Part shown: one piece after another, positions 1-8,067 of the stretch
Numbering within the stretch: the first letter of the stretch is position 1
How the letters are laid out: each line of letters opens with the position of its first letter
IMG/VR virus record: IMGVR_UViG_2703718825_000004
Direction: 5' to 3' (one strand)
Length of the DNA stretch: 8,067 bases
From: a virus
Taxonomy: Duplodnaviria; Heunggongvirae; Uroviricota; Caudoviricetes
Translations under genes and position numbers: made by a program
Notes under the pieces: model-generated
Databases searched by the model: none
The model's input: only the letters and a program-made list of their open reading frames with translations
Told to the model about the DNA's origin: nothing

Positions 1-32
1 GGTGGCGAGGGATTTCTCCCCCGCCTGGTCTC

Positions 33-188
33 TTACTCCTCAGGTTCGTAAGCTGTGAAGACAGCGACCTCCGTCTGGCCGGTTCGGATTCGTACCTCGC
101 AGAGGTCTTTCCTCGTTACCAGTGCCGTCACTATGACGGTTAAACAGATGACGATCAGGGCGATTAACATCGCCTTTTGCTGCTTCAT
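33..188 (-). CDS. hokD: Hok/Gef-family type I membrane toxin (HokD/RelF-like), 51 aa
   Basis: Minus-strand translation MKQQKAMLIALIVICLTVIVTALVTRKDLCEVRIRTGQTEVAVFTAYEPEE matches, from memory, HokD/RelF and the Hok-family pattern (one TM helix, RKDLCEV...TGQTEVAVF...YE). AAGGAG Shine-Dalgarno lies about 9 nt upstream of the ATG at 188-186. Imperfect GC-rich hairpin in the 3' region (about 3-29). Sequence identity is recalled, not searched. Confidence 0.85.
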   Translation of the reverse strand: MKQQKAMLIALIVICLTVIVTALVTRKDLCEVRIRTGQTEVAVFTAYEPEE

Positions 189-245
189 AACCTGCTTCTC
201 CTTGCCTTTCGGCGCGTAAGAGGCTAACCTACGTTTGTGAAGCAT
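33..245 (-). CDS. Mok-like in-frame upstream reading frame overlapping hok (70 aa)
   Basis: Same frame as hok, starting at ATG 245-243 (MLHKRRLASYAPKGKEKQV then MKQQ...). This resembles the MokC/HokC arrangement in which mok is an N-terminally extended frame of hok. No convincing SD before this ATG; inference. Confidence 0.4.
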   Translation of the reverse strand: MLHKRRLASYAPKGKEKQVMKQQKAMLIALIVICLTVIVTALVTRKDLCEVRIRTGQTEVAVFTAYEPEE

Positions 246-431
246 AGATTGGGCCTCAGATTAATGTTAAGCGTCTTGCAGGACGCGTAATGTTAACTGG
301 GGCTTTTCTCTGTCTGCCTTACGGTGGCATGCCCGAGGCAGACAGCCTCAAGCACCCGCAGCAATTCTACTTAACTCTCGCTTTACAGCAAACCGTTTTG
401 CCCGATATGGGAATTCCCATACGGAATGAAT

Positions 432-536
432 TCAGTTCCCCAGGCGCTCCATCAAAAACACAACCAGGCAGTAAACACCCACAACAGCAATAACAGCCAG
501 AGCGCCTTCCATTACCAGTGAAATATCATCCGACAT
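432..536 (-). CDS. 34-aa small hydrophobic (single-TM) protein, unknown function
   Basis: Below the 60-aa cutoff of the ORF track. ATG at 536-534 is preceded by AAGGGAGGG (strong SD); stop TGA at 434-432. Translation MSDDISLVMEGALAVIAVVGVYCLVVFLMERLGN has an acidic N-terminus and one predicted TM helix. Sigma70-like promoter upstream on the minus strand (about 600-570: TTGCTA-N17-GTATAT). Confidence 0.35.
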   Translation of the reverse strand: MSDDISLVMEGALAVIAVVGVYCLVVFLMERLGN

Positions 537-645
537 ATTCCCTCCCTTGGTGTGAATCCCGGCGAACGTTTTTACCCCCACCGACAAATAACATATACTA
601 GAAAAGCAATAGCTATAGCAACGCCTGCAAATGCATCTGGCCGGC

Positions 646-1209
646 TCATTGGTTCTCCCCCTGTGTCGCTTCTACTGCGATCTGACTGGCGTATTCGTTA
701 ATGGTAACGATAAGTTCTTGCTCGGCCTCATCCAGACAACTACCGATACCTCGCCTGTCCACTTCAGAAGCATCGAAATCTGCACGAAGCCTGGCGACCT
801 TCAGGATTGCGGACAACACCTCATCAGGGATTGCCGGAGAGTTGGTTGACGTTTCCGAGATTATCCGAAAATTATTGGTTGACGAACCCTTATTTTCCCG
901 AAAGTTTCCAGCCTGAAGCATGGCGGCGCGGTGACACCAGATAATCCAGCCAAGCGCCATATCCCATGCCATGTATTCTCTATCGCCATTTTTTGCTCTG
1001 CGGCGATCTACAGATTCCCCGAAACGCTTCTCCATAAATAATTCATAGGCTGCCCGTTCATCCGATACTGATGCCAGTGATGCCAGTGCAATTTTTAATG
1101 CGGTAAGCATGTTGTTTTGATCTTCATCGAGTCCGAACGGTATTTCATCCCGTGATGACTCAATTCCGGTAATCGTGTACTGTAGCCATTCTTTGGTTAA
1201 TTCAGTCAT
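646..1209 (-). CDS. Hypothetical phage protein, 187 aa, unknown function
   Basis: Intact ATG-initiated ORF. Preceded by an AT-rich region (1261-1335) and two hairpins in the 5' leader. I do not recognise the protein family. Confidence 0.6.
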   Translation of the reverse strand: MTELTKEWLQYTITGIESSRDEIPFGLDEDQNNMLTALKIALASLASVSDERAAYELFMEKRFGESVDRRRAKNGDREYMAWDMALGWIIWCHRAAMLQAGNFRENKGSSTNNFRIISETSTNSPAIPDEVLSAILKVARLRADFDASEVDRRGIGSCLDEAEQELIVTINEYASQIAVEATQGENQ

Positions 1210-1218
1210 TTTTCACTA

Positions 1219-1234
1219 CCGCCCTTTCGGGCGG
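1219..1234 (-). promoter_or_regulatory. GC-rich hairpin (CCGCCC-GAAA-GGGCGG on the minus strand) between an AGGAGA motif and the start codon of the 187-aa gene
   Basis: Perfect 6-bp stem with 4-nt loop seen directly. It sits 9 nt upstream of ATG 1209 and just downstream of an SD-like AGGAGA (1240-1235). A second hairpin GAGGG-N9-CCCTC lies at about 1246-1264. Confidence 0.3.
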
Positions 1235-1335
1235 TCTCCTGATGTTCTGAGGGTGCAGGAATCCCTCCGGTTAAGGATTTAATAAAAATCATTTCTGATT
1301 TAAATTTTCAGTGTTTAGTTGTTGGTTTATAGCCT

Positions 1336-1647
1336 TTATGCTTCGGCCTTATTTCTCAGCCATACACAAACAGGACCATCTTCGGTGTCATGTATCGAAC
1401 CGATAAACCATCCCTCACCTTCTGGTCGCTCAGGTTCCCATGCTGAAATATCAGGGCCATCTGCGTCCAGATTAAAATCATCTTCATCCATACTACGGAT
1501 AGCCCACTGAAGATTATTTTTCTCCATCCAGGCGTTAAACTCTTCCGTTGAAATATATTCCCGACCATCACAGAATTTTTCATATTCAGGATGCGTCCAG
1601 CAGCCATATTCATTACGTTCCACTGGCATTTCTTTAATTGCGCTCAT
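1336..1647 (-). CDS. Hypothetical phage protein, 103 aa, acidic
   Basis: ATG 1647-1645 overlaps the upstream gene stop (ATGA). Strong SD AAGGGGGG 4-5 nt upstream. Acidic C-terminal half (DEDDFNLDADGPD...). Family not recognised. Confidence 0.65.
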   Translation of the reverse strand: MSAIKEMPVERNEYGCWTHPEYEKFCDGREYISTEEFNAWMEKNNLQWAIRSMDEDDFNLDADGPDISAWEPERPEGEGWFIGSIHDTEDGPVCVWLRNKAEA

Positions 1648-1832
1648 TTACCCCCCTTATTTAATTTTCTACGACACTTTTTACAATCATCTGGACTTTC
1701 GAATGTATCCGGCTCACGCTCATTGCCAAAATACATCCACCCACCGCAAGTACTTGTTATTTCACCTTCAGCAAAATAATGATGCTTTTTCGCCATAAGT
1801 GGCCTTGCCCAGCCCGGATTCGTTTTACTCAC
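1644..1832 (-). CDS. Hypothetical small protein, 62 aa, GTG start, CxxC-containing
   Basis: GTG start at 1832-1830 overlaps the stop of the upstream gene (GTGA). Excellent SD AAGGAGG 6 nt upstream. Contains CKKC plus a further Cys, possibly a Zn-binding nin-region-type small protein (inference). Confidence 0.6.
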   Translation of the reverse strand: MSKTNPGWARPLMAKKHHYFAEGEITSTCGGWMYFGNEREPDTFESPDDCKKCRRKLNKGGK

Positions 1833-2185
1833 TTGTTGCCTCCTTTGCGAAGCTCTGCGACTAACTCGTCACATATGTGCGTCAAAGAGCAAAGTTTGAT
1901 TGCTGGATGTTCGCGCACCATCTCCACACCCTGCGCCCGCAATTCTGCCAGAAAAGCGTAGGGGTCAGTTTTTTCACTGTGGTACATGGCATCATAGATA
2001 ATCATTGCAGCGACACCTGCCTGTCCTGCATCTGTGACGGATATATGCTCAAGGGCTACGGCCATTGCGTGTTTCAACCTCTCATTTTCCACCTCAAGCA
2101 CCACACGATTAGCCTCCAGCTCTTCTATGCGTTTTTTTGCTGCTCCCAGCTCAACACGCAGCTCCTGATAGTTAATCTCGCTCAT
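1829..2185 (-). CDS. Hypothetical phage protein, 118 aa, N-terminal coiled-coil
   Basis: ATG 2185-2183 overlaps the upstream stop (ATGA). SD GGGAGGAAGGAGA immediately upstream. N-terminus (ELRVELGAAKKRIEELEANRVVLEVENERLKHAM) looks coiled-coil. Confidence 0.65.
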   Translation of the reverse strand: MSEINYQELRVELGAAKKRIEELEANRVVLEVENERLKHAMAVALEHISVTDAGQAGVAAMIIYDAMYHSEKTDPYAFLAELRAQGVEMVREHPAIKLCSLTHICDELVAELRKGGNK

Positions 2186-2406
2186 TCTCCTTCCTCCCGC
2201 ACTGCTGTTTTATATGCCCGAAGCACATGCGATGTTTTTCCTGACACAGTGCTTCTCAGAAAGAAAATTCCACTGGTGTTTATTACCAGATACGGGTCAG
2301 CAAGACGCAGCATATCCAGTATGTGATTATGTTTTCTTGTTTCCAGCACCGTACTGGAAATAAGCATATGTGACACGGGGCCGAAATCATGATATCTGAT
2401 TTTCAT
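2182..2406 (-). CDS. Hypothetical phage protein, 74 aa
   Basis: ATG 2406-2404 with AGGGTGA SD-like motif. First gene of a four-gene translationally coupled chain (2406 down to 1336). Confidence 0.55.
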   Translation of the reverse strand: MKIRYHDFGPVSHMLISSTVLETRKHNHILDMLRLADPYLVINTSGIFFLRSTVSGKTSHVLRAYKTAVREEGE

Positions 2407-2427
2407 ATCATCACCCTGCTGTAAAAA

Positions 2428-3126
2428 TTACCCGTTATCTCCTGTCGTTATTTTCTGTATGACATCACGATGCTTATTAATTTCCCGCAGCGCGGCGCAT
2501 AAGCGCTCCCACTTCTGAACCTGACCTTTTGCCCGGCGCAGCTCGCGGTTAGCCACATGCAGCGATGGTAAAATCAGACCATCCGGATGCTTTCTGATGA
2601 ACGACGACTGTGACTGCACTGTGACCGCCACACTTTCAGTTTTAATTTCTTCCTGTGTTTCCGCTTCCCGGACTGGTAACGCAACACCTGCCGGCTGAGG
2701 AAAGGCTTTACCATCGGTTTCCGTTACCGATGCAGCTTTCGGCTCTGCCGGTAAATTATCGCCCGGTATGCAGTAACGATATTGACCGTCCTGATTTACG
2801 CGAATCAGACGACCTTTGCTGACAGCCATCGCCAGTGATGAATTCGCCCGGCGGGAGGTAATCCCGAACATTAACGCCAGTTCGTCAGCCGACTGAGGAC
2901 CATGCTGTTCAATCGCGTTAATCAGCATCTCTGCAGTGGTTTTTGGGGCCGCTTCAGTTGCCTCACTCGTCAGCCACCACATCGACCCCTTGTTATCAGC
3001 TTCGCCACGACGCTTCAGCTTCCAGAGTTCGGTAACAGCATCGTCACGGCTGATTTCAAGACGGGCTGCAATCTCGTGCGACGAGGCTTTTTTCAGTGCT
3101 TTCAGTGCGTCAAAAACGGTTTCCAT
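2428..3126 (-). CDS. Hypothetical phage protein, about 232 aa, with two winged-helix-like segments (possible DNA-binding)
   Basis: ORF track frame 2428..3192. The likely start is the internal ATG at 3126-3124 (METVFDALK...), preceded by GGGAGGA at 8-nt spacing. Winged-helix assignment is inference from sequence pattern only. Confidence 0.65.
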
Positions 3127-3160
3127 TAAATTTTCCTCCCGGTAAAAATTACTTCTCAAC

Positions 3161-3823
3161 TCAGACAAAACCGGCCGCCTTCCGGCGCTCATATTCCTGT
3201 TTCAGCAATTCAATTGGCGTTGGCCCTGGCGGGCGTTTGGGTGCTGCCAGTTGTCGCCGGACTGGCGGAACACTGAGGCCATTACCAACATGCTTTGCCC
3301 ATTTCGTCAGCTGCCTTTCCACAAGCCGTTTTAACTCCCCTTCGGTCATCTGGCGCTCAATCCCCTTTGAACGCATCTCGAGGCAAATGTGGTACAGCAC
3401 CGGCTGTGGCCACGGGTATTTATCACTCCCGTCGTACCGCCAGGATTCATTCCTCCAGCGACGGTATTCCTCCATCACGGCATCCACCGTCAGGCCAAAT
3501 GGATTTGCCCCGCTCTCCGAAATCAACGCCACAAACTCAGCCAGATCCGGAGGCCACGTTTCACCCGCCCGGCAGCGGTCCATGCACCGACGGCAGATCT
3601 GCCGGATTTGCTGTTCAGTCATCGCGCCAATCTGAGCAATCCAGAGTTTCGACGGCGCAGCCCCGTTCTTCTGAGTCCAGCGGTTCGAATACACCTCCCC
3701 CATAAGCTCCCACAGCTTCCAGGCCGTTTCCGTTGCTGATAAATCCGTTTTCACGTTCCCACTGTTCGCGTGCAGCCCGGATTTCCTGAACTGCCCGTGA
3801 TGCGGTGCCACCTGGTGCTGCAT
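3161..3823 (-). CDS. Lambda-P-like replication protein (DnaB helicase loader)
   Basis: Translation is co-linear with lambda P as recalled (e.g. [13 protein letters not shown] vs PSPGQFVAWCREE; [16 protein letters not shown] vs YPWKSNAHYWLVTNLYQNMR; [13 protein letters not shown] vs TDAELRRKAADEL). Start is uncertain: ATG 3823 has SD AAGGGGG but overlaps the O-like gene by 209 nt; alternative ATGs at 3703 (SD TGGGAG) and 3622 (8-nt overlap with the O-like stop). Confidence 0.7.
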
Positions 3824-4652
3824 GGCTTACCCCCTTGCTGACTGGTTTTACCTGTGCCCTGACGTGCTGCACGTGGCGGGCAAATTTCTGCTCCCACTGA
3901 ACCTGCGTGAAAACCTTCCCCTCCGCCATCCAGTAATCCCGGAATGCGGCAAGCTCAGCAGGTGTAAACTCAGGCTCAGGCAGAGCCATACCCCACACTG
4001 CTGCCCGCTGTCGAAAATCCGGCGACGGTTGCCAGACTCCAGTCATCGGAAATTTCCCGATCGGTTCGCTCAGGCCGTCCAGGTATTCAGGTTCGGCTGT
4101 CTGCAACGACGCGTCATTCAACTCACCGGTCGTAGCACTCTCGCGCATGCGCGCGTTATGTGTGGGGTTTAATTCTTTATCTGTATCTGTATCTGTCGTG
4201 ATTTGTCGTGACATATGCGTGACGCGTCGTGACTCATCGTGACAATCAGTGTTCTGCTTCCGCAGTCTTTCCCGCTCCCGCTGCGCTCTCTTGCGCTCTG
4301 CCGGGGATTTTGCGGTTTGCGAAACATTACCGTTATCCTCCTTCATCACCTGGCGTTTTTCCCATCCGGAAATAAGATCACCATCCAGAACTCGCCCCTG
4401 CATTGCATGCAAAATTGAATCAATCACGTCTTCCGTCACATCAAGCGCACTTGCTAAATCTTCCGTCGTGACATCAATGTGACCACGTAGTGACACGCCG
4501 TGACATGTCGTGACATTTCGTGACGCACTCACCAGAAGGTGGATATACACCGCCATCACTGTTGCGATTGGCTGTCCTGAGACCCTGGCAATGGTTCGCC
4601 ATTTGGGATCATTTGGCATGTCATGCCACAATCTGAGCCAGGCATTAGCCAT
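3615..4652 (-). CDS. Replication initiator (lambda-O-like / replisome organizer), about 345 aa
   Basis: Lies immediately upstream of the P-like gene. Likely start ATG 4652-4650 (MANAWLRLWHDMPNDPKWR...) with SD GAGGTGA; the ORF track starts at GTG 4658. Two clusters of GTGAC direct repeats at about 10-bp spacing lie inside the gene, as the ori iterons do in lambda O. N-terminal WLRL...ATVMAVYIHLL resembles replisome-organizer N-termini (inference). Confidence 0.7.
   Translation of the reverse strand: MANAWLRLWHDMPNDPKWRTIARVSGQPIATVMAVYIHLLVSASRNVTTCHGVSLRGHIDVTTEDLASALDVTEDVIDSILHAMQGRVLDGDLISGWEKRQVMKEDNGNVSQTAKSPAERKRAQRERERLRKQNTDCHDESRRVTHMSRQITTDTDTDKELNPTHNARMRESATTGELNDASLQTAEPEYLDGLSEPIGKFPMTGVWQPSPDFRQRAAVWGMALPEPEFTPAELAAFRDYWMAEGKVFTQVQWEQKFARHVQHVRAQVKPVSKGVSHAAPGGTASRAVQEIRAAREQWERENGFISNGNGLEAVGAYGGGVFEPLDSEERGCAVETLDCSDWRDD
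4196..4243. repeat. Iteron-like direct repeats, cluster 1 (five copies of CGTGA(C/T), about 10-bp period), putative ori core
   Basis: Seen directly: tgtCGTGAtttgtCGTGACatatgCGTGACgcgtCGTGACtcatCGTGACaatc. Flanked at 4167-4195 by an AT-rich tract that includes (TATCTG)x3, and by the palindrome CGCGCATGCGCG at 4143-4154. Confidence 0.55.
4468..4523. repeat. Iteron-like direct repeats, cluster 2 (six copies of GTGAC, 10-11-bp period)
   Basis: Seen directly: cGTGACatcaatGTGACcacgtaGTGACacgccGTGACatgtcGTGACatttcGTGACg, in the same orientation as cluster 1, within the 5' part of the O-like gene. Confidence 0.5.
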
Positions 4653-4720
4653 ACTCACCTCATCTGATACCGAACTTTACCCTCGAACATCCGGAATAAA
4701 TCCGGCATGAATATTGTTGG

Positions 4721-5146
4721 TCAATGCACGACAACAGCATTACCAGGCTGACCACCACTGTTAGTCAGGGTGCCCCAGGCGATCGCCGCTGCGACAAAAT
4801 CATCCACATCTTTCACCAGCCGATCCCTCCGTTCGACGATCTCACGGTAATATTCAGAGCTGTGACTGCGCATACGGGCCACCAGCAGAGGCGGCATTGC
4901 CTTTTCGATCGCCGGTAACAGAGCCTGAATTTTTTCAACAGCATCAGGGGTGTCTTTATCCAGCCAACGGAAAATTTTCTGGGTATTACGAGCCAGGGCT
5001 TCCGGATGGCTGTCGTCGTACAGTTCCGGGAACGTCATCCCCAGCTCGAAATAAGTCCGGGCTATTTCAGCTGCAGGAACTTTCTCACCGTCCGGATAGG
5101 CCCAGGCATTGATCGCCATGCGGATGTGCTCATGTTTGATTTTCAT
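4721..5146 (-). CDS. ydaT: YdaT-family protein (CII-position regulator of Rac-type prophages), 141 aa
   Basis: Starts MKIKHEHI and ends VVVH, as Rac YdaT does from memory. ATG 5146-5144 overlaps the Cro-like stop (ATGA). Sits in the cII position between cro and O. Confidence 0.75.
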   Translation of the reverse strand: MKIKHEHIRMAINAWAYPDGEKVPAAEIARTYFELGMTFPELYDDSHPEALARNTQKIFRWLDKDTPDAVEKIQALLPAIEKAMPPLLVARMRSHSSEYYREIVERRDRLVKDVDDFVAAAIAWGTLTNSGGQPGNAVVVH

Positions 5147-5370
5147 GAATCCCCCTTTCCTTCGCCCTGAGTGGTATCCTTCTTTTTGTAAAGTTCTGGG
5201 TTCAAAGATAATTTCCCCTTGGAGTATGCAGCAGCTTCCGCAGCCCTCCCCTTCGGAACTATTTCACCAGGACGCTTACGCCACATGTAAATAGCTTCGC
5301 GGGTTATCCCATAAAAATCGGCAACCCTCTGAACAGAACCAAAAAACTGGACAAGTTCATCAACTCGCAT
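5143..5370 (-). CDS. Cro-like HTH regulator (DicC/YdaS family), 75 aa
   Basis: Divergent from the CI-like repressor. SD GGAGGT 4 nt upstream of ATG 5370. Pattern L..FGS...VA...GI...IY.W.....VP.GRA shared with DicC as recalled. Confidence 0.8.
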   Translation of the reverse strand: MRVDELVQFFGSVQRVADFYGITREAIYMWRKRPGEIVPKGRAAEAAAYSKGKLSLNPELYKKKDTTQGEGKGDS

Positions 5371-5464
5371 TTTACCTCCTAAATCTAAGTATTTTTAGAT
5401 TACAAGATAATTTTTTTTAGGTCAATGCAATCTAAAATAATTTATATTCAATTTGCAGGAGAAA
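5371..5464. promoter_or_regulatory. OR-like divergent promoter/operator region between the cro-like and cI-like genes
   Basis: 94-bp AT-rich intergenic region. Inverted repeat AATCTAAgtatttTTAGATT at 5382-5401, and a second inverted repeat TTTTAG-N11-CTAAAA at 5415-5437. -10-like TATATT at 5443-5448 for the cI-like gene; TTGACC-N17-TAATCT on the minus strand for the cro-like gene. Confidence 0.6.
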
Positions 5465-6112
5465 ATGATGGAAAGCCTTGGCATCAGGCTTAAGAGACTT
5501 AGAAAAGATAAGGGGCTGACCCAAGTAGAACTGGGTAAGCTTTCAGGCGTGACTGGGGTTACTATAGGGTACTGGGAGAAAGATCTAAACGAACCAGGTA
5601 GCAAAGCTCTAAGTAAGTTAGCCCAGGCATTAGGAACTACTGAGTCCTATCTCCTATATGGAGTATCGTCTCCTGAATTATCTTTTGTACAAAGTACCTC
5701 AGGCACCAAGATCCCCTACCTTTCGTGGGGTGAGGCGATTTCTTTCCTAATCTTAAAAGGAGAGAAAACAATGGGAAATGTCGATAGGATCACCACATTC
5801 TTTGATGTCGAGGAAGGTGATTTTGCCGTTTCAATGCCTGATGACACAATGCATAACCCATCAGGATCACCGAGTATCCCAGTTGGTGCTACTGTGATCC
5901 TAAGGCCAGGAGAAAGTTATAAAAATGGCAGCATCGTCGCTGTAATAGTTCCGGATCCGCTTAAAAATGAACCATCTATGACTATAAAGAAATTAGTTAT
6001 TGATGGGAAGCTTGTGTATTTAAGCCCTCTCAATCCACGCTATCAGTCATCCTTACTTACACCAGAGTGTAAAATTGTTGCCGTAGCAAAAGGTGTACAG
6101 TTCAACTTATAA
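5465..6112 (+). CDS. Lambda-CI-like prophage repressor (N-terminal HTH_XRE plus C-terminal LexA-like S24 peptidase domain)
   Basis: N-terminal LGIRLKRLRKDKGLTQVELGKLSGVTGVTIGYWEK is a classic XRE HTH. C-terminal region has the S24 Ser motif (AVSMPD) and Lys motif (TIKKLVIDGKLVYLSPLNPRY, close to lambda cI [20 protein letters not shown]). The ORF track starts at TTG 5453; ATG at 5465 or 5468 follows AGGAG at 5457-5461. Confidence 0.9.
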   Translation: MMESLGIRLKRLRKDKGLTQVELGKLSGVTGVTIGYWEKDLNEPGSKALSKLAQALGTTESYLLYGVSSPELSFVQSTSGTKIPYLSWGEAISFLILKGEKTMGNVDRITTFFDVEEGDFAVSMPDDTMHNPSGSPSIPVGATVILRPGESYKNGSIVAVIVPDPLKNEPSMTIKKLVIDGKLVYLSPLNPRYQSSLLTPECKIVAVAKGVQFNL

Positions 6113-6133
6113 CCCGCCACGTCCTTTACTTGA

Positions 6134-6159
6134 GGTCGGCAATGCCGACCTTTTTTTTT
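6134..6159 (+). terminator. Rho-independent terminator downstream of the cI-like gene
   Basis: Perfect 7-bp stem GGTCGGC / GCCGACC with 3-nt loop, followed by T9 (6151-6159), 22 nt after the stop codon. Confidence 0.75.
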
Positions 6160-6164
6160 AAATT

Positions 6165-6207
6165 AATCTAGATTTATCTTGACTGAAAAACTAAATACTT
6201 TTAGATT
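6165..6207 (+). promoter_or_regulatory. PL/PdicB-like promoter with operator-like palindromes
   Basis: TTGACT (6179-6184), 17-bp spacer, TAGATT (6202-6207). Perfect 10-bp palindrome AATCTAGATT at 6165-6174. CTAAATACTTTTAGATT at 6191-6207 is 15/17 identical to CTAAGTATTTTTAGATT at 5385-5401 in the OR-like region. Confidence 0.5.
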
Positions 6208-6387
6208 TATTACATACCACCCTACCTCGCCCCACAGAACGTCGGGCAATACCTCGAGTTACCCGGCAGTGGTCAGGGGTTAAGTAGCCAGCCCGAGGCG
6301 TATGAACATGACGGCGGGAACACTTTGTATAACAGCGCAGCAGGTTTTTAGTTCCGCGACCCGGCGTTAAGGGTAAATGAGGTCAAC

Positions 6388-6540
6388 ATGGATATGCTCA
6401 ATCTTGGCAACAATGAATCTCTGGTGTGCGGAGTATTCCCCAACCACGACGGCACGTTTACCGCGATGACGTATACCAGAAGTAAAACGTTTAAAACCGA
6501 AGCTGGCGCGCATCGCTGGTTAGCAAGAAACGCTAACTGA
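6388..6540 (+). CDS. Small protein, 50 aa (YdfA-like by position)
   Basis: ATG 6388 preceded by SD TGAGGT at 5-nt spacing. Translation MDMLNLGNNESLVCGVFPNHDGTFTAMTYTRSKTFKTEAGAHRWLARNAN. Below the ORF-track cutoff. The YdfA equivalence rests on gene order in the K-12 dicA-ydfABC-dicF-dicB operon and is not sequence-verified. Confidence 0.5.
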   Translation: MDMLNLGNNESLVCGVFPNHDGTFTAMTYTRSKTFKTEAGAHRWLARNAN

Positions 6541-6802
6541 TTAGCGCCAGTAAAAACAGGTTTCCACAGGTTAATTTACCCTGAAAAGTCAGGGCATAAC
6601 ACGAAAGCGCACGGCGAGATCCCTTTGCATATAAGTCTTGTCGTTAAATTTCTTCGACCGTGCGCTTCTGGTTGTGGCAATCCGCGAAATGGCGCGGCGG
6701 TAAGTATGGCGGGGTTATTCCTTCCCCCATTGAGGACACCGGGTTGTCAGGTTGACCATACGCTTAAGTGACAACCCCGCTGCAACGCCCTCTGTTATCA
6801 AT

Positions 6803-6855
6803 TTTCTGGTGACGTTTGGCGGTATCAGTTTTACTCCGTGACTGCTCTGCCGCCC
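6803..6855 (+). ncRNA. dicF: DicF small regulatory RNA (ftsZ-targeting sRNA of the Qin-type dicB operon)
   Basis: Sequence TTTCTGGTGACGTTTGGCGGTATCAGTTTTACTCCGTGACTGCTCTGCCGCCC matches the 53-nt DicF sequence as I recall it, followed by a T5 tail (6856-6860). It sits immediately upstream of dicB as in K-12. Confidence 0.85.
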
Positions 6856-7029
6856 TTTTTAAAGTGAATTTTGTGATGCGGTGAATGCGGCTGAGCGCAC
6901 GCGGAACAGTTAAAACCAAAAACAGTGTTATGGGTGGATTCTCTGTATCCGGCGTTAATTGTTAACTGGTTAACGTCACCTGGAGGCACCAGGCACTGCA
7001 TCACAAAATTCATTGTTGAGGACGCGATA

Positions 7030-7218
7030 ATGGAAACGTTATTACCAAACGTTAATACGTCTGAAGGTTGTTTTGAAATTGGTGTCACTATCAGTAACCC
7101 TGTATTTACTGAAGATGCCATTAACAAGAGAAAACACGAACGGGAGTTATTAAATAAAATATGCATTCTTTCAATGCTGGCCCGTTTACGTCCGATACAA
7201 AAAGGATGCTGGCAATGA
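7030..7218 (+). CDS. dicB: DicB cell-division inhibitor (MinC-activating), 62 aa
   Basis: Translation METLLPNVNTSEGCFEIGVTISNPVFTEDAINKRKHERELLNKICILSMLARLRPIQKGCWQ matches DicB as recalled. SD GAGGA 7 nt upstream of ATG 7030. The ORF-track frame 6925..7218 is an upstream extension crossing the DicF terminator. Confidence 0.9.
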   Translation: METLLPNVNTSEGCFEIGVTISNPVFTEDAINKRKHERELLNKICILSMLARLRPIQKGCWQ

Positions 7219-7406
7219 ATACAGCATTTGCACTTGTTCTGACAGTTTTTCTTGTTTCCGGAGAGCCAGTTGATATTGCAGTCAGTGTTCACAGGACAAT
7301 GCAGGAGTGTGTGACTGCAGCAACCGAACAGAAAATTCCCGGTAACTGTTACCCTGTCGATAAAGTTATTCACCAGGATAATAACGAAATCCCGGCAGGT
7401 CTTTAA
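7215..7406 (+). CDS. ydfD: YdfD (Qin-type prophage lysis-associated small membrane protein), 63 aa
   Basis: ATG 7215 overlaps the dicB stop (ATGA). Translation MNTAFALVLTVFLVSGEPVDIAVSVHRTMQEC... with an N-terminal TM helix; matches YdfD position and, from memory, sequence. The ORF-track frame starts earlier at 7161. Confidence 0.85.
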   Translation: MNTAFALVLTVFLVSGEPVDIAVSVHRTMQECVTAATEQKIPGNCYPVDKVIHQDNNEIPAGL

Positions 7407-7563
7407 AACAGTTCCGTAATAAACATCCGATTTCATTCTTATATGCCAGAAATGGCAGGGATTTGTTCACCCTTAAATCTGTAATGAGGTAAAACAAAAA
7501 ATTGTTTGCGAGGATAAACCCGGTATACCCCGCCCTGCCCTCGATTCCTGGGATGCTGAATAT

Positions 7564-8067
7564 ATGCAGGAAAACCGCTGGGATGAGGAGTCTGCTTCCT
7601 TTGTCCCGGTTGAGACTGAATCAGATCCGATGAACGTCACTTTTGACAAGCTGGCCCCTGAAGTACAGAACGCTGTCATGGTTAAGTTCGACACATGTGA
7701 AAACATCACCGTTGATATGGTGATTAGCGCGCAGGAATTGTTGCAGGAAGACATGGCAACATTCGACGGACATATCGTTGAAGCGTTGATGAAAATGCCA
7801 GAAGTTAACGCCATGTATCCGGAGCTTAAGCTGCATGCCATCGGGTGGGTTAAGCATAAATGTAAGCCTGGTGCCAAATGGCCCGAAATTCAGGCAGAGA
7901 TGCGCATCTGGAAAAAACGTCGCGAAGGTGAACGCAAGGAAACCGGAAAATACACGTCTGTTGTTGATCTCGCCCGCGCCAGAGCCAATCAACAGAACAC
8001 TGAAAATTCAACAGGAAAAATCAGCCCGGTCATTGCTGCCACTCATCGCGAATACAAGCAGACATGG
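7564..8067 (+). CDS. Hypothetical phage early protein, 5' partial (continues beyond window end); YdfE-like by position
   Basis: Open frame from ATG 7564 (alternative ATG 7630) to the window end with no stop: MQENRWDEESASFVPVETESDPMNVTFDKLAPEVQNAVMVKFD... Not in the ORF track because it is unterminated. Weak SD. The two minus-strand track ORFs here are antisense to it. Confidence 0.5.
   Translation, partial: MQENRWDEESASFVPVETESDPMNVTFDKLAPEVQNAVMVKFDTCENITVDMVISAQELLQEDMATFDGHIVEALMKMPEVNAMYPELKLHAIGWVKHKCKPGAKWPEIQAEMRIWKKRREGERKETGKYTSVVDLARARANQQNTENSTGKISPVIAATHREYKQTW

Follow-up and report, generated by a model that had tools for sequence, protein, structure and literature searches.

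A hok/mok/sok-type toxin-antitoxin locus of the hokD/hokW subtype in a lambdoid prophage of Escherichia coli

The hok toxin gene, its mok frame and the hok mRNA

We analyzed an 8,067-nt stretch of viral DNA (hereafter referred to as the window), whose positions 1-1300 match many Shiga-toxin-producing and related E. coli chromosomes at 100%, including that of the O26:H11 strain 11368. The locus described here, at the left end of the window, is conserved at 100% in hundreds of genomes. For comparison, we surveyed hok loci using one genome per species, which yielded 53 loci from Escherichia, Shigella, Kluyvera, Citrobacter, Pseudocitrobacter, Photorhabdus, Pantoea, Erwinia and other genera. Counts of conserved elements and of covarying base pairs were taken from an alignment of 43 distinct leaders.

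The minus strand encodes a 51-aa Hok toxin at positions 33-188, MKQQKAMLIALIVICLTVIVTALVTRKDLCEVRIRTGQTEVAVFTAYEPEE, which corresponds to the last 51 codons (188 to 33) of a 70-aa open reading frame and is preceded by the Shine-Dalgarno (SD) sequence AGGAGA at 202-197. The protein matches Pfam HOK_GEF (PF01848; E = 3e-23, 81.6 bits against a cut-off of 22) and PHROG 251, "MokW-like host killing" (2.8e-33), and is thus a small hydrophobic Hok/Gef protein of the usual length of about 50 aa. The coding sequence is base-for-base that of K-12 hokD, which bears out the description of the toxin in an initial annotation of this DNA as HokD/RelF-like. The same annotation had proposed a Mok-like in-frame extension, and such a frame exists: the 70-aa mok frame (33-245, minus strand) starts at an ATG at 245, lies upstream of and overlaps hok, is in frame with it and ends at the common stop. 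It has its own SD, GAGG at 254-257 on the minus strand, and its geometry is that of the annotated mokW of phage 933W. Across the aligned leaders, the mok ATG is aligned in 40 of 43, the mok SD is kept in 42 of 43 and the hok SD in 39 of 43. A further small minus-strand frame at 432-536 was considered as part of the module and rejected, as it has no Pfam or PHROG match and the homology to 933W ends before it.

Upstream of the leader, on the minus strand, lies the hok promoter that the initial annotation had pointed out, with a -35 hexamer TTGCTG (391-386), a spacer of 16 nt and a -10 hexamer TAGAAT (369-364). The -35 element, read from the sequence, is a weak match to the consensus (3 of 6 positions), which is why this promoter is missed by a simple consensus scan, and homology to 933W begins just upstream of it. 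The -10 element is conserved in related loci, with TAGAAT, TATAAT or TATATT aligned at this position in 34 of 43. Seven nucleotides downstream of the -10, at 357, aligns model position 1 of the Rfam family RF01794 ("sok"). The full-length match runs from 357 to 183 and covers model positions 1-157, with 114.9 bits against a gathering score of 59 and E = 2.7e-26. The match is to the minus strand, the strand of hok, and stops at the hok start codon; RF01794 as built therefore represents the sense strand of the hok leader, with Sok complementary to the middle of the model.

Taking the Rfam model start as a guide, the 5′ end of the hok mRNA probably lies near 357; the transcript would run leftward on the minus strand through 357-1 and off the window. 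In the parent genome, a GC-rich hairpin with a T-run (L002, 8964-8947) forms a terminator that lies 36-62 nt past the left edge of the window, so that the full mRNA would be about 420 nt long. Folded at this length, it has a minimum free energy (MFE) of -174.9 kcal/mol (z = -6.5). In the MFE structure, the tac element at the very 5′ end (GGGUGCUUGAGG, 357-346 on the minus strand) pairs with CCUCAACGCACCC, 51 nt after the hok stop, through 12 base pairs interrupted by one bulge (-21.1 kcal/mol). This partner is the fold-back element fbi, CCTCAACGCACCC, which we read from the parent genome, where it lies 17-29 nt beyond window position 1 and precedes the terminator. The 3′ fold-back region is therefore cut by the window edge, as had been suspected, and it is intact and able to pair with tac in the parent genome, which sets aside the concern that a disrupted fold-back element might leave hok untranslatable.

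Long-range tac-fbi pairing is a shared property of the family. A duplex about 50 nt after the stop is found in 35 of 40 loci tested, with compensatory changes between U/C on one side and A/G on the other (GGGUGC/GCACCC versus GGGCGC/GCGCCC, and GAGG/CCUC versus GAGA/UCUC). In one further locus, L026, a duplex is retained at this place but is weaker and interrupted. The remaining four, which lack it, are visibly decayed copies: tac is mutated in L006, the fbi partner is absent from L016 and L048, and the leader is disrupted in L046.

The existence of such decayed relatives raises the question of whether the present locus is itself a silent remnant that expresses neither toxin nor antitoxin, as proposed for the chromosomal hok genes of K-12. 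According to the introduction of a preprint, chromosomal hok loci tested earlier, namely hokA, hokB and hokC, gave no post-segregational killing and were judged inactive (bioRxiv 10.1101/2025.08.07.668861); an intact sequence is for this reason no proof of activity. Against decay, tac, fbi, ucb, the mok SD and ATG, the hok SD and reading frame and both sok promoter hexamers are intact in this copy and match the family consensus, and its peptide is that of K-12 HokD, which served as the toxic control when overexpressed (bioRxiv 10.1101/2025.08.07.668861). The conservation of the locus at 100% in hundreds of genomes and the functional hokW-sokW system, 92% identical in DNA, also speak against it, and we consider a decayed, silent locus very unlikely.

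Three further leader elements complete the hok mRNA side. Next to tac, a 5′ hairpin (ctgtctgcc/ggcagacag) spans 310-345 on the minus strand; it is supported both by the fold and by covariation, being 85% paired over the 43 loci with 6 of 13 pairs changed on both sides. The initial annotation had recognized this hairpin but extended it to 348, three positions too far, and had correctly placed a second one (gcgtc-ttgcag-gacgc, 271-286). The ucb or anti-SD box AAGCCCC (305-299, minus strand) is identical in 38 of 43 loci, and a dcb-like box, GCCUC, lies at 224-220 on the same strand. In the predicted MFE fold of the full-length 420-nt RNA, tac-fbi pairing is accompanied by pairing of the mok SD (257-254) with ucb. 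In the predicted MFE fold of a 373-nt RNA lacking fbi, ucb is taken over by tac, and the mok SD region is paired to the dcb-like box. In the model for plasmid R1, the closed state combines tac/fbi with SD/ucb and the open state combines tac/ucb with SD/dcb (PMC9841398). The predicted folds thus act as the R1 hok/sok switch model requires.

The sok antitoxin gene

The initial annotation had found no convincing sok promoter or terminator on the plus strand and had left the control of the toxin open. Candidates for both are present and conserved. The putative sok promoter consists of TTGCCT at 202-207 and TAACCT at 225-230 on the plus strand. Its -35 hexamer, which overlaps the complement of the hok SD region, is TTGCCT or TTGACC in 42 of 43 loci; the -10 is mostly TAACCT or TAATCT across the 43 leaders; and the spacer of 17 nt is likewise 17 nt in 42 of 43. 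Both hexamers are identical to those of sokW in 933W, as are tac and fbi, with one difference in the sok spacer.

The ends of the RNA can be placed by homology. The 933W record AF125520 annotates mokW, hokW and a 71-nt "SokW antisense RNA", and since the alignment of the window to 933W (92% identity) is gapless through the leader, the coordinates of the sokW misc_RNA feature transfer to 237-307 on the plus strand. The resulting Sok RNA of about 71 nt would be 93% identical to the validated sokW (5 mismatches in 71 nt). Three of the five differences, at window positions 239, 240 and 246, fall in the 5′ tail, where target recognition begins. For a 74-nt RNA covering 237-310, the predicted fold has a free energy of -30.7 kcal/mol (z = -5.2; none of 200 shuffles as good) and combines a 5′ tail with a long, interrupted hairpin downstream of it. 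The tail (237-250) is single-stranded and contains the complement of the mok start codon, CAT at 243-245 on the plus strand. The hairpin (251-305), together with the U-tract CUUUUCUC at 302-309, forms a putative terminator at 251-309 on the plus strand, supported by the fold and by covariation, and the gcgtc-ttgcag-gacgc hairpin at 271-286 turns out to be its tip. The locus therefore appears to hold a cis-antisense gene that has a promoter and a terminator of its own and whose RNA would be complementary to the mok initiation region.

Covariation bears on the strand from which this hairpin acts. Two base pairs of the Sok hairpin show frequent compensatory exchange (AU in 29 loci and GC in 13; GC in 22 and AU in 16). 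The window-derived structure has 72% of cells paired, compared with 33-41% in slid registers, a figure biased upward because the structures tested come from the window's own folds; the shuffle controls, in turn, overstate significance because the 43 loci are phylogenetically related. Pairing in the Sok hairpin reaches 90.4% when the alignment is read on the plus (Sok) strand and drops to 68.5% on the hok strand; of the cells that pair on one strand only, 177 belong to the Sok strand and 7 to the hok strand. The flanking helices of the hok mRNA have the reverse bias, with the hok sense favored by 79 to 29 cells in the 5′ hairpin and by 70 to 13 in the other helix. This asymmetry is the pattern expected if a plus-strand hairpin RNA is under selection. 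Covariation and strand asymmetry together support a plus-strand Sok RNA, which this copy presumably transcribes. With it, all regulatory elements of the R1 model are present here and conserved in the 43 related loci.

Generic promoter and terminator scans list neither the hok promoter nor the sok promoter nor the Sok terminator, as all three deviate from the simple consensus, and we gave these scans no weight for or against. The case for the three signals rests on their conservation and on homology to sokW, from which we infer the promoter strengths and transcript ends of this copy. One promoter-like site listed by the scan lies inside the leader (270-241, minus strand) and probably arose by chance.

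Experiments on the closest relative, carried by prophage Sp5, describe what such an RNA can do. A 71-nt sokW RNA was detected by northern blot with a probe, YO-592, that corresponds to window positions 266-237 (Takada et al. 2021, PMC8621323). sokW neutralizes HokW, and a promoter mutation abolishes this protection (PMC8621323). The hexamer replaced in that "pro-less" mutant is the one identical to the -10 described above, as primer YO-421, used for the mutagenesis, replaces precisely the bases complementary to TAACCT (PMC8621323). A fragment corresponding to window positions 186-340, which provided sokW in trans, brought back part of the protection (PMC8621323). By analogy with hokW-sokW, which is 92% identical and for which toxicity, neutralization and instability of the antitoxin RNA have been demonstrated, the Hok encoded here would be toxic and its Sok, an unstable RNA, would neutralize it.

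Control of the toxin by a protein antitoxin or by a trans-acting sRNA, in place of a cis-antisense RNA, had been left conceivable when no consensus promoter or terminator was seen by eye. We found no other point in its favor. The window has no RelB- or RelE-like frame, and the conserved Sok promoter and hairpin are in place. A 67-aa plus-strand frame (290-493), considered as a protein antitoxin, has no family match in Pfam, overlaps both the Sok terminator and the hok promoter and is taken to be spurious. We regard control of this kind as extremely improbable.

Relation to relBE-hokD of K-12, plasmid R1 and 933W

In K-12, hokD is the third gene of an operon with relB and relE. The initial annotation had reported no relBE upstream of hok and had taken the locus for an autonomous hok/sok module instead. 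That reading holds, and the promoter, leader and hairpins on which it was built are real. No relB or relE lies immediately upstream of hok for co-transcription: a tblastn search of the whole window with K-12 RelE and RelB returned only noise (E = 8.6 and 0.31), no minus-strand ORF of at least 60 aa covers 246-645, and extending the view to the 19.3 kb annotated in the parent genome likewise reveals no relBE.

Where the initial annotation went astray was in treating the absence of relBE as unusual. In the one-genome-per-species set, relBE lies upstream in only 3 of 53 hok loci, and nearly all others have a recognizable leader. Among 5426 complete E. coli genomes, hok with its leader occurs in 4262 (counted as at least 80% coverage of window positions 140-400, that is, the leader and the start of hok) and the relE-hokD junction in 1173; some strains, such as E2865, carry both.

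In the Qin prophage of K-12, the coding sequence of hokD (relF) is identical and the 3′ UTR, with fbi and terminator, is nearly so. Synteny is also retained, with the gene upstream of DUF968/ydfU and a Q gene and with DicF and dicB beyond the immunity region. Homology to the window stops, however, about 14 nt upstream of the hok ATG; beyond this point lies relE, which has no homology to the window. K-12 thus lacks the hok promoter, tac, ucb, the mok start and the entire sok gene, and has relBE in their place. Because leader and sok have been replaced by relBE, K-12 hokD is a truncated or rearranged derivative, and the window holds the complete form. The leader-bearing form is the common, complete one, and relBE-hokD is rarer and derived.

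The hok/sok (parB) module of plasmid R1, archetype of the family, has the same tac/fbi and ucb/dcb elements, the same coupling of mok and hok and a Sok that is antisense to the mok start, a likeness that we judged through the Rfam model, whose family is built around R1, and published descriptions of R1. The R1 module resides on a plasmid, whereas the present one is chromosomal and prophage-borne. HokW, from the closest relative of this locus, is only 44% identical to R1 Hok (PMC8621323).

That relative, hokW-sokW of 933W and Sp5, shares 92% DNA identity with the window from the -35 of the hok promoter to just after fbi. The two cassettes share their layout, with in-frame mok and hok and a Sok of 71 nt encoded opposite the leader, and both are carried by prophages. 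They differ at a few residues of the Hok C-terminus and in the 3′ terminator after fbi, which 933W does not share.

Taken together, these comparisons make it highly probable that window positions 1-400, with about 60 nt beyond the left edge, constitute a complete type I hok/mok/sok cassette of the hokD/hokW subtype.

Prophage setting and a model for control

The parent region in O26:H11 11368 is a lambdoid prophage of the Qin type, and hok occupies the position that it has in Qin of K-12. On the hok strand, cro is followed by a YdaT-family gene, an O-like gene and the P replication gene, small nin-region genes, hok, a DUF968 gene, rusA and a DUF1133 (Q-type) gene; the opposite strand encodes a LexA-family cI-like repressor, DicF and dicB. 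The cassette thus occupies the nin region, with the replication genes on one side and Q on the other, whereas in 933W it sits at the far end of the prophage, near attR.

We propose the following model, in which the mRNA processing, transcript ends, expression, toxicity and biological role that we infer for this copy are patterned on its relatives. The promoter at 391-364 would give rise to a stable minus-strand hok mRNA of about 420 nt. In the full-length molecule, tac (357-346) would pair with fbi and ucb (305-299) would cover the mok SD (257-254); because both pairings keep it closed, this mRNA would be neither translated nor bound by Sok. Slow trimming from the 3′ end would remove fbi, upon which tac would switch to ucb and the mok SD would be freed. 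Translation of mok from the ATG at 245 could then carry ribosomes into hok at its ATG at 188. From the other strand, TTGCCT-N17-TAACCT would drive synthesis of the unstable Sok RNA of about 71 nt (237-307), whose 5′ tail would pair across the mok start of the processed mRNA, blocking translation of mok and hok and marking the duplex for RNase III. Were Sok synthesis to stop, Hok would be made and the inner membrane damaged; such a stop could come with prophage induction or with loss of the element.

The position of hok invites another view of its expression, namely that the gene is transcribed mainly from the prophage pR operon, with Sok playing a minor part, and serves as a lysis-timing accessory under phage control. 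It is co-oriented with cro, O, P and the nin genes and lies upstream of the Q antiterminator gene, and scanning the minus strand from the nin genes to hok gave no terminator that exceeded chance expectation. In Sp5, moreover, HokW is produced only after RecA-dependent induction (PMC8621323). Against this view, hokW mRNA is already present in Sp5 before induction (PMC8621323). The cassette also has its own conserved promoter; homology to 933W starts at this promoter and ends just after fbi, marking out a self-contained unit, and 933W holds the same cassette in its different context near attR. Transcription from pR would in any case add to control by Sok, not replace it. We consider it improbable that the pR operon is the main source of hok expression, and favor the self-contained type I cassette.

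A narrower role for pR can also be envisaged. As hok is co-oriented with the early-right operon and no upstream terminator above chance was found, read-through upon induction could collide head-on with the sok promoter and turn Sok off, either by interference or by titration with sense RNA; this is a speculative proposal that we think unlikely to be correct. In Sp5, Sok RNA is lost upon prophage induction in a RecA-dependent manner, and hokW-sokW assists lysis and doubles phage release after induction (PMC8621323). If read-through does take place, it would provide a mechanism for this loss of Sok and would make Hok a built-in, induction-coupled lysis-timing device. A single genome can carry up to 10 hok/sok modules, and their Sok 5′ tails vary at a few positions, so that partial cross-protection between prophages is possible.

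The locus itself is already known, given its identity to annotated genomes and its 92% identity to the characterized hokW-sokW, a system annotated since the 933W genome record and studied experimentally in 2021. As a textbook hok/sok cassette, it has little discovery value. Its lessons concern annotation. RefSeq labels the toxin gene of O26:H11 11368 hokD and annotates neither mok nor sok, from which a reader or a pipeline can wrongly infer a toxin without an antitoxin, and the Rfam "sok" match, reported on the hok strand, can mislead strand assignment. Finally, the relBE-hokD arrangement of K-12, often taken as the reference, is unfit as an expectation for hokD-type genes.

Start region, editing motif and Rfam model of the hok mRNA

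Within the hok/mok/sok module, a 10-nt inverted repeat (181-190 and 235-244) with 90% complementarity links the two translation starts. On the mRNA, one arm (UGCUUCACAA) lies just after the mok ATG and the other (UUAUGAAGCA) lies at the hok start region. This repeat could occlude the hok start unless it is opened by ribosomes translating mok. Further along the coding sequence, the hok Tyr47 codon TAC is followed by G (47-50, minus strand), creating a UACG motif that is kept both in this gene and in hokW, its counterpart in the Stx2 phage 933W. TadA A-to-I editing, which changes tyrosine to cysteine, has been described for the hokC, hokD and hokE mRNAs, as in hokB (preprint 10.1101/2025.08.07.668861).

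We note that the Rfam model named "sok antitoxin" (RF01794), which matches the minus strand at 183-357, spans the hok mRNA from its 5′ end to the hok ATG. The model is written in the hok-mRNA sense, and its matches therefore fall on the toxin strand and not on the strand encoding Sok. An automated annotation that relies on RF01794 would assign "sok" to the incorrect strand and overstate its length.

Sequences flanking the module and the dicF-dicB region

Directly upstream of the hok promoter, and on the same (minus) strand, is a 34-aa hydrophobic ORF (432-536; MSDDISLVMEGALAVIAVVGVYCLVVFLMERLGN) corresponding to the RefSeq hypothetical protein WP_001278460.1. This ORF lies outside the cassette common to the window and 933W. 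It has no match in Pfam or PHROG, and its product is possibly a small membrane protein. Between the stop codon of this ORF and the hok −35 element, we found a perfect 14-bp palindrome (407-420; ATGGGAATTCCCAT) that includes an EcoRI site. The palindrome sits just beyond the 933W-homologous region and could either be bound by a protein or be a scar left by recombination at the edge of the cassette.

Towards the other end of the window, a full-length DicF sRNA was identified on the plus strand at 6804-6855 (Rfam RF00039, 76.7 bits vs a gathering score of 48), with dicB annotated downstream at 7030-7218. Together, these features indicate that the prophage has a Qin-like dicF-dicB cell-division-inhibition region, which adjoins the cI/cro immunity region. 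A sub-threshold match to the Rfam family STnc100 (6853-7062, plus strand; E = 5e-5, 35.7 bits where the gathering score is 47) begins right at the end of DicF and extends into the start of dicB. This match may represent a diverged relative or the structured dicF-dicB spacer.

Related hok loci in other genomes

Assemblies of unrelated taxa contain hok modules of the E. coli type, nearly identical (96-100% at the protein level), on very short contigs: a 275-bp contig labelled "Acinetobacter idrijaensis" (L018), a 431-bp contig labelled "Xanthomonas pisi" (L023) and a MAG of "Candidatus Scatousia" (L056). The leaders of L023 and L056 are 89-92% identical to that of the window. These three loci appear to stem from contaminating E. 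coli or phage DNA in the assemblies and not to be genuine occurrences.

Decayed hok loci were also present elsewhere. The 5′ tac element is mutated in L006 (GACTGCATGTGG), its 3′ pairing partner fbi is missing at the usual distance in L016 and L048, and the leader is replaced in L046. These loci are useful negative controls, showing how an inactivated hok copy appears.

Among complete E. coli genomes (for example, NZ_AP018808.1 at positions 1483236 and 2157789), modules of the window subtype reach 10-11 copies in a single genome, and some strains carry both the complete module and the relBE-hokD form. Because the Sok 5′ tails differ by a few bases between copies, cross-regulation among prophage hok/sok copies is conceivable.

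Follow-up and report, generated by a model that had tools for sequence, protein, structure and literature searches.

A palindrome upstream of a lambdoid prophage hok locus as a probable fossil of a KilA-N/BstA-like gene

Gene remnants at the mosaic junctions of lambdoid phages, such as nin-region morons and pseudogene fragments, are short pieces of genes lodged between two modules; they are present or absent among otherwise homologous prophages, and their break-points differ by lineage. Palindromes are known hot spots of breakage and template switching, and an imperfect palindrome, itself a template-switch hot spot, can be repaired or have one arm copied onto the other. In E. coli, quasipalindrome template switching and palindrome-stimulated deletion are established mechanisms, described for laboratory reporters and recognizable by complementary arms, changes on both arms and end-points at the base of the hairpin. 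Palindromes are also found inside protein-coding genes, as in the case of the Rickettsia palindromic elements. Coding palindromes have further been reported from the mitochondria of Nematomorpha (PMC6649704) and, as far as the available account of these goes, share with the Rickettsia elements an in-frame inverted repeat that is tolerated in the protein.

Loci of the BstA abortive-infection family contain a short DNA element that overlaps the coding sequence and acts in cis or in trans (PMC8585504). In phage BTP1, this element, denoted aba, is 63 bp long, is located at the start codon of bstA, contains direct CCCGCC repeats and confers DNA-based self-immunity (Owen et al. 2021, PMC8585504); it maps to positions 683-745 of the BTP1 locus in our set (L641).

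The element analyzed here, a palindrome next to a prophage hok locus, resembles each of these systems in part. Like the cis elements of hok/sok (tac, fbi, the Sok target and the mok translation region), it adjoins a bona fide hok/sok locus; unlike them, it is located upstream of the promoter, outside both the transcribed hok mRNA and the conserved module. Like Rho-independent terminators and REP-like 3' stabilisers, it can form a stem-loop of 9-11 bp just past a stop codon; unlike these, it lacks a U tract, is not rich in GC apart from three G-C pairs and originates from a coding region of the opposite strand. It shares with other lambdoid remnants the position of a short gene piece between two modules and the patchy presence among prophages with lineage-specific break-points, but differs from them in that the piece is exactly the hairpin core of the parent gene, with the break-points at the edges of this core. 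The parent gene has a KilA-N N-terminus (PF04383) and a BstA-type C-terminal domain; unlike the aba of BTP1, the element is located at codons 58-66, is palindromic and is also present in KilA-N genes that lack the BstA domain. In contrast to the reporter quasipalindromes, with which it shares complementary arms, both-arm changes and end-points at the hairpin base, the pattern in KilA-N genes is shared by phages from several bacterial phyla and compels amino acids to change in a coordinated way. Unlike the Rickettsia elements and, within the available account, those of Nematomorpha, it keeps one fixed ancestral position in one domain family, with a conserved core GGGAATTCCC (G-I-P), instead of arising by multiple insertions.

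The palindrome and its setting

The stretch of DNA analyzed (hereafter the window; 8,067 nucleotides, IMG/VR record IMGVR_UViG_2703718825_000004) matches a lambdoid prophage in E. coli O157:H7 (NZ_AP018488.1) with 100% identity. The early-right operon is encoded on the minus strand and consists, in this order, of cro, a cII-like gene, O, P and several nin-region genes, followed on the same strand by a 25-aa ORF (649-572), a 34-aa ORF (536-432) and hok/mok/sok. The features around the palindrome, in window coordinates, are as follows.

33-188, minus strand: hok reading frame, 51 aa, intact, annotated HokD in NZ_AP018488.1
33-245, minus strand: mok reading frame (open reading frame)
183-357, minus strand: hok mRNA leader and Sok antisense region, Rfam RF01794 (sok/hok-leader), 114.9 bits, E 2.7e-26
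364-391, minus strand: predicted hok promoter, read from the sequence, with -35 TTGCTG at 391-386, a 16-nt spacer, -10 TAGAAT at 369-364 and a start at about G357
388-401, no strand: second near-palindrome GCAAAACGGTTTGC, overlapping the hok -35, part of the conserved hok module and also present in 933W
402-424, no strand: extended imperfect palindrome CCGA-TATGGGAATTCCCATA-CGG with A405 unpaired, a 1-nt deletion derivative of a perfect 24-mer
403-434, plus strand (coding sense of the parent): putative fossil of a KilA-N/BstA-like gene, GAT ATG GGA ATT CCC ATA = D-M-G-I-P-I, then decayed and frameshifted (...ELIQSF...)
406-421, no strand: perfect 16-bp palindrome TATGGGAATTCCCATA, the only one in the window, with an EcoRI site at 411-416
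432-536, minus strand: hydrophobic small ORF of 34 aa (MSDDISLVMEGALAVIAVVGVYCLVVFLMERLGN), WP_001278460.1, hypothetical protein, stop codon TGA at 434-432
572-649, minus strand: hydrophobic small ORF of 25 aa (MSRPDAFAGVAIAIAFLVYVICRWG), paralogous to the 27-aa ORF located immediately next to the hok promoter in loci of the 933W type

The 5' end of the hok mRNA is placed at about G357 because the match to the Rfam sok/hok-leader model starts there. With this leader/Sok match and an intact hok ORF, the locus qualifies as a hok/sok type I toxin-antitoxin system; its promoter segment (364-391) is conserved also in hok loci without the palindrome. Neither the 34-aa nor the 25-aa small ORF has a match in Pfam or PHROG. 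The 3' DNA of these tandem ORFs resembles that of the 27-aa ORF (MTWPEAF...CRWG) of the 933W-type loci, and the upstream neighbour of the hok family seen here is almost always a small membrane peptide. The near-palindrome GCAAAACGGTTTGC is conserved in hok loci both with and without the 16-mer; it has some likeness to a PurR/Cra-type box but does not fit, the spacing of the half-sites being wrong.

A previous reading of this DNA from the sequence alone had pointed to a perfect 16-bp palindrome between the small ORF and the hok promoter, and this is indeed what is present at 406-421: TATGGGAATTCCCATA starts 10 nt past the TGA (434-432) and ends 14 nt upstream of the -35, with its center near -56.5 relative to the hok start. 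The accompanying statement that such a palindrome is unlikely by chance in 8 kb is too strong, given that at least one perfect 16-bp palindrome turned up in 229 of 2000 shuffles that preserved the dinucleotides of the window (11.5%), with a mean of 0.12 per window. Chance alone does not exclude the palindrome, which is meaningful because of the homology described below. There is no second copy of the TATGGGAATTCCCATA core in the window, even when 3 mismatches are allowed, and the sole other perfect palindrome of at least 14 bp is CGGCAGATCTGCCG (14 bp, 3591-3604), located just 3' of the O/P gene overlap, within the P-like ORF. The window contains two EcoRI sites (GAATTC) 17 bp apart, one at the center of the palindrome (411-416) and the other in the remnant flank (428-433).

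Relatives of the locus carry a perfect 22-24-mer, (C)CGATATGGGAATTCCCATATCG(G), and the perfect 24-mer CCGATATGGGAATTCCCATATCGG is found in PPompW-type and other prophages. The inner spacing is 18 nt in 112 loci, as opposed to 17 nt in the window and altogether 11 loci; the window allele is therefore a minority form, derived from the ancestral 24-mer by a 1-nt deletion. The predicted RNA hairpin has a folding energy of -12.8 kcal/mol for the window allele on either strand (z -2.9 on the minus strand) and of -20 kcal/mol for the perfect 24-mer. No Rfam family matches the palindrome in the window at E values up to 1.

The immunity region of the window is Qin/dic-like. It includes a match to the DicF sRNA (6804-6855, plus strand, 76.7 bits, E 4.6e-16) and, after it, a sub-threshold STnc100-like match (6853-7062, plus strand, 35.7 bits, the gathering score being 47). 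The divergent cI-like (5453-6112, plus strand) and cro-like (5143-5370, minus strand) genes are separated by AT-rich overlapping inverted repeats (5378-5448, AATCTAAG...TTAGATT), which probably serve as immunity operators and have no sequence relationship with the 16-mer.

Distribution among hok loci and homology to KilA-N/BstA-like genes

Most of the hok loci in the phage collection, including hokW of 933W, VT2-Sakai and many Stx phages, match the window over positions 1-399 only, whereas PPompW-type phages match it over 1-446, palindrome included, with 87.6% identity; the block common to the window and the PPompW-type hok loci extends from approximately 399 to 446. In the alignment of the window with 933W, the window differs by a 36-nt block, CTGAATTCATTCCG-core-TCGGGC, between the end of the small ORF and AAAACGGTTTGC. 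We also scanned IMG/VR for the 5' end of the hok mRNA and obtained a palindrome-blind sample of 120 loci, 107 of them new and 13 already known from the palindrome scan. The palindrome is present in none of the 103 new loci that have enough upstream sequence to score, so that about 13 of the 120 hok leaders come from palindrome-carrying loci and about 107 (roughly 90%) from loci without it. The commonest alternative upstream of hok is the 27-aa ORF (MTWPEAF...CRWG), with its stop codon 5 nt from the -35; in another arrangement, a homologue of the 34-aa ORF abuts the promoter. The palindrome-less loci include hokW-sokW of Sp5/933W, a working type I toxin-antitoxin system (PMC8621323). Because roughly 90% of the sampled loci, this functional one among them, lack the palindrome, hok does not need it. 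The end of homology at 399, the absence from most hok loci and the working hokW-sokW together place the palindrome outside the hok/sok machinery, and it is not part of the conserved hok/sok module.

In related prophages, the motif is kept, and the outcome that would have counted against the sequence-only reading, a unique motif without conservation, is thus not what is observed. The module consisting of the small ORF, the palindrome and hok (at least 80% query cover) is found in 669-673 of the 5426 complete E. coli genomes, and the intact BstA-like gene, which is rarer, in 137; these numbers do not represent independent events because O157:H7 is heavily over-represented. In the genomes with the module, a query spanning 396-660 matches a median of 3 places per genome, often in several prophages of the same genome.

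An exact search of IMG/VR for the palindrome returned three kinds of matches, namely hok-linked copies, copies inside ORFs, where the palindrome reads D-M-G-I-P-I, and the intact gene of the L070 type. The hok-linked copies (hereafter orphans) follow the 34-aa ORF, are located 124 nt after paa/adfO (PPompW) or follow an ORF6N-type gene, and there is one deletion variant (L092). For the orphans in two non-hok contexts (L094 and L005), there was no BLAST match in the phage collection. In an exact search of genome contigs, the matches listed come mostly from unrelated phyla and fall into chance occurrences, KilA-N coding sequences and a Firmicutes repeat. This repeat, AAGGG-TATGGGAATTCCCATA-RTAGAATTTRTGCGGGAGTAYAAATTCAGTGCTGGCTAGACA, is present in L132, L153, L168, L193, L217 and approximately 30 other loci (metagenome-assembled genomes of Bacilli, Clostridia and Mollicutes), often where a contig ends and beside a gene that begins with MRIRN/K; it is unrelated to hok, has no match in Rfam and looks like the end of a mobile element.

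In E. coli phages of the L070 type, an intact KilA-N/BstA-like gene is encoded divergently from hok, with its palindrome approximately 545 bp from the hok 5' end. An intact gene is also present in Escherichia phage vB_EcoS-613R10 (ON470590.1), annotated as KilA-N domain-containing protein, the label that public records give to the parent protein (257 aa, L070:4411-5184). This protein matches the Pfam KilA-N family (4.3e-27) and contains a BstA-type C-terminal domain (PHROG 6287, 'BstA abortive infection', 2.7e-89; PADLOC BstA, 3.2e-21 for the C-terminal half). The palindrome comprises the codons D-M-G-I-P-I-S of this gene, in the context (A)-D-M-G-I-P-I-S-(E). It qualifies as a coding-embedded palindrome as defined in this analysis, that is, one with the core GGGAATTCCC and complementary arms at these codons.

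The nucleotide homology extends beyond the palindrome into the flank on its small-ORF side. The antisense strand of the parent gene aligns with the orphans of the PPompW class at 31 of 33 nt (94%), with class 4b at 39 of 44 (89%) and with L254 at 37 of 44 (84%), always in the same orientation relative to hok, and the 22-24-mer of the orphans does not differ from the allele carried by the BstA-like gene of E. coli. The window is tied to this homology through the orphan classes, the link being its 87.6% identity to the PPompW class over 1-446. The orphan covers approximately codons 58-73 of the parent (DMGIPISELIQSFK), and the stop codon of the 34-aa ORF (434-432) falls inside the fossil. Only about 10 KilA-N codons are left and the element is therefore a fragment, not a gene; accordingly, there is no domain-encoding ORF in the window, and the plus-strand ORF at 290-493 is spurious, overlapping the hok promoter and leader. 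The possibility that a palindrome arose here by chance, without any history, can point to the 11.5% of shuffled windows that contain one, but is refuted by the 33-44 nt of KilA-N homology, which reach past the palindrome, the presence of the same element in many prophages and the identities over 24 nt, and we give it virtually no credence.

The break-points of the orphan copies are located at the palindrome. On the hok-proximal side, the classes share ...CCCATATCGGG and then diverge, and in L092 the 22-nt non-palindromic flank is lost exactly up to the other edge of the palindrome. A comparable picture is seen in Calothrix (L150:2600-3100), where an intact KilA-N gene is accompanied by two relics, one with upstream codons only and the other with downstream codons only, and the homology of each ends at the palindrome. 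Decay is apparent among the orphans, namely the 1-nt deletion in the window and the mismatches and shortened loop of L254 and the L438 type. The inner 16-18 bp are identical in at least 6 junction classes with differing flanks, in a set that is biased by its partial collection through exact-palindrome search; flank-anchored searches do recover variants, among them two with a C-to-T change, so that the hok-sense strand is left with a G.U pair, and one pair that has turned from A-T to G-C on both arms. The comparison of core and flank diversity among orphans is confounded by unrelated upstream sequences and by flanks fixed by the search pattern.

Several loci contain more than one GGGAATTCCC-core palindrome. 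In L101:5860-6260 (same as L179), an orphan palindrome is located 371 bp upstream of an intact KilA-N gene, L005:5700-6070 carries two non-coding copies 335 bp apart, and in the GC-rich L102:13850-13910 and L219:2600-2670 two copies are 36-37 bp apart. Together with L150, these loci contain several palindromes with differing arms within 36-460 bp, which suggests repeated gene replacement or breakage at the palindrome.

On balance, we consider it probable that the palindrome in the window is an inert fossil of a KilA-N/BstA-like gene at a palindrome-promoted rearrangement junction and not a control site of hok. What is directly observed is the homology and its orientation, the intact gene in its arrangement with hok in other phages, the lack of the element in most hok loci and the missing terminator features. 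The scenario we propose is that a KilA-N/BstA-like phage gene once resided upstream of hok, divergent from it; rearrangements with end-points at the edges of the palindrome would then have removed the rest of the gene and left the hairpin-forming core (approximately 32 bases, about 403-434) stranded between the small hydrophobic ORF and the hok promoter, with the window copy subsequently losing one more base. The nature of palindromes as hot spots of breakage and template switching probably explains the location exactly at a module junction, and quasipalindrome self-correction may account for part of the persistence of the orphans. We infer that the element has no selected role today in the expression of hok or the small ORF. 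In practical terms, neither hok operator nor terminator is a suitable annotation for the palindrome, which would instead mark a rearrangement scar left by the loss of a KilA-N/BstA-like defence gene.

A palindrome embedded in the coding sequence of KilA-N genes

A gene remnant of this kind is in itself ordinary; of more interest is the strongly covarying and seemingly undescribed palindrome inside KilA-N coding sequences. In the KilA-N genes of phages of Proteobacteria, Cyanobacteria and Bacteroides, which belong to a family of DNA-binding and abortive-infection genes, a perfect palindrome of 22-28 bp with the core GGGAATTCCC (G-I-P) is found at fixed codons (L070:4411-5184, L557-L559, L633-L640, L642-L645 and L651-L652; alignment A3). 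Among BstA-like genes with 78-100% amino-acid identity, synonymous sites in the flanking codons vary freely and two synonymous sites in the 4-nt loop vary as well (GGA/GGG, ATT/ATC), whereas the four in the stem never do. Homologues at 53-59% identity have a perfect palindrome at the matching codons but with different arms, as in the following alleles.

CCGATGCGGGAATTCCCGCATCGG, reading DAGIPAS
GAGGTCTATGGGAATTCCCATAGACCTC, reading SMGIPID
GGTCCATGGGAATTCCCATGGACC, reading SMGIPMD
TCGAAACGGGAATTCCCGTTTCGA, reading ETGIPVS

The palindrome is present also in KilA-N genes that were chosen by protein similarity alone from unrelated phages, for example, a Manatee Spring podovirus, Planktothrix PaV-LD, Microcystis Mic1, a Bacteroides LoVEphage, Synechococcus S-SRP02 and a Nodularia phage; it is absent from more distant KilA-N homologues with insertions in this loop. 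In approximately 18 of 28 KilA-N genes, the hairpin is among the most stable 39-nt windows of the gene (top 10 of 160). Across 16 KilA-N sequences, 80% of the cells of the named helix are paired, compared to 33-47% for slid registers, and 10 of its 12 pairs are changed on both sides; the covariation is 0.487, compared to 0.17 in shuffles, with none of 500 shuffles reaching the observed value. At the nucleotide level, no part of the E. coli gene is more conserved than the 60-nt stretch with the palindrome, which has 76-95% identity (mostly 88-95%), compared to 56-86% elsewhere in the coding sequence. The amino acids of this KilA-N domain loop are exchanged in coordinated pairs (D..S to S..D; M..I to A..A or T..V), and complementarity is therefore the dominant constraint on it.

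The identity between BstA-like genes shows no sharp change on either side of the palindrome, which speaks against a recombination switch at this site. As to the strand that forms the hairpin, the comparison of G.U with A.C mismatches points to the one opposite the KilA-N coding sense in a few cases (L642, L645 and two of the orphan variants), but 29 coding flanks have no clear bias. No Rfam family matches the palindrome in the intact KilA-N/BstA-like gene, and literature searches returned no description of palindromes or hairpins in KilA-N genes, or of the core sequence in phages, and nothing on BstA with KilA-N after 2021. The coding-embedded KilA-N palindrome therefore appears to be undescribed.

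As judged from the sequence pattern, the KilA-N palindrome could be maintained either by selection, acting on a hairpin, a cruciform or a protein site, or by self-perpetuation through template switching. Either would explain why a remnant keeps the palindrome; template-switch self-perpetuation would also explain why break-points cluster at the palindrome edges. In the case of selection, this would be a previously unrecognized cis element in a family in which DNA-based self-immunity is already known; in the case of template switching, it would provide a clean natural example of a mutational mechanism shaping a protein sequence.

Operator, hairpin and cis-element readings

The sequence-only reading had suggested that the palindrome could be a binding site for a dimeric regulator or a hairpin ending the small-ORF transcript; the present analysis lends support to neither. 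An operator acting on the hok promoter from about -56.5 would be compatible with the perfect dyad symmetry and with a position typical of upstream activator or repressor sites. However, most hok promoters have no palindrome, although they are nearly identical from -35 to +1, and the element is not conserved with the promoter at a fixed spacing: the distance to the -35 varies among the classes from 13 to approximately 40 nt, and the loop varies as well (AATT, CATT, ACTT, AAT), which would change the spacing of the half-sites. There is also no further copy in the window and no likeness to the putative cI/cro operators at 5378-5448, and a simpler origin of the palindrome has been demonstrated. 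Given, in addition, that homology with 933W and VT2-Sakai stops at 399, that about 13 of 120 hok leaders come from palindrome loci and that hokW-sokW works without the element (PMC8621323), a regulator site for hok is very unlikely. Reading by eye gave no consensus match to a CRP, LexA or PurR-like operator or to a nut site. As for the hairpin suggestion, a stable stem-loop can indeed form 10 nt past the stop codon (z -2.9), but the absence of a U-run, already remarked upon in that reading, extends to all orphan classes. Directly past the stem, the minus strand reads GCAAAACGG and the plus strand AAUGAAUUC, and a terminator scan of window positions 1-1300 found no intrinsic terminators. It is improbable that the stem-loop acts at the 3' end of the small-ORF mRNA, be it by terminating transcription without a U tract, by causing a pause or by blocking 3'-exonucleases, in which capacity it would stabilise this mRNA or insulate the hok promoter and the 5' folding of the hok mRNA from read-through. 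Such a role would agree with the predicted minus-strand hairpin (-12.8 kcal/mol; -20 kcal/mol for the perfect 24-mer), with its position, which in every orphan class is 10-124 nt past a gene of the same strand and ahead of the hok promoter, and with the two independent C-to-T variants that leave G.U pairs on the minus strand, although two such cases match the chance expectation (p about 0.25). Within a 143-nt context, however, the hairpin is one of several competing folds (ensemble z -0.86), and in 933W-type and class-3 loci the small ORF runs into the -35 without any hairpin, so that insulation of hok is not needed. Under the fossil reading, a minus-strand read-through transcript would form at most the -12.8 kcal/mol stem-loop, which is probably incidental.

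By analogy with the BstA systems, in which self-immunity depends on short cognate DNA elements of the locus itself (mapped for neither BstA-Ec nor BstA-Kp; PMC8585504), the orphan might have kept a cis role of the KilA-N/BstA-like palindrome, for instance, as a DNA or RNA site that such proteins recognize. As a decoy or immunity site, it would then enable this prophage to replicate in cells that express a cognate BstA-like abortive-infection protein. The strong constraint on the KilA-N-embedded palindrome, with its both-sided pair changes, covariation, frozen synonymous sites in the stem next to variable ones in the loop and location in the most conserved 60-nt stretch of the gene, argues for this possibility, as does the identity of the orphan core across junction classes. 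Against it, the covariation could come from template-switch correction without any function, the window copy of the palindrome has suffered a 1-nt deletion, and the 22 nt of non-palindromic coding flank in the orphan are what would be expected of an ordinary gene remnant. Moreover, the sole mapped aba, that of BTP1, is located at the bstA start codon with direct CCCGCC repeats and is non-palindromic, and the bstA gene of BTP1 has no palindrome at the KilA-N position. We accordingly regard a retained cis role as unlikely. Identity of the orphan with an aba element as such is rejected in view of the absence of both the start-codon position and the terminal CCCGCC repeats, and of the lack of the palindrome in BTP1 bstA. 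There is likewise only a small chance that the 22-28 bp KilA-N palindrome has a function of its own as a nucleic acid, in the form of a hairpin, cruciform or protein site, and that the orphans upstream of hok are retained because they still work. If so, the palindrome would serve self-recognition, self-immunity or autoregulation of KilA-N/BstA-like proteins, and the orphans upstream of hok in hundreds of E. coli prophages could be, for example, decoys against a cognate abortive-infection protein. The interpretation of the palindrome as an inert gene fossil, which we prefer, has to accommodate several observations that run against it. The two G.U-compatible changes and the one compensatory pair among orphans, as would be expected of a conserved hairpin, are weak hints, and so is the identity of the inner 16-18 bp across at least 6 junction classes, in the partly search-biased set. 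The palindrome of the parent gene may, as its sequence pattern suggests, have a function of its own that the orphan could retain. Finally, the orphan module is commoner in E. coli than the intact gene (approximately 669 compared to 137 genomes, O157:H7 being over-sampled).

Where phages still have the BstA-like gene in intact form, their hok ORF (L070:3763-3888, minus strand) is altered at the C-terminus (41 aa, ...RIRTGRRRL), and hok may be decaying where the KilA-N gene survives.

What the first reader, a model, noticed from the sequence alone, without database searches (positions are those of the whole stretch)
432..645. Unannotated 34-aa hydrophobic small protein with its own promoter and a strong RBS beside hok
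This ORF is below the 60-aa cutoff but has one of the best ribosome-binding sites in the window (AAGGGAGGG) and a sigma70-like promoter (TTGCTA-N17-GTATAT) about 40-70 nt upstream. The product has an acidic N-terminus, one TM helix and a short C-terminal tail, the profile of small membrane regulators or type I toxins. It occupies the position where relBE sits in K-12, immediately upstream of hok, and is the strongest candidate in this window for an undescribed small protein.
Basis: seen in the sequence. Interest (0 to 1): 0.6.

Follow-up and report, generated by a model that had tools for sequence, protein, structure and literature searches.

The report
Small membrane protein beside hok
The 34-codon gene is real, translated and selectively maintained, and in every prophage copy examined it lies just upstream of the hok/sok toxin cassette, but it was annotated in 2001 (ECs2755) and its function is still unknown.

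Summary
The ORF is real. It lies on the minus strand, ATG at 536 and stop at 434-432, and encodes MSDDISLVMEGALAVIAVVGVYCLVVFLMERLGN. Its Shine-Dalgarno AAGGGAGGG (549-541) ties for the strongest in the window.

It is not unannotated. The window is prophage Sp14 of E. coli O157:H7 Sakai, and the ORF is ECs2755 (NP_310782, WP_001278460), a 'hypothetical protein'. Published ribosome profiling (Huecker 2017) shows strong translation in uninduced lysogens: translatome RPKM 885, ribosome coverage value 6.79, coverage 0.95.

My comparisons give dN/dS of 0.10-0.21 in this frame only. AlphaFold2 predicts a single helix. No Pfam, NCBIfam, PHROG or PADLOC family matches. The family is tiny and confined to E. 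coli prophages, with a 34-aa and a 29-30-aa subfamily.

In all 157 IMG/VR loci with enough sequence, a hok locus follows directly, although the flanks fall into 28 upstream and 17 downstream clusters. Only about 22% of hok loci carry it.

The proposed promoter lies inside a second conserved hydrophobic ORF of 25-27 aa (649-572), which RefSeq does not annotate.

The type I toxin reading is disfavoured. The best reading is a lysogen-expressed single-pass inner-membrane protein that travels with hok/sok.

The parts
432..536 (-). ORF B = ECs2755: 34-aa single-pass membrane protein MSDDISLVMEGALAVIAVVGVYCLVVFLMERLGN (stop TGA at 434-432)
   Evidence: ORF listed. Annotated as WP_001278460.1 / ECs_2755. 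dN/dS 0.10-0.21 in this frame only. Published RIBOseq: translatome RPKM 885, RCV 6.79. AlphaFold2 gives a single helix.
541..549 (-). Shine-Dalgarno AAGGGAGGG of ORF B
   Evidence: -11.8 kcal/mol against the 16S tail, tied best in the window. Conserved as AA(A/G)GGAGGG in all long-type variants while the rest of the 35-nt spacer diverges. Huecker 2017 lists an SD 3 bp upstream, dG -6.4.
572..649 (-). ORF A: 25-aa hydrophobic ORF MSRPDAFAGVAIAIAFLVYVICRWG, unannotated in RefSeq, whose ATG overlaps the stop of ECs_2756 (ATGA)
   Evidence: Intact in 88 of 90 loci, always with an ATGA overlap, downstream of at least three unrelated upstream genes. A frame-preserving 6-nt indel is present. dN/dS 0.13-0.27, frame-specific. 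A homologue lies directly before hokW in phage 933W.
657..662 (-). Shine-Dalgarno-like GGGGAG for ORF A, inside the 3' end of ECs_2756
   Evidence: Read from the sequence. -9.4 kcal/mol.
593..621 (-). Not supported as a promoter; this is ORF A coding sequence.
   Evidence: Not called by the consensus scan. The -10 matches 2 of 6 positions. The -35 is absent from L008 and L007.
402..424 (-). Palindrome CCGTATGGGAATTCCCATATCGG between the ORF B stop and the hok promoter; no T-run follows it
   Evidence: Forms the main hairpin in the fold of 445..340 (overall z-score only -1.63). Partly conserved in L008. Absent from Tritos-type loci. No terminator was called.
364..391 (-). Inferred hok promoter (-35 TTGCTG 391-386, 16-nt spacer, -10 TAGAAT 369-364), placing the hok mRNA 5' end near 357
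   Evidence: The homologous TTGGCG-17-TAGAAT was called in Tritos and HannyBb. The Rfam sok/hok-leader model begins at 357. The window hexamers are read from the sequence; the assignment is an inference.
33..357 (-). hok/mok/sok type I toxin-antitoxin locus (mok 245..33, hok ATG at 188). The Hok protein is 100% identical to K-12 HokD.
   Evidence: Pfam HOK_GEF 3e-23. Rfam RF01794 114.9 bits. Hok alignment.

Best explanation
ORF B (ECs2755) is a genuine, translated 34-residue protein that forms one transmembrane helix in the inner membrane. It belongs to a small family without a name, confined to E. coli lambdoid prophages. The family has two subfamilies, of 34 aa and 29-30 aa, with the core A-[IV]-x-x-V-x-[AG]-[IV]-Y-C-L-x-V-x-L-[MWI]-[DE]-R-L-[GS]-[DN].

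It lies in the early-right (nin-like) region. It forms one mobile cassette with the hok/sok locus that starts 8-40 nt after its stop codon.

Shown: it is made in ordinary, uninduced lysogen cultures. Its mRNA is far more abundant than that of the upstream early genes, so it behaves like a moron and not like a lytic gene.

Inferred: it most likely acts as a membrane-embedded modulator that binds another membrane protein, not as a toxin. Because of its one-way dependence on hok, the single most likely partner pathway is Hok itself, for example by tuning or buffering Hok insertion or oligomerisation. I put that at about 35%. A host membrane protein or a superinfection-exclusion role is about equally likely as a class.
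For: Coding and translated:
- All 90 long-type loci are intact, in 9 nucleotide haplotypes.
- dN/dS is 0.10-0.21 in frame 0 (binomial P 0.0025 and 7e-5), against 0.66-2.6 in the two other sense frames.
- dN/dS is 0.24-0.35 against the 64%-identical short subfamily.
- The Shine-Dalgarno is among the strongest in the window.
- RIBOseq for ECs2755 (PMC5597208 S2 table): LB transcriptome RPKM 132.6, translatome 885.0, RCV 6.79, coverage 0.95.
- The paralogue XECs145 / ECs_5710 gives translatome 346.1, RCV 4.35, coverage 0.99.

Membrane helix:
- Hydropathy; AlphaFold2 helix 2-33, pLDDT 89.5; PredictProtein 'inner membrane, 1 TM'.

Expressed in the lysogen:
- Upstream short genes ECs2758, ECs2760 and ECs2765 have transcript RPKM of 5-9, against 133-168 for ECs2755.

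Cassette with hok:
- hok follows in 81 of 81 long-type and 76 of 76 short-type IMG/VR loci with enough sequence.
- It also follows in Tritos, HannyBb and E. coli TA447.
- The flanks fall into 28 upstream and 17 downstream clusters.
- Hok is 100% identical where ORF B is only about 54% identical.

Narrow family:
- 14 hits among 1.84 billion representative proteins; 24 clusters, all E. coli.
Against: - No function has been tested anywhere. No main-text mention of ECs2755 or of the peptide was found.
- hok does not need it. Of 80 Hok-sampled loci only 18 carry ORF B, and 32 carry none of the three small ORFs. K-12, Rac-SA53, P1 and PPompW lack it.
- Adjacency could be mere physical linkage of a 105-nt gene 8-40 nt from the hok promoter, or reflect a young gene born at that junction.
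- Hok is invariant while ORF B varies, so there is no co-variation to support an interaction.
- No promoter or transcription start site has been located, and no terminator separates ORF B from hok.
- Sakai carries three near-identical copies, so some RIBOseq reads may be shared between them.
Confidence: 0.55

Rival explanations
1. It is an independent prophage moron. The small inner-membrane protein acts on a host membrane protein, or blocks superinfection (DNA entry), and is next to hok only because the two are physically close at a module junction.
For: - It is expressed and translated in uninduced lysogens.
- It is a single TM helix.
- hok frequently occurs without it.
- Hok is invariant while ORF B diverges.
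- The same slot is used by two unrelated small hydrophobic ORFs, ORF A and a 59-aa two-TM ORF, which suggests a permissive insertion site.
Against: No ORF B copy without hok was seen in 157 loci, despite 28 upstream and 17 downstream flank clusters. A freely acting moron would be expected to appear elsewhere in mosaic lambdoid genomes. No similarity to any PADLOC or PHROG family.
Confidence: 0.3
2. It is itself a type I toxin, a second membrane-damaging peptide beside Hok, held in check by an undetected RNA antitoxin.
For: It is small, hydrophobic and sits in a prophage next to a known type I system. These are the general features used to nominate type I toxins in Fozo et al. 2010 (PMC2887945).
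Against: - It is strongly translated in healthy exponential cultures (RCV 6.79 and 4.35), the opposite of a repressed toxin.
- Synonymous sites vary freely (pS 0.46-0.55). The 35-nt leader is not conserved apart from the Shine-Dalgarno, so no overlapping antisense RNA or structured 5' UTR is being preserved.
- No antisense promoter was called in the window. The one 9/12 match in Tritos is at chance level and is not conserved.
- Net charge is -3, with no basic or aromatic tail.
- No hit to Hok, Ldr, Fst, Ibs or other toxin models. hhalign against Hok gives probability 1%.
Confidence: 0.08
3. The ORF works in cis. It is an upstream ORF whose translation or transcription controls read-through into hok, or occludes the hok promoter, and the peptide itself is unimportant.
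For: The stop codon lies 8-40 nt from the hok -35 and no terminator lies between them. A palindrome follows the ORF in long-type loci.
Against: Selection acts on the amino-acid sequence (dN/dS 0.1-0.35). The motif is conserved between subfamilies that are only 64% identical in DNA. The palindrome is absent from short-type loci, and the fold is not significant (z -1.63).
Confidence: 0.05

Closest known systems
Bacterial small single-pass inner-membrane proteins that modulate larger membrane proteins (for example MgrB, AcrZ, MgtS; reviewed in PMC12648545)
   Same: Under 50 aa, one TM helix, a strong ribosome-binding site of its own, translated under normal growth, and no enzymatic domain possible.
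   Different: No sequence relationship to any of them (no NCBIfam or Pfam hit). It is prophage-borne, confined to E. coli, and no partner is known.
Hok/Gef type I toxins (Pfam PF01848) and other type I toxins (Ldr, Fst, Ibs, ZorO; Fozo et al. 2010, PMC2887945)
   Same: A small hydrophobic peptide with one TM segment and a cysteine inside the helix, located in a prophage, next door to hok.
   Different: No homology (hhalign probability 1%). The N-terminus is acidic where Hok's is basic, and there is no periplasmic domain. There is no antisense RNA signature. It is highly translated in growing cells, whereas type I toxins are repressed.
Prophage morons that encode small membrane proteins expressed from the lysogen (for example HK97 gp15 superinfection exclusion; recalled from general knowledge, not tested here)
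   Same: It lies inside a lambdoid prophage. Its transcript level in the lysogen is well above that of neighbouring early genes, and it is predicted to be in the membrane.
   Different: The classical moron has its own promoter and terminator. Here no terminator exists and no promoter has been located. No exclusion phenotype is known.
relBE at the same position in K-12 Qin (relB-relE-hokD)
   Same: It occupies the slot immediately upstream of hokD, with the same downstream synteny: hok, a small gene (rem or a 279-nt hypothetical gene), the DUF968/ydfU gene, then Q.
   Different: It is unrelated in sequence and kind. In K-12 the hok leader, mok and sok are missing (recalled from Pedersen and Gerdes 1999, not re-read here). 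In the window they are intact.

Membership tests
Hok/Gef family (PF01848) | Sequence match to the HOK_GEF profile | tested here: not met
   No Pfam or NCBIfam hit for ORF B at E<=1, while the neighbouring hok scores 3e-23. Profile-profile hhalign of ORF B against Hok gives probability 1.1%.
Type I toxin-antitoxin system (generic) | Small hydrophobic membrane peptide | tested here: met
   34 aa, GRAVY 1.40, one TM helix.
Type I toxin-antitoxin system (generic) | An antisense or trans RNA antitoxin with conserved complementarity to the toxin mRNA | tested here: not met
   No antisense promoter was called. Synonymous sites are unconstrained, and the leader is not conserved apart from the Shine-Dalgarno. 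Rfam finds only sok, downstream. A trans sRNA cannot be excluded.
Type I toxin-antitoxin system (generic) | Translation repressed during normal growth | tested here: not met
   Published RIBOseq: RCV 6.79 with coverage 0.95 (ECs2755) and RCV 4.35 with coverage 0.99 (XECs145), both in LB.
Type I toxin-antitoxin system (generic) | Toxic on overexpression (membrane depolarisation) | not testable with these tools
   Needs an induction experiment.
Small membrane-protein regulators (MgrB/AcrZ/MgtS kind) | 50 aa or fewer, a single TM helix, and actually translated | tested here: met
   and RIBOseq.
Small membrane-protein regulators (MgrB/AcrZ/MgtS kind) | Binds and modulates a defined larger membrane protein | not testable with these tools
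   No partner is known.
Prophage moron | Located in a prophage and expressed in the lysogen independently of the lytic promoters | tested here: inconclusive
   It lies in Sakai Sp14. Its mRNA RPKM is 133-168, against 5-9 for upstream short early genes in uninduced cultures. No transcription start site is available.
Prophage moron | Flanked by its own promoter and terminator | tested here: not met
No terminator-like site was found in 1-1400, and no promoter was called upstream on the minus strand.
Any curated protein family (Pfam, NCBIfam, PHROGs, PADLOC) | Significant profile match | tested here: not met
   Best hits are at chance level, E 0.027-0.053.

The most novel reading that the evidence does not exclude
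In many lambdoid prophages hok/sok is not a two-part system. It carries one or more facultative small membrane proteins in a fixed slot just before the hok promoter: ORF B, ORF A, or a 59-aa two-TM ORF. These proteins would act on Hok in the membrane, as a protein-level antidote, chaperone or timer. That would add a protein layer to a classic RNA-controlled type I toxin-antitoxin system.
Probability: 0.15. Interest if true: 0.7.

Novelty: new member of a known kind. Interest (0 to 1): 0.35.

Why it matters
Small membrane proteins are under-studied, and prophages of pathogenic E. coli carry many of them. This one is among the better-supported cases. It has an annotation, published ribosome-profiling evidence, purifying selection and a clean family motif, so it is a sound target for a functional study.

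As far as I can tell, the strict one-way linkage to hok/sok is a new observation. The same slot is used by two other small hydrophobic ORFs. Together these make a concrete question testable: do prophage hok cassettes carry protein partners that tune Hok?

If they do not, the gene is simply one more uncharacterised moron.

Tried and rejected
I used the 51-aa upstream-extended ORF instead.
- tblastn of the peptide against deposited phages gave only three weak hits because of the low-complexity filter. Those hits led to the short subfamily.
- DNA search of deposited phages matched only the hok leader and the 3' end of ECs_2756, not ORF B.
- A scan of one genome per species found no copy.
- Searches of paper text for the RefSeq accessions, the peptide and the ECs locus tags found nothing.
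- Pas sRNA lead: PasA is often within 10 kb of Sok, but it lies next to the lysis genes and has a terminator, so it is not this locus.
- EDL933 transcription-start tables: the held supplement files are truncated before 2.79 Mb, so no start site could be read.
- No supplements are held for Fozo et al. 2010.
- Homology of ORF B to Hok is rejected.
- The K-12 Qin region has no ORF A or ORF B homologue.
- An antisense promoter after ORF B in Tritos (TTAACT-18-TAAAAT) is at chance level and absent from the window.
- The hairpin after ORF B is not a terminator, because it has no T-run, and the fold is not significant.

Full report
**What is in the sequence**

The ORF is on the minus strand. Its ATG is at 536 and its TGA stop at 434-432. 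The product is MSDDISLVMEGALAVIAVVGVYCLVVFLMERLGN.

AAGGGAGGG at 549-541 is a very strong Shine-Dalgarno. Its duplex energy with the 16S tail is -11.8 kcal/mol, tied best among 14 genes of the window. Only 4 of 293 ATGs on either strand do as well.

The peptide has three acidic residues before a hydrophobic stretch of about 18 residues, and a five-residue tail. AlphaFold2 on a six-sequence alignment gives one continuous helix over residues 2-33, pLDDT 89.5.

**Genomic setting**

The setting is the early-right arm of a lambdoid prophage, read on the minus strand. It runs from a cI-like repressor (+ strand) through cro- and cII-like genes, O, P and a DUF1627 protein to several small genes and a 187-aa protein.

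After the 187-aa gene come a 25-codon ORF (here called ORF A), the 34-codon ORF (ORF B), and a complete hok/mok/sok locus. The hok locus scores Pfam HOK_GEF 3e-23 and Rfam sok 114.9 bits at 357-183.

**It is already annotated, and translation is on record**

The region is 100% identical to many O157:H7 and O26 genomes. It lies in prophage Sp14 of strain Sakai, where the ORF is ECs_2755 / NP_310782.1. RefSeq annotates it as hypothetical protein WP_001278460.1 in every copy I opened. UniProt lists it as uncharacterised, and it is seen on at least 1000 contigs.

Huecker et al. 2017 (PMC5597208) measured RNA-seq and RIBOseq in Sakai. Values are in the order transcriptome RPKM / translatome RPKM / ribosome coverage value (RCV) / coverage.

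| Gene | Condition | Values |
|---|---|---|
| ECs2755 | LB | 132.6 / 885.0 / 6.79 / 0.95 |
| ECs2755 | BHI | 167.7 / 116.7 / 0.76 / 0.99 |
| ECs2755 | cold and salt stress | 164.6 / 3.8 / 0.02 / 0.65 |
| XECs145 (Sp6 copy) | LB | 79.1 / 346.1 / 4.35 / 0.99 |

- The Sp6 copy is 32 of 34 residues identical. It is that paper's 'novel gene' XECs145.
- The XECs145 model starts 60 nt too far upstream, at an ATA. RefSeq now carries the copy as the 105-nt ECs_5710.
- Upstream short genes of Sp14 (ECs2758, ECs2760, ECs2765) have transcript RPKM of only 5-9.
- So ORF B is transcribed and translated in uninduced lysogens, well above its early-operon neighbours.
- Caveat: Sakai has three similar copies, so some reads may be shared between them.
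- No paper text mentions the gene, its accessions or its peptide.

**Independent evidence that it codes for protein**

- Ninety loci with the long form carry 9 nucleotide haplotypes, all intact.
- Between the window and a gut-metagenome variant (L008) there are 11.5 synonymous and 10.5 non-synonymous differences, dN/dS 0.21, binomial P 0.0025.
- Between L006 and L008 there are 14 synonymous and 7 non-synonymous differences, dN/dS 0.10, P 7e-5.
- The two other sense frames give 0.66-2.6.
- One antisense frame also looks constrained, but it shares third positions with frame 0 and contains stop codons.
- A 29-30-aa subfamily is only 64% identical in DNA, yet gives dN/dS 0.24-0.35 over the shared 27 codons. 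Phage Tritos is one example: MVLVLKCALAIAAVMAIYCLAVVLMDRLSD, GTG start, Shine-Dalgarno ACAGGAGG.

**The family**

No Pfam, NCBIfam, PHROG or PADLOC model matches.

A profile search of 1.84 billion representative proteins returns 14 hits, all from these two subfamilies. A word-indexed search returns 24 clusters, all E. coli. One genome per species gives nothing, and K-12 Qin has no homologue.

The shared core is A-[IV]-x-x-V-x-[AG]-[IV]-Y-C-L-x-V-x-L-[MWI]-[DE]-R-L-[GS]-[DN]. It is not related to Hok (hhalign probability 1%).

**Linkage to hok**

- Every long-form locus with enough sequence has the hok locus 243-246 nt downstream, measured from the ORF B stop to the hok ATG: 81 of 81. That count includes two loci where hok is interrupted exactly at its Shine-Dalgarno, and one with a tandem duplicate of ORF B.
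- Every short-form locus does too, 76 of 76 at 210-212 nt. So do Tritos, HannyBb and E. coli TA447.
- Across these loci the DNA further upstream falls into 28 clusters, and the DNA beyond hok into 17. ORF B and hok/sok therefore move as one cassette through mosaic prophages.
- The dependence is one-way. Of 80 IMG/VR loci sampled by Hok, 18 have ORF B and 15 have ORF A alone. Another 15 have a third small hydrophobic ORF of 59 aa, and 32 have none of these.
- Hok is 100% identical between the window, K-12 and Tritos, while ORF B is about 54% identical.

**The promoter claim**

TTGCTA (621-616) and GTATAT (598-593) are in the sequence. But GTATAT matches TATAAT at 2 of 6 positions, and the scan did not call the site.

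The stretch is coding sequence of ORF A (649-572, MSRPDAFAGVAIAIAFLVYVICRWG).
- Its ATG overlaps the stop of the upstream gene as ATGA in 88 of 90 loci. That holds downstream of at least three unrelated upstream genes.
- It keeps its frame across a 6-nt indel.
- It shows frame-specific dN/dS of 0.13-0.27.
- In the diverged L008 copy the peptide is kept while the TTGCTA is gone.
- ORF A also lies directly before hokW in phage 933W, without ORF B.

The expression data still argue for some promoter nearer than pR, but I could not locate it. The EDL933 transcription-start tables held here are truncated.

**How it most likely works**

Shown: it is a translated protein under purifying selection, forms one TM helix, is expressed in the lysogen, and is always beside hok.

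Inferred: it acts in the inner membrane by binding a partner. I think the classical type I toxin reading is unlikely, about 8%, for these reasons.
- The ORF is heavily translated in healthy cells.
- Its synonymous sites and leader are unconstrained.
- No antisense promoter is conserved.
- Its net charge is -3.

A purely cis-acting upstream ORF is unlikely, about 5%, because selection is on the peptide.

That leaves a Hok-related accessory (about 35% as a specific hypothesis) or an independent moron acting on a host membrane protein or on superinfection (about 30%). The data do not decide between them. The one-way linkage, and the reuse of the slot by other small hydrophobic ORFs, lean towards a Hok connection. 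The invariance of Hok, and the many hok loci without ORF B, lean against it.

**Verdict**

The finding is real and the anatomy is largely as described. But the gene has been annotated since 2001 and was shown to be translated in 2017, and the proposed promoter is actually another small gene.

What is new here is the family definition, the evidence of selection, the strict linkage to hok, and the unannotated ORF A. Interest is moderate.

Noticed in passing
window 572-649 (-): ORF A, a 25-aa hydrophobic ORF (MSRPDAFAGVAIAIAFLVYVICRWG). Its ATG overlaps the stop of ECs_2756. RefSeq does not annotate it. It is conserved (27 aa in most relatives) with frame-specific dN/dS of 0.13-0.27. It also lies directly before hokW in phage 933W (L093 1118-1201).
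   Followed up: partly
L182 263-442 and 14 similar loci among L181-L260: A third small hydrophobic ORF occupies the same slot before hok in 15 of 80 Hok-sampled prophage loci. It is 59 aa with two TM segments: MKNALQFLFVAFWLFVSCMPIIFTARYMEKVDVLILIFGYINALFLGVFMAVMCIEYWR, Shine-Dalgarno AGGAGGA.
   Followed up: no
L006 1323-1534 (E. coli O55:H7 TB182A): A tandem duplicate of ORF B. The second copy starts with TTG, two bases after the first copy's stop, and has no obvious Shine-Dalgarno. Both copies are annotated in RefSeq.
   Followed up: no
L013 and L063, about 235 nt after the ORF B stop: The sequence departs from hok exactly at the hok Shine-Dalgarno (GGCAAGGAGA|TGTATGGG...). The junction is the same in two loci with different ORF B haplotypes. 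It looks like an insertion or replacement that inactivates hok while ORF B stays intact.
   Followed up: no
window 402-424 (-): Palindrome CCGTATGGGAATTCCCATATCGG between the ORF B stop and the hok -35. No T-run follows it. It is partly conserved in long-type loci and absent from short-type loci, where the ORF B stop is 8 nt from the hok -35.
   Followed up: partly
window 6804-6855 (+): A DicF sRNA homologue (Rfam RF00039, 76.7 bits) on the other side of the immunity region.
   Followed up: no
L095 998-1287 (phage HannyBb, PP925841): The deposited annotation places two minus-strand ORFs over the unannotated short ORF B (1088-1177, +) and the hok leader. These calls are probably spurious.
   Followed up: no
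Sakai NC_002695.2 about 1,550,900-1,551,066 (L261 1663-1767): Huecker 2017's 'novel gene' XECs145 is the Sp6 paralogue of ORF B. It was modelled from an ATA 60 nt upstream of the real ATG, so it overlaps ORF A out of frame. RefSeq now lists it as the 105-nt ECs_5710.
   Followed up: yes
window 36-188 (-), L098 5123-5275, L002 2799-2951: The Hok protein is 100% identical between this prophage, K-12 HokD and phage Tritos, although the DNA immediately upstream is unrelated or only 64% identical.
   Followed up: partly

Follow-up and report, generated by a model that had tools for sequence, protein, structure and literature searches.

What is a stable hairpin doing between the Shine-Dalgarno (SD) motif and the start codon of an accessory prophage gene, two elements that it holds 25 nt apart on the linear message? 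The question is raised by the leader of a 187-aa gene encoded by the minus strand in a lambdoid prophage (Rac/Sp type) of E. coli O157, studied here within a window (the whole stretch of DNA analyzed) of 8,067 nucleotides. The elements of the locus are listed below.

1336-1647, minus strand: upstream 103-aa gene (phrog_1372), often, not always, the left-hand neighbor of the cassette
1284-1335, minus strand: AT-rich 5' half of the spacer, of which two diverged versions exist in the family
1210-1283, minus strand: core cassette of ~73 nt, mobile as a unit among differing upstream and downstream genes
1274-1277, minus strand: UCCU, predicted partner of the AGGA in the SD motif (probability ~0.6 in the window version)
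1249-1267, minus strand: hairpin 1, weak, GAGGG (1267-1263)-(9 nt)-CCCUC (1253-1249)
1235-1240, minus strand: SD motif AGGAGA, flush with the stem of hairpin 2 and at a linear distance of 25 nt from the ATG
1219-1234, minus strand: hairpin 2, CCGCCC-GAAA-GGGCGG, a 6-bp G+C stem with a GNRA tetraloop
1210-1218, minus strand: A-rich tail of 9 nt from the stem to the ATG, TAGTGAAAA / UAGUGAAAA
1207-1209, minus strand: ATG start codon of the 187-aa gene, placed from the sequence and from the N-terminus MTELTKEWLQ common to homologues
646-1209, minus strand: 187-aa accessory gene (WP_000137954.1, annotated as hypothetical), from the ORF call and annotation

Anatomy and transcription of the leader

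The genes upstream of the leader (2182-2406, 1829-2185, 1644-1832, and 1336-1647) form a chain of 4-nt overlaps and are therefore coupled, and the 103-aa gene is separated from the 187-aa gene by a spacer of 126 bp (1210-1335; 40.5% GC). On both points, as in the placement of two leader hairpins and of the AGGAGA, CCGCCC-GAAA-GGGCGG, and ATG elements, the initial annotation of this locus agrees exactly with the sequence. The pL side of the prophage carries DUF1391, DicF, and DicB (a dicB/DicF-type operon), and hairpin 2 lies approximately 4 kb away from the cro/cI divergent region and pR. No Rfam family matched the spacer at a permissive E-value; the matches elsewhere in the window were limited to sok, DicF, and a sub-threshold STnc100.

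Hairpin 2 is built from CCGCCC (1234-1229), GAAA (1228-1225), and GGGCGG (1224-1219), can be extended by an A1235-U1218 pair, and has a predicted folding energy of -12.4 kcal/mol, or of -14.1 kcal/mol with the flanking A-U pair (range up to -14.4), compared with -5.8 kcal/mol for hairpin 1; the 146-nt leader folds better than its shuffles (z = -2.78; 2 of 200 shuffles equal or better). Hybridization with the 3' end of 16S rRNA is predicted at -7.4 kcal/mol for the AGGAGA of the window, a weaker motif than the AGGAGG that most copies carry (family consensus, -10.3 kcal/mol). The tail UAGUGAAAA is without SD potential (-0.4 kcal/mol), and a single further SD-like site, GGCGGU (-8.2 kcal/mol), is locked in the 3' arm of hairpin 2; its use is disfavored energetically, as the hairpin would have to open. 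In the fold model of the window version, the AGGA is unpaired with a probability of 0.07-0.29, being paired with the UCCU, and the last A of the motif pairs with U1218.

It had been proposed that promoter-like sequences in the 126-bp spacer make the 187-aa gene an independently expressed, moron-type insertion, a reading that must now be considered very improbable. The sigma-70 consensus scan returned no minus-strand site within 1210-1335, and the best match of a relaxed scan (4+4 of 12) is at background level, scores as high or higher occurring in 51% of 130-nt windows of the sequence and in 75% of spacer shuffles. A weak or non-sigma-70 promoter may escape consensus scans, and the spacer is AT-rich; nevertheless, the only -10-like hexamer lies at or before the point where core homology begins, which would place a -35 element outside the mobile unit, and the conserved unit is also found in gaps of 32-35 nt, which leave no room for a promoter. 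Terminator-like sites were absent from 400-2500, i.e., from both sides of the gene, and their count over 1-5600 did not exceed that of shuffles; hairpin 2 was itself considered as an intrinsic terminator and rejected, given that neither strand offers a U-tract and that the scan makes no call. The lower GC content that had been attributed to the 187-aa gene (47.9%) is real in comparison with O and P (54-58%) but is not distinctive, as it matches the window mean (48.6%) and exceeds the values of the upstream neighbors (42-44%; all neighbors, 42-52%).

Like the morons defined for lambdoid phages (PMC2629481), the 187-aa gene is an accessory gene in a slot whose occupants differ between otherwise syntenic phages, which counts in favor of the moron reading; unlike them, it shows no promoter signal, terminator, or distinctive composition of its own. 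The opposite outcome that had been envisaged, namely a conserved core nin-region gene co-transcribed with its neighbors, fails in its core part, since a variable cargo slot was found, in which related phages carry differing genes behind one and the same cassette and 103-aa gene. The 187-aa gene is a variable prophage gene of the ordinary kind, shows no sign of a dedicated promoter, and is probably transcribed from pR.

Spread, spacing, and variation of the cassette

The core cassette is present in 762 of 5,426 complete E. coli genomes, with a median of 2 and a maximum of 4 copies, which are identical when 2-4 of them reside in one genome; hairpin 2 recurs in several hundred loci and hence is not a product of chance. 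Downstream of the 103-aa gene, the spacer and hairpin are kept in approximately 60 of 80 IMG/VR loci and are missing from the other ~20, where the 103-aa gene is directly coupled to other genes, which marks them as a separable unit. The 3' ~73 nt are also found after other upstream genes, in early-left as well as early-right regions, and the cassette stands in sense orientation before at least five unrelated accessory gene families, its cargo including DUF7167, DUF4014, a Q antiterminator, a 43-aa ORF, and several ALASL/DUF551-type proteins; a few copies are without an ORF after the hairpin. One copy has a GAAAA loop in place of GAAA. An exact 21-mer species search located the cassette in Shigella, Citrobacter, and one probably contaminated MAG only, the ten other matches outside E. 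coli being rejected as unrelated GC-rich terminators, and the K-12 prophages Rac and CPS-53 hold no copy. All copies belong to one lineage; no independent SD-hairpin-ATG family with another stem was found in 1.85 Mb, and a literature search found no paper describing the cassette sequence.

BLAST homology to other phages stops at window position 1219, 1217, or 1211, and the flanks on both sides of the cassette are unrelated between contexts. Given that homology breaks at the hairpin or at the ATG, the cassette is also a mosaic joint, a feature that, like its mobility and wide distribution, the initial annotation missed.

The arrangement of SD, stem, and start codon is nearly constant across these contexts. 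In 89 of 96 distinct versions the SD directly abuts the stem (GGAGG in 76 and GGAGA in 13), and the distance from stem to start is 6, 7, 8, or 9 nt in 17, 25, 4, and 25 versions, respectively (71 of 96), so that the linear SD-AUG distance is 22-25 nt in the family, with the window at its upper end. A spacing of 11 nt occurs in one cargo class only, which has a GGAG of its own after the hairpin. In the minimal class (32 of 173 instances), a stop codon is followed by TGTC(A/G)GGAGG, the hairpin, 6-9 nt, and the ATG; these instances occupy the above-mentioned intercistronic gaps of 32-35 nt and are devoid of hairpin 1, the UCCU, and the AT-rich part.

Within the stem, pairing is retained at 96.8% over 80 distinct versions, and over 49 distinct loci the identity to the window is 97.1% for hairpin 2, 95.6% for the segment from hairpin 1 to the SD, and 87.2% for the adjacent coding gene. 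Stem changes are dominated by C to U in the 5' arm (10 haplotype positions, against a single G to A in the 3' arm), a bias that preserves pairing, as G-U, in the sense RNA alone. Compensatory changes are also seen (CCACCC/GGGTGG and CTGCCA/TGGTGG), with one G-C to A-U event; covariation measures, however, were matched by 30-41 of 500 shuffles, and the support that covariation lends to the stem is modest. Partner-free scans returned more mismatches (A-C in 14 contigs, G-G in 14, and A-G in 4) than compensated or wobble pairs (A-U in 7 and U-G in 5), and mismatched stems persist in several contexts. As all copies are of one lineage, the high conservation could also have come from recent spread or from gene conversion between copies.

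A proposed split ribosome-binding site and its rivals

The explanation that we favor, with somewhat better than even confidence, is that the hairpin belongs to a translation-initiation cassette of the split ribosome-binding site (RBS) type, which is portable and conserved among lambdoid (Rac/Sp/mEp460-type) prophages. The minimal unit would comprise a GGAGG set against a stable 6-7-bp hairpin with a GNRA loop, then 6-9 A/U-rich nt, and then the start codon. The gene would be carried, like its neighbors, on the long early transcript that runs rightward from pR; the 16-nt hairpin would loop out, leaving an effective SD-AUG distance of 6-9 nt (9 in the window) in place of the 22-25 nt (25 in the window) of the linear message; and, as the same ~25-75 nt stand before many genes, recombination inside the cassette would swap the genes behind it. 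The hairpin would then enhance initiation rather than limit it.

That the folded hairpin may bring the SD to a functional distance was already suggested in the initial annotation, and it is the best supported reading on the grounds of sequence and analogy, given that a spacing of 6-9 nt is kept before unrelated genes, that no other usable SD is at hand, and that phage T4 provides a precedent. Of the features by which split RBSs are recognized, this leader has an SD more than ~15 nt from the start, a stable hairpin that leaves 5-11 nt, and no alternative accessible SD at canonical distance. The argument from the spacing penalty relies on a formula that is reportedly that of Salis et al. from 2009.

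In T4, split RBSs have been demonstrated by mutagenesis for gene 38 (from 22 to 5 nt) and gene 25 (from 27 to 11 nt) (PMC3014915; PMC7297116). There, as in the cassette, the SD is too distant on the linear message and a stable hairpin fills the gap, leaving 5-11 nt in T4 and 6-9 nt in the cassette, and related phages retain the arrangement (PMC3014915; PMC7297116), although in the cassette mismatched stems persist and the maintenance of the stem has modest covariation support. Each T4 site serves one gene, whereas the cassette serves at least five unrelated families, occurs in 2-4 copies per genome, and marks mosaic junctions; the two share no sequence relationship. A second relative by analogy is the PeSL of T4-type phages, likewise a short, repeated intergenic stem-loop cassette with an SD at its 3' end that precedes non-essential ORFans in variable regions and is associated with gene shuffling (PMC2839356). 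In the PeSL, a consensus sigma-70 promoter is present and the stem-loop serves to terminate transcription (PMC2839356), whereas the present cassette, found in temperate lambdoid phages, is without a promoter signal, and its hairpin, placed after the SD and before the AUG, is without a U-tract (UAGUGAAAA). Hairpin 2 also resembles the boxB of nut sites in its short G+C stem and GNRA-type loop (GAAA here). An identity with nut/boxB was rejected, as boxA (CGCTCTTTA, at most one mismatch) has 0 matches in the window, pR is ~4 kb away, several copies stand before accessory genes, and the annotation of the pL side includes no N-like gene.

An opposite role, in which the hairpin (in the long form together with hairpin 1 and the UCCU:AGGA helix) limits or gates translation, is unlikely. 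The cargo, possibly toxic, would be kept low or made responsive to a trans-acting factor, temperature, or upstream ribosomes; as a rule, stable structure in the vicinity of the initiation site inhibits translation (cited in PMC7297116). In favor of gating, the predicted UCCU:AGGA and A-U1218 pairing would mask most of the SD in the long window version, which also counts against the split-RBS reading, the helix is part of the consensus fold, the cargo includes small membrane proteins (DUF4014), and, the 2-4 co-resident copies being identical, one factor could act on all of them. Against such gating, the SD core and the AUG both lie outside hairpin 2, and the minimal class retains the SD, hairpin, and spacing without the UCCU or hairpin 1. 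The UCCU:AGGA helix, moreover, has only 3-4 bp at the base of a large loop, does not appear in the centroid structure, and shows no variation among copies by which it could be tested, and a strong GGAGG flush with the stem would be hard to explain if it were never used. A role restricted to recombination, with conservation stemming from repeated homologous exchange and gene conversion and a hairpin devoid of any RNA function, is improbable. The homology breakpoints at the cassette edges, the unrelated flanks on both sides, the single lineage, the mismatched stems that persist in several contexts, and the analogous PeSL cassettes that mediate shuffling in T4-type phages (PMC2839356) all speak for a linker; left unexplained would be the start codons of unrelated genes 6-9 nt after the stem, the asymmetry of stem substitutions, which preserves pairing on the sense RNA alone, and the compensatory changes. 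Serving as a linker is in any case compatible with the split-RBS explanation and does not exclude it.

Slightly less probable still is an element for mRNA stability or processing, either a barrier to 3' exonucleases acting on the upstream message or, following an RNase E cut in the AU-rich half, a protected 5' end for the cargo. A stable G+C-rich hairpin in an intercistronic position, an AU-rich single-stranded stretch upstream of it in the long form, and the closeness of hairpin 1 to the new 5' end would suit such an element, although it would not need a fixed relation to the SD and start codon, and the AU-rich part is absent from the minimal form. Translational coupling through a 28-codon leader ORF (1292-1206), which ends in an overlap of its stop with the ATG (ATGA) and whose ribosomes would melt both hairpins, can scarcely be credited: the ORF is present in the window with its ATGA overlap, but it has no SD, its ATG start is confined to the window lineage (GTG or ACG in others), one-nucleotide indels fall inside it, its frame relation to the cargo start varies, and it is absent from the second version of the 5' half and from the minimal class. 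A leader peptide was accordingly rejected, as the ORF is not conserved in the family.

If the split-RBS explanation is extended tentatively, to a point that is possible but on balance doubtful, the cassette might be regarded as a natural, mobile plug-in part. Its hairpin would insulate a strong SD from whatever coding sequence has recombined behind it, thereby providing standardized and immediate expression in an early operon as well as homology for shuffling, and perhaps exposing all cargo of co-resident prophages to one trans-acting factor.

Should the mechanism be true, the cassette would be the first split RBS outside the T-even phages and the first that is portable between genes, so that a rare principle, so far represented by two T4 genes, would be extended, in the form of a reusable module, to temperate phages of pathogenic E. 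coli, with a bearing on the immediate expression of horizontally acquired genes. It would likewise supply the hypervariable ea/nin regions of lambdoid and Stx-type prophages with a concrete sequence basis for their mosaic junctions, and it would constitute a ready-made candidate for an insulated RBS part. As standard predictors of RBS strength use the linear SD-AUG spacing, they would badly underestimate the expression of hundreds of prophage genes. Should the mechanism be false, a conserved intergenic repeat before an ordinary hypothetical prophage gene remains.

The 187-aa product

The protein family, which could not be named in the initial annotation, is now accessible through homologues of the DUF551/Ea type, though not through any domain model or PDB entry. 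More than 4,300 homologues were found, mostly with PF04448 (DUF551); of the 38 that were aligned, 28 have DUF551, and a dATP/dGTP pyrophosphohydrolase domain is present in one. The 187-aa protein had no match in Pfam (including Ead_Ea22 and DUF551), NCBIfam, PADLOC, or the PDB by sequence or profile, PHROGs returned only families of unknown function, and the AlphaFold2 model has a mean pLDDT of 54.

DUF551 has been described as a portable domain (PMC10834534). Like the Ea22/DUF551 proteins of the exo-xis and nin regions, in which the C-terminal domain is swappable, the 187-aa protein has a variable N-terminus and a helical core; unlike them, it is without the C-terminal domain and the Pfam models. 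In the alignment it stops before any C-terminal domain and shares only its N-terminal modules with the DUF551 proteins. The product is a helical accessory protein of mosaic, DUF551/Ea-type build, without the portable domain at the C-terminus. That a recent nonsense mutation truncated it was considered and rejected, as the same stop and downstream hokD segment occur in other strains and in 343 genomes.

Architecture of the leader and its minimal unit

The leader of the 187-aa gene (646-1209, minus strand) carries an SD motif, a hairpin and a short tail directly ahead of the start codon, and the coordinates given for it in the initial annotation all proved correct when checked against the window sequence:

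1240-1235, minus strand: SD motif AGGAGA
1234-1219, minus strand: hairpin 2, with arms CCGCCC (1234-1229) and GGGCGG (1224-1219) and loop GAAA (1228-1225)
Between the stem and the ATG at 1209, minus strand: tail of nine nt, UAGUGAAAA

Hairpin 2 is highly stable, folding at -12.4 kcal/mol (-14.1 kcal/mol when a flanking A-U pair is counted), and the other leader hairpin that had been described is indeed present upstream, as a weak structure (hairpin 1; GAGGG/CCCUC, 1267-1249, -5.8 kcal/mol); the leader as a whole folds better than its shuffles (z = -2.78). Both hairpins are spanned by a 28-codon ORF, MIFIKSLTGGIPAPSEHQETARKGGSEK (window 1206-1292, minus strand), which overlaps the start of the 187-aa gene through ATGA and is probably not translated, because it lacks an SD and its start codon is not kept among other cassette copies (GTG, ACG or missing).

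A second scan, anchored on hairpin 2 rather than hairpin 1, returned 173 instances, including a minimal class of 32 without hairpin 1 or the AT-rich part, wherein the upstream gene's TAA is immediately followed by TGTC(A/G)GGAGG, the hairpin, 6-9 nt and ATG, with 32-35 nt between the cistrons. This class identifies the SD motif, the hairpin and the short tail before the start codon as the conserved functional core, and the minimal unit appears, judging from its sequence context, to work in gaps too small for any promoter. Among 96 distinct versions of the cassette, the five bases ahead of the stem are GGAGG (76 versions) or GGAGA (13), and the first long ORF starts 6, 7, 8 or 9 nt past the stem in 17, 25, 4 and 25 versions, respectively; the spacing is 11 nt in three versions preceding a Q-family gene, all of which have their own GGAG past the hairpin. 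The genes behind the cassette (its cargo) fall into at least five unrelated groups: DUF7167 (60 aa), DUF4014 (72 aa, membrane), antitermination Q, a 43-aa ORF and several 'ALASL'-type mosaic proteins, to which the 187-aa protein belongs. A minority class (locus L139, 11836-11925; L204, 3217-3306, minus strand; L262, in Citrobacter braakii, about 1261-1281, minus strand) has a hairpin with loop AAAA or GAAA that is followed by a U-rich stretch (CUGUUCCGCUGUUCAAUUAUCU / CAAUUGUUUGUUAGUU) and no start codon, and could be terminator-like.

Proposed translation initiation across the hairpin

Predicted pairing energies of the upstream SD with the 3' end of 16S rRNA are -7.4 kcal/mol (AGGAGA) and -10.3 kcal/mol (AGGAGG), and the tail between stem and ATG has no SD potential (-0.4). 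The one other SD-like site, GGCGGU (-8.2), lies in the 3' arm of the hairpin, such that its use would cost the 12-14 kcal/mol needed to open that structure. The initial annotation had proposed that the hairpin brings the SD to functional distance; the linear SD-to-AUG separation of 22-25 nt, far beyond the functional range, would shrink to 6-9 nt if the hairpin were looped out, and we accordingly regard a split (noncontiguous) RBS as the most likely mechanism, with somewhat better than even confidence. Such sites have been established by mutagenesis for T4 genes 38 (22 to 5 nt) and 25 (27 to 11 nt) (PMC3014915; PMC7297116), with which the cassette shares a distant SD, a hairpin-filled gap and the lack of another accessible SD. 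The main rival holds that leader structure restrains or gates translation. The window's leader is of the long version, for which the fold model predicts a helix between AGGA and a UCCU farther upstream (p about 0.6), but this helix is short, is not part of the centroid structure and is missing from the minimal class.

In a set of 80 distinct versions examined for selection on the stem, pairing is kept at 96.8%. Substitutions are markedly uneven between the arms, with C-to-U changes at 10 haplotype positions of the 5' arm, which preserve G-U pairing in the sense-strand RNA only, a G-to-A change at one position of the 3' arm, and double changes at two positions (CCACCC/GGGTGG and CTGCCA/TGGTGG); the statistics are weak, as 30-41 of 500 column shuffles reach the observed pairing values. 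Three scans were run in which one 5'-arm position was forced to be non-canonical and its partner left free. Position 3 gave A-C in 14 contigs and a compensated A-U in seven contigs of the same lineage, which we read as one real compensatory event; position 2 gave G-G (14 contigs), A-G (four) and U-G (two), and position 5 gave U-G only (three). Stems carrying a mismatch retain a folding energy of about -7 kcal/mol. The element is widespread and testable, and covariation lends modest support to the mechanism that we infer.

Identity to the window is 97.1% for hairpin 2, 95.6% for the stretch from hairpin 1 to the SD and 87.2% for the upstream 103-aa gene, the non-coding core thus being more conserved than the adjoining coding DNA. 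No SD-hairpin-ATG unit with another stem was found in 1.85 Mb of related phage DNA; all copies form one lineage, so recent spread or gene conversion could add to the high conservation. One cassette lineage (L290 and 13 other contigs) combines a hairpin 1 in which a G-run, CCGGAGGGGGGGGCTGCACCCTC, takes the place of the loop with a hairpin 2 that has a G-G mismatch (CGGCCC/GGGCGG); the gene behind it is still of the MTELTK type, and the lineage may be in decay or under different regulation.

Distribution of the cassette and its probable role in exchange

In BLAST comparisons with phages and E. coli genomes, similarity repeatedly ends at window position 1219, 1217 or 1211, i.e., where the hairpin ends on its 3' side or one base ahead of the ATG, and the genes past the break differ (Q antiterminator, DUF7167, DUF551-type and hypothetical genes). 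Among 80 IMG/VR loci fetched via the upstream 103-aa protein, the spacer is nearly unchanged in about 60 and missing in about 20, wherein the 103-aa gene overlaps another downstream gene; the spacer is therefore a separable unit. A spacer-only search located its 3' ~73 nt (window 1283-1211) behind other upstream genes as well (DUF4014-neighbouring genes, DUF4406, SAM methyltransferase), in both the nin-like region and the early-left exo-xis/ea region, sometimes twice in one phage, and this core occurs in 762 of 5,426 complete E. coli genomes (median two copies, up to four). The cassette alone is conserved where the flanking genes on both sides are unrelated, and homology breakpoints fall on it; it is very probably a homologous-exchange site that shuffles cargo.

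The 5' half of the spacer (window 1284-1335, minus strand, and equivalents in L086, L084 and other loci) occurs as two diverged AT-rich forms, ...CTGAAAATTTAAATCAGAAATGATTTTTATTAAAT and ...CTGAATAATTAAATTYAGCACTGTWAAWAAAATTTAAT, each of which holds a short AU-rich inverted repeat (CTGA...TCAG / CTGAAT...ATTCAG). Two copies about 1,064 bp apart occur in a single nin-like region in L101 (reverse strand, about 5229 and 6293) and also in L132, L169, L178 and L231, a minimal one before a DUF4014 gene and a full one before a DUF7167 gene; given this geometry, recombination between them would delete or circularise the intervening genes. Near-identical cassettes with DUF7167 cargo in L263 (a 3-kb scaffold of a MAG labelled Collinsella sp.) and PP818812.1 (Actinobacillus phage vB_Apl-pPE4) suggest an artefact of binning or host assignment, or else very recent transfer. 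Ten unrelated GC-rich bacteria (L254-L260, L264-L266) share the exact 21-mer GGAGGCCGCCCGAAAGGGCGG, which there belongs to ordinary intrinsic terminators (extended stem ...GGCGGCCTC plus T-run); the hairpin sequence by itself is thus not diagnostic of the cassette.

The PeSL cassettes of T4-type phages are a documented analogue of this shuffling behaviour; they comprise a consensus promoter and a terminator stem-loop (PMC2839356), both of which the present cassette lacks. A nut site was ruled out, boxA being missing and the location wrong. Neither the cassette nor its sequence was found in Rfam or the searchable literature.

Transcription, gene product and prophage setting

At 99.9-100% identity, the window matches a lambdoid prophage of E. 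coli O157 strains, whose early rightward operon runs as follows:

Minus strand: cro (5143-5370), YdaT-family gene, DnaT-like O gene, P, DUF1627 gene
2182-2406, 1829-2185, 1644-1832 and 1336-1647, minus strand: four small genes coupled by 4-nt overlaps
Minus strand: 126-bp spacer, 187-aa gene (646-1209), 34-aa ORF, hokD/sok

Beyond hokD/sok, the source genome continues with DUF968, RusA and Q. The promoter-like sequences attributed to the spacer were not recovered: a consensus scan finds none on its minus strand, and under relaxed settings the top-scoring -35/-10 pair (4+4 of 12) is equalled or beaten in 51% of same-size stretches of this sequence and 75% of spacer shuffles. The same scan finds no terminator near the spacer or after the 187-aa gene, and terminator-like sites between the cro/cI region and this gene do not exceed the shuffled expectation; the simplest assumption is transcription by read-through from pR. 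The lower GC content that had been suggested relative to the replication genes holds against O and P (54-58%), but the gene's 47.9% equals the window mean (48.6%) and is above that of its upstream neighbours (42-44%). Because promoter, terminator and composition all depart from the proposed moron-type insertion, the gene is not a strict moron.

The 187-aa product has >4,300 homologues, and longer prophage proteins share with it a conserved core (about residues 40-99) and a second module (about 130-178). An alignment of 38 homologues shows 28 running on into a C-terminal DUF551, which has been described in mosaic Ea22-type proteins as a portable domain (PMC10834534); one other continues into a dATP/dGTP pyrophosphohydrolase domain. 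The window protein ends just short of the start of the C-terminal domain, and other strains repeat its stop codon together with the hokD segment downstream, which marks the 187-aa form as a stable allele. The searches run gave no family, defence-system or solved-structure match, and PHROGs matches were to families without known function only. The AlphaFold2 model, of low confidence (pLDDT 54), is all-helical with a disordered linker; by analogy alone, the protein may belong to the ea/nin accessory class as a helical scaffold that oligomerises.

On the leftward side, the prophage has a dicB/DicF-type operon; this early-left operon is of the Qin/dicB type, with no N gene annotated. It includes a full-length DicF sRNA (window 6804-6855, plus strand; Rfam RF00039, 76.7 bits, E = 4.6e-16), adjoined by a sub-threshold STnc100-like match (6853-7062; 35.7 bits, the gathering score being 47). 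Downstream of the 187-aa gene lies an annotated 34-aa hydrophobic ORF, MSDDISLVMEGALAVIAVVGVYCLVVFLMERLGN (432-536, minus strand), with a strong SD motif (GGGAGGG) and no family match, followed by a hok/sok type I toxin-antitoxin locus (33-357, minus strand), in which the Hok/Gef ORF (33-245, 70-aa long form) has a Pfam match (E = 3e-23) and positions 183-357 fit the Rfam sok model (114.9 bits).

Follow-up and report, generated by a model that had tools for sequence, protein, structure and literature searches.

Background

Does a run of small genes chained by stop-start overlaps in the early region of a prophage encode the parts of one system, or does it consist of segments that are exchanged independently of one another? 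This question is raised by four short genes on a viral record assigned to the Caudoviricetes (IMGVR_UViG_2703718825_000004), an 8,067-nucleotide stretch of DNA that was analysed as a whole and is referred to here as the window. A first-pass annotation, which was made from the letters of the window, regarded the four genes (hereafter g74, g118, g62, and g103, after the lengths of their products, and together the string) as a cassette of stoichiometrically co-expressed proteins and guessed that the acidic 103-aa member could be a DNA mimic or anti-restriction-like protein. Our overall best explanation, which we hold to be probable, is that the genes are genuine, that they occupy mosaic segments subject to exchange, and that a role can be proposed for each individually. 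As a cassette, the string is ordinary lambdoid phage mosaicism, from which g103 emerges as one lead.

Gene layout and genomic context

The window matches a prophage of Escherichia coli O26:H11 (NC_013361.1) at 100% identity, from whose annotation the gene order was taken. O-like, P-like, and DUF1627 genes lie 5' of the string, and hok/sok, DUF968, rusA, and a Q-like antiterminator gene lie 3' of it, such that the string falls between P/DUF1627 and hok-rusA-Q in a nin-like accessory position, as the first-pass annotation had proposed. The features discussed below are as follows:

2428..3192, minus strand: winged-helix/DUF1627 protein, the upstream neighbour (Pfam DUF1627, E = 3e-78)
2406..2182, minus strand: g74, 74 aa, ATG start, phrog_1001
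2182..2185, minus strand: ATGA stop-start overlap of g74 and g118, from the sequence; doubles as a mosaic breakpoint
2185..1829, minus strand: g118, 118 aa, ATG start, phrog_492 and phrog_368
1829..1832, minus strand: GTGA stop-start overlap of g118 and g62, from the sequence
1832..1644, minus strand: g62, 62 aa, GTG start, phrog_2358
1644..1647, minus strand: ATGA stop-start overlap of g62 and g103, from the sequence; doubles as a mosaic breakpoint
1647..1336, minus strand: g103, 103 aa, ATG start, phrog_1372
1101..1646, minus strand: mosaic block inherited as a unit, consisting of g103, a 126-nt spacer that contains a GC hairpin, and the 5'-most ~110 nt of g187
646..1209, minus strand: g187, an acidic mosaic protein and the downstream neighbour, phrog_14306 and phrog_660

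RefSeq places the start of the DUF1627 neighbour at 3126.

The four open reading frames and their ATGA/GTGA/ATGA chaining were all found on the minus strand at the coordinates reported in the first-pass annotation, as were its three near-consensus Shine-Dalgarno sequences, which are GGAGGAAGGAGA for g118, AAGGAGG (6 nt 5' of the GTG) for g62, and AAGGGGGG for g103; g74 alone has a weak one (AGGGTGA). Scanning the interior of the string for promoters and terminators returned none of note, which fits a single transcription unit, and 332 of 5,426 complete E. coli genomes carry the string in its entirety. All four genes truly encode proteins, and they belong to the rightward delayed-early operon of a lambdoid prophage of the Rac/Qin type. 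With the nin and exo-xis regions of lambda the string shares short, tightly packed, and often overlapping genes, transcription in an early operon, and exchange at gene boundaries, and in phage phi24B the relatives of g74 and of the DUF1627 gene are located within a lambdoid accessory region of this kind.

Profile searches and evidence for coding

The earlier claim that these are real genes was borne out by PHROG matches for all four proteins (E about 1e-24 to 1e-55, with a separate family per gene), by full-length relatives in other genera, and by dN/dS ratios, the estimation of which requires ungapped alleles of intermediate divergence, of 0.08 for g103 (median of 42 alleles) and 0.05 for g62 (a single well-diverged allele). 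We take the g103 family to be under purifying selection.

None of the four proteins received an assignment in Pfam, NCBIfam, or PADLOC, the defence-component profiles of the latter giving zero matches across the set. Searches of PDB sequences found no significant match for any of them, the matches in BFVD were uncharacterised members of the same family alone, and a literature search for the RefSeq accessions found no paper naming them. The first-pass statement that none matches a recognised family needs qualifying for g118, which we describe below as an Ea22-type mosaic protein.

The string differs from the lambda nin region in that no named nin protein is matched by any of its products: profile searches in Pfam and NCBIfam linked none of the four to NinB/Orf, NinG/Rap, NinH, NinI, or another named nin family, and the possibility raised earlier that all four would fall into characterised housekeeping nin families was not borne out for any of them. 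Housekeeping roles in the phage cycle, such as the replication, recombination, or late-gene control functions of some lambda nin genes, would suit the position of the string between the replication genes and rusA/Q and the presence, in other phages, of genes for primase, polymerase, and methyltransferase near relatives of g62. We nonetheless consider such roles improbable given these profile results, the patchy presence of the genes even among close relatives, and the occurrence of their relatives in exo-xis and pL accessory regions and on plasmids.

Mosaic structure of the string

Comparison with related loci indicates that the string is composed of mosaic segments, at least three in number, that are exchanged independently of one another, and is not a four-component system. 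The first segment would comprise the 3' end of the DUF1627 gene and g74, the second g118 and g62, and the third g103, the spacer, and the 5' end of g187, with the segments meeting at stop-start overlaps.

In L216, a related element, g74 (85%) and g103 (85%) are kept, and an HTH protein and a paralogue of g74 stand in place of g118 and g62. DNA homology between the two elements stops at about window position 2175 and restarts at 1646, both of which are gene junctions or overlaps. On one side lies a block of 92% DNA identity at window positions 2175-2576 (the 3' end of the DUF1627 gene and g74), and on the other the block at 1101..1646 is 92% identical to L216 4248-4797; the N-terminal 100 aa of g187 share 85% identity with a DUF551 protein of L216. 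Window positions 1200-1650 are also 89% identical to mEp460.

The genes likewise have separate distributions. None of g74, g118, and g62 is present at any of the 41 genome loci of other species that carry a g103 relative, the 62 loci where a distant relative of g74 occurs are likewise devoid of the other three genes, and the phage sets of the four PHROG families do not overlap. Of the 73 viral loci whose upstream sequence was long enough, only 15 contain all four genes, and in every one of these g103 is 99-100% identical; the four co-occur only within one near-clonal lineage.

At 76 of 118 loci, g103 or its relative overlaps the upstream stop codon by 4 or 8 nt, and the upstream genes so overlapped belong to 31 unrelated families. 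The stop-start overlap is demonstrably the usual compact junction of such phage regions, providing translational coupling regardless of the neighbour, and in phage accessory regions it is no evidence of functional partnership. A dedicated multi-protein system (a stoichiometric complex or pathway, perhaps serving anti-defence or exclusion) with its ratios fixed by the overlaps, as implied when the first-pass annotation called the products stoichiometrically co-expressed, would account for three successive 4-nt overlaps with good ribosome-binding sites and for the intact string in those 332 genomes, but comparison of the loci strongly disfavours this reading, and we assign it a very low probability, because the intact string is restricted to one near-identical lineage, relatives of the genes have separate distributions and partners, the middle pair is exchanged in L216, and the overlaps are formed with so many unrelated upstream genes.

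Predicted properties of g74, g118, and g62

If the string is a set of exchanged segments, its members are to be considered individually. The product of g74 can be described as a small basic protein (pI 9.6) encoded, in E. coli phages, next after a winged-helix DUF1627 regulator. It matches phrog_1001 over its full length (E = 9e-24), and a word-indexed protein search returned 3 relatives. The order DUF1627 then g74 is common to phi24B (vb_24B_3c/2c), L216, and the window. An obligate DUF1627-g74 pair was considered and rejected: the pairing is true of E. coli Stx phages, L216, and the window and fails at the 62 distant g74 loci, whose upstream genes are of a 188-aa family, of Rha/ORF6N types, or of others.

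The acidic product of g118 matches phrog_492 (E = 7e-24) and phrog_368 (E = 4e-19), and the Pfam family Ead_Ea22 (PF13935) scores 18.1 bits, which is under its gathering cutoff of 27 and covers profile positions 75-138 alone. The N-terminus carries a tag of the form MSEINxQxLR, which reads MSEINYQELR in g118 and MSEINSQALR in both lambda Ea22 and gp36 of phage ev099. Over its C-terminal 65 aa, g118 shows 65% identity to the same ev099 gp36, a protein at the Ea22 position; this part of g118 does not align with lambda Ea22, the first residues alone being common to both, and found no match among PDB sequences. Coiled-coil families gave only weak matches, which covered residues 2-55, and a coiled coil between the tag and the C-terminal domain is probable.

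We accordingly read g118 as a short Ea22-type mosaic protein with an N-terminal tag and a swappable C-terminal domain. Lambda Ea22 and the Ead/Ea22-like family have the MSEINxQxLR tag and a separate C-terminal domain as g118 does, and the probable coiled coil of g118 would correspond to the central coiled-coil (tetramerisation) region of the family, whose architecture and pro-lysogenic role have been described, as has the variation of its C-terminal domains from phage to phage (PMC10834534, PMC7093339), and the C-terminal domain of lambda Ea22 has an NMR structure (PMC10834534). The two proteins differ in length (118 aa versus 182 aa in lambda Ea22), in their unrelated C-terminal domains, and in location, g118 lying in the nin-like region after the replication genes and Ea22 between exo and xis. 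By analogy with Ea22, g118 would probably form oligomers and bind a host factor, tilting the outcome of infection in favour of lysogeny and survival of the host.

The product of g62 is basic and has the CxxC motif reported earlier, at C50 and C53. RefSeq/PGAP starts the gene at an internal ATG at 1796, yielding a 50-aa protein. A GW..P motif encoded 5' of this ATG is conserved in distant phage homologues, which makes the GTG start of the first-pass annotation the better call and the RefSeq start codon probably an error. H18, C29, C50, and C53 are invariant in relatives from E. coli, Salmonella, Shigella Sf11, FEC19, and Klebsiella phages, and g62 is probably a small domain that binds metal via these four residues, a putative His-Cys3 site of the kind sought in small zinc-binding phage proteins; its structure models are of moderate confidence (best pLDDT 78, others 51-71). 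The word-indexed search returned 12 relatives of g62, and relatives are found near replication and DNA-modification genes in both temperate and virulent phages. A g62-g103 fusion or frameshift at a G6 run, suggested by PHROG profile coordinates (4-63 of 146 and 55-158 of 194), was rejected because the extra length of the longer g103 relatives comes from C-terminal read-through or from other fusions and because FEC19 gp03, a long member of phrog_2358, has an unrelated C-terminal extension.

The g103 family and its possible roles

The strong acidity noticed earlier in g103 (pI 4.2, net charge -16) is a property of its family, kept in 96% of 139 representative domains with a median net charge of -14. 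The protein matches phrog_1372, the family of orf184 of phage mEp213, with E = 2.3e-55 and all invariant residues present, and bears the motifs WTHP and GWFxGSIHDTEDGPVCxWLR. The family is a free-standing, strongly acidic, Trp/His-rich alpha/beta domain with a highly conserved aromatic/His core, and no fold relative was found among solved structures. It occurs in the early operons of phages, in P1-like plasmid prophages, and on conjugative plasmids of the F type. Hundreds of prophages in pathogenic E. coli carry it, as do 2,029 plasmid records (1,756 of them conjugative, and mainly Klebsiella IncF), in which it lies within tra operons or adjoins nuclease genes. Fusions to Lar (3 of 54), to a Tad2-like domain (1 of 54), and to other modules were seen, and the few involving Lar and Tad2 could be gene-calling read-throughs.

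By BLASTP, g103 residues 4-103 are 46% identical to mEp213 orf184 (AFM76385.1 / YP_007112388.1; E = 4e-34). The two share the family motifs, length, acidity, and a place in the early accessory region of a lambdoid coliphage, and differ in that orf184 lies in the pL operon after N and g103 in the post-replication nin-like region. According to a preprint, orf184 triggers cell death by gop-beta-cII, an effect seen on heterologous expression in ECOR59 and in a reconstituted laboratory strain (Silas et al., bioRxiv 10.1101/2023.04.06.535777); gop-beta-cII itself defends against phages (PMC9122126). The preprint also maps orf184 to the accessory region that contains the anti-restriction gene ral and describes known anti-restriction proteins as frequent triggers of cell-death systems in the same screen, and the text consulted mentions no counter-defence phenotype for orf184 in that screen (bioRxiv 10.1101/2023.04.06.535777). 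A motif search of the accessory-gene screen for relatives of g62, g74, and g118 found none. The placement of g103 thus ties an unannotated gene to the sole member of its family with an experimental phenotype, gop-beta-cII activation, which shows what senses the protein and not what the protein does.

Most likely, g103 would serve as a counter-defence or host-takeover effector that binds and neutralises a protein of the host or of a resident element when mobile DNA enters the cell, and the P4-satellite system gop-beta-cII would sense either that activity or the protein itself, as sensing has been shown for the homologue orf184. We advance a more specific form of this proposal only tentatively: the domain common to g103 and orf184 may be a widespread counter-defence effector of temperate phages and F-type conjugative plasmids, namely an acidic decoy, with a fold unseen in solved structures, that disables a DNA-targeting immune protein of the host as DNA enters, with gop-beta-cII as a guard system that detects the decoy. 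If the family is a counter-defence factor of phages and plasmids, it would bear on the spread of Klebsiella plasmids and on the way in which systems encoded by satellites detect invaders.

The DNA-mimic guess of the first-pass annotation can be extended to a protein of the Ocr/ArdA type whose acidic surface blocks restriction enzymes or other DNA-binding defence enzymes. The guess drew support from the family-wide acidity, from the triggering of abortive infection by the homologue orf184 in a region shared with ral, from the occurrence of the family on both phages and conjugative plasmids (as for ArdA), from the occasional fusions to Lar restriction-alleviation domains, and from the frequency with which, in the preprint, anti-restriction proteins triggered cell death. 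Ocr and ArdA are, like g103, small, very acidic, and borne on mobile elements; however, g103 has its conserved aromatic/His core and shows no sequence or fold similarity to these or other known DNA mimics, and we consider this explanation unlikely.

The plasmid loci suggest a further role, in which the family would be the inhibitor or immunity partner of adjoining nucleases and the phage copies would be orphan inhibitors. On Klebsiella IncF plasmids and pCROD1, the g103 homologue overlaps by 4 nt the stop codon of a gene for DUF2726, which has a restriction-endonuclease fold (PMC3424549, PMC3710099), and the homologue is followed by a gene for a phospholipase-D-type nuclease on Klebsiella IncF and two Enterobacter plasmids. 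Yet of the 4 such plasmid loci examined only 2 have DUF2726 upstream, no phage or tra-operon context contains it, and a cytoplasmic 1:1 pairing is unlikely because the DUF2726 and phospholipase-D-type proteins have N-terminal membrane or signal segments and the g103 relatives have none. We find this role hard to credit, and the counter-defence reading remains our preferred one for g103. The pair of a DUF2726 nuclease and a g103-like inhibitor, which was rejected as a general arrangement, occurs in some plasmids only.

Genomic context and coding evidence

The 1.3-kb region was 100% identical to prophages of many E. coli O26:H11 and related genomes (e.g., NC_013361.1, 1482705-1484005). In the RefSeq annotation of NC_013361.1 the gene order runs int, xis, exo, dicB, a LexA-type repressor, cro, and ydaT, followed by a DnaT-domain O-like gene, P, a DUF1627 gene, and four to five hypothetical genes, and ends with hokD, DUF968, rusA, DUF1133 (Q-like), tRNAs, and the lysis genes. 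This order, together with the Rfam matches to sok beside hok and to DicF farther on, places the region in the nin-like part of a lambdoid prophage of the Rac/Qin type, in agreement with the location proposed in the first-pass annotation.

Features of the window
2406..2182, minus strand, ORF g74
2185..1829, minus strand, ORF g118
1832..1644, minus strand, ORF g62 (GTG start)
1647..1336, minus strand, ORF g103
33-245, minus strand, hok/mok toxin ORF (Pfam HOK_GEF, E = 3e-23)
183-357, sok antisense RNA adjoining hok (Rfam, 114.9 bits; hok/mok and sok together, 33-357, minus strand)
6804-6855, plus strand, DicF small RNA of the prophage's dicB region (Rfam, 76.7 bits)

Coordinates and sequence matched the earlier description of four minus-strand ORFs, named here by length in amino acids, joined by three 4-nt stop-start overlaps; of the near-consensus Shine-Dalgarno sequences claimed for three genes, good ribosome-binding sites were found for g118, g62, and g103, and that of g74 was weak. 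The dN/dS ratio was 0.08 in g103 (42 alleles) and 0.05 in g62 (a single well-diverged allele), strong PHROG profile matches were obtained for all four genes, and full-length relatives are held by other genera, so all four are real coding genes, compactly joined. A promoter and terminator scan returned no convincing candidate inside the string.

Mosaic organization

The comparisons showed that the four genes do not constitute one cassette and are exchanged independently. In a tblastn search of 50,697 phage genomes, the distributions of the four families did not overlap: g103 relatives were found in phages of Escherichia, Erwinia, Klebsiella, Yersinia, Pseudomonas, Vibrio, and Burkholderia; g62 relatives in FEC19-like myoviruses, Sf11-like phages, and one Mu-like element; and g74 relatives at the int-proximal end of Stx phages, Fels-1, and Klebsiella prophages, while g118 was a patchwork of segments common to Ead/Ea22/Eae proteins. 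Relatives of g74, g118, or g62 lay within 4 kb of a g103 relative at none of 41 loci from different bacterial species, and the 62 loci that encode a distant g74 relative likewise lacked the other three genes. Of the viral contigs, 73 combined a close g103 relative with sufficient upstream sequence; 40 of these held none of the other three genes, 15 held all three, and the remainder held one or two; g103 was 99-100% identical in all 15 complete strings, which therefore represent a single recent lineage.

A direct example of module exchange is an element with a P2-type GPA replication gene (L216), in which DUF1627 is followed by g74 (85% identical), a 102-aa HTH protein, a 75-aa g74 paralogue (38%), g103 (85%), and a DUF551 protein. 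It shares 92% DNA identity with window positions 2175-2576 and 1101-1646, the homology ending at two junction overlaps, and the g118 and g62 stretch is swapped out between these homologous blocks.

The overlaps had been taken to argue for stoichiometric, co-expressed products, a reading that the comparisons did not support. At 76 of the 118 g103 loci, the start codon overlapped the stop of the preceding gene by 4 or 8 nt. The upstream genes belonged to 31 unrelated families, with g62 in that position at only 17 loci; the overlap is therefore a generic joint rather than a sign of stoichiometric partnership. The whole string is ordinary lambdoid mosaicism built from members of existing, uncharacterised families.

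The two g74 paralogues of L216 lie at 3501-3725 and 4027-4254 (85% and 38% identical to g74, respectively), the second directly overlapping the g103 homologue. The downstream neighbour g187 (646-1209, minus strand) is also mosaic: over its first 100 aa it matches the DUF551 protein (L216, 4689-5219) at 85% identity, and over residues 121-178 it matches part of P0195, a 415-aa fusion protein that also holds a g103 domain, at 57%.

The g103 family

The most informative of the four genes is g103. Its family alignment has an invariant or near-invariant core in two segments, R11, G15, W17, H19, and P20 in the first and W70-x-P-x2-P-x-G-x-GWFxGSIHDTEDGPVCxWLR in the second, separated by a variable acidic middle. 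The strong acidity reported for g103 was confirmed and extended to the family (median net charge -14; pI <5 in 96% of 139 domains). No relative of the fold was found among solved structures. An exhaustive profile search yielded 925 cluster representatives; about half of the top 146 were free-standing domains, and the rest carried varied N- or C-terminal extensions, mostly unnamed, a few being Lar, Rv2179c-like exonuclease, Tad2-like, or winged-helix domains. One uncharacterised module, ERxRQ..EGWTxEHDD..WPW..WKPS..LVKAGALILAEIERLDR, recurs as a fusion on either side of the g103 domain. Its carriers are P0170, P0193, P0195, P0196, P0207, P0236, P0245, and P0269, and several large mosaic PHROG families (6628, 9434, 9763) have it as their C-terminus too.

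In species-level genomes the commonest neighbours of g103 relatives were, unexpectedly, the F-type transfer genes TraU, TrbC, TraF, and TraN. The family was detected by tblastn in 2,029 PLSDB plasmid records, 1,756 of them predicted conjugative and most from Klebsiella (IncF). There it lies either within the tra operon (traW-traU or traB-traV) or in an accessory segment between finO and repA, where it adjoins DUF2726 and phospholipase-D nuclease genes.

Plasmid g103-family genes (by comparison locus)
L220, 4983-5291
L221, 3983-4306
L223, 2483-2806
L224, 2495-2887

The mEp213 protein orf184 is 46% identical to g103 (E = 4e-34) and was included by Silas et al. (bioRxiv 10.1101/2023.04.06.535777) in a screen of accessory genes. 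Its expression killed ECOR59, and transposon suppressors of killing mapped to gop-beta-cII, a system of the P4 hotspot; the authors reconstituted the effect in a lab strain, and their own annotation of orf184 gave nothing meaningful. The gop-beta-cII system is protective against lambda and P1 (PMC9122126). These experiments show that a g103 homologue is sensed by an abortive-infection system.

Since g103 is small, acidic, conserved, shared by phages and conjugative plasmids, and found in the company of counter-defence genes, it is most likely an effector that binds a host or resident-element protein upon entry of mobile DNA. The DNA mimic guessed at from its acidity seems unlikely, as the conserved part is an aromatic core rather than the acidic loop and g103 has no fold similarity to known mimics. 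That g103 inhibits an adjacent nuclease is highly improbable, the nuclease neighbours being inconsistent and apparently exported. The value added is modest and lies in linking g103 to the phenotype of orf184, in the broad occurrence of the family among conjugative plasmids, in its shared acidity and fold without a solved relative, and in the corrected g62 start; the g103 lead by itself would deserve more should a counter-defence target be identified.

In Rac-SA53 (L227, 289-3316), the g103 homologue rac22 is directly followed by an IS1 and by genes whose annotation is P4-like 'cII' and 'beta'; gop is absent, a curious arrangement given that a g103 relative triggers P4 gop-beta-cII.

g118, g62, and g74

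Strong profile matches linked g118 to phrog_492 and phrog_368, and its match to Pfam Ead_Ea22 was under threshold. Ea22 favours lysogeny and is built from a short N-terminal segment, a coiled coil through which it tetramerises, and a C-terminal domain that is specific to the phage (PMC10834534, PMC7093339); g118 has the same layout in compact form, with a probable coiled coil, but departs from the family in several features that define membership. Only the N-terminal MSEINxQxLR is common to g118 and lambda Ea22, whereas the ea22-position protein of phage ev099 is 65% identical to the C-terminal 65 residues of g118 and itself has only its N-terminal 45 residues in common with lambda Ea22. We call g118 an Ea22-type mosaic protein, not a strict family member.

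RefSeq starts g62 at an internal ATG (1796), giving 50 aa. The residues encoded upstream include a GW..P motif kept in relatives from Salmonella, Trabulsiella, Shigella phage Sf11, virulent phage FEC19, and a Klebsiella phage, and a consensus AAGGAGG lies 6 nt ahead of the GTG (1832); the longer ORF is therefore the better call, as first annotated, and the public (RefSeq/PGAP) start is probably wrong. Residues H18, C29, C50, and C53, along with G7, W8, P11, Y19, and F20, are invariant across very different phages, which suggests a His-Cys3 metal site. Relatives of g62 lie close to primase, polymerase, KorB-like, and methyltransferase genes. A six-G run (AAGGGGGGTAAATGA; 1648-1662, minus strand) directly before the g62 stop and g103 start acts as a Shine-Dalgarno-like site; a g62-g103 frameshift or fused product there was rejected, with no sign of either.

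The basic protein g74 has an invariant MKI start and conserved E22, R24, H26, and D31. In phi24B its relative vb_24B_2c comes after the winged-helix/DUF1627 protein vb_24B_3c (= gp05), an order common to phi24B, the window, and L216; elsewhere the upstream gene encodes a Rha-type, an ORF6N-type, or an unrelated 188-aa protein. The annotated vb_24B_2c (L127, 2854-3234) has 126 aa, and the part homologous to the g74 family starts at an internal MKI that would give 73 aa; its annotated start is probably too far upstream.

Follow-up and report, generated by a model that had tools for sequence, protein, structure and literature searches.

The window analysed here is a stretch of 8,067 nt from the virus record IMGVR_UViG_2703718825_000004, and on its minus strand the gene for a phage replication initiator runs into one for a helicase loader of the lambda P family, hereafter P (Table 1). 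Consistent with an earlier note made from the letters of this DNA, both reading frames are open through positions 3615-3823: ORFs of 347 and 220 aa share 209 nt, the two lie in different frames (initiator frame = P frame +2), the initiator ORF continues to its TGA as described, and the good Shine-Dalgarno (SD) sequence reported before ATG 3823 is found 6 nt ahead of it. Because an in-frame TAA occupies 3829-3827, ATG 3823 is the earliest start possible for the P ORF. The "O-like" label that the note gave to the initiator is apt for its position and role but not for its sequence, which is that of a DnaT-domain replisome organizer rather than of a lambda O homologue.

Table 1. Features of the initiator/P locus, with positions in the window
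Feature	Position	Strand	Remarks
Initiator gene ("O-like"; DnaT-domain phage replisome organizer)	3615-4658	minus	347 aa from GTG 4658; ORF list and Pfam
Initiator stop codon TGA	3617-3615	minus	
Helicase-loader gene (lambda P family)	3161-3823	minus	220 aa if ATG 3823 is the start
Dual-coding overlap, 209 nt	3615-3823	minus	initiator residues 279-347 and P residues 1-70
Shine-Dalgarno-like AAGGGGG	3836-3830	minus	6 nt upstream of ATG 3823, within the initiator coding sequence
Proposed P start codon ATG	3823-3821	minus	initiator frame reads xAT/Gxx, here His-Ala
Met41 codon of P (ATG 3703)	3703-3701	minus	possible minor internal start
Met68 codon of P (ATG 3622), RefSeq start	3622-3620	minus	overlaps the initiator TGA as ATGACTGA
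R1, upstream half of the overlap (ATG 3823 to Met41)	3704-3820	minus	initiator tail helix; P residues 2-40
R2, downstream half of the overlap (Met41 to initiator stop)	3618-3703	minus	P N-terminal helices; acidic initiator end

Genomic context and annotation

A prophage present in many complete E. coli genomes, for example that of O26:H11 strain 11368, matches the segment with 100% identity, and 1370 of 5426 complete E. coli genomes match the segment at some level, O26 and O157 strains included. Its neighbours make up a typical lambdoid early region, with a LexA-like repressor, Cro/CI, YdaT, the initiator, P and a DUF1627 protein, and dicB, DicF and hok/sok are found near the replication genes.

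Annotations of this gene pair differ considerably. RefSeq starts the initiator at ATG 4652, giving 345 aa, and restricts the P coding sequence to 3161-3622, giving a protein of 153 aa and an overlap with the initiator of 8 nt. Across the records, P is 140, 153, about 180 or about 220 aa long. The 140-aa form comes from a deposited phage genome and starts later still than that of RefSeq, while forms of 177-181 aa, which begin at the equivalent of Met41, are found in NCBI records from Salmonella, Citrobacter, Klebsiella, Pectobacterium and other genera. Long forms of 215-223 aa also exist, among them 221-aa clusters of which two carry NCBI names (P0001 and P0003) and another comes from ENA. Genome annotation thus usually conceals the overlap by placing the start of P too late, and the RefSeq form, which goes without the three helices of the N-terminal domain described below, would provide a truncated protein for cloning or modelling.

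Protein families and predicted folds

The initiator matches the DnaT DNA-binding domain (Pfam PF17948) over residues 203-269 with a score of 63.6 bits against a cutoff of 25. In an AF2 model built from an alignment of 17 database proteins, N-terminal helices are followed by the DnaT domain (about residues 190-270, with a pLDDT of 64-84 per 10-residue block) and then by a low-confidence tail, in which a single short helix is predicted at residues 286-303 (positions 3750-3803; pLDDT about 50) and everything from residue 303 to residue 347, the acidic end included, falls below 50. Such low confidence fits disorder of the tail without proving it. The tail helix is conserved even in Vibrio phages, as SAAQSAIAAAR. 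Elsewhere in the region, (T)CGTGAC repeats at a spacing of ~10 nt form two clusters, at 4194-4251 and 4465-4532, and are putatively iteron-like; the origin repeats that a phage initiator recognises often lie within its own gene, as in lambda.

P scores 59.6 bits (cutoff 26) against the Pfam family PF06992 (Phage_lambda_P), with its residues 55-187 aligning to profile positions 28-161. This family match begins 13 residues before the methionine encoded at 3622, in agreement with the suggestion in the earlier note that it reached upstream of that codon. A phmmer search matched P to the lambda P chains 8v9t and 8v9s, and the C-terminal portion of the protein can be aligned with lambda P residues 94-204 as seen in solved DnaB-P complexes. 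The AF2 model of the 220-aa form has a mean pLDDT of 78.9, and the top Foldseek matches of this model are the lambda P chains of 9oa1, again DnaB-P complexes (E 9e-6, 200-220 columns), with a low TM-score of 0.35 that is probably due to domain orientation. Residues 1-25 are modelled with a pLDDT below 50; beyond them, a helix predicted at residues 24-45 spans Met41, residues 31-60 reach a pLDDT of about 89, and residues 41-67 are modelled as three helices at about 85-89. When the two models are laid over the shared DNA, the ordered element of each frame sits over a low-confidence segment of the other protein.

Conservation of the two-frame layout

We compared 36 loci from the one-genome-per-species contigs of the GTDB genome set. 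Two of these (L036 and L037) carry a lambda-type P without the N-terminal motif of this family and were left out, and a frameshifted Leclercia locus (L032) was counted apart, leaving 33 loci from about 20 enterobacterial genera. The +2 frame is open for 298-394 codons upstream in 31 of the 33 loci, in which the initiator frame ends 53-104 nt beyond the Met41 codon, mostly 89 or 92 nt beyond it, and all 31 have an ATG in the P frame 93-126 nt upstream of Met41. The alignment of homologues that the earlier note had proposed as a check accordingly has both frames kept past each other.

A GGAGG-like SD sequence stands 4-11 nt ahead of the upstream ATG in most loci, for example as ccggaggtaacagtcATG or cgggaggttcaaATG; a match was absent in 3 of the 32 overlap-bearing loci scored, this number being the 31 together with L032 (the three are L019, L020 and L022). 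Over the P start codon, the initiator residue is mostly H, N or Y, followed by A, V or G, as judged from the alignment by eye and uncounted, and these are the choices (xAT, Gxx) compatible with an ATG kept in the P frame.

An alignment of P with 22 homologues divides the N-terminal part of the protein sharply. Residues 1-35 are poorly conserved, although the N-terminal methionine is kept (usually as MQ) and length changes are by whole codons only. Directly upstream of Met41, an AWxLW motif is conserved, and residues 41-67 (MGEIYSNRWTxKNGxxPSxLWIAQIG) are among the best conserved of the protein. Met41 itself is nearly invariant among homologues, its codon being CTG in Buttiauxella (L018), Dryocola (L021) and Vibrio phage D62, and in many loci it is preceded only by a GGAG at 3-nt spacing. 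Met68, by contrast, is replaced by Leu in many homologues. Orphan P genes in two Erwinia genomes (L027 and L034) adjoin housekeeping genes and start 16-32 codons before Met41; these are probably deletion remnants and lend weak support to an upstream start.

The arrangement extends well beyond the enterobacteria. A tblastn search of phage genomes returned 124 Vibrio phage records that encode the N-terminal domain of P (36% identity over residues 33-131), from which we examined four distinct groups, represented by D62, 199E37-1, 1.214.O and D173. In all four, the upstream initiator ORF lies in the +2 frame and ends 68-89 nt beyond the Met41 equivalent, and an ATG in the P frame is found at -120 to -126 relative to the same codon, with a weak SD sequence at this upstream ATG in D62.

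Selection in the two frames

We calculated diversity as the mean pairwise nucleotide difference by codon position, where the first, second and third positions of P correspond to the second, third and first positions of the initiator, respectively (P1 = O2, P2 = O3, P3 = O1). In R1, diversity is 0.257 at P1, 0.370 at P2 and 0.345 at P3; the resulting order, O2<O1<O3, is what coding of the initiator would ordinarily give, whereas in the P frame it puts the greatest variability at the second codon position, unlike normal coding. R2 has values of 0.124, 0.106 and 0.413, an ordinary P coding pattern like that of the P-only region (0.174, 0.115 and 0.518).

Synonymous-site variability, scaled to the non-overlap part of each gene, is reduced in both frames. 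For the initiator frame, it falls to 0.66 (0.53-0.78) in R1 and to 0.16 (0.07-0.28) in R2, and for the P frame to 0.68 (0.47-0.84) in R1 and, marginally, to 0.83 (0.64-1.00) in R2. The codon-position comparison that had been suggested for the overlap thus gives an initiator-like signal in R1 and a P-like signal in R2, with synonymous variability down in both frames.

R1 is constrained by both frames, though mainly by the initiator, and R2 is dominated by P. Within R2, the initiator appears to be constrained mainly to stay open, amino-acid selection there being weak at best, and much of the likeness among initiator tails in this half is forced by the conservation of P. Since P residues 1-35 are poorly conserved and lack an ordinary coding pattern, the drop in the initiator frame over R1 could in part reflect only the avoidance of stops together with the retention of the SD sequence and the ATG.

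Chance openness of the two frames

Taken alone, the window offers little to distinguish a selected overlap from a fortuitous one: the P frame remained open over 3704-3823 in 0.72 of synonymous-codon randomisations, and the initiator frame remained open over 3615-3703 in 0.29 of the converse randomisations. Double openness is thus unremarkable in this window by itself, and its significance comes from conservation across lineages.

We therefore took products over 21 lineages whose mutual differences at the 4-fold sites of the P-only region are 0.52-1.0, values close to saturation, so that their codon choices are nearly independent. The joint chance of the P frame being open from the ATG to Met41 is 10^-7.5, that of the initiator frame continuing at least 50 nt beyond Met41 is 10^-9.6, and that of the initiator frame reaching the observed stop is 10^-13.9. 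As a control, the same relative frames elsewhere in both genes contain 0.042-0.050 stops per codon, and control windows of equal size are open in only 20% and 23% of cases. A Fisher test for the avoidance of T where stops could arise was set aside, as the regions end at the first stop and the zeros arise by construction; the randomisation products and control-window frequencies are used in its place.

The start of P

On the comparative sequence evidence, we place the start of P at ATG 3823, giving a protein of 220 aa and an overlap of 209 nt, with a probability of about three in four. The broader proposition, that P begins upstream of the AWxLW motif and that the overlap is therefore at least about 100 nt long, is very probable. 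Of the options raised in the earlier note, the evidence favours genuine overlap over about 69 codons, the layout recurring in 31 of 33 enterobacterial loci and four Vibrio phage groups, and these data argue that the overlap is neither an ORF-calling artefact nor the product of a recent frameshift.

The best-surviving alternative is that P starts at Met41 (ATG 3703, about 180 aa), in which case the overlap would be real but only 89 nt long and the P frame upstream of it would be untranslated. Met41 is indeed nearly invariant, but its codon is CTG in the two enterobacterial loci and the Vibrio phage named above, and while GGAG precedes it in many loci, the 3-nt spacing is too short for the optimum and the conserved upstream ATG usually has an SD sequence of its own. 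NCBI annotates the 177-181-aa forms in several genera, yet a start at 3703 would halve the first predicted helix (residues 24-45) and discard the AWxLW motif upstream. The poor conservation of residues 1-35 and their lack of a normal codon-position pattern speak for this reading; set against them are the P frame held open upstream of Met41 in 21 near-independent lineages, at the joint chance of 10^-7.5 given above, the fall of initiator-frame synonymous variability to 0.66 in R1, and the orphan P genes, which still begin 16-32 codons before Met41 although they have no upstream overlap. An internal start at 3703, one of the possibilities listed in the earlier note, is thus unlikely as the main start of P. 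Met41 is probably a structural residue rather than a start, though its use as an additional minor start alongside ATG 3823 is possible.

Far less probable is a lambda-like start of P at ATG 3622, coupled to the stop of the initiator, which would make the long overlap an ORF-calling artefact. The ATGACTGA stop-start layout does resemble the lambda O/P ATGA junction, but this coupling is not conserved, and the refuting outcome named in the note, homologues with P starting at this codon, fails where Met68 is Leu. RefSeq gives the 153-aa P on many genomes; such a protein would lose residues 41-67 with their three predicted helices and part of the Pfam PF06992 match, which begins at residue 55, and between 3618 and 3703 the diversity by codon position has the P coding pattern.

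It is likewise very improbable that one of the frames was lengthened or fused, by a frameshift mutation, a sequencing error or a programmed +1 frameshift, to yield a pseudogene or an initiator-P fusion. Rare fused ORFs do occur in public assemblies, namely P0148 (496 aa, as would fit the loss of a single G from the GGGGG run at Met41) and P0186 (481 aa, with its junction between two similar TGGGA sequences), but each is a cluster of only one or two sequences and their junctions differ. In Leclercia L032, a frameshift leads the P frame into the tail of the initiator, unlike the family layout. The window matches many complete E. coli genomes with 100% identity and has the family consensus layout in both frames, the layout that recurs in the 31 enterobacterial loci and the four Vibrio groups. 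Passage from the initiator frame to the P frame would need a +1 shift, and no conserved shift site was seen in the compared loci, the GGGGG run at Met41 being limited to close relatives. Programmed frameshifting was accordingly rejected, its slippery site being unconserved and the rare fusions having unrelated junctions.

A possible working of the shared stretch

With P starting at ATG 3823, ribosomes on the initiator would read to TGA 3617-3615, and P would be initiated independently from its own SD sequence inside the initiator coding sequence. In the upstream half of the overlap, a conserved short initiator helix would be encoded over a poorly conserved, low-confidence P leader, and in the downstream half the first helices of the P N-terminal domain would be encoded over the low-confidence acidic tail of the initiator. 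Overprinted genes typically show this arrangement, in which each frame has its constrained element where the other can tolerate change. We looked for RNA structure over the P ribosome-binding site and found none standing out: the folding energy of positions 3780-3880, -24 kcal/mol, was no lower than the mean of shuffled sequences (-26.7; z 0.95).

By analogy with lambda, the shared DNA may encode parts of the two proteins that touch each other, namely the C-terminal tail of the initiator and the N-terminal domain of P, and if so, mosaic recombination would be unable to separate a matched initiator-loader pair. The initiator of Vibrio phage D62 resembles that of E. coli only over its last ~31 residues, and within E. 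coli itself the C-terminal half of the initiator (the DnaT domain and tail) is joined to at least three types of N-terminal domain. From these two observations, the initiator tail and the P N-terminus behave as a unit that moves between initiator cores. Lambda P is toxic (PMC3640518), and translation of the initiator across the P ribosome-binding site may limit the amount of a toxic loader.

Combining these elements, we tentatively suggest that the ~200-nt segment is a mobile "interface cassette", a single piece of DNA that would specify both the loader-recruiting tail of the initiator, a short helix with an acidic end, and the initiator-binding N-terminal domain of the loader, a matched pair that would not be split, with initiator translation setting the dose of the toxic loader. 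Such a cassette may be ancient, common to Vibrio phages and enterobacterial prophages and mounted on mutually dissimilar initiator cores, and recombination may freely swap the origin-binding N-terminal domains of the initiator while leaving the interface intact. This proposal is speculative, and we consider it less likely to hold than to fail.

In bacterial annotation, overlaps of more than about 60 nt are usually treated as errors. The initiator/P overlap passes comparative tests and, with its change of dominant frame partway along, could be used as a benchmark. If the shared DNA does encode the contact between initiator and loader, it would offer a simple genetic reason for matched pairs in mosaic phages, and the same reading, if true, suggests clean separation-of-function mutations.

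Comparison with known systems

Both protein families are known, as are long out-of-frame overlaps in phages. The present overlap is deeply conserved, and neither a description of it nor a study of this gene pair was found in the literature searched, coverage of which was incomplete.

The closest comparison is with lambda O and P, which share the order and role of the genes described here: in each case the initiator is followed directly by a PF06992 loader in the early-right operon, and the two P proteins have a comparable two-part build. Genetics of lambda/phi80 hybrids traces the mutual specificity of the two lambda proteins to the C-terminal portion of O and the N-terminal portion of P. Deletion of lambda P residues 9-86 abolishes function (PMC3640518). 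There are also differences. In lambda, O (38686-39585) and P (39582-40283) share only 4 nt, as opposed to 209 nt here, the lambda O frame is the P frame +1 whereas the initiator frame here is the P frame +2, and the present initiator is no homologue of lambda O by sequence.

A second point of comparison is lambda O', which Yates et al. (1977), as cited in PMC3640518, reported to arise by read-through at the UGA that ends O. There too, an initiator polypeptide extends in another frame into DNA for the P N-terminus, the lambda O frame being open for 34 codons beyond the UGA. However, O' requires read-through of a stop codon and is minor, whereas here there is no intervening stop and the extension would be carried by every initiator molecule. 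We rejected equivalence of the two extensions, as the frame relation is +1 in one and +2 in the other and the lambda extension is basic, with no obvious likeness on inspection to the acidic tail.

The initiator also resembles E. coli DnaT in carrying the DnaT DNA-binding domain PF17948. Unlike DnaT, it belongs to a phage, is 347 aa long, begins with a helical domain and continues for 78 aa beyond the DnaT domain as a tail, and it is encoded in a prophage replication module rather than in the host dnaT-dnaC operon.

Finally, overprinted phage pairs such as phiX174 A/B and A/K and lambda Rz/Rz1 likewise read long stretches of DNA in two frames and have a ribosome-binding site inside another gene, and in such pairs one frame dominates constraint locally and the other product is poorly ordered there. 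In those pairs one gene is embedded in another, whereas the overlap described here is terminal, joining the 3' end of one gene to the 5' end of the next; and in contrast to them, the dominant frame here switches halfway along the shared stretch, and the two products are partners in a single pathway.

Fused, disrupted and stand-alone copies

Fusion of the initiator and P into one open reading frame is rare in public assemblies, where it is seen in database proteins P0148 (496 aa) and P0186 (481 aa). The sequence of the former fits a deletion of a single G in the GGGGG run at Met41 of P, and the junction in the latter lies between two TGGGA-containing sequences that resemble each other. Both fusions are probably mutations or assembly errors, not programmed events. 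Among the fetched loci, the only disrupted copy is that of Leclercia adecarboxylata NCTC13032 (L032, ~2938-3189), in which a normal P N-terminus runs directly into the frame of the initiator tail, the C-terminal residues beyond the DnaT domain (…AWHLWQVMGGNILEPVDAEEWGRTFGALDSPDRFDD); this switch is a frameshift close to Met41. Stand-alone P-family genes at two Erwinia loci, lacking an upstream initiator and neighbored by housekeeping-type genes, could be relics of prophages or copies that became domesticated.

Features of the window and of fetched loci
Feature	Location	Strand	Remarks
sok antitoxin RNA	window 183-357	-	Rfam, 114.9 bits
DUF1627 gene, longest ORF	window 2428-3192	-	downstream of P
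(T)CGTGAC repeat cluster 1	window 4194-4251		inside initiator gene; ~6 copies
(T)CGTGAC repeat cluster 2	window 4465-4532		inside initiator gene; ~7 copies
DicF RNA	window 6804-6855	+	Rfam, 76.7 bits
P-family gene, stand-alone	L027 2926-3552		Erwinia sp. CGal63
P-family gene, stand-alone	L034 2974-3543		Erwinia sp. MMLR14_017

Domain exchange in the initiator

A comparison of window 3615-4172 with database proteins P0213, P0219 and P0233 shows an overall identity of 57-67% across the initiator's C-terminal half, which runs from LNPTHNA and includes both the DnaT domain and the tail. This half is joined to at least three different types of N-terminal domain (DUF1376, T5orf172+MUG113+DUF1376, and one without a Pfam match). 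The boundary of this exchange is sharp, falling near KELNPTHNA.

Neighboring genes and candidate iterons

The start site of the DUF1627 gene is a further start ambiguity in the region, as the start of its longest ORF would share 32 nt with the end of P (stop 3161-3163) and RefSeq places the start later, at window 3126 (3527 in fetched locus L001). At the left end of the window, the sok RNA adjoins small ORFs of the hok type; the DicF RNA adjoins the dicB region. Both hokD and dicB are annotated by RefSeq in the identical prophage. The (T)CGTGAC repeats, spaced ~10-11 nt apart, look like iterons, and these candidate clusters could mark the replication origin of the prophage; they lie within the initiator gene, just as the lambda ori sits in O.

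Follow-up and report, generated by a model that had tools for sequence, protein, structure and literature searches.

A probable replication origin with two iteron arrays inside the initiator gene of a lambdoid Escherichia coli prophage

Iteron origins that lie inside the gene of their own initiator are already known. The ori of phage lambda is located in gene O, in the linker codons behind the DNA-binding N-terminal domain, and contains four iterons of ~19 bp with dyad symmetry. An A+T tract, a palindrome and the codons of a C-terminal domain that works with the loader follow in this order, the overlapping gene of the P-family loader comes next, and a mosaic exchange point separates the module of N-terminal domain and iterons from the C-terminal domain. 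Origin direct repeats also occur inside the replisome-organizer genes of the lactococcal phages TP901-1 (ORF13) and Tuc2009 (Rep2009), which belong to PF09681. Phage P4 (ori and crr) and the SaPI origins have short (6–8 bp) direct repeats in two clusters for one initiator; this initiator is a primase-helicase or a helicase, and overprinting of its sites on a folded domain of the initiator is not known. In phage SPP1, with its protein set of G38P, loader G39P and helicase G40P, gp38 binds the repeats of oriL inside its own gene 38, with an A+T-rich unwinding element beside them; in vitro, 356 bp are enough (PMC6316719, PMC5737612).

We analyzed a stretch of 8,067 nucleotides from a virus of the Caudoviricetes (IMG/VR record IMGVR_UViG_2703718825_000004), referred to here as the window. 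The original prediction had placed a putative prophage origin with a lambda-like layout inside an initiator gene of this DNA. Our comparison with related loci supports this proposal: positions 4139–4524 probably constitute a theta-type origin of a lambdoid (Rac/Qin-like) E. coli O157 prophage, situated inside its own initiator gene. The layout with two arrays within the initiator gene appears to be new for this protein family, and the literature on iterons or origins of this initiator family, on ydaU/ydaV and on oriJ yielded nothing specific.

The initiator gene (3615–4658, minus strand) encodes a protein of 347 aa, identified by its match to PF17948, its PHROG families, an AF2 model and its RefSeq name (DnaT-like ssDNA-binding domain-containing protein). 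It consists of a winged-helix-like N-domain (aa 1–~100), a basic helix (aa 119–135), a linker and a DnaT-like C-domain (aa 203–269). The C-domain scored 63.6 bits against the Pfam model of the DnaT DNA-binding domain (PF17948; cut-off 25). Because the score against the NCBIfam DnaT equivalog, 93 bits, lies under the full-length cut-off of 201, only the DnaT domain is shared. The protein falls into the PHROG replication initiation families 1408 and 3729 and weakly matches the replisome-organizer families 4880 and 5968 as well as the DnaD-like family 10469; partial copies of it carry the NCBI label 'phage replisome organizer'. The term O-like, under which the gene had been described, is appropriate by analogy of layout and not by homology. 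Unlike lambda O, the window protein has a DnaT-like C-domain and is not matched by the model of the lambda O family (Phage_rep_O): with Pfam, the full-length protein returned only DnaT at E ≤ 0.01, and its first 143 residues returned only PF09681 and TetR_C_6 at E ≤ 10.

The N-domain aligns weakly, end to end, with the lactococcal type of replisome organizer. It scored, however, 16.3 bits against PF09681 (cut-off 23.3; E 0.0097; covering 1–116 of 121) and 18.2 bits against TIGR01714 (cut-off 49.8), and none of 39 relatives matched PF09681 at E ≤ 0.01. Since the scores fall below the family cut-offs, membership in PF09681 or TIGR01714 is not established, and a remote kinship to these replisome organizers is possible. 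A Foldseek search of the N-domain against the PDB gave only weak winged-helix matches (CRP, MarR, 4pta; E > 0.06), and a PDB profile search gave none. The N-domain is thus a winged-helix-like domain that none of these searches linked significantly to a characterized origin-binding domain, a point against the origin reading.

Downstream, as in lambda, lies an overlapping gene for a lambda-P-like helicase loader (3161–3622, minus strand; 153 aa), which matched PF06992 with 59.6 bits (cut-off 26) and the P-like helicase loader family PHROG 109 with 2.6e-53. Its ATG overlaps the initiator stop codon by 8 nt (ATGACTGA), and the same 8-nt overlap is found in relatives with a gene named 'replication protein P' in RefSeq. 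Across the relatives, the gene after the initiator is P-like, DnaB-like or DnaC/IstB-like. The module is also present in isolated phages, for example in Evi, Tritos, pAEv1818 and Pseudomonas phi1.

The window contains 28 copies of the pentamer GTGAC, compared with 12.7 ± 3.5 in shuffled sequences, and none of 200 shuffles reached 28. Ten of the copies fall in two arrays, each on a single strand, for which Tandem Repeats Finder reported a period of 10. The first, array B (4196–4243, plus strand), contains five head-to-tail iterons TCGTGA(C/T), namely TCGTGAT (4196), TCGTGAC (4206), GCGTGAC (4217), TCGTGAC (4227) and TCGTGAC (4237), spaced by 10, 11, 10 and 10 bp; we recovered exactly the copies and coordinates that had been predicted. 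On the coding strand the iteron reads GTCACGA. As also predicted, the array lies in the codons for SRRVTHMSRQITT, part of the central linker (aa 139–155), which according to the AF2 model is a low-confidence and probably disordered segment (pLDDT <50). The second, array A (4466–4524, plus strand), comprises six iterons with the core GTGAC at 4468, 4479, 4490, 4500, 4510 and 4520, spaced by 11, 11, 10, 10 and 10 bp; with their flanks they read TCGTGAC, ATGTGAC, TAGTGAC, CCGTGAC, TCGTGAC and TCGTGAC. The predicted number of copies was correct, and the end of the cluster moves from 4523 to 4524. The single orientation and the spacing of about one helical turn, 10–11 bp, are as anticipated. Array A encodes aa 45–64, the end of helix 3 and a low-confidence surface loop preceding the helix-turn-helix. 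Both arrays coincide with the lowest-confidence segments of the AF2 model (pLDDT ~59–78 for the loop). In addition, a single inverted core GTGAC, absent from the earlier list of repeats, is located at 4435–4439 on the minus strand, ~30 bp promoter-distal of array A, in the codons D73-V74-T75. It occurs at the same place in most loci of the GTCAC class, and the V74 codon is GTG in 17 of 17.

To array B adjoins an A+T-rich tract, TTTAATTCTTTATCTGTATCTGTATCTG (4168–4195), which codes for TDTDTDKELN and is a candidate DNA-unwinding element. Its shortness (~28 bp) is a point against the origin reading. The G+C minimum of the gene lies here, on the predicted side of the array toward the 3' end of the gene: the 30-nt segment 4170–4199 has a G+C content of 0.30, and the gene mean is ~0.54. 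Next to the tract we found a conserved element (4139–4170; coding strand AAACCCCACACAnAAnCGCGCnnGCGCGAG) that contains the predicted palindrome CGCGCATGCGCG, whose position is 4142–4153 and thus one base to the left of the 4143–4154 originally given. The DNA string 4139–4170 is also present in loci of E. albertii (L008), Sphingomonas (L010) and Serratia (L011) and in Rac-SA53, where it is read in different frames among loci (NPTHNARMRE, TPHIKRAGAI, TPHNAHVRE); read on the plus strand, it is rated as a hairpin with a T-run behind it. The order of N-domain, linker iterons, A+T tract, GC palindrome and C-domain is that of the lambda ori, and the step from iterons to A+T tract recurs in the family: in 28 of 33 loci a tract of the type GATAAAGAT / GATACAGAT begins 0–8 nt past the last copy of array B.

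As in lambda, this locus is a mosaic. Phage 689R5 shares 4174–5400 with the window and Rac-SA53 shares 3100–4195; sequence comparison thereby places the junction between the N-terminal and C-terminal modules at the A+T tract. The N-domain and both arrays move as one module, which is paired with different C-domains. We also considered that the window iterons might be those of Rac, and rejected this assignment. What the YdaU gene of Rac-SA53 has in common with the window gene is limited to the C-module and the A+T tract, and its repeats are others (TGTTCAAACA / TGTTTGAACA); because its N-domain, presumably of the type that RefSeq names DUF1376 in related E. coli genes, and its repeats differ, the window iterons are not those of Rac.

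The locus departs from each of the described systems in some respect. The lambda-type iterons of ~19 bp with dyad symmetry are not found; the window iterons are instead asymmetric 7-bp cores arranged head to tail every 10–11 bp, and, unlike lambda, the window has a second array in the coding part of the N-domain. SPP1 gene 38 likewise has repeats in its middle part with an A-rich run behind them, and one relative of the N-domain (P0115) bears a G38P-type C-domain (PF09524). The N-domain itself, in contrast, shows no detectable homology to SPP1 G38P (hhalign probability 0.1), and the second site set of SPP1, oriR, is a separate locus kilobases away and not part of the same gene. With P4 and the SaPIs the window has in common two separate clusters of short repeats, a single initiator for both being our proposal here; the A+T region of the SaPIs lies between the clusters, whereas the tract of the window lies beyond array B.

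To follow the arrays through the family, we anchored the regions compared on the DPKWR peptide. Of the 55 family loci, 49 have a phased chain of at least three copies in the linker codons, and 38 have both this chain and one at the N-domain position; in control segments the counts were 1 and 3 of 55. The second cluster, which the original prediction regarded as absent from lambda, is therefore recurrent and not peculiar to this prophage. The motif itself varies. We distinguished the lineage-specific classes GTCACG, CGAACG, GTAACG and GTGACG, the class being common to both arrays of a gene and changing together with the lineage of the N-domain. Each array contains two or more copies of one and the same 6-mer in 37 of 51 loci, with a density of 10.8 per kb in the arrays versus 0.63 per kb in the remaining gene. 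A helical phasing between the arrays (Rayleigh R = 0.52) was set aside, as this value is confounded by shared descent and protein length.

Codon usage inside and outside the repeats was then compared across 17 loci of other genera; the window and its two close relatives were excluded, and the columns were set by the protein alignment and the iteron coordinates of the window. In 12 columns with a conserved amino acid and the third base in an iteron core, the median normalized codon entropy was 0.0, versus 0.84 in 64 other conserved columns (Mann-Whitney p = 1.2e-7). Synonymous sites within the cores do not vary among the 17 loci, while those elsewhere are saturated, the pairwise identity at four-fold sites beyond the repeats being only 35%. 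The codons of the iterons are fixed, with TCA in 19/20 and GTC, ACG, GGT and CAC each in 20/20, while the same amino acids use all codons elsewhere. GTCACGA falls in all three reading frames (CHD / SR / VT), and array B is conserved in the relatives with compensating spacer indels that alter the peptide and preserve the repeat phase. The original prediction had asked for both observations, a conservation beyond the needs of the amino acids and a conserved phase. Because the 10-bp period rotates through three frames, it is the DNA repeat that produces the peptides SRNVT..RGH and CHDESRxVT as by-products. We conclude from these alignments that the repeats are conserved for their own sake, beyond the protein code, although conservation alone would look alike under constraint on DNA and under constraint on RNA. 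Since many bacterial groups preserve the arrays and the A+T stretch as DNA, they very probably form a replication origin.

From the layout we infer the steps of initiator binding, unwinding and helicase loading as follows. Early rightward transcription (cro, a ydaT-like gene, the initiator and the P-like gene) would supply the initiator, whose winged-helix-like N-domain would bind the 7-bp iterons of arrays B and A head to tail, once per helical turn. The resulting nucleoprotein complex would strain and then open the adjoining A+T-rich tract, and the DnaT-like C-domain may hold the single strand, dock the P-like loader, which would bring in host DnaB, or do both. Array B and the A+T tract would represent the core. 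Array A would be an accessory second binding array that strengthens or bridges the complex, or else serves feedback control.

The latter role of array A deserves separate consideration. Extra iterons in plasmids limit re-initiation by titrating or handcuffing the initiator. Array B and the A+T tract might accordingly be the whole origin, with array A as a control element outside the unwinding complex that acts by titration or handcuffing or else autoregulates initiator and loader, the initiator bound in the 5' part of its gene blocking transcription elongation; we regard this as a serious but less likely arrangement. Array A is missing in ~11 of the 49 loci with array B and is thus not indispensable for basic function. 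About 230 bp separate it from array B, the A+T tract is far away, and its copy number is variable: most relatives have four copies, and the window lineage has a 21-bp expansion corresponding to two iterons and seven codons. Within E. coli, the array changes by such two-iteron steps, from four in 689R5 and Shigella L009 to six in the window. On the other hand, motif and orientation match those of array B, the synonymous sites are equally strictly fixed, and the sequence is that of an auxiliary origin part as much as that of a regulator. Moreover, there is no promoter-like site nearby; a promoter scan of 3600–5500 gave 0 sites, so an internal promoter at array A is unsupported.

A reading of the arrays by something other than the initiator, be it as a partition-centromere-like site, a packaging or recombination site, or an element of the mRNA, seems very unlikely to us. 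The parC site of plasmid R1 has two arrays of 10–11 bp repeats, which the two window arrays of 4–6 short direct repeats at one-turn spacing resemble. A ParB-HTH protein is encoded downstream in one relative (L019), and conservation names neither the reading protein nor, as noted, the level of selection. However, no ParA, ParM or ParR-type gene was found among the window ORFs with Pfam, so of a ParR/parC-type centromere, with its adjacent genes for a partition NTPase and an adaptor, only the repeat geometry is matched, and the element resides in an integrating lambdoid prophage. The N-domain is the only constant partner of the arrays in the 55 loci, while flanking genes and C-domains vary, and a role in initiation is indicated by the A+T tract that adjoins array B and by the neighboring helicase or loader genes. 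Least credible of all is a protein-level repeated peptide or neutral slippage in DNA without a cis role: the peptides SRNVT..RGH..VT and HDESRxVT are conserved and a slippage-type expansion was observed, but the iteron codons are fixed at the significance given above, the motif changes jointly in both arrays between lineages, the low identity at four-fold sites speaks against a recent transfer of all 17 loci, and a period of 10–11 bp, not being a multiple of 3, is read in three frames and yields no peptide repeat.

The preferred reading as an initiator-bound origin raises a further point. No other segment of the N-domain varies as much as the loop encoded by array A (aa 45–64). This loop is located just before the helix-turn-helix and beside the wing, and it necessarily changes with the iteron because iteron DNA encodes it. 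It is conceivable, although we consider it improbable, that this loop itself reads the variable bases of the iteron, in which case one stretch of DNA would serve as the binding site and at the same time encode what determines its specificity. Recombination could then never part site and reader, and new specificities (GTCACG, CGAACG, GTAACG, GTGACG) would arise in one step.

The replication module is present in 693 of 5426 complete E. coli genomes (~1/8), including several O157:H7 prophages, and in phages of other hosts, among them Pseudomonas, Aeromonas and Ralstonia. A probable origin can now be assigned to this module, for which none had been described previously. The arrays show clearly, and in quantifiable form, how a cis-acting element in DNA can be overprinted on a coding sequence, and the by-product peptides SRNVT..RGH and HDESRxVT call for caution when 'conserved motifs' in these proteins are interpreted. 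The family combines a single scaffold with four or more naturally occurring iteron specificities and should be useful for studying the evolution of origin specificity and for orthogonal replicons.

The pentamer GTGAC occurs 28 times in the window (8067 bp), versus 12.7 ± 3.5 copies expected from dinucleotide-preserving shuffles, and none of 200 shuffles reached 28. Ten of the 28 copies sit in two arrays, each with all copies on one strand. Array B comprises TCGTGAT at 4196, TCGTGAC at 4206, GCGTGAC at 4217, and TCGTGAC at 4227 and 4237 (spacing 10, 11, 10, and 10 bp). Array A comprises GTGAC at 4468, 4479, 4490, 4500, 4510, and 4520 (spacing 11, 11, 10, 10, and 10 bp). Tandem Repeats Finder returned a period of 10 for both. 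The G+C content of the initiator gene is lowest (0.30) at 4170-4199, where the A+T tract (4168-4195) adjoins array B. The original prediction of two one-strand GTGAC arrays and an AT-rich tract within the gene was therefore borne out, with small corrections; the palindrome CGCGCATGCGCG it had named is present as well, although shifted by one base, at 4142-4153. A lone iteron core in inverted orientation (coding-strand GTGAC) follows array A after ~30 bp (4435-4439), and the V74 codon at this core is GTG in 17/17 relatives. An inverted CGTTCG also stands immediately after array A in some loci of the CGAACG motif class. Separately, a perfect 15-bp palindrome, TGGCATGTCATGCCA, which includes an inverted iteron-like GTCAT, was observed at 4614-4628 within initiator codons W11-H12-D13-M14-P15; the D13 codon is GAC in 18/19 relatives, and the neighbouring codons are less fixed.

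Arrays, A+T tract, and palindrome CGCGCATGCGCG all lie inside the initiator ORF (3615-4658, minus strand, 347 aa). Its surroundings are a lambdoid early region, with genes for a LexA/cI-like repressor (5453-6112, plus strand), a Cro-like protein (5143-5370, minus strand), and a YdaT-like protein (4721-5146, minus strand). After the initiator gene comes a lambda-P-like gene (3161-3622 in the window; 153 aa with an 8-nt overlap, as annotated in RefSeq relatives). On the long ORF (3161-3823; 220 aa, start 3823), the P-like Pfam match sets in 13 residues ahead of the RefSeq-type start (3622), and the 482-position profile of PHROG 15931 spans the initiator (1-347) and the P-like protein (331-482), as though the two made up a single protein in some phages. 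The true start, or a fusion or frameshift form, of the P-like gene may deserve a look. Prophages of E. coli O157:H7 and related strains match the window at 99.8-100% identity, and segment 4100-4700 is present in 693/5426 complete E. coli genomes. DicF small RNA (6804-6855, plus strand; RF00039, 76.7 bits), with a DUF1391 (ydfA-like) ORF upstream (6388-6540) and a DUF1482 ORF downstream (7161-7406), marks a Qin/Rac-type dicB-operon region beside the repressor gene. The window also carries a hok/sok type I toxin-antitoxin locus (33-357, minus strand), with a Hok/Gef family ORF (33-245, minus strand; PF01848, 81.6 bits) and sok antisense RNA (183-357, minus strand; RF01794, 114.9 bits).

The gene had been called O-like, which holds for its position only, as a Pfam scan revealed no lambda O domain in the initiator. 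In the same scan, aa 203-269 matched the DnaT DNA-binding domain (63.6 bits); PHROGs assigned the protein to 'replication initiation protein' families. For the N-terminal 143 aa, the scans yielded only an end-to-end alignment below threshold with the replisome-organiser N-domain, at 16.3 bits for PF09681 (cut-off 23.3) and 18.2 bits for TIGR01714 (cut-off 49.8). Fold and sequence searches of solved structures yielded no significant match to the N-domain. AlphaFold2 modelling of aa 1-173 gave a mean pLDDT of 70.5. In the model, three helices (aa 3-16, 18-27, and 31-47) lead into a loop of low confidence that contains short strands (aa 48-64); two further helices (65-72 and 76-86) and a beta hairpin after them form a winged-helix-like arrangement. 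A basic helix (aa 119-135) precedes a low-confidence, probably disordered tail from aa 139. Array A (aa 45-64) thus encodes the loop of the predicted N-domain, and array B encodes the linker of low confidence (aa 139-155).

On the coding strand, the repeat unit is GTCACGA. Owing to the 10-bp period, it is read in all three frames, as xGT-CAC-GAx (C/G-H-D/E), TCA-CGA (S-R), and GTC-ACG (V-T), and this rotation gives rise to the peptides SRNVT..RGH..VT and CHDESRxVT. Array B spacers of close relatives carry compensating indels (10/11 versus 11/10), which alter the local peptide and keep the phase, and array A differs in length between lineages by exactly 21 bp, that is, two units or seven codons. 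For a codon test, 20 loci were picked on peptide only, their proteins were aligned, and the freedom of codon choice was measured at columns with a conserved amino acid. In the 17 loci that remained once the window and the two loci close to it had been set aside, the median normalised codon entropy was 0.0 at the 12 columns with the third base in window iteron cores versus 0.84 at the other 64 columns (Mann-Whitney p = 1.2e-7). Across all 20 loci, the three close ones among them, TCA was used in 19/20 and GTC, ACG, GGT, and CAC each in 20/20. Four-fold sites outside the repeats were 35% identical pairwise and hence saturated. Codons fixed in the cores and free elsewhere indicate that the repeats are selected as nucleic acid; conservation beyond the encoded amino acids, whose absence the original prediction had named as refuting it, was indeed found. 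On the strength of the codon test, an origin of the repeats at the protein level or by neutral processes is excluded.

A scan with one genome per species retrieved 58 loci with N-domain relatives from Gamma-, Beta-, and Alphaproteobacteria, Acidobacteria, and others. All loci were anchored on the invariant DPKWR peptide, and a chain was defined as at least three copies of one 5-mer at 9-12 bp spacing. Chains occurred at the linker place (array B) in 49/55 loci, at the N-domain place (array A) in 38/55, and at both in 38/55, versus 1/55 in the control region between the arrays and 3/55 in that after array B. At the sequence level, the two-array layout is a family trait. GTCACG was found in ~23 loci from >10 genera, CGAACG(C) in ~16, GTAACG in ~5, and GTGACGC in one. 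The motif varies by lineage, and both arrays of one gene carry the identical motif: in 37/51 loci, region B has two or more copies of the 6-mer that is commonest in region A, at a density of 10.8 per kb versus 0.63 per kb in the remaining gene. The peptides change in parallel (ETTGNAGVTQG at both array places of one Sphingomonas locus, NATERGRTQ with PNATERDQTP in other loci). Directly after array B follows a GATAAAGAT or GATACAGAT run coding DKDK or DTDT, and the A+T run begins 0-8 nt past the last array B copy in 28/33 loci. Two relatives, L050 (Serratia MAG) and L062 (Pantoea), have neither array; both carry a GIY-YIG-type nuclease-like segment (YVYYV...GISxNPWAR, judged by eye) after the N-domain and CTACG / CGTAG repeats further downstream.

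Window 4174-5400 is common to phage vB_EcoS-689R5 and 3100-4195 to Rac-SA53, which identifies the A+T tract as the exchange point. YdaU of Rac-SA53 shares the C-domain and the GATACAGATACAGAT tract; its N-domain, however, is unrelated, and other repeats precede the tract. This N-domain (ydaU, 2016-3086 of locus L066) is of the type named DUF1376 by RefSeq in related E. coli genes. The gene's own repeats, TGTTCAAACA / TGTTTGAACA with CAAACA, stand immediately before the GATACAGATACAGAT tract and C-module, and this region is a candidate position of the Rac origin oriJ. C-terminal halves are mutually unrelated within the GTCACG class (some DnaT-like, one of the SPP1 G38P-type PF09524, others unknown). 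The next gene encodes a lambda-P-like protein, a DnaB-like helicase, or a DnaC/IstB-like loader in 9/20 loci examined, and a tenth shows a sub-threshold G39P-like match. N-domain and arrays also occur in isolated phages of Escherichia (Evi, Tritos, 689R5, others), Aeromonas, Pseudomonas, Ralstonia, and Microcystis. Judged from these comparisons, only the N-domain accompanies the arrays throughout, in a context that is invariably one of replication initiation.

Beyond the A+T tract lies AAACCCCACACAnAAnCGCGCnnGCGCGAG (4139-4170, coding strand), which holds the palindrome CGCGCATGCGCG and was found again in E. albertii, Serratia, Sphingomonas, and Rac-SA53. Its frames differ (NPTHNARMRE, TPHNAHVRE, TPHIKRAGAI), which points to conservation at the DNA level. 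On the plus strand, 4139-4170 scores as a hairpin followed by a T-run. Ori lambda likewise has a palindrome beyond its A+T-rich region.

Origins within initiator genes are textbook knowledge for lambda, SPP1, and lactococcal phages. The present region differs from these in its initiator family, with an uncharacterised N-domain and a predicted DnaT-like C-domain, in its very short asymmetric iterons at one-turn spacing, in a second array that is overprinted on codons for a loop in the predicted DNA-binding domain, and in a two-array layout that is conserved across several bacterial phyla and comes in four or more motif classes. No description of such a region was found in the part of the literature that was searchable. 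We consider it likely that the region is an iteron-type theta origin within its own initiator gene, acting as follows. N-domains would bind arrays B and A head to tail, one per turn, as motif co-variation and modularity indirectly suggest. The bound complex would destabilise the adjoining A+T tract, and the DnaT-like C-domain would bind the exposed strand and/or dock the P-like loader with host DnaB, both steps by analogy with lambda O/P and SPP1 G38P/G39P/G40P. [quoted passage not shown] For SPP1, the internal repeats of gene 38 and an A+T-rich element suffice for in vitro replication (PMC6316719, PMC5737612).

Array A is missing and array B kept in ~11 loci, so that array B and the A+T tract appear to form the core, to which array A seems accessory. 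Array A could strengthen or bridge the origin complex, or it could serve feedback control, via a transcription roadblock or via titration/handcuffing. A centromere-like, packaging, or RNA-level role of the arrays is unlikely, as the genomic context speaks against it. It is conceivable, though improbable, that within the proposed origin the loop encoded by array A is itself the specificity determinant; if so, the same DNA would serve as site and reader.

Follow-up and report, generated by a model that had tools for sequence, protein, structure and literature searches.

DicB and the small RNA DicF inhibit cell division, alter metabolism and give protection against phage, and EHEC strains carry several copies of them. 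In the closest studied case, Qin of E. coli K-12, they are expressed from an operon (ydfA...dicF-dicB-ydfD) that has a separate promoter and lies beside the divergent dicC (cro-like) and dicA (repressor) genes. DicA is without an Ala-Gly bond, and mitomycin C fails to induce its target promoter dicBp, which is derepressed by Rem (bioRxiv 10.1101/2023.04.14.536235). The lambdoid repressors of Gifsy-1, Gifsy-2 and Gifsy-3 (GfoR, GtgR and GfhR), which also lack a cleavage signature, do not undergo cleavage, and LexA-controlled antirepressors remove them (PMC3121763). YdaT serves as CII analogue in CP-933P (PMC8630535), and this prophage (CP-933P/Sp12; PaaR2-YdaS-YdaT) and Sakai Sp4/6/9/10, all effector-carrying lambdoid prophages of EHEC O157:H7, have a CI analogue without the peptidase motif, show no response to mitomycin C and carry kil or dicB downstream of the repressor gene (PMC8630535; PMC2669165).

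Here we analyse a stretch of viral DNA of 8,067 nucleotides (IMGVR_UViG_2703718825_000004; the window, with positions counted from its first letter) in which a dicBF module adjoins a long, CI-like repressor. An earlier note on this DNA had proposed that the repressor cleaves itself in a RecA/SOS-dependent manner and thereby links DNA damage to the division inhibitor.

Gene content and spread of the locus

The region is an ordinary, known lambdoid immunity switch followed by the start of an early-left (PL-type) operon in a prophage of E. coli O26:H11. The window matches NC_013361.1 at 100% identity, in a lambdoid prophage of strain 11368 that is defective and whose genes run int-xis-exo-ydfD-dicB-dicF-ydfA-cI / cro-ydaT-O-P...Q-lysis-head-tail. 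Every gene named in the earlier note was found where it had been placed. On the minus strand, a Cro-like repressor of the P22 Cro/DicC type (5143..5370; Pfam P22_Cro E 1.2e-9, NCBIfam DicC E 4.8e-8) is followed in the PR operon, at the cII position, by a YdaT-family gene (4721..5146; Pfam YdaT_toxin E 7.4e-11, PHROG 163 'CII-like transcriptional activator' E 4e-47). On the plus strand, downstream of the repressor gene (5468..6112), the left operon begins with a ydfA homologue (6388..6540; Pfam DUF1391 E 1.3e-28) whose product shares 79.6% identity with Qin YdfA and 77% with Rac YdaF. It continues with DicF (6803..6855; Rfam RF00039, 76.7 bits with a gathering score of 48, E 4.6e-16), which is identical to K-12 dicF at 53/53 nt and ends in a terminator-like 3' stem-loop. 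Next come dicB (7030..7218; Pfam DicB E 6e-37, NCBIfam E 3e-39, above the cut-off), whose product, a MinC-dependent cell-division inhibitor, is 88.7% identical to K-12 DicB, and ydfD (7215..7406; Pfam DUF1482 E 7.8e-25), which encodes a lysis protein by K-12 annotation and is 93.7% identical to K-12 YdfD.

The layout and the order of ydfA, dicF, dicB and ydfD on one strand are those of Qin, to which positions 6576-7498 are 94.8% identical at the DNA level. The two prophages differ, however, in that ydfB and ydfC are absent here, in that Qin has only decayed counterparts of the YdaT/cII-like gene, the replication genes, exo, xis and int, all of them intact here, and in that the immunity regions are dissimilar at the DNA level, so that operators and specificity differ. 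The implied novelty of the arrangement finds no support, since the locus is already annotated in RefSeq and, among the 5,426 complete genomes of E. coli surveyed, 467 have the whole 2.75-kb arrangement. A dicF-dicB-ydfD query matched nine places on the O26 11368 chromosome, which is therefore polylysogenic.

The view that the locus is a mosaic of Rac-type and Qin-type modules is likewise unsupported. The Cro-like protein is 32% identical to Qin DicC and has no BLAST match to Rac YdaS (Pfam YdaS 16.2 bits, cut-off 30), no significant BLAST match to RacR was obtained at the locus, and the YdaT-family protein is equally near to Rac YdaT (31% identity) and to the Qin remnant YdfX (about 31-32%). 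Of the Rac-type RacR / YdaS / YdaT module, YdaT alone is shared, and at the family level. Among dicB modules sampled from further E. coli genomes, moreover, 6/6 are flanked by a pair of Cro and YdaT-family genes. As opposed to the YdaS-type Cro of CP-933P, the Cro of this locus is of the P22-Cro/DicC type.

Operators and promoters on both sides of the repressor gene

The 20-bp palindromes AATCTAA-N6-TTAGATT occur three times in the window (0.34 expected) and only in the two intergenic regions that flank the repressor gene, which, together with the divergent genes, bears out the lambdoid CI/Cro/PL logic that had been read into the region. An OR-like cluster (5382..5448; motif search, repeats D1/I1) holds a perfect copy at 5382-5401 and a copy with one mismatch at 5429-5448, while the third, also with one mismatch, lies at 6188-6207; weaker copies (10/14), read by eye, are present at 5404-5423 and 6165-6184. 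From their symmetry and position, these palindromes are the predicted binding sites of the repressor. The OR-like operators overlap a putative PR-like promoter for cro, ydaT and the replication genes (TTGACC-N17-TAATCT, 5398..5426, minus strand), which was read from the sequence and falls below the 9/12 reporting rule of the promoter scan.

On the other side, the repressor gene is followed by an intrinsic terminator (6132..6161, plus strand; terminator scan, inverted repeat I24) consisting of a 9-bp stem, a loop of 3 and a T-run, and then by a PL-like promoter with operators (6165..6207, plus strand; promoter scan, operator search and repeat). The promoter that the earlier note had located here indeed has a good consensus (TTGACT-N17-TAGATT, 6179-6207): the operator at 6188-6207 covers its spacer and -10 element, the weaker copy at 6165-6184 covers its -35 element, and direct repeat D1 of this region matches OR at 86%. 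Because the operator overlaps the -10 element, the PL-like promoter is very probably controlled by the repressor. Akin to lambda CI and P22 C2, the predicted operators are tripartite, OR-like and OL-like, and overlap promoters.

Architecture and active site of the repressor

The repressor (WP_000444615.1) is 214 aa long and has the same two-domain architecture as lambda CI and P22 C2, as established by Pfam, phmmer, alignments and AlphaFold/Foldseek. Its N-terminal HTH (Pfam HTH_3 E 2e-12) is closest to the N-terminal domain of P22 C2 (phmmer, E 2.9e-7), and its C-terminal domain matches Pfam Peptidase_S24 (E 5.5e-11, 42.6 bits, cut-off 23.3). The AlphaFold model of this domain superimposes on the C-terminal domain of lambda CI (1f39/1kca) with a TM score of 0.88 and an rmsd of 1.4-1.6 A over 101 residues (Foldseek), and the core motifs PS.P.G, KKL and PLNP.Y are kept. 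The protein is thus long and of S24 fold, as had been stated, in contrast to DicA (135 aa, no S24 domain), with which residues 3-65 alone align (30% identity) and whose NCBIfam model it scores at 44.7 bits, below the cut-off of 101. The CP-933P and Sakai repressors likewise have no S24 domain, whereas the repressor described here retains the fold although its active site is degenerate.

The degeneracy affects both the nucleophile and the scissile bond. Residues were assigned from phmmer, alignments A1, A2 and A4, and a 107-sequence alignment of HTH-S24 relatives. In four independent alignments the nucleophile of lambda CI, Ser149, falls on Thr127 of the repressor (DDTM); phmmer places GNSM of lambda CI on DDTM in a gap-free alignment whose flanks (xM..P.GS.PS.P.G) are conserved. 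Thr occupies the catalytic position in 13/13 full-length members of the clade (50-96% identity, alignment A1), in which D126, M128, K174 and K175 are invariant. The serine that had been proposed as the nucleophile (AVSMPD, Ser122) is off the catalytic position, in a column that varies among close homologues (S/E/K/T/I/R). The general-base Lys had been identified correctly: K174 in TIKKL aligns with TFKKL of lambda CI (K192; K156 in LexA). At the position of the Ala-Gly bond of lambda CI, the repressor has Ala90-Ile91 and, like DicA, no Ala-Gly; the P1' residue of the clade is I/M/T/K/V/L (clade motif W-x-E-A-[IMTKV]). The next relatives (P0018-20, 42-46% identity) keep VQAG and GDSM. Since Thr, Ala-Ile and Asp (the last in place of the Gly of GDSM/GNSM) replace the residues of lambda CI, RecA-stimulated self-cleavage is not expected.

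The same two features are associated more widely. Among about 99-107 HTH-S24 relatives, 48 of the 49 with Ala-Gly have Ser, and 26 of the 51 without Ala-Gly lack it (Fisher p = 8e-9), suggesting that Ser and Ala-Gly are lost jointly, a pattern that would follow from abandoning the activity. Furthermore, the S24-fold repressors that adjoin dicB in 80 viral contigs were all degenerate (16/16). Two further lineages of S24-fold repressor lie beside the dicBF module, one with Ser->Ala and Ala-Gly kept, the other with Ala-Ala and Lys->Arg. As judged from these residues, the repressor is most likely an S24 pseudo-peptidase whose fold probably serves oligomerisation and which would not be self-cleaved through RecA. 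Apart from this degeneracy, the locus is unremarkable for a lambdoid prophage and had already been annotated.

How repression may be relieved

The locus is probably an immunity switch and PL operon governed by a non-cleaved pseudo-peptidase repressor, with an antirepressor or stochastic switching to Cro as the trigger. The 214-aa protein would bind the palindromes on both sides of its own gene via its HTH and shut the leftward PR-like promoter (cro, the ydaT/cII-like gene and replication genes) as well as the rightward PL-like promoter (ydfA, dicF, dicB and ydfD, then exonuclease, xis and int outside the window). The S24 domain would be kept for dimerisation and cooperative binding, and RecA* would not inactivate the repressor by self-cleavage. 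Because the repressor is probably not self-cleaved, derepression would need one of two routes: (i) an antirepressor, supplied in cis or by another prophage of the strain and possibly LexA-controlled; (ii) a rare, stochastic switch to the Cro state. Either may be envisaged by analogy with DicA/Rem in Qin and the Gifsy repressors, for which they are documented. Once repression is lifted, the PL transcript would, as in Qin, give YdfD together with DicF, which acts as an antisense RNA on ftsZ and other mRNAs, and DicB, which blocks division in a MinC-dependent way.

The proposal of the earlier note, in which the repressor is a working LexA-type autopeptidase that RecA* causes to cut itself after DNA damage, so that SOS directly turns on dicF, dicB and ydfD, would account for the Peptidase_S24 match above threshold and the confirmed fold, for the general-base Lys and the P1 Ala that are kept, and for the strictly conserved Thr127 and Lys174 of the clade, a pattern that a pair of continuing importance would show. 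However, direct RecA induction is unlikely because the repressor has lost its catalytic serine and its Ala-Gly cut site, with Thr at the nucleophile position throughout the clade, P1' residues that are varied and bulky or charged, and coupled losses among the relatives. LexA G85D is the classic non-inducible allele (PDB 1JHF title). LexA S119A, for its part, is unable to self-cleave (PMC4980697). On these grounds we consider an active autopeptidase improbable. An indirect link to SOS, by which the uncleaved repressor is displaced by a LexA-repressed antirepressor from this or another O26 prophage and DicB and DicF become damage-inducible in a recA- and lexA-dependent manner, is unlikely as well, if a good deal less so. 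Precedents are known from Gifsy-1/-3, 186 Tum and N15 AntC, among them crosstalk in trans between prophages (PMC3121763), and in Yersinia prophages a repressor of the same clade occurs together with a pRha+ANT antirepressor-type gene, which lies in the nin region; the host strain is polylysogenic, and the prophage has one strong LexA-box-like site (TACTGTAAAAATATCCAGTT, 16/20). This site, the sole good box, nevertheless lies inside the 5' end of a DNA methyltransferase gene and not upstream of a small ORF, and no LexA box was found in the prophage near a candidate antirepressor. No antirepressor PHROG or ANT domain was recognised among the small nin-region ORFs tested in the prophage, and, in contrast to Qin, no Rem homologue was found at the equivalent hokD-ydfU position. 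The lack of mitomycin C induction of Qin dicBp, and of O157 prophages with peptidase-less repressors (PMC2669165), also argues against this link.

That the module is instead a decaying relic of a defective prophage, its repressor or operators no longer functional and its operon either silent or constitutively leaky, strikes us as very improbable. The prophage does have a frameshifted portal gene and an IS66 within its tail-fibre gene, which make it defective, the ydfB and ydfC of Qin have been deleted here, and IS600 separates ydfA from dicF in three O26 strains. Yet many O26 genomes share an intact and identical repressor ORF, the arrangement is kept in hundreds of genomes, the clade is conserved across genera with its HTH and core residues invariant, near-perfect palindromes overlie good promoters and, derepressed DicB being toxic in K-12, loss of repression should be counter-selected. 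For a functional but non-cleaved repressor, Gifsy-type LexA-controlled antirepressors appear by analogy to be the most plausible model for its removal, although the Gifsy and DicA-class repressors are of ~135-150 aa and lack a C-terminal peptidase-fold domain, and a cognate antirepressor was not found here.

Implications for dicBF-carrying prophages

The dicB/dicF switch matters for filamentation, persistence and prophage mobilisation under SOS-inducing antibiotics, and our results point to an antirepressor or another non-RecA trigger of the dicBF operon. An annotation as 'S24/LexA family' cannot be read as 'SOS-inducible' in this case, where the fold is kept and the catalytic serine and cut site are gone, and the other S24-fold repressors found beside dicB carry the same warning. 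It is possible, though we advance it tentatively, that an enterobacterial lambdoid CI clade has turned the LexA-type autopeptidase domain non-catalytic and that the two other dicBF-adjoining lineages were crippled independently; if general, this would mean that phages with a dicF/dicB operon have repeatedly uncoupled the switch from direct RecA sensing.

As regards the retained pocket, Thr can in principle serve as a nucleophile, and the strict conservation of Thr127 and Lys174 in the clade could reflect residual or altered catalysis as opposed to a purely structural role. Alternatively, an antirepressor or a signal might dock at the conserved Thr-Lys pocket.

The dicB module belongs to an annotated, defective lambdoid prophage

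The elements named in the earlier note, which described a dicF-dicB-ydfD module under an autocleaving repressor (5143-7406), are all real and lie where it placed them: ORFs for a YdaT-family protein (4721-5146, minus strand), a Cro-like protein (5143-5370, minus strand) and the repressor, with HTH_3 and Peptidase_S24 domains (5468-6112, plus strand; 214 aa, WP_000444615.1), followed by YdfA/DUF1391 (6388-6540), DicF (6803-6855; Rfam 76.7 bits against a gathering score of 48, with 53/53 nt identical to K-12 dicF), DicB (7030-7218) and YdfD/DUF1482 (7215-7406). The observation is nevertheless ordinary, the module being the annotated immunity and early-left region of a lambdoid prophage. The window has 100% identity to part of the E. 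coli O26:H11 str. 11368 chromosome (NC_013361.1) and to segments of many other O26 genomes, and RefSeq annotation of the surrounding 80 kb delineates a lambdoid prophage adjoining potC. In order, the prophage carries int, xis, an exonuclease gene, DUF1482 (ydfD), dicB, DUF1391 (ydfA) and the repressor gene, annotated ‘LexA family protein’; divergent from the latter are genes for a Cro/CI-family protein, a YdaT-family protein, a DnaT-like O protein and P, and downstream of P follow nin-type ORFs, hokD, DUF968, RusA, a Q-like DUF1133 protein, a DNA methyltransferase, tRNAs, lysis genes, terminase and genes for head and tail. Also on the prophage is espK, a type III effector gene. The prophage is defective, because its portal gene is frameshifted and an IS66 lies inside its tail-fibre gene (2431-5015 and 19423-22038 of L004, a locus of this prophage in strain 11368, outside the window).

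Three minor features of the prophage were recorded. The O-like replication gene encodes a DnaT DNA-binding domain, not one of the lambda O kind. It shares ∼200 nt with the longest P-like ORF (3161-3823 and 3615-4658 for the pair, minus strand), whereas the P annotated in RefSeq is shorter, at 154 aa, and the overlap there is 8 nt. The outer end of the prophage abuts tRNA-Ser/hyaA and its int end potC, which suggests a rearrangement between prophages.

Predicted operators and promoters are arranged as a lambdoid switch

The 8-kb window has three copies of a 20-bp palindrome (AATCTAA-N6-TTAGATT) where chance would give 0.34, and all of them (5382-5401, perfect; 5429-5448 and 6188-6207, one mismatch each) are confined to two short intergenic regions beside the repressor gene. 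With two weaker 10/14 copies, read by eye at 5404-5423 and 6165-6184, OR would be tripartite and OL bipartite, at a spacing of 22-25 bp. The promoter proposed in the earlier note was recovered as a TTGACT-N17-TAGATT match at 6179-6207, its spacer and -10 covered by the operator at 6188-6207, and between it and the repressor gene stands a strong intrinsic terminator (6132-6152, plus a T-run). On the opposite strand, TTGACC-N17-TAATCT (5426-5398) faces cro and overlaps the OR palindromes. We infer that the repressor binds these predicted operators; the layout of the switch is the standard lambdoid arrangement, and ydfA-dicF-dicB-ydfD-exo-xis-int is a PL-type early-left operon, as which Qin dicBp has also been described (bioRxiv 10.1101/2023.04.14.536235). 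A low-threshold Rfam search of 6100-7450 returned only DicF, beyond one sub-threshold match to STnc100, a Salmonella sRNA candidate, across the dicF-dicB spacer (6853-7062, plus strand; 35.7 bits against a gathering score of 47, E 8.8e-6, full model length).

The repressor retains the S24 fold with a substituted active site

The presence of an S24 domain with Ser and Lys motifs had been taken to predict RecA-dependent autocleavage. The fold is indeed present (Pfam Peptidase_S24, E 5.5e-11), and an AlphaFold model of the repressor (pLDDT 79) superimposes on the C-terminal domain of lambda CI with a TM of 0.88 and an rmsd of 1.4-1.6 Å and also resembles LexA and UmuD'. The Lys motif (TIKKLVIDG) likewise stands, K174 being conserved. 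It is the catalytic serine that was mis-assigned: the serine of ‘AVSMPD’ lies five residues upstream of the catalytic position, in a variable column occupied by S, E, K, T, I or R even in homologues at 50-70% identity. GNSM of lambda CI (Ser149) falls without gaps on DDTM of the repressor in the phmmer alignment, with agreeing flanks (..M..P.GS.PS.P.G), and the nucleophile position is Thr127 (RefSeq numbering). A 16-homologue alignment (A1), one of 109 sequences (query, lambda CI and 107 HTH-S24 relatives taken from an exhaustive profile search) and another two alignments gave the same register. At the scissile site, lambda CI and the closest canonical relatives (..W-V-Q-A-G..) have Ala-Gly where the repressor reads W-G-E-A-I; Ala is kept, and Gly is replaced by Ile in the repressor and, elsewhere in its clade, by M, T, K, V or L.

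DDTM and the lost Gly are common to this clade in E. coli, Salmonella, Yersinia, Symbiopectobacterium, Arsenophonus and Sodalis (50-96% identity), and the next relatives (42-46% identity) carry VQAG, GDSM and K. Ser is found in 48/49 relatives with Ala-Gly and is lost in 26 of the 51 without it (Fisher p = 8e-9), so that the two features disappear together, the pattern expected if self-cleavage were abandoned as a whole. Secondary structure of the cleavage loop was discarded as an indicator: the repressor model has a helix at 87-96, but a control model of P0019, a canonical Ala-Gly relative, is also helical (87-91).

LexA G85D is the classical non-inducible allele, and its structure is among the structure-search matches of the repressor model. 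LexA S119A, for its part, is incapable of self-cleavage (PMC4980697). In light of these two precedents, the Thr at the nucleophile position, the lost Gly and the joint loss of Ser and Ala-Gly, direct RecA-stimulated cleavage of the repressor would, on sequence grounds, be improbable; the earlier prediction, which rests on the mis-assigned serine, is probably wrong. A caveat to non-cleavage is that Thr127 and Lys174 are strictly conserved.

Repressors beside dicB are exchangeable

The dicF-dicB-ydfD segment is present in 4,647 of 5,426 complete E. coli genomes (median two copies, up to nine), and the full YdaT-to-YdfD arrangement with this repressor in 467 genomes. Three O26 genomes have an IS600 between ydfA and dicF (∼2250-3500 of L014, the locus of E. 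coli O26 RM8426; equivalent to window ∼6750), which cuts dicF-dicB-ydfD off from the PL-like promoter.

The repressor upstream of dicB is a highly exchangeable part. K-12, mEp460_ev081 and three of the genomes sampled have a DicA-like type of 135 aa, phage Tritos and a single sampled genome have one of 139 aa, and three further types have the S24 fold, all of them degenerate. Besides the repressor of the window (Ala-Ile, DDTM, Lys), these are a 238-aa type with Ala-Gly and GDAM, i.e. Ser replaced by Ala (E. coli OV24, L017 753-1469, WP_000103687.1), and a 199-212-aa type with Ala-Ala, SDSM and Arg for the catalytic Lys (phage vB_EcoS-640R1, L007 2297-2896), both directly upstream of dicB modules. 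Among 80 IMG/VR viral contigs (L022-L101) whose DicB is identical to that of the window, 16 carry S24-fold repressors (11, 4 and 1 of the three types), ∼49 short ones and 15 unclassified ones, with no S24 domain in those tested among the 15. None of the 80 has a canonical repressor with Ala-Gly, Ser and Lys, an absence that is a lead, not a conclusion, the sample being biased to closely related left operons. The phage mEp460_4F5, whose repressor is a relative at 41% identity, was considered as a canonical case beside dicB and dismissed, there being no dicB downstream. Both the window's repressor and the other S24-fold repressors beside dicB look like pseudo-peptidases, a point of moderate interest, and the annotation ‘LexA family’ should not be read as SOS inducibility.

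Probable routes of derepression other than RecA cleavage

The trigger of this widespread division-inhibitor operon is probably something other than the predicted RecA cleavage. LexA boxes were sought with a consensus-score scan, validated by its recovery, in a Yersinia control locus, of the lexA boxes of the host. No perfect CTGT-N8-ACAG occurs in 42.7 kb of the prophage, and the only good LexA-box-like site in ∼80 kb is TACTGTAAAAATATCCAGTT (16/20 to consensus, perfect CTG-N10-CAG), outside the window at 12226-12245 of L001 (another locus of the prophage in NC_013361.1), where it falls on codons 3-9 of the DNA methyltransferase gene that lies downstream of the Q-like gene. Within the window, a weak CTG-N10-CAG, TGCTGGCAATGAATACAGCA (7207-7226, 13/20 to consensus), lies across the dicB stop and ydfD start. 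Conserved also in mEp460_ev081, it was judged a chance match within coding sequence.

Precedents from related systems lead us to regard antirepression or stochastic switching as probably the route. DicA itself has no Ala-Gly and mitomycin C gives no induction of dicBp, which the Qin protein Rem derepresses 165-fold (bioRxiv 10.1101/2023.04.14.536235); spontaneous DicC-dependent switching of dicBp also occurs. Gifsy repressors stay uncleaved and are removed by LexA-controlled antirepressors, also in trans between prophages (PMC3121763), and in O157 Sakai the prophages Sp6, Sp9 and Sp10, with repressors devoid of the peptidase motif, cannot be induced with mitomycin C, yet show spontaneous induction (PMC2669165). 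A pRha+ANT gene is found in the nin region of Yersinia prophages with the same repressor clade. In the present prophage, the ORF at the position of Qin rem, between hokD and ydfU/DUF968 (L001 14888-15166), was rejected as a Rem-type antirepressor, having no similarity to Rem; it belongs to a PHROG of unknown function, and the small prophage ORFs tested matched no antirepressor family. Phages vB_EcoS-689R5 and vB_EcoM-606R7, which carry the same repressor, were not counted as evidence of induction, because the only paper found for that series of phage names deals with phages located in the genomes of clinical isolates.

The arrangement is no Rac/Qin hybrid

The view that the locus is a mosaic of Rac-type and Qin-type modules did not hold up; in this prophage group, such an arrangement is what the intact form normally looks like. 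The Cro protein is 32% identical to DicC of Qin and has no BLAST similarity to Rac YdaS, while YdaT, a CII analogue and not a toxin (PMC8630535), is 31% identical to Rac YdaT. In Qin (L005, the K-12 locus), ydfX (9347-9637) overlaps the end of dicC and aligns with the N-terminal 83 residues of the window YdaT (32% identity, E 8e-8); by this alignment it looks like a truncated remnant of a YdaT/cII-like gene, implying that Qin once had the same YdaT-family gene. Six E. coli genomes were drawn at even steps from the ranked dicB matches; in each of their dicB modules, a Cro-family gene and a YdaT-family gene lie beyond the repressor. The relation of Cro to DicC rather than YdaS, the YdaT remnant in Qin and the Cro-YdaT pair in all sampled modules together argue against a Rac/Qin hybrid.

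The immunity regions of Qin and the window share no DNA similarity, whereas ydfA is 84.7% identical and window 6576-7498 is 94.8% identical. Qin additionally has ydfB and ydfC, both absent from the window, and the ydfA-to-dicF spacer is 262 nt (6541-6802) compared to ∼720 nt in Qin (L005 10665-11382). As similarity resumes at 6576, ∼230 nt upstream of dicF, the region for processing of the DicF precursor is retained in the window. A complete hok/sok type I toxin-antitoxin locus at 33-357 (minus strand; sok RNA, Rfam RF01794, 114.9 bits; HokD-like ORF, 33-245) occupies the same position relative to the nin region as hokD in Qin.

Follow-up and report, generated by a model that had tools for sequence, protein, structure and literature searches.

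The inverted repeats that lie between the divergent repressor and cro genes of an Escherichia coli lambdoid prophage, and recur past the far end of the repressor gene, are very probably the operators of a P22-type lambdoid immunity switch, a reading that draws on direct observation of the sites themselves, their statistics, their conservation together with the repressor–cro pair, and the register of the promoters. The layout is textbook, and only the recognition sequence of this immunity group appears to be undescribed; in the library searched, the exact operator strings were found in no paper, and a search on e14, YmfK and operator returned no operator data.

Genomic context of the repressor–cro region

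The window, meaning the whole 8,067-nucleotide stretch analysed here (IMG/VR record IMGVR_UViG_2703718825_000004), is the early region of an E. coli lambdoid prophage, in which positions 5100–6420 share 100% identity with bovine strain E2865 and 99.6% identity with O157:H7 strains; in E2865 and the O157:H7 strains alike, tRNA-Ser and mtfA adjoin the prophage. An identification as Sakai Sp10 at serU was dropped, Sp10 having been placed at the Rac attachment site (PMC2669165). Near the start of the window, a sok antisense RNA (183–357, minus strand, 114.9 bits) overlaps a 70-aa ORF (33–245, minus strand), the place where the O157:H7 copy has an annotated hokD.

The cro-like gene is homologous by alignment to P22 Cro and to the cro beside all related repressors; 3' of it lies a YdaT-type cII analogue, with O- and P-like replication genes also on the minus strand (Table 1). 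Across a spacer of 97 bp (5371–5467), the repressor gene is read in the opposite direction from a start codon whose choice agrees with RefSeq. The top PDB match of the repressor N-terminal domain is the P22 c2 N-terminal domain (E 3.6e-7, residues 4–67), while the best solved structure for its C-terminal domain is that of lambda cI (E 3.8e-5). Beyond a PL-like promoter on the plus strand follow a DUF1391 gene and then DicF, an sRNA recognised within the PL operon at 6804–6855 (plus strand, 76.7 bits); in the O157:H7 copy of the prophage this leftward operon also carries dicB. No RNA family was recovered from 5300–6600 by an Rfam search, whether run at gathering thresholds or with a limit of E≤1.

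Table 1. Genes, candidate operators and predicted promoter elements of the immunity region, in window coordinates
Feature	Positions	Strand	Basis or remark
YdaT-type cII analogue	4721–5146	-	3' of cro
cro-like gene, 75 aa	5143–5370	-	Pfam P22_Cro, E 1.2e-9
O1 ATCTAAGTATTTTTAGAT	5383–5400	.	best operator; 1 mismatch to family consensus; core of the 5382–5401 repeat
Predicted PR -10, TAATCT	5397–5402	-	overlaps O1 end; 17 bp from conserved -35; position as annotated P22 PR
O2 AGATAATTTTTTTTAGGT	5405–5422	.	weak; 9/14 specified positions match; assigned by position
Predicted PR -35, TTGACC	5420–5425	-	GGTCAA invariant in 13 aligned distant lineages
O3 ATCTAAAATAATTTATAT	5430–5447	.	1 mismatch to 20-bp O1 pattern; left half is the CTAAAA arm
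Predicted PRM -10, TAAAAT	5433–5438	+	inside O3; homologous to P22 PRM -10 TAAGAT, OR3 positions 4–9
Shine-Dalgarno AGGAG of repressor gene	5457–5461	+	sequence
Repressor gene, 214 aa	5468–6112	+	Pfam HTH_3, E 1.9e-12; Peptidase_S24, E 5.3e-11
Intrinsic terminator 3' of repressor gene	6132–6152	+	9-pair stem, then T run
OL2 TTTTAAATTAATCTAGAT	6156–6173	.	weak; only right half recognisable; 5 mismatches; assigned by position only
PL-like promoter, TTGACT-17 bp-TAGATT	6179–6207	+	promoter scan, 9/12 matches
OL1 AACTAAATACTTTTAGAT	6189–6206	.	far-side copy; 1 mismatch to O1 20-bp pattern; covers PL spacer and -10

The probable operator unit and its five-site map

The original prediction, that an OR-like operator set lies between the divergent cI-like and cro-like genes, holds, and the motif recurs at an OL-like position past the repressor gene. 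The inverted repeat AATCTAA-N6-TTAGATT reported at 5382–5401 was confirmed as AATCTAAGTATTTTTAGATT, in which two perfectly matching arms of 7 bp enclose a 6-bp spacer, as was the 17-bp core said to be shared across the repressor gene, with 15 of 17 bases identical between CTAAATACTTTTAGATT (6191–6207) and CTAAGTATTTTTAGATT (5385–5401); the same pair was recovered in a repeat search with 85% identity over 20 nt and 86% over 21 nt. Overlooked at that stage were a third strong copy, at 5429–5448 (O3), and a second, weak OL site 33 bp upstream of the far-side copy. The predicted operator unit is an 18-bp dyad with the family consensus ATCTAAG-N4-CTTAGAT, and the five putative sites are mapped as O1, O2 and O3 between cro and the repressor gene and as OL2 and OL1 after the repressor terminator. 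All three strong window sites have T instead of the consensus C at position 12, and are degenerate in comparison with the family consensus.

With sites of the same specificity flanking the repressor gene (O1 and OL1 are 806 bp apart) and a C-terminal domain homologous to the lambda cI oligomerisation domain, an OL–OR loop of ∼0.8 kb bridged by repressor oligomers is physically plausible, as in lambda; on this view, tight repression and the negative autoregulation at O3 would both depend on the loop. We regard this as rather unlikely here. Only one good OL site is present in this lineage, so that an octamer-type bridge would be weak.

The second inverted repeat of the original prediction, TTTTAG (5415–5420)-N11-CTAAAA (5432–5437), is present, but does not stand as a unit in its own right. 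Two different inverted repeats, the first with a 6-bp and the second with an 11-bp spacer, might be taken as operators in their own right, the repressor perhaps using one of them and Cro the other, and both repeats do exist in the sequence, with repressor and Cro under no obligation to share sites in every phage; against this, the N11 repeat consists exactly of the O2 right half (TTTTAGGT) and the O3 left half (ATCTAAAA), and any two palindromes that lie side by side will inevitably give rise to a repeat of this sort. At 5429–5448, furthermore, the complete 20-bp unit matches O1 with 1 mismatch, and most relatives have TTTTGGT here, the N11 repeat not being conserved whereas the 18-bp units are. 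Separate operators are very improbable.

Statistical support for the motif

When the 20-bp pattern was scanned across the 8067-bp window with ≤3 mismatches, three matches were found, at 5382 (0 mismatches), 5429 (1) and 6188 (1), where 0.34 would be expected; all three sit in the two regulatory gaps. Only 1 of 200 shuffles of the window reached three matches, and in 5000 dinucleotide shuffles of the AT-rich spacer two matches at ≤1 mismatch were never obtained. Across 19.3 kb of the same prophage in an O157:H7 genome, these three sites alone match. The copy in O157:H7 strain Gim1-1 (L011, 9283–9302) has an O1 that differs from that of the window only centrally (GTAT to GCAT), at a position probably not contacted by the repressor; that strain retains the contacted half-sites of O1, and likewise the bases of O3 and OL1 that match the pattern.

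A spacer of 22% GC, in which -10-like TAGATT and TATATT may recur without any binding of repressor, invites the view that the repeats arose by chance in promoter DNA rich in A and T, the more so as TTAGAT, a half of the dyad, is itself a -10-like hexamer at PL and perhaps at PRM too. Composition-matched shuffles nevertheless fail to reproduce the pattern, and both halves of the dyad, including CTAA, which is not -10-like, are kept at fixed positions in lineages with flanking DNA that cannot be aligned, which leaves this explanation scarcely credible.

Conservation across relatives

Relatives of the switch were drawn from genomes and viral contigs of Arsenophonus, Phlomobacter, Xenorhabdus and other E. 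coli phages, with repressors 32–51% identical to that of the window; the relatives at 40% identity were suspected to be K-12 e14, their neighbours being annotated as YmfL-like, but no K-12 gene names came back from the search made to confirm it. That related prophages might lack the motif had been named beforehand as evidence against the operator reading; across these repressors, in several genera, it is kept at the same positions. A cross-lineage scan of 15 loci, using a pattern from the window O1 alone at ≤3 mismatches, placed 51 of 57 matches within zones −115 to −20 upstream and 0 to +200 downstream of the repressor gene, which make up 8% of the sequence (binomial P ∼1e-48, a value that overstates independence because the loci are related). 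The enrichment in these zones stands despite the kinship. Two of the six matches outside the zones form an OL pair displaced by an insertion. In Xenorhabdus santafensis (L006, 2920–2974), the OL pair has its sites 35 bp apart and lies ∼800 bp past the repressor gene, as against ∼170 bp in X. hominickii, implying an insertion between the repressor gene and PL.

The common layout of the relatives comprises two good 18-bp dyads in the spacer, at a distance of 49 bp from each other, a weak dyad that precedes the second of them by 25 bp, and one or two further sites after the repressor gene; in the relatives and in P22, a good site lies 33–36 bp upstream of OL1. All relatives have a homologous cro upstream of the repressor gene, and the helix-turn-helix region of their repressors is nearly constant, reading GV(T/S)GVT(I/V)GYWEKDLNEP. 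Aligned by position in 13 distant lineages, O1 has invariant TAA and TTAGAT and a C at position 3 in 11 of the 13, with only 0.7–1.0 bits in the central 4 bp. At closer range, a 92%-identical phage has O1, O3 and OL1 unchanged and differs in adjacent untranslated bases.

Travelling with repressor and cro across the relatives, the motif is hardly that of another factor, be it the YdaT-type cII analogue or a host nucleoid protein, an explanation we consider extremely remote. The YdaT homologue of prophage CP-933P binds the inverted repeat TTGATT-N6-AATCAA, whose spacer is likewise 6 bp (PMC9986795), but the half-site sequence is different, and the YdaT motif gives 6 matches in the window, against 5.8 expected, none of them in the spacer; P22, with the same site layout, has c1 rather than a ydaT-type gene downstream of cro. 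Where cro meets the ydaT-like gene, 5136–5153 (TTGATTTTCATGAATCCC) has 2 mismatches to the published YdaT site, for a motif that is overall at chance level.

OL1 marks the exact end of the block that travels as one; the sequence from 6207 on is common to 3443 E. coli genomes with other immunity types. The leader from PL to the DUF1391 gene (6207–6373) matches 3443 of 5426 complete E. coli genomes, mostly at 80–95% identity. No N-like gene or nut site was recognised in 6207–6373. The fold of 6214–6390 does not improve on that of shuffled sequence (z = 0.57), and Rfam gave no match to the leader.

Register of sites and predicted promoters

O1 is homologous to P22 OR1 by position, and the predicted start site of PR, near 5390, would fall within it; the starts predicted on the plus strand are near 5444 or 5456 for PRM and near 6214 for PL. 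The proposed PR -10 matches at only three of six positions and escaped the promoter scan; the predicted PR -35 keeps the register of its P22 counterpart, TTGACT. Taken alone, O2 is indistinguishable from chance (4 mismatches; 5 to the 18-bp consensus); its place, 25 bp before O3 and overlapping the PR -35 by 3 bp, is exactly that of P22 OR2, and the relatives retain CTAA...TTTGGT there. The distance from O1 to O3 is 47 bp in the window, 49 bp in most relatives and 48 bp in P22. For PRM, TATATT at 5444–5449 is an alternative -10; the central bases AT of O3 are invariant in the relatives, whereas those of O1 vary freely, which fits a role for the O3 bases as part of the PRM -10. On the far side, the -35 is followed after 4 bp by OL1, whose end supplies the -10, an order kept in 13 relatives. 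A register of 6165–6184 for OL2 was rejected, 6156–6173 fitting the 33–36 bp spacing of the relatives and P22.

The gap between O1 and O2 (5401–5404) is 4 bp in the E. coli lineage, 6 bp in all other lineages and 5 bp in P22, giving start-to-start spacings of 22, 24 and 23 bp, respectively. The shorter gap shifts the predicted PR -10 into O1 by two bases and alters the helical phasing between the sites; the 22-bp spacing could weaken cooperativity.

Comparison with known switches

The description of the region as an OR/OL arrangement in the manner of lambda stood in so far as the sites flank the repressor gene; the closest model is P22 rather than lambda, as judged by the 18-bp dyads, their spacing and the promoter register. 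Shared with lambda are the divergent repressor and cro genes, the three-part OR, an OL over PL past the repressor gene, and a C-terminal domain homologous to that of lambda cI. Lambda operators, by contrast, are 17-bp sites of unrelated sequence, read by a helix-turn-helix of a type that differs from that of the window repressor; the OL–OR distance is 0.8 kb in the window and 2.3 kb in lambda, and no N-like gene is evident after PL.

Likeness to P22 extends from the repressor N-terminal domain (c2) and the cro family (P22_Cro) to 18-bp dyads with a 4-bp centre. The OR sites start at 1120, 1143 and 1168 in P22 (0, 23 and 48 bp) and at 5383, 5405 and 5430 in the window (0, 22 and 47 bp), with the PR -35, predicted in the window, overlapping the last 3 bp of the middle site in both. 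At PL, both have a -35, 4 bp, OL1, and a -10 ending 1 bp past OL1, and OL2 lies upstream of OL1 by 35 bp in P22 and 33 bp in the window. A weak middle site is also a feature of P22, whose OR2 has 4 mismatches to P22's own consensus. Differences include the absence of a recognisable OL3 in the window, P22 having OL1–3; a leader and Shine-Dalgarno sequence on the window repressor mRNA, where the P22 PRM start is 4 nt before the ATG; and the cII analogue, of YdaT type here.

Coliphage 21 immunity matches the P22 immC region. Operator identity with P22 and phage 21 was not found, the window sites having 3–4 mismatches to the P22 consensus; the family consensus, ATCTAAG-N4-CTTAGAT, differs from ATTTAAG-N4-CTTAAAT of P22 at position 3 (C for T) and position 16 (G for A). 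The P22 repressor contacts operator positions 2–7 and 12–17 and leaves out 8–11, and no longer binds specifically once position 3 has become C (PMC4267663). The recognition helix reads TGVTIGYWEK in the window and SNVAISQWER in P22, the two repressors being 31% identical overall. Given operator positions 3 and 16, the recognition helix and this level of identity, the prophage should be heteroimmune with P22 and phage 21, and the simplest reading of the sequences is that the immunity group is a heteroimmune relative of both.

Two further prophages of E. coli invite comparison. In common with Qin (DicA/DicC control of the dicB operon) and Rac (RacR/YdaS/YdaT), compared here at the level of genes, a prophage repressor would hold down a leftward operon with ydfA-type genes, DicF and dicB, and a YdaT-type gene follows cro. 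Unlike DicA or RacR, the window repressor is a full-length cI-like protein with an S24-type domain, and strains carrying racR have only the flanks of the window region in common with it.

Proposed mechanism

For the P22-type switch, we infer the binding protein, the order of affinities, cooperativity, PRM activation and the transcription start sites. By homology with P22, repressor dimers are expected to bind the 18-bp dyads ATCTAAG-N4-CTTAGAT, with the helix-turn-helix reading the outer 6–7 bp of each half and the central 4 bp free of direct contact. O1 would be the strongest site, covering the PR -10 and start site, and the weak O2, over the PR -35, would probably be filled cooperatively, such that O1 and O2 together may silence cro, the ydaT-like cII analogue and the replication genes. 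O3, positioned over the predicted PRM core, would cap repressor synthesis at high concentration. Past the repressor gene, OL1 with the weak OL2 would cover PL and keep the leftward operon silent, including the DUF1391 gene, DicF and, in the O157:H7 copy, dicB. A Cro of the P22_Cro family is expected on the same sites with the opposite preference.

Self-cleavage residues of the repressor

The S24 peptidase fold is present in the repressor, as indicated by the Peptidase_S24 and lambda cI C-terminal domain matches, but residues associated with self-cleavage are altered in an alignment with lambda cI and with P22 c2, the latter sequence taken from its record. The Ser nucleophile is absent, with DDTM (Thr127, 5846–5848) in place of GDSM in P22 and GNSM in lambda, and so is the Ala-Gly site, with WGEA-I (Ala90-Ile91, 5735–5740) in place of VSA-G in P22 and VQA-G in lambda; the lysine general base is kept, the IKKL lysines K174 and K175 being unchanged across the alignment. 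With Thr for Ser and Ala-Ile for Ala-Gly, the repressor probably escapes RecA-stimulated cleavage.

All relatives of ≥45% identity are without Ala-Gly, while those of ≤41% identity keep VQAG; most of the latter also keep the G-D/K-S-M motif, of which a pattern search found none in one relative (L083). A tentative proposal, possible though not one we would favour, is that the clade of at least 45% identity, in E. coli, Arsenophonus and Xenorhabdus, shares both substitutions and has an SOS-blind P22-type switch with a complete OR/OL under selection. If so, the switch would be thrown by something other than SOS, for example an anti-repressor or the balance of Cro and YdaT; alternatively, its main use would be to keep the PL operon of a common EHEC prophage, with DicF and dicB, permanently locked.

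Implications

The understanding of lambdoid switches is left unchanged by this analysis, which puts forward a definite recognition sequence of 18 bp and maps five sites for an immunity group found in 474 of 5426 complete E. coli genomes (match to ≥80% of the region), including O157:H7, and also in insect and nematode symbionts. The pair of repressor and operator would constitute a natural specificity variant of that of P22, at a position known to control P22 specificity. The map predicts which prophages would be mutually immune and marks the promoter through which the DicF- and dicB-encoding PL operon would be kept silent.

Follow-up and report, generated by a model that had tools for sequence, protein, structure and literature searches.

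What starts transcription of the ydfA-dicF-dicB-ydfD operon in this prophage, and what keeps it in check? DicF and DicB inhibit cell division; they also alter metabolism and the sensitivity to phages, and in EHEC the expression of virulence genes is promoted by DicF. The identity of the promoter and of the repressor that gate both in a prophage of O26 EHEC tells when both can be made. We analysed a stretch of 8,067 nt of viral DNA, hereinafter designated the window, in which an earlier note had placed the control point of this operon at a promoter just downstream of the repressor gene.

A prophage in E. coli O26:H11 strain 11368 has DNA that is 100% identical to 5140-6400, as do many other EHEC/EPEC genomes, and at least 80% of this segment is present in 474 of 5,426 complete E. 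coli genomes. The prophage of strain 11368 adjoins potC. Its annotated order is replication P, a DnaT-like gene (in the O position), YdaT and a Cro/CI family regulator, then, divergently, a LexA family protein, followed by DUF1391 (ydfA), dicB, DUF1482 (ydfD), exonuclease, excisionase and integrase. The window itself has the lambdoid immunity layout. Specifically, a cro-like gene pointing leftward is followed by OR1-OR3, a repressor gene pointing rightward, a terminator, a promoter, and ydfA-DicF-dicB-ydfD (Table 1). Judged from this layout and from the comparisons below, the segment 6155-6214 is very probably the early-left control region (the PL/OL analogue) of the O26:H11 lambdoid prophage, in which the promoter lies under repressor operators. 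That this is the control point of the operon is supported by the gene order, the operator statistics, the conservation and the analogy to dicBp of Qin. A search of the whole window against Rfam (cmscan, E ≤1) returned matches to sok, DicF and STnc100 only.

Table 1. Coordinates of the immunity region and of the first early-left genes in the window; regulatory sites are predictions
Feature	Position	Strand	Basis and remarks
cro-like gene, 75 aa	5143..5370	-	ORF list; Pfam P22_Cro, E 1.2e-9; RefSeq Cro/CI family regulator; heads the rightward operon
OR1, AATCTAA-GTATTT-TTAGATT (AATCTAAGTATTTTTAGATT)	5382..5401	.	Perfect, 0 mismatches; adjoins cro
OR2 candidate, AAGATAATTTTTTTTAGGTC	5404..5423	.	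Weak, 4 mismatches; 22 bp from OR1; between OR1 and OR3
OR3, AATCTAAAATAATTTATATT	5429..5448	.	1 mismatch; adjoins the repressor gene
Prophage repressor gene, 214 aa	5468..6112	+	Pfam and PDB matches; P22-C2-like HTH and lambda-cI-like S24-fold C-terminal domain
Intrinsic terminator of the repressor transcript	6132..6160	+	Terminator scan; 9-bp G+C-rich stem, 3-nt loop, 9 T
OL2, TTTTTAAATTAATCTAGATT	6155..6174	.	Weaker, 4 mismatches; direct repeat with OL1; about −59 to −40
10-bp palindrome AATCTAGATT	6165..6174	.	Sequence, perfect; right half is the OL2 right arm
−35 hexamer TTGACT, early-left promoter (PL analogue)	6179..6184	+	Promoter scan; invariant in relatives
OL1, AAACTAA-ATACTT-TTAGATT (AAACTAAATACTTTTAGATT)	6188..6207	.	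1 mismatch; over the spacer and the whole −10, about −26 to −7
−10 hexamer TAGATT	6202..6207	+	Promoter scan; homolog comparison; also the OL1 right arm
Predicted 5' leader of the early-left transcript	6214..6387	+	Conservation step; common to ~13 immunity types and K-12 Rac
ydfA homolog, DUF1391, 50 aa	6388..6540	+	ORF list, RefSeq, Pfam; first gene of the operon
DicF small RNA	6804..6855	+	Rfam RF00039, 76.7 bits, E 4.6e-16
dicB, 62 aa, cell-division inhibitor	7030..7218	+	Pfam DicB, 1.7e-37; RefSeq
ydfD homolog, DUF1482, 63 aa	7215..7406	+	RefSeq, Pfam

The repressor is named 'LexA family protein' in RefSeq. Pfam assigns HTH_3 (1.9e-12) and Peptidase_S24 (5.3e-11) to it, and the PDB matches are the N-terminal domain of P22 C2 (3.6e-7) and the C-terminal domain of lambda cI (1e-5). 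Aligned with lambda cI, the repressor retains the catalytic Lys (MTIKKL vs FTFKKL), while it has a Thr (DDTM) opposite the nucleophile Ser of cI (GNSM). The Xenorhabdus homologs described below have NDSM at this position. Because the residue aligned with the cI nucleophile is Thr, SOS inducibility of the repressor cannot be asserted, and we do not claim it.

The earlier note had described an OR-like 17-mer at 6191-6207 over the −10 element. This likeness is real and is better described as a 20-mer, OL1, which is identical to OR1 at 17 of 20 positions and in a repeat search is also an inverted match to 5429-5448. The pattern AATCTAA-N6-TTAGATT has 14 specified positions, of which OL1 mismatches one. 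With up to 3 mismatches allowed, exactly three sites (0, 1 and 1 mismatch) are found in the 8,067 bp, compared with 0.34 expected by shuffling. All three flank the repressor gene, two in the interval from cro to this gene and the third over the −10. The distribution of mismatches is gapped (0, 1, 1, then none before 4), and four of the six sites with 4 mismatches are located in the two regulatory regions (5404, 5434, 6155 and 6165). As a local null, the AT-rich 101-bp spacer (6113-6213) was resampled 200,000 times under a first-order Markov model; sites with at most 1 mismatch arose at a frequency of 1.6e-4. The operator match over the −10 is statistically significant, unlike the promoter match alone.

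By layout, the predicted sites at 5382, 5404 and 5429, with spacings of 22 and 25 bp, are OR1, OR2 and OR3. We infer a cro-directed promoter among them (TTGACC-N16-TGTAAT, minus strand, 5426-5399) together with a weak repressor-directed promoter; the promoter scan called neither of the two at OR. The putative operator sites may be used by the repressor, by the Cro-like protein or by both.

Comparison with close relatives separates the elements from their surroundings. Phages vB_EcoS-689R5 and vB_EcoM-606R7 have the same immunity region, with ~92% DNA identity. In both phages CTTGACT and the 25-base AAAACTAAATACTTTTAGATTTATT (window 6186-6210) are invariant, whereas the bases between OL2 and the −35 differ, as do those at 6185-6186. 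The −35, OL1 and the −10 are, in other words, constant between varying flanks. At OR, both phages have an invariant OR1 and OR3, and OR2 has one change (A5406G).

The operator type recurs in distant relatives. A scan with one genome per species gave repressor homologs of 46-54% identity in Arsenophonus nasoniae, Candidatus Phlomobacter and two Xenorhabdus species. The HTH segment of the homologs is almost unchanged (LTQV.LGK..GV(T/S)GVT(I/V)GYWEKDLNEP..KALSKLA), while the C-terminal domains diverge. Upstream of the repressor gene, the operator type wAwCTAA-N6-TTAGAtw is present in all four homologs (X. hominickii has three, at a spacing of 24-25 bp, and each of the others has two that were detected), so that it occurs together with the DNA-binding domain of the repressor. 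With the candidate OR2 between OR1 and OR3, the window has an array of three sites like those of the Xenorhabdus homologs.

Downstream of the repressor gene, the operator type is present in three of the four homologs, namely Arsenophonus and both Xenorhabdus. In X. hominickii, AAAATAAATTTTCTTATATT and AAACTAAGTTAACTTAGATT are 35 bp apart, and AAACTAAGTTAACTTAGATT lies inside TTGCAT-N17-TAGATT. X. santafensis has the same operator pair ~790 bp past the repressor stop codon. In Arsenophonus, AAACAAAATATATTTAGTTT and AAACTAAGTTATTTTATATT are 33 bp apart, and AAACTAAGTTATTTTATATT lies inside TTGCAA-N17-TATATT. The downstream operator copy of Phlomobacter looks degraded. Because the homologs share a −10 set within the OL1 right arm as well as a second operator that lies about three helical turns upstream, both are traits of the family.

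In the window, OL2 is 33 bp upstream of OL1, in the register of the second site of these three homologs. It has CTAGATT as its right arm and a poor left arm that shares bases with the T-run of the terminator. The earlier note had described the promoter as embedded in the palindrome AATCTAGATT. The palindrome is indeed perfect over its 10 bp, but it stops 5 bp upstream of the −35 and is not conserved as a palindrome. Because the homologs keep a second site 33-35 bp upstream of OL1, AATCTAGATT is probably for the most part the right arm of OL2.

Two other readings of this segment have to be weighed. The palindrome might be a separate site, bound for instance by the Cro-like protein or some other regulator, and not part of a 20-bp operator. 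Its 10 bp set two operator arm cores back to back, and the related prophage L051 keeps ATCTAGAT. However, 689R5, 606R7 and a further relative, L140, read AATTTAGATT, in which a C-to-T change breaks the palindrome and makes the right arm of OL2 a perfect TTAGATT. Moreover, the palindrome is absent from the distant homologs, which carry a site of 20 bp at the register of OL2, 33-35 bp away from OL1. We regard a separate site as improbable. We give the same small chance to a second operator in the register 6165-6184 (AATCTAGATTTATCTTGACT), 23 bp from OL1, which would lie over the −35 as lambda OL2 does. This register has 4 mismatches, equal to 6155-6174, and its spacing resembles the 22 and 25 bp at OR. 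Yet both of its arms are worse in the 92%-identical relatives (AATTTAG / CCCCTTGACT), in which the right arm of 6155-6174 improves, and the second site of the distant homologs is 33-35 bp from OL1, not 23 bp. OL2 at 6155-6174 is thus the register that we prefer for the second, weaker operator.

The operators lie over a promoter that the operon would require. The terminator hairpin (6132-6152 in the scan, then the T-run) has a fold energy of −15.0 kcal/mol and is kept in the close phage relatives, with one C-G pair at the top of the stem changed to U-G. This strong terminator is predicted to end the repressor transcript, and the operon therefore needs a promoter of its own. The elements of the promoter that the earlier note had proposed 3' of the terminator, TTGACT-N17-TAGATT, are present, with a spacer of 17 nt between 6184 and 6202. 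They score 9/12 in the promoter scan (4/6 for the −10 itself), the best plus-strand match in 6100-6400, which extends from the repressor stop codon to ydfA. Matches of such quality are at chance level, with 4 in 2 kb and 2.9 expected by shuffling.

The DNA downstream points to the same promoter. Over 98 unique loci, the identity to the consensus climbs from 0.35-0.6 to 0.8 or more at 6214-6221, exactly the place expected for a start 7 nt downstream of TAGATT. In over 3,000 E. coli genomes, and in several phages that have other immunity regions, the match to the window begins only at ~6207-6234. Phages with DicA-like, RacR-like, HK022-like and other repressors have unrelated DNA up to a sigma-70-like promoter, and the common sequence after those promoters begins ATACCA(A/C)CC. 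By pattern scan, 119 loci were recovered from IMG/VR; their upstream DNA comprises 75 distinct sequences of ~13 operator types. The −10 of the best sigma-70-like promoter ends 41-47 nt before the leader anchor TCGAGTTA in 65 of the 75 upstream sequences, the placement in the other 10 being owed at least partly to the −10 filter. Across the ~13 operator types, type-specific inverted repeats overlap the promoter spacer. In K-12 Rac, between racR and ydaG, TTGACA-N17-TATAGT is followed after 6 nt by ATACCACCC. A sigma-70 promoter at 6179-6207 most likely starts transcription at ~A6214, the predicted +1.

That there is no functional promoter here, TTGACT-N17-TAGATT being a chance match in AT-rich DNA and ydfA-dicF-dicB being read from the repressor (PRM-type) transcript, would suit the chance-level promoter score and the position of the repressor gene and the operon on the same strand, 275 bp apart, but is highly improbable in view of the conserved terminator hairpin with its 9 U in between, the invariance of the −35 and the −10 in diverged relatives and the equal distance of promoters from the shared leader in ~13 unrelated immunity types, and it would make a cell-division inhibitor constitutive in lysogens.

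With a promoter of its own, the operon would be controlled as follows. The transcript would start at ~A6214, cross the conserved leader, take in ydfA, DicF, dicB and ydfD, and then continue to the exonuclease, xis and int genes. The terminator would insulate it from the repressor transcript. The repressor probably binds as a dimer to the two inverted-repeat operators of the type described above. Because OL1 covers the spacer and the −10, repressor bound there would exclude RNA polymerase. OL2 lies about three helical turns upstream of OL1, just above the −35, so cooperative binding is possible; looping between OL and OR may be considered as well. Because OR carries three copies of the OL operator type, one protein would shut both early operons, as a single repressor does in lambda, P22 and Qin.

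The leader deserves attention of its own. Its core (6245-6316) is near-invariant and non-coding, and the leader is more conserved than the flanking genes. Specifically, a non-coding module of ~100 nt (6214-6318), with the core GCAATACCTCGAGTTACC...TTAAGTAGCCAGCCCGAGGCGTATGAACATGACGGC, is almost invariant in Rac/Qin-type prophages of ~13 immunity types. Inspected by eye, each of the six frames of the core contains stops. A small ORF in the leader (ATG at ~6303/6309) was considered and discarded, as its frame is lost across variants through indels and missing ATG.

Diverged copies of the leader extend beyond E. coli prophages. They are found after PL in the Arsenophonus and Phlomobacter loci, and after the first sigma-70 (host) promoter of T7-like phages, where 401 phage records carry the T7-like version. 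The carriers include Shigella phage A7, Salmonella SPLA4, Klebsiella K5, KP32 and BIS33, and an IMG/VR contig that is 99% identical to Klebsiella phage K5-4 over the leader stretch. Searched with nhmmer at a database size conservatively set to 100 Mb, a profile of the lambdoid leaders matches A7 (E = 0.005), the contig (0.055) and SPLA4 (0.42) at the same place, and gives no match in control loci. CGAGTTA begins at ~+42 in the window and at ~+40 in phage A7. In a MAFFT alignment, the −35 TTG of 10/10 lambdoid and T7-like leader sequences falls in one column.

A canonical boxA (CGCTCTTTAACA) follows the leader module in the T7-like phages and in Arsenophonus. In the PL transcript of the window, a search for boxA/nut gave chance-level matches with 3 mismatches only. 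The leader has no Rfam match within 6160-6400 (cmscan, E ≤1), and its single-sequence fold is no better than those of shuffles (z = +0.95). RNAalifold on nine diverse leaders gave no consensus fold, only a 3-bp hairpin without covariation. Helices tried by hand (GYCGGG/CCCGGC, ACGUCGGG/CCCGGCGU and CCUCG/CGAGG) gain no support from compensatory changes.

Because HK022 has putL just after PL, we built a covariance model of put RNA from 8 put sequences (17 base pairs, filters off), which scores putL at 96 bits and putR at 58 bits. The leader has a word-level likeness to putR (GAACG..., CCCGGC-GUGGUCA-GG). However, the model of this RNA, a two-stem fold with the conserved motifs GAACGGCGCGAC...GUCGG and GGCGGGUUCAGGAUGAACGGCAAU, finds no match at E ≤10 in the leader of the window or in 8 homologous leaders; we discarded a put RNA. 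A full-text search of the literature for the core sequence gave nothing relevant. HnrS (PMC13502914) sits in late genes and is unrelated.

Tentatively, the leader might be an undescribed cis-acting early-leader signal that is read at the sequence level by the host transcription/termination machinery, for example an N-independent processivity or anti-Rho element, although we consider this unlikely on balance. Such an element would help PL transcripts to pass the DicF terminator and to reach dicB and the recombination genes. If functional, the leader would be an early-transcription element common to lambdoid and T7-like phages.

Four known systems bear on this locus. HK022 PL-putL resembles it in that the early-left transcript of a lambdoid phage without N has a conserved non-coding element that starts at +1 or close to it. 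It differs in the RNA itself, as the leader of the window has neither a match to the put model nor a consensus fold.

The second system is the K-12 Qin cryptic prophage. Its dicBF operon is reportedly controlled at dicBp by DicA and DicC (Bejar et al. 1988; Yun et al. 2012; Ragunathan et al. 2023). The promoter, TTGACC-N17-TAATCT, lies between dicA and ydfA and has a DicA-type operator in its spacer. As predicted for the window, it serves ydfA-dicF-dicB-ydfD from a place between the repressor gene and ydfA, and the N-terminal domain of the repressor is P22-C2-like in both prophages. The window is 95% identical to K-12 over 6574-7498, a segment that reaches from upstream of dicF through ydfD. 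The Qin promoter is 22-fold de-repressed by deletion of dicA (Ragunathan et al. 2023, PMC10448788), and the DicA operator Oc is TTGTTAGTCATAACTAACAA (Yun et al. 2012, PMC3441716). In the window, by contrast, the repressor has 214 aa with an S24-fold domain, compared with 135 aa for DicA, and the operator is AATCTAA-N6-TTAGATT, not TTGTTAGTCATAACTAACAA. Of the ~175-nt leader of the window, Qin has no more than the final ~40 nt before ydfA; the other intergenic DNA does not align, and ydfB and ydfC are absent from the window. Because the repressor is not DicA and its operator sequence differs, the label PdicB that the earlier note had given to the site holds by position and function only. Because the gate would be a cI/C2-type repressor with its own operators and not DicA, the results on K-12 Qin (Rem antirepressor, temperature/urea induction) need not transfer.

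P22 resembles the window in its DNA-binding proteins. Specifically, the N-terminal domain of C2 is the closest solved structure to the DNA-binding domain of the repressor, and the Cro-like protein matches P22_Cro. The P22 half-site, ATTTAAG, is one position off the ATCTAAG/A of the window. Unlike in P22, the C-terminal domain of the repressor is nearer to lambda cI, and the content of the downstream operon differs.

The arrangement as a whole is that of lambda PL/OL: cro pointing leftward, OR1-OR3, the repressor gene, a terminator, and then the leftward early promoter on the strand of the repressor gene, with copies of the operator overlapping the promoter. The repressor, likewise, joins an HTH to an S24-fold C-terminal domain related to lambda cI. 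The two differ in that the putative operator has 7+6+7 bp and another sequence, compared with 17 bp in lambda, and in that the window has two recognisable OL sites 33 bp apart, whereas lambda has three, ~24 bp apart. In the repressor, Thr takes the place of the catalytic Ser of cI. The first genes of the operon are ydfA, dicF and dicB; the ORF list and RefSeq show no N-like ORF, there is no nutL boxA downstream, and the first ORF is ydfA. Judged by these likenesses, the control region is of a well-known kind. For a repressor family found in Escherichia, Arsenophonus and Xenorhabdus, comparison now defines a putative operator consensus and an OL architecture of two sites.

A near-invariant, non-coding leader begins at the predicted start of the transcript from PL, the predicted early-left promoter of the window. 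The leader is common to about 13 immunity types among Rac/Qin-type prophages, and T7-like phages carry a diverged copy at an equal distance from their first host promoter. The leader has no match in Rfam, and no consensus fold was found for it. The possibility that it is the put RNA of HK022 was considered and rejected. A boxA follows the leader in T7-like phages and Arsenophonus; none was found after the leader in the window.

Coordinates of features in the window and of leader copies in the comparison loci (L numbers)
Feature	Position	Strand	Remarks
sok antitoxin RNA	183-357	-	Rfam match, 114.9 bits
MPDDTM of repressor	residues ~124-129; gene 5468-6112		alignment with lambda cI
Leader	6214-6387; core 6245-6316		begins at predicted +1 of PL; near-invariant, non-coding
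Leader copy, K-12 Rac	L013:2958-3121	-	
Leader copies downstream of PL	L141/L142		
Further leader copies	L032:7960-8050; L150-L154		

The first ~27 nt of the predicted transcript (6214-6240; ATACCACCCTACCTCGCCCCACAGAAC) are C-rich and G-poor, a composition typical for Rho-loading sites. Despite this composition, the segment is conserved, with identity of 0.8-1.0.

The leader is also present, at 76% identity, in Actinobacillus phage vB_Apl-pPE4 (L011; PP818812.1), for which the record gives Actinobacillus as host. The early region of this phage is Rac-like, encoding a DicA-like repressor, YdaT, Kil, and exonuclease VIII. Its host assignment or origin may merit checking.

Where lambda cI has its catalytic residue, Ser149 (GNSM), the aligned residue in the repressor of the window is Thr (DDTM); the equivalent of Lys192 is retained. 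Because Thr replaces the catalytic Ser, it is uncertain whether the repressor would undergo RecA-stimulated self-cleavage. Xenorhabdus homologs have Ser at that position (NDSM).

At the opposite end of the window, a hokD-type toxin ORF adjoins the sok match, and together they constitute a prophage hok/sok type I toxin-antitoxin locus.

Within the dic operon, a sub-threshold Rfam match to STnc100 (6853-7062, plus strand; 35.7 bits versus a gathering score of 47) extends from the DicF 3' end to the dicB start. Compared with K-12 Qin (L002), the window lacks ydfB and ydfC (6532-6573 versus L002:2653-3153), and homology to Qin restarts 230 nt upstream of dicF, with 95% identity.

Follow-up and report, generated by a model that had tools for sequence, protein, structure and literature searches.

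DicF is a small RNA that blocks cell division, rewires sugar metabolism and, in EHEC, turns virulence genes on, so that its dose depends on the manner and timing of its release from the precursor. In the stretch of prophage DNA analysed here (8,067 nucleotides, hereafter the window), DicF is preceded by a segment, positions 6541-6802, in which an earlier note had seen strong RNA stems and no long reading frame, raising the question of what this DNA does. The answer set out below, to which we assign a probability of about 0.6 as a whole, is that the segment is the leader of the DicF precursor, that it would contain a domain folded as a four-way junction, that cleavage by RNase III and then RNase E would act on this fold to release DicF, and that the domain recurs as a portable module in other phages.

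Genomic context and relation to K-12

The whole window was 100% identical to the prophage record NZ_AP018808.1 of E. coli E2865, whose annotation matches the gene order found here. The window belongs to a lambdoid prophage, and 6541-6802 sits in its early-left operon, in the order repressor, promoter, ydfA, leader, dicF, dicB, ydfD, exo, xis and int (Table 1). The Rfam covariance model for DicF (RF00039) placed the small RNA at 6804-6855 with 76.7 bits and covered these positions only, leaving 6541-6802 without any RF00039 match; the segment is a leader, not the DicF small RNA proper.

Table 1. Features in and around the segment 6541-6802 (positions are those of the window)
Feature	Position	Strand	Basis
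LexA-type repressor gene with its own terminator	5453-6112	+	
PL-like promoter	6179-6207	+	promoter prediction
Leader of ~180 nt between the PL-like promoter and the ydfA-like gene		+	
ydfA-like DUF1391 gene, stop codon directly before 6541	6388-6540	+	50-aa ORF; annotated as DUF1391 family protein in NZ_AP018808.1
Junction spacer from ydfA to the conserved leader, loosely K-12-like	6541-6578	+	megablast match starts at 6574 (query position 187); pairwise alignment
Small hairpin CCCUGA-AAAG-UCAGGG, 6 bp (CCCTGA 6579-6584 with TCAGGG 6589-6594), appears dispensable	6579-6594	+	relatives' variants
Long imperfect hairpin, ~22 pairs, putative RNase III substrate, variable tip	6595-6676	+	MFE folds; pair counts
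Helices of the long hairpin, including the 10-bp perfect stem AAGCGCACGG with CCGTGCGCTT (6605-6614/6658-6667)	6595-6600/6671-6676, 6602-6603/6669-6670, 6605-6614/6658-6667, 6615-6618/6653-6656	+	
Putative RNase III cut, 5' end of the 190-nt long DicF	6664-6665, ~5 nt uncertainty	+	length arithmetic from K-12
Conserved domain, predicted four-way junction, 116 nt, 5' body of long DicF	6671-6786	+	pair counts, covariance model
Helix P1	6671-6678/6779-6786	+	
Helix P2	6682-6686/6693-6697	+	
Helix P3a	6699-6701/6738-6740	+	
Helix P3b	6710-6714/6725-6729	+	
Helix P4, the 9-bp stem GGGTTGTCA with TGACAACCC	6741-6749/6769-6777	+	
Predicted pseudoknot 5' strand GUAUGG in the P3 internal loop, pairing with 6756-6761	6704-6709	+	covariation at 6705/6760
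Predicted pseudoknot 3' strand CCAUAC in the 19-nt P4 loop, loop otherwise near-invariant (GGUUGACCAUNCGC)	6756-6761	+	
Single-stranded U/A-rich linker, ending at the RNase E cut U6802/U6803	6787-6802	+	K-12 dicF annotation (53 nt) aligned to 6803-6855
Payload: DicF (53 nt, 6803-6855) and the U-tract of its intrinsic terminator	6803-6860	+	Rfam RF00039; terminator hairpin and T-run
3' of DicF: dicB and ydfD-like gene in the window; exo, xis and int beyond it		+	

The annotation of MG1655 gives the order ydfA, ydfB, ydfC, 340 untranslated nt and dicF, which agrees with the statement in the earlier note that K-12 carries ydfB and ydfC between ydfA and dicF. The further claim that the segment takes the place of these two genes was a wrong equivalence: window positions 6574-6860 were 92.8% identical to K-12-type genomes (megablast; pairwise alignment to MG1655) and aligned to the last ~290 nt of the ydfC-dicF interval, ydfB and ydfC of K-12 lie upstream of that spacer, and neither of them aligned to the window (pairwise alignment). 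The segment is the homolog of the K-12 Qin ydfC-dicF spacer, and ydfB/ydfC are absent here, so that the leader abuts ydfA. A 473-base query was matched in 4320 of 5426 complete E. coli genomes, in up to 9 places per genome, and the arrangement ydfA-leader-DicF without ydfB/ydfC was present in 858 of the 4320. Relative to the K-12 Qin dicBF leader, the homologous sequence occupies the same position and strand before DicF, with the same hairpin at the RNase III end and the same RNase E junction, whereas the prophage here lacks ydfB/ydfC and encodes, instead of DicA, a cleavable repressor of the LexA type. The reported lack of a long ATG reading frame was confirmed, with none of at least 20 codons on the plus strand inside 6541-6802; the ORFs within the segment have only TTG or GTG starts and span 21-48 codons.

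Stems and the long hairpin

All three stems described earlier exist, with the single correction that the 5' arm of the 9-bp stem runs from 6741 to 6749, one base off the 6740-6748 given before. When 6541-6802 was shuffled 1000 times with its dinucleotides preserved, 1.9% of the shuffles held a perfect stem of at least 10 bp and none (0/1000) combined a 10-bp stem with a second one of at least 9 bp. The RNA 6541-6860 also folded more stably than its shuffled versions (z = -3.73). The stems are genuine and more than chance would produce.

The 10-bp stem forms the middle of a long imperfect hairpin that appeared in the MFE folds of the window, of K-12, of a variant of the upstream sequence (upstream variant b) and of the cdtI type. 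Its pairing was kept in 96.7% of cells across 30 distinct DicF-group sequences, as against 31-37% in slid controls; within this group, 9 pairs varied on one side with pairing kept and 0 changed on both sides. Support at the level of whole helices came from two further types of sequence: upstream variant b has CACAAC for CAUAAC opposite GUUGUG, turning a U.G into a C-G pair, and the cdtI/Stx2c group builds an equivalent helix from different sequence (GCAACG..GAGGGCAU with GUGCUCUC..CGUUGU).

Processing of the DicF precursor

K-12 makes DicF in two sizes, 190 nt and 53 nt (Ragunathan 2023, PMC10448788, confirming Faubladier 1990). The 190-nt species has its mapped 5' end between positions 813 and 814, remains stable during stationary phase and is lost without RNase III, the 53-nt species depends on RNase E, and the operon transcripts begin at dicBp (PMC10448788). 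Upstream of dicF, K-12 also has an interval enriched with Hfq (PMC4152368). RNase III/RNase E processing of the DicF leader is therefore not new but already known, textbook matter for this locus, and the proposal that the segment holds DicF processing determinants was borne out through the 92.8% identical K-12 leader, from which RNase III yields the 190-nt and RNase E the 53-nt RNA (PMC10448788). The published accounts of processing in K-12 that were consulted give the cuts; a secondary structure, or conservation beyond Qin-like prophages, was not found in them, and Faubladier 1990 may have drawn the RNase III hairpin.

Both ends can be transferred to the window. Because the 190-nt and 53-nt RNAs share their 3' end, the longer one starts 137 nt upstream of the DicF 5' end; this start is position 2246 of copy L001, which in an alignment of 62 distinct copies (A3) is aligned to window C6665, within the 3' arm of the 10-bp stem and 3 bp away from the base of that arm, with an uncertainty of ~5 nt. 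With the K-12 value carried over to this strain by such arithmetic, the RNase III end would fall at about 6665. An internal promoter as the source of the 190-nt species was rejected, as a scan for sigma-70-like promoters predicted none in 6541-6802 and experiments in K-12 found none (PMC10448788). Because the 5' end of K-12 dicF aligns to U6803, the RNase E cut is placed at U6802|U6803, the 3' border of the segment, and the junction AAU|UUUCUGG is identical in K-12 and the window (pairwise alignment). RNase E is said, after Chao et al. 2017, to prefer RN|WUU, which AAU|UUU fits. The segment 6541-6802 is almost certainly the untranslated leader of the DicF precursor.

A conserved domain between the two putative cuts

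Between the putative RNase III end and the linker lies a domain whose fold was derived from A3, the 62 copies of which come from viral contigs; A6 and one further alignment were fitted to a covariance model. In A3, 96.2% of cells were paired and 9 pairs had changed on both sides (0/500 shuffles equal), compared with 96.0% and 10 pairs in A6 (1/500 shuffles equal) and 95.5% and 9 pairs in the third alignment. Across the three, 0-2 of 500 shuffles reached the pairing of the domain, and slid controls gave 33-60%, with 34-56% for A3. The changes on both sides were spread over five helices. Helix P3b alone took at least five sequences (CGGGG/CCCCG, CUGGGG/CUCCAG, CAGGUG/CACCUG, CAGGGG/CUCCUG and CUGGG/CCCAG), and while this stem varied its loop stayed C/U-rich in all groups (UUCCU, CCUCC or CUCCU). 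The pseudoknot pair 6705/6760 was UA in 59, CG in 10 and UG in 3 of 72 sequences and unpaired in 0; the change to C-G occurred in the copies of P1-like phages and, independently, in the lambdoid DicF-type metagenome copies L144, L150 and L170, which came from a scan that left the 5' partner base of the pseudoknot unconstrained.

Several observations temper this picture. Helix P2 showed zero covariation, there is little sequence diversity (effective number of sequences 1.3), and many of the changes on both sides trace to a few lineages (P1-like and cdtI-like). The isolated core had no extra stability over its shuffles (z = -0.49), and the unconstrained MFE structure of 6667-6860 was a different fold at -69.9 kcal/mol, compared with -62.9 kcal/mol for the covariation fold plus terminator, a value that excludes the pseudoknot energy. 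Three deletion variants (L021, L069 and L170) are without both the hairpin's 3' arm and the 5' strand of helix P1 but keep P3-P4 and the payload; either what they lack can be spared or the copies themselves are in decay. The RNAalifold consensus on a MAFFT alignment was set aside, as it mixed helix P1 with an alternative GGUUGU/ACAACC pairing. On the comparative pair counts, 6671-6786 probably folds as a four-way junction with a loop-loop pseudoknot.

Three suggestions of the earlier note bear on this domain. An unannotated structured RNA had been offered as one reading of the segment, and this is partly right, in that 6671-6786 is a covariation-supported domain without an Rfam family. The 9-bp stem had been taken as a processing signal placed immediately before DicF; the stem exists, but as arm P4 of the predicted junction, not as a signal standing alone, and it ends 26 nt before DicF. 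As for the conservation and covariation of the stems across related prophages, the domain containing P4 has compensatory changes, and the long hairpin with the 10-bp stem has, within the DicF group, one-sided changes only.

Known RNA families did not account for the segment. Rfam 15 gave only chance-level matches over 6541-6802 (E = 2-7, at 6535-6602) and none at 6603-6802. ARAGORN found no tRNA gene in the window, Rfam tRNA and tmRNA models had no match in 6150-7040 at E <= 10, and the tail after helix P1 has no conserved CCA, and a tRNA-like cloverleaf was therefore rejected.

Proposed mechanism

We propose that the operon transcript would fold the 6595-6676 hairpin and that RNase III would cut it at about G6664|C6665, a step shown in K-12 and transferred here. 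Because 6671-6676 is both the base of this hairpin and the 5' strand of helix P1, the cut would free that strand and allow 6671-6786 to close as a pseudoknotted junction, and we infer a switch from hairpin base to helix P1. Transcription stopping at the DicF terminator would leave a stable 190-nt long DicF with its 5' end tucked beside helix P1. RNase E would then cut the exposed U-rich linker at U6802|U6803 to give the 53-nt Hfq-dependent DicF, as shown in K-12. The domain would thus act as a structured 5' domain that stabilises the pro-sRNA, presents the linker to RNase E and gates maturation; this stabilising and gating role is a tentative best guess.

Distribution of the domain and its payloads

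In a search of the phage collection, only the part of the window at ~6671-6794 was common to more distant phages, with the flanks unaligned. Core identity was 88.7% in cdtI/Stx2c phages, 82.6% in Salmonella phage F1055 and 77.8-82% in phages P1/P7, and the Rfam DicF model had no match to the cdtI, F1055 or phage P1 payloads; since these distant phages share the core without an Rfam DicF, the leader core is more conserved than DicF. A narrow DicF pattern scan of genome contigs yielded 7 loci. An intrinsic terminator followed helix P1 after 42-88 nt in 120 of the 120 copies with enough downstream sequence, and these 120 copies carried 36 distinct payload sequences in about ten classes, which include DicF, variants keeping or changing the DicF seed, and the cdtI, F1055 and phage P1 types. 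Most copies are >90% identical, and mosaic boundaries flank the core on both sides. Copies of the phage P1 type were found on 503 plasmids of Escherichia, Salmonella, Klebsiella and Shigella. On these sequence comparisons, the predicted junction domain is a portable module of lambdoid and P1-like phages, with a terminator 42-88 nt on and putative interchangeable small-RNA bodies in between.

The phage P1 copy bears on an existing annotation. The core match there overlaps the annotated 'dicF-like region' (misc_feature 68791-68892 of NC_005856, in the ban operon leader) just after the C1-controlled Pban promoter. This region contains the same domain (92.5 bits with the covariance model R1) followed by an intrinsic terminator, whereas its payload is not DicF (no Rfam match at E <= 10) and it has no RNase III hairpin; because the core starts ~20 nt after the Pban start site, no such hairpin would be needed for a core already at the 5' terminus. 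The similarity behind the 'dicF-like' label is that of the leader core, not of the DicF gene. A reading of the cdtI payload as AgvB-like, by way of the motif CACAAC, was rejected, as AgvB sits at the PR' moron site, no Rfam AgvB match reached the gathering score, and CACAAC is the 3' strand of helix P1.

Alternative explanations

That the segment holds a lambda-type nut site for an N-like antiterminator, or diverged ydfB/ydfC-like small proteins, is hardly credible. The string CCCUGAAAA at 6579-6587 is identical to nine bases of lambda boxB, yet the hairpin at 6579-6594, called boxB-like before, proved to be a 6-bp stem with an AAAG tetraloop that did not match lambda boxB (5-bp GCCCU/AGGGC stem, GAAAA or GAAGA loop) within 3 mismatches. 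The sole match to boxA (YGCUCUUWA) in the window at <=1 mismatch was at 1883-1891 on the minus strand, neither in nor near the segment, and the annotation of the identical record NZ_AP018808.1 contains no N gene. The hairpin itself is degenerate or absent in relatives, with one compensatory variant (CUCUGA/UCAGAG), 4 bp left in the commonest K-12 type and none in upstream variant b. For small proteins there is a 48-codon TTG ORF at 6625-6771, against which stand the core lengths of 124-130 and 150 nt and frequent 1-nt indels in P3b, which break every frame and leave none open in all copies, as well as the position of K-12 ydfB/ydfC upstream of the homologous spacer and outside it. Conservation could also have DNA-level causes without RNA function, the core being a homology patch for modular exchange or having spread recently, as the mosaic boundaries on both of its sides and the >90% identity of most copies would suggest; we consider this highly improbable, given that substitutions preferentially keep base pairing, with changes on both sides in five helices among them, that indels are concentrated in the P3b loop, and that the element keeps the same strand and position relative to promoter and terminator. 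Distinctly improbable, too, is a role for a duplex between 6691-6715 and the DicF 3' half (6833-6855), by which the leader would sequester DicF or antiterminate, or offer a ~21-bp RNase III substrate. This pairing is the MFE fold of both 6541-6860 and 6667-6860, but it was not above shuffles (z = -1.5 to -1.8; 40 and 23 of 500 shuffles reached the same), it is not available with the other payload types, the terminator change GGUGG/CCACC in copy L039 is unmatched in the core, and it destroys P2, P3 and the pseudoknot, all of which are backed by comparative data.

Two further readings accept the domain as a functional RNA. It might act in cis on RNA polymerase or the terminator in the manner of HK022 put, promoting read-through into dicB, exo, xis and int (in phage P1, into the tRNAs and ban) or determining what proportion of transcripts terminates and what proportion reads through. 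Such a role would suit its constant place inside the early operon, 42-88 nt upstream of an intrinsic terminator, the phage P1 copy ~20 nt after the Pban start and before the terminator preceding the tRNA genes and ban, the lack of an annotated N-like gene between repressor and element in E2865, mEp460 and cdtI, and the existence in K-12 of terminated (1146-nt) and read-through (1608-nt) transcripts (PMC10448788). We nevertheless judge it unlikely. The by-eye comparison with putL and putR found no put-type two-stem RNA of ~70 nt with their motifs, and homology was rejected since the only shared strings, GCGCGGCGG and ACCAUGCG, are those of putL, absent from putR and in the opposite order; R1 had no match in the HK022 immunity region and exactly one copy, with no right-operon twin, in mEp460, the sole phage genome searched whole; and an alternative pairing of the core with the 3' arm of the terminator was no stronger than in shuffles and uncompensated in L039. 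The domain might instead work by itself as a regulator or a protein-binding RNA, its P3b loop pairing with Shine-Dalgarno sequences (dicB GAGGA, 7020-7024) or the domain loading Hfq, with DicF riding along. The freely varying P3b stem under a loop that remains C/U-rich in all groups, a P4 loop and GCGGCGGUAAGUAUGG stretch that are near-invariant beyond the needs of a nuclease site, a core better conserved than its payload and the stability of the K-12 190-nt species in stationary phase (PMC10448788) all point that way, whereas the predicted duplex of the loop with the dicB ribosome-binding site is weak (-6.5 kcal/mol), phage P1 has no dicB downstream, and the loop motif is a short, low-complexity one, which makes this reading improbable as well. 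A bolder version of the portable-module reading, of which we are doubtful, is that 6671-6786 might be an autonomous phage RNA module, a 'small-RNA launch pad' with interchangeable seeds, and not a passive leader. A host factor (RNA polymerase, RNase E, Hfq or the ribosome) would then attach to the invariant loops of the module, which would control read-through or timed release. Our preferred reading remains that of a DicF precursor leader whose predicted junction domain would be closed by RNase III cleavage and would take part in maturation.

Comparison with other systems and significance

The lambda N leader and T7 R1.1 are long imperfect hairpins in phage early transcripts that are cut by host RNase III. 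The putative arrangement here resembles them in that such a hairpin would give a defined 5' end, and differs in that the lowest part of the hairpin shares bases with helix P1 of the domain that follows, and in that cleavage would yield the precursor of a small RNA, not an mRNA. HK022 put RNA (PMC9378689) likewise is a structured RNA early in the early operon, before terminators and with no N gene nearby; it consists of two stems of ~70 nt with left and right copies, whereas the domain here is a predicted 116-nt four-way junction with one copy in mEp460, the only phage genome searched whole, and the two have neither sequence nor architecture in common. CpxQ and SroC (PMC9438474), which RNase E cuts from mRNA 3' ends or operon interiors, are comparable in that there, too, the enzyme frees a small RNA that depends on Hfq and has an intrinsic terminator at its 3' end. 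The EHEC prophage anti-sRNAs AgvB and AsxR (PMC4104026) also show a constant module reused by phages with variable seeds, the difference being that what stays constant in them is the terminator region at the 3' end, and that they sit at the PR' moron site, whereas here the constant part is a large 5' domain that is removed on maturation.

What is new here is the conserved portable domain with its predicted four-way junction, which is absent from Rfam and for which no published description was found. It adds a concrete structural model for the 190-nt DicF precursor. In practical terms, the 'dicF-like' label in phage P1 refers to the leader and not to a DicF gene. The conserved unit common to many lambdoid prophages and P1-type phage-plasmids is the leader core and not DicF, with different small RNAs attached to it; if the core has a function of its own, this would explain how phages swap small-RNA seeds and would make it a natural scaffold for engineered small RNAs.

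Variation within the leader core

The conserved four-way-junction domain that forms the 5' body of long DicF (the core, window 6671-6786) is truncated in three deletion variants (L021, L069 and L170), in which the RNase III hairpin has no 3' arm and helix P1 no 5' strand, L170 additionally lacking the 5' strand of helix P2, while P3-P4, the pseudoknot and the payload, that is, the small-RNA body with its terminator, are retained in all three. The deletions appear to have been joined at a CGAAA/CGCGAAA repeat (window equivalents 6602-6606 and 6685-6689).

Two further pairings involving the core were considered. The first is an alternative helix of 8 uninterrupted base pairs that would form at the expense of P3b and P4; it is not conserved in the L045 or phage P1 types and is therefore probably non-functional. 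Another core segment resembles the dicB ribosome-binding region, and GAGGA is complementary to the P3b loop UCCUU; the duplex between the two is predicted to be weak (-6.5 kcal/mol), and the core GAGGA is absent from several groups.

Coordinates of the features in the window and in phage P1
Feature	Location	Strand	Detail
hok/sok-type toxin-antitoxin locus	window 33-357	-	Rfam sok at 183-357, 114.9 bits
Untranslated GC-rich leader, ~180 nt	window 6208-6387	+	between PL-like promoter (6179-6207) and ydfA start codon
Alternative helix	window 6709-6716 and 6772-6779		GCGGGGUU with AACCCCGC
Core segment resembling dicB region	window 6728-6740		CAUUGAGGACAC
Weak STnc100 match	window 6867-7007	+	in the dicF-dicB spacer
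dicB ribosome-binding region	window 7012-7026		CAUUGUUGAGGACGC
'dicF-like region' and core of phage P1	L010 2486-2654 = NC_005856 68724-68892

Other features of the window

The annotation of NZ_AP018808.1, which is identical to the window, includes hokD at the hok/sok-type locus. Rfam returned no match in the leader upstream of ydfA. The dicF-dicB spacer gave a weak Rfam STnc100 match (35.5 bits, E = 6.5e-6, below the gathering score of 47); STnc100 and PasD have been connected as prophage small RNAs (2026 preprint).

Payloads behind the core

The 'dicF-like region' of phage P1, located ~20 nt past the Pban start and ahead of the tRNA genes and ban, is similar to the leader core (P3-P4) and is followed by an unrelated terminator hairpin, with no Rfam DicF match even at E <= 10. 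Rfam DicF did not match the cdtI/Stx2c, F1055 or P1 payload types. Altogether, approximately ten seed-plus-terminator body types, comprising 36 distinct sequences, lie behind one leader core (window equivalent 6787-6860), their variety being noted downstream of the core in L010 (phage P1), L011, L012, L014, L034, L039, L045, L069 and L108. The core-linked bodies look like a family of small RNAs that occupy the DicF position with their seeds swapped.
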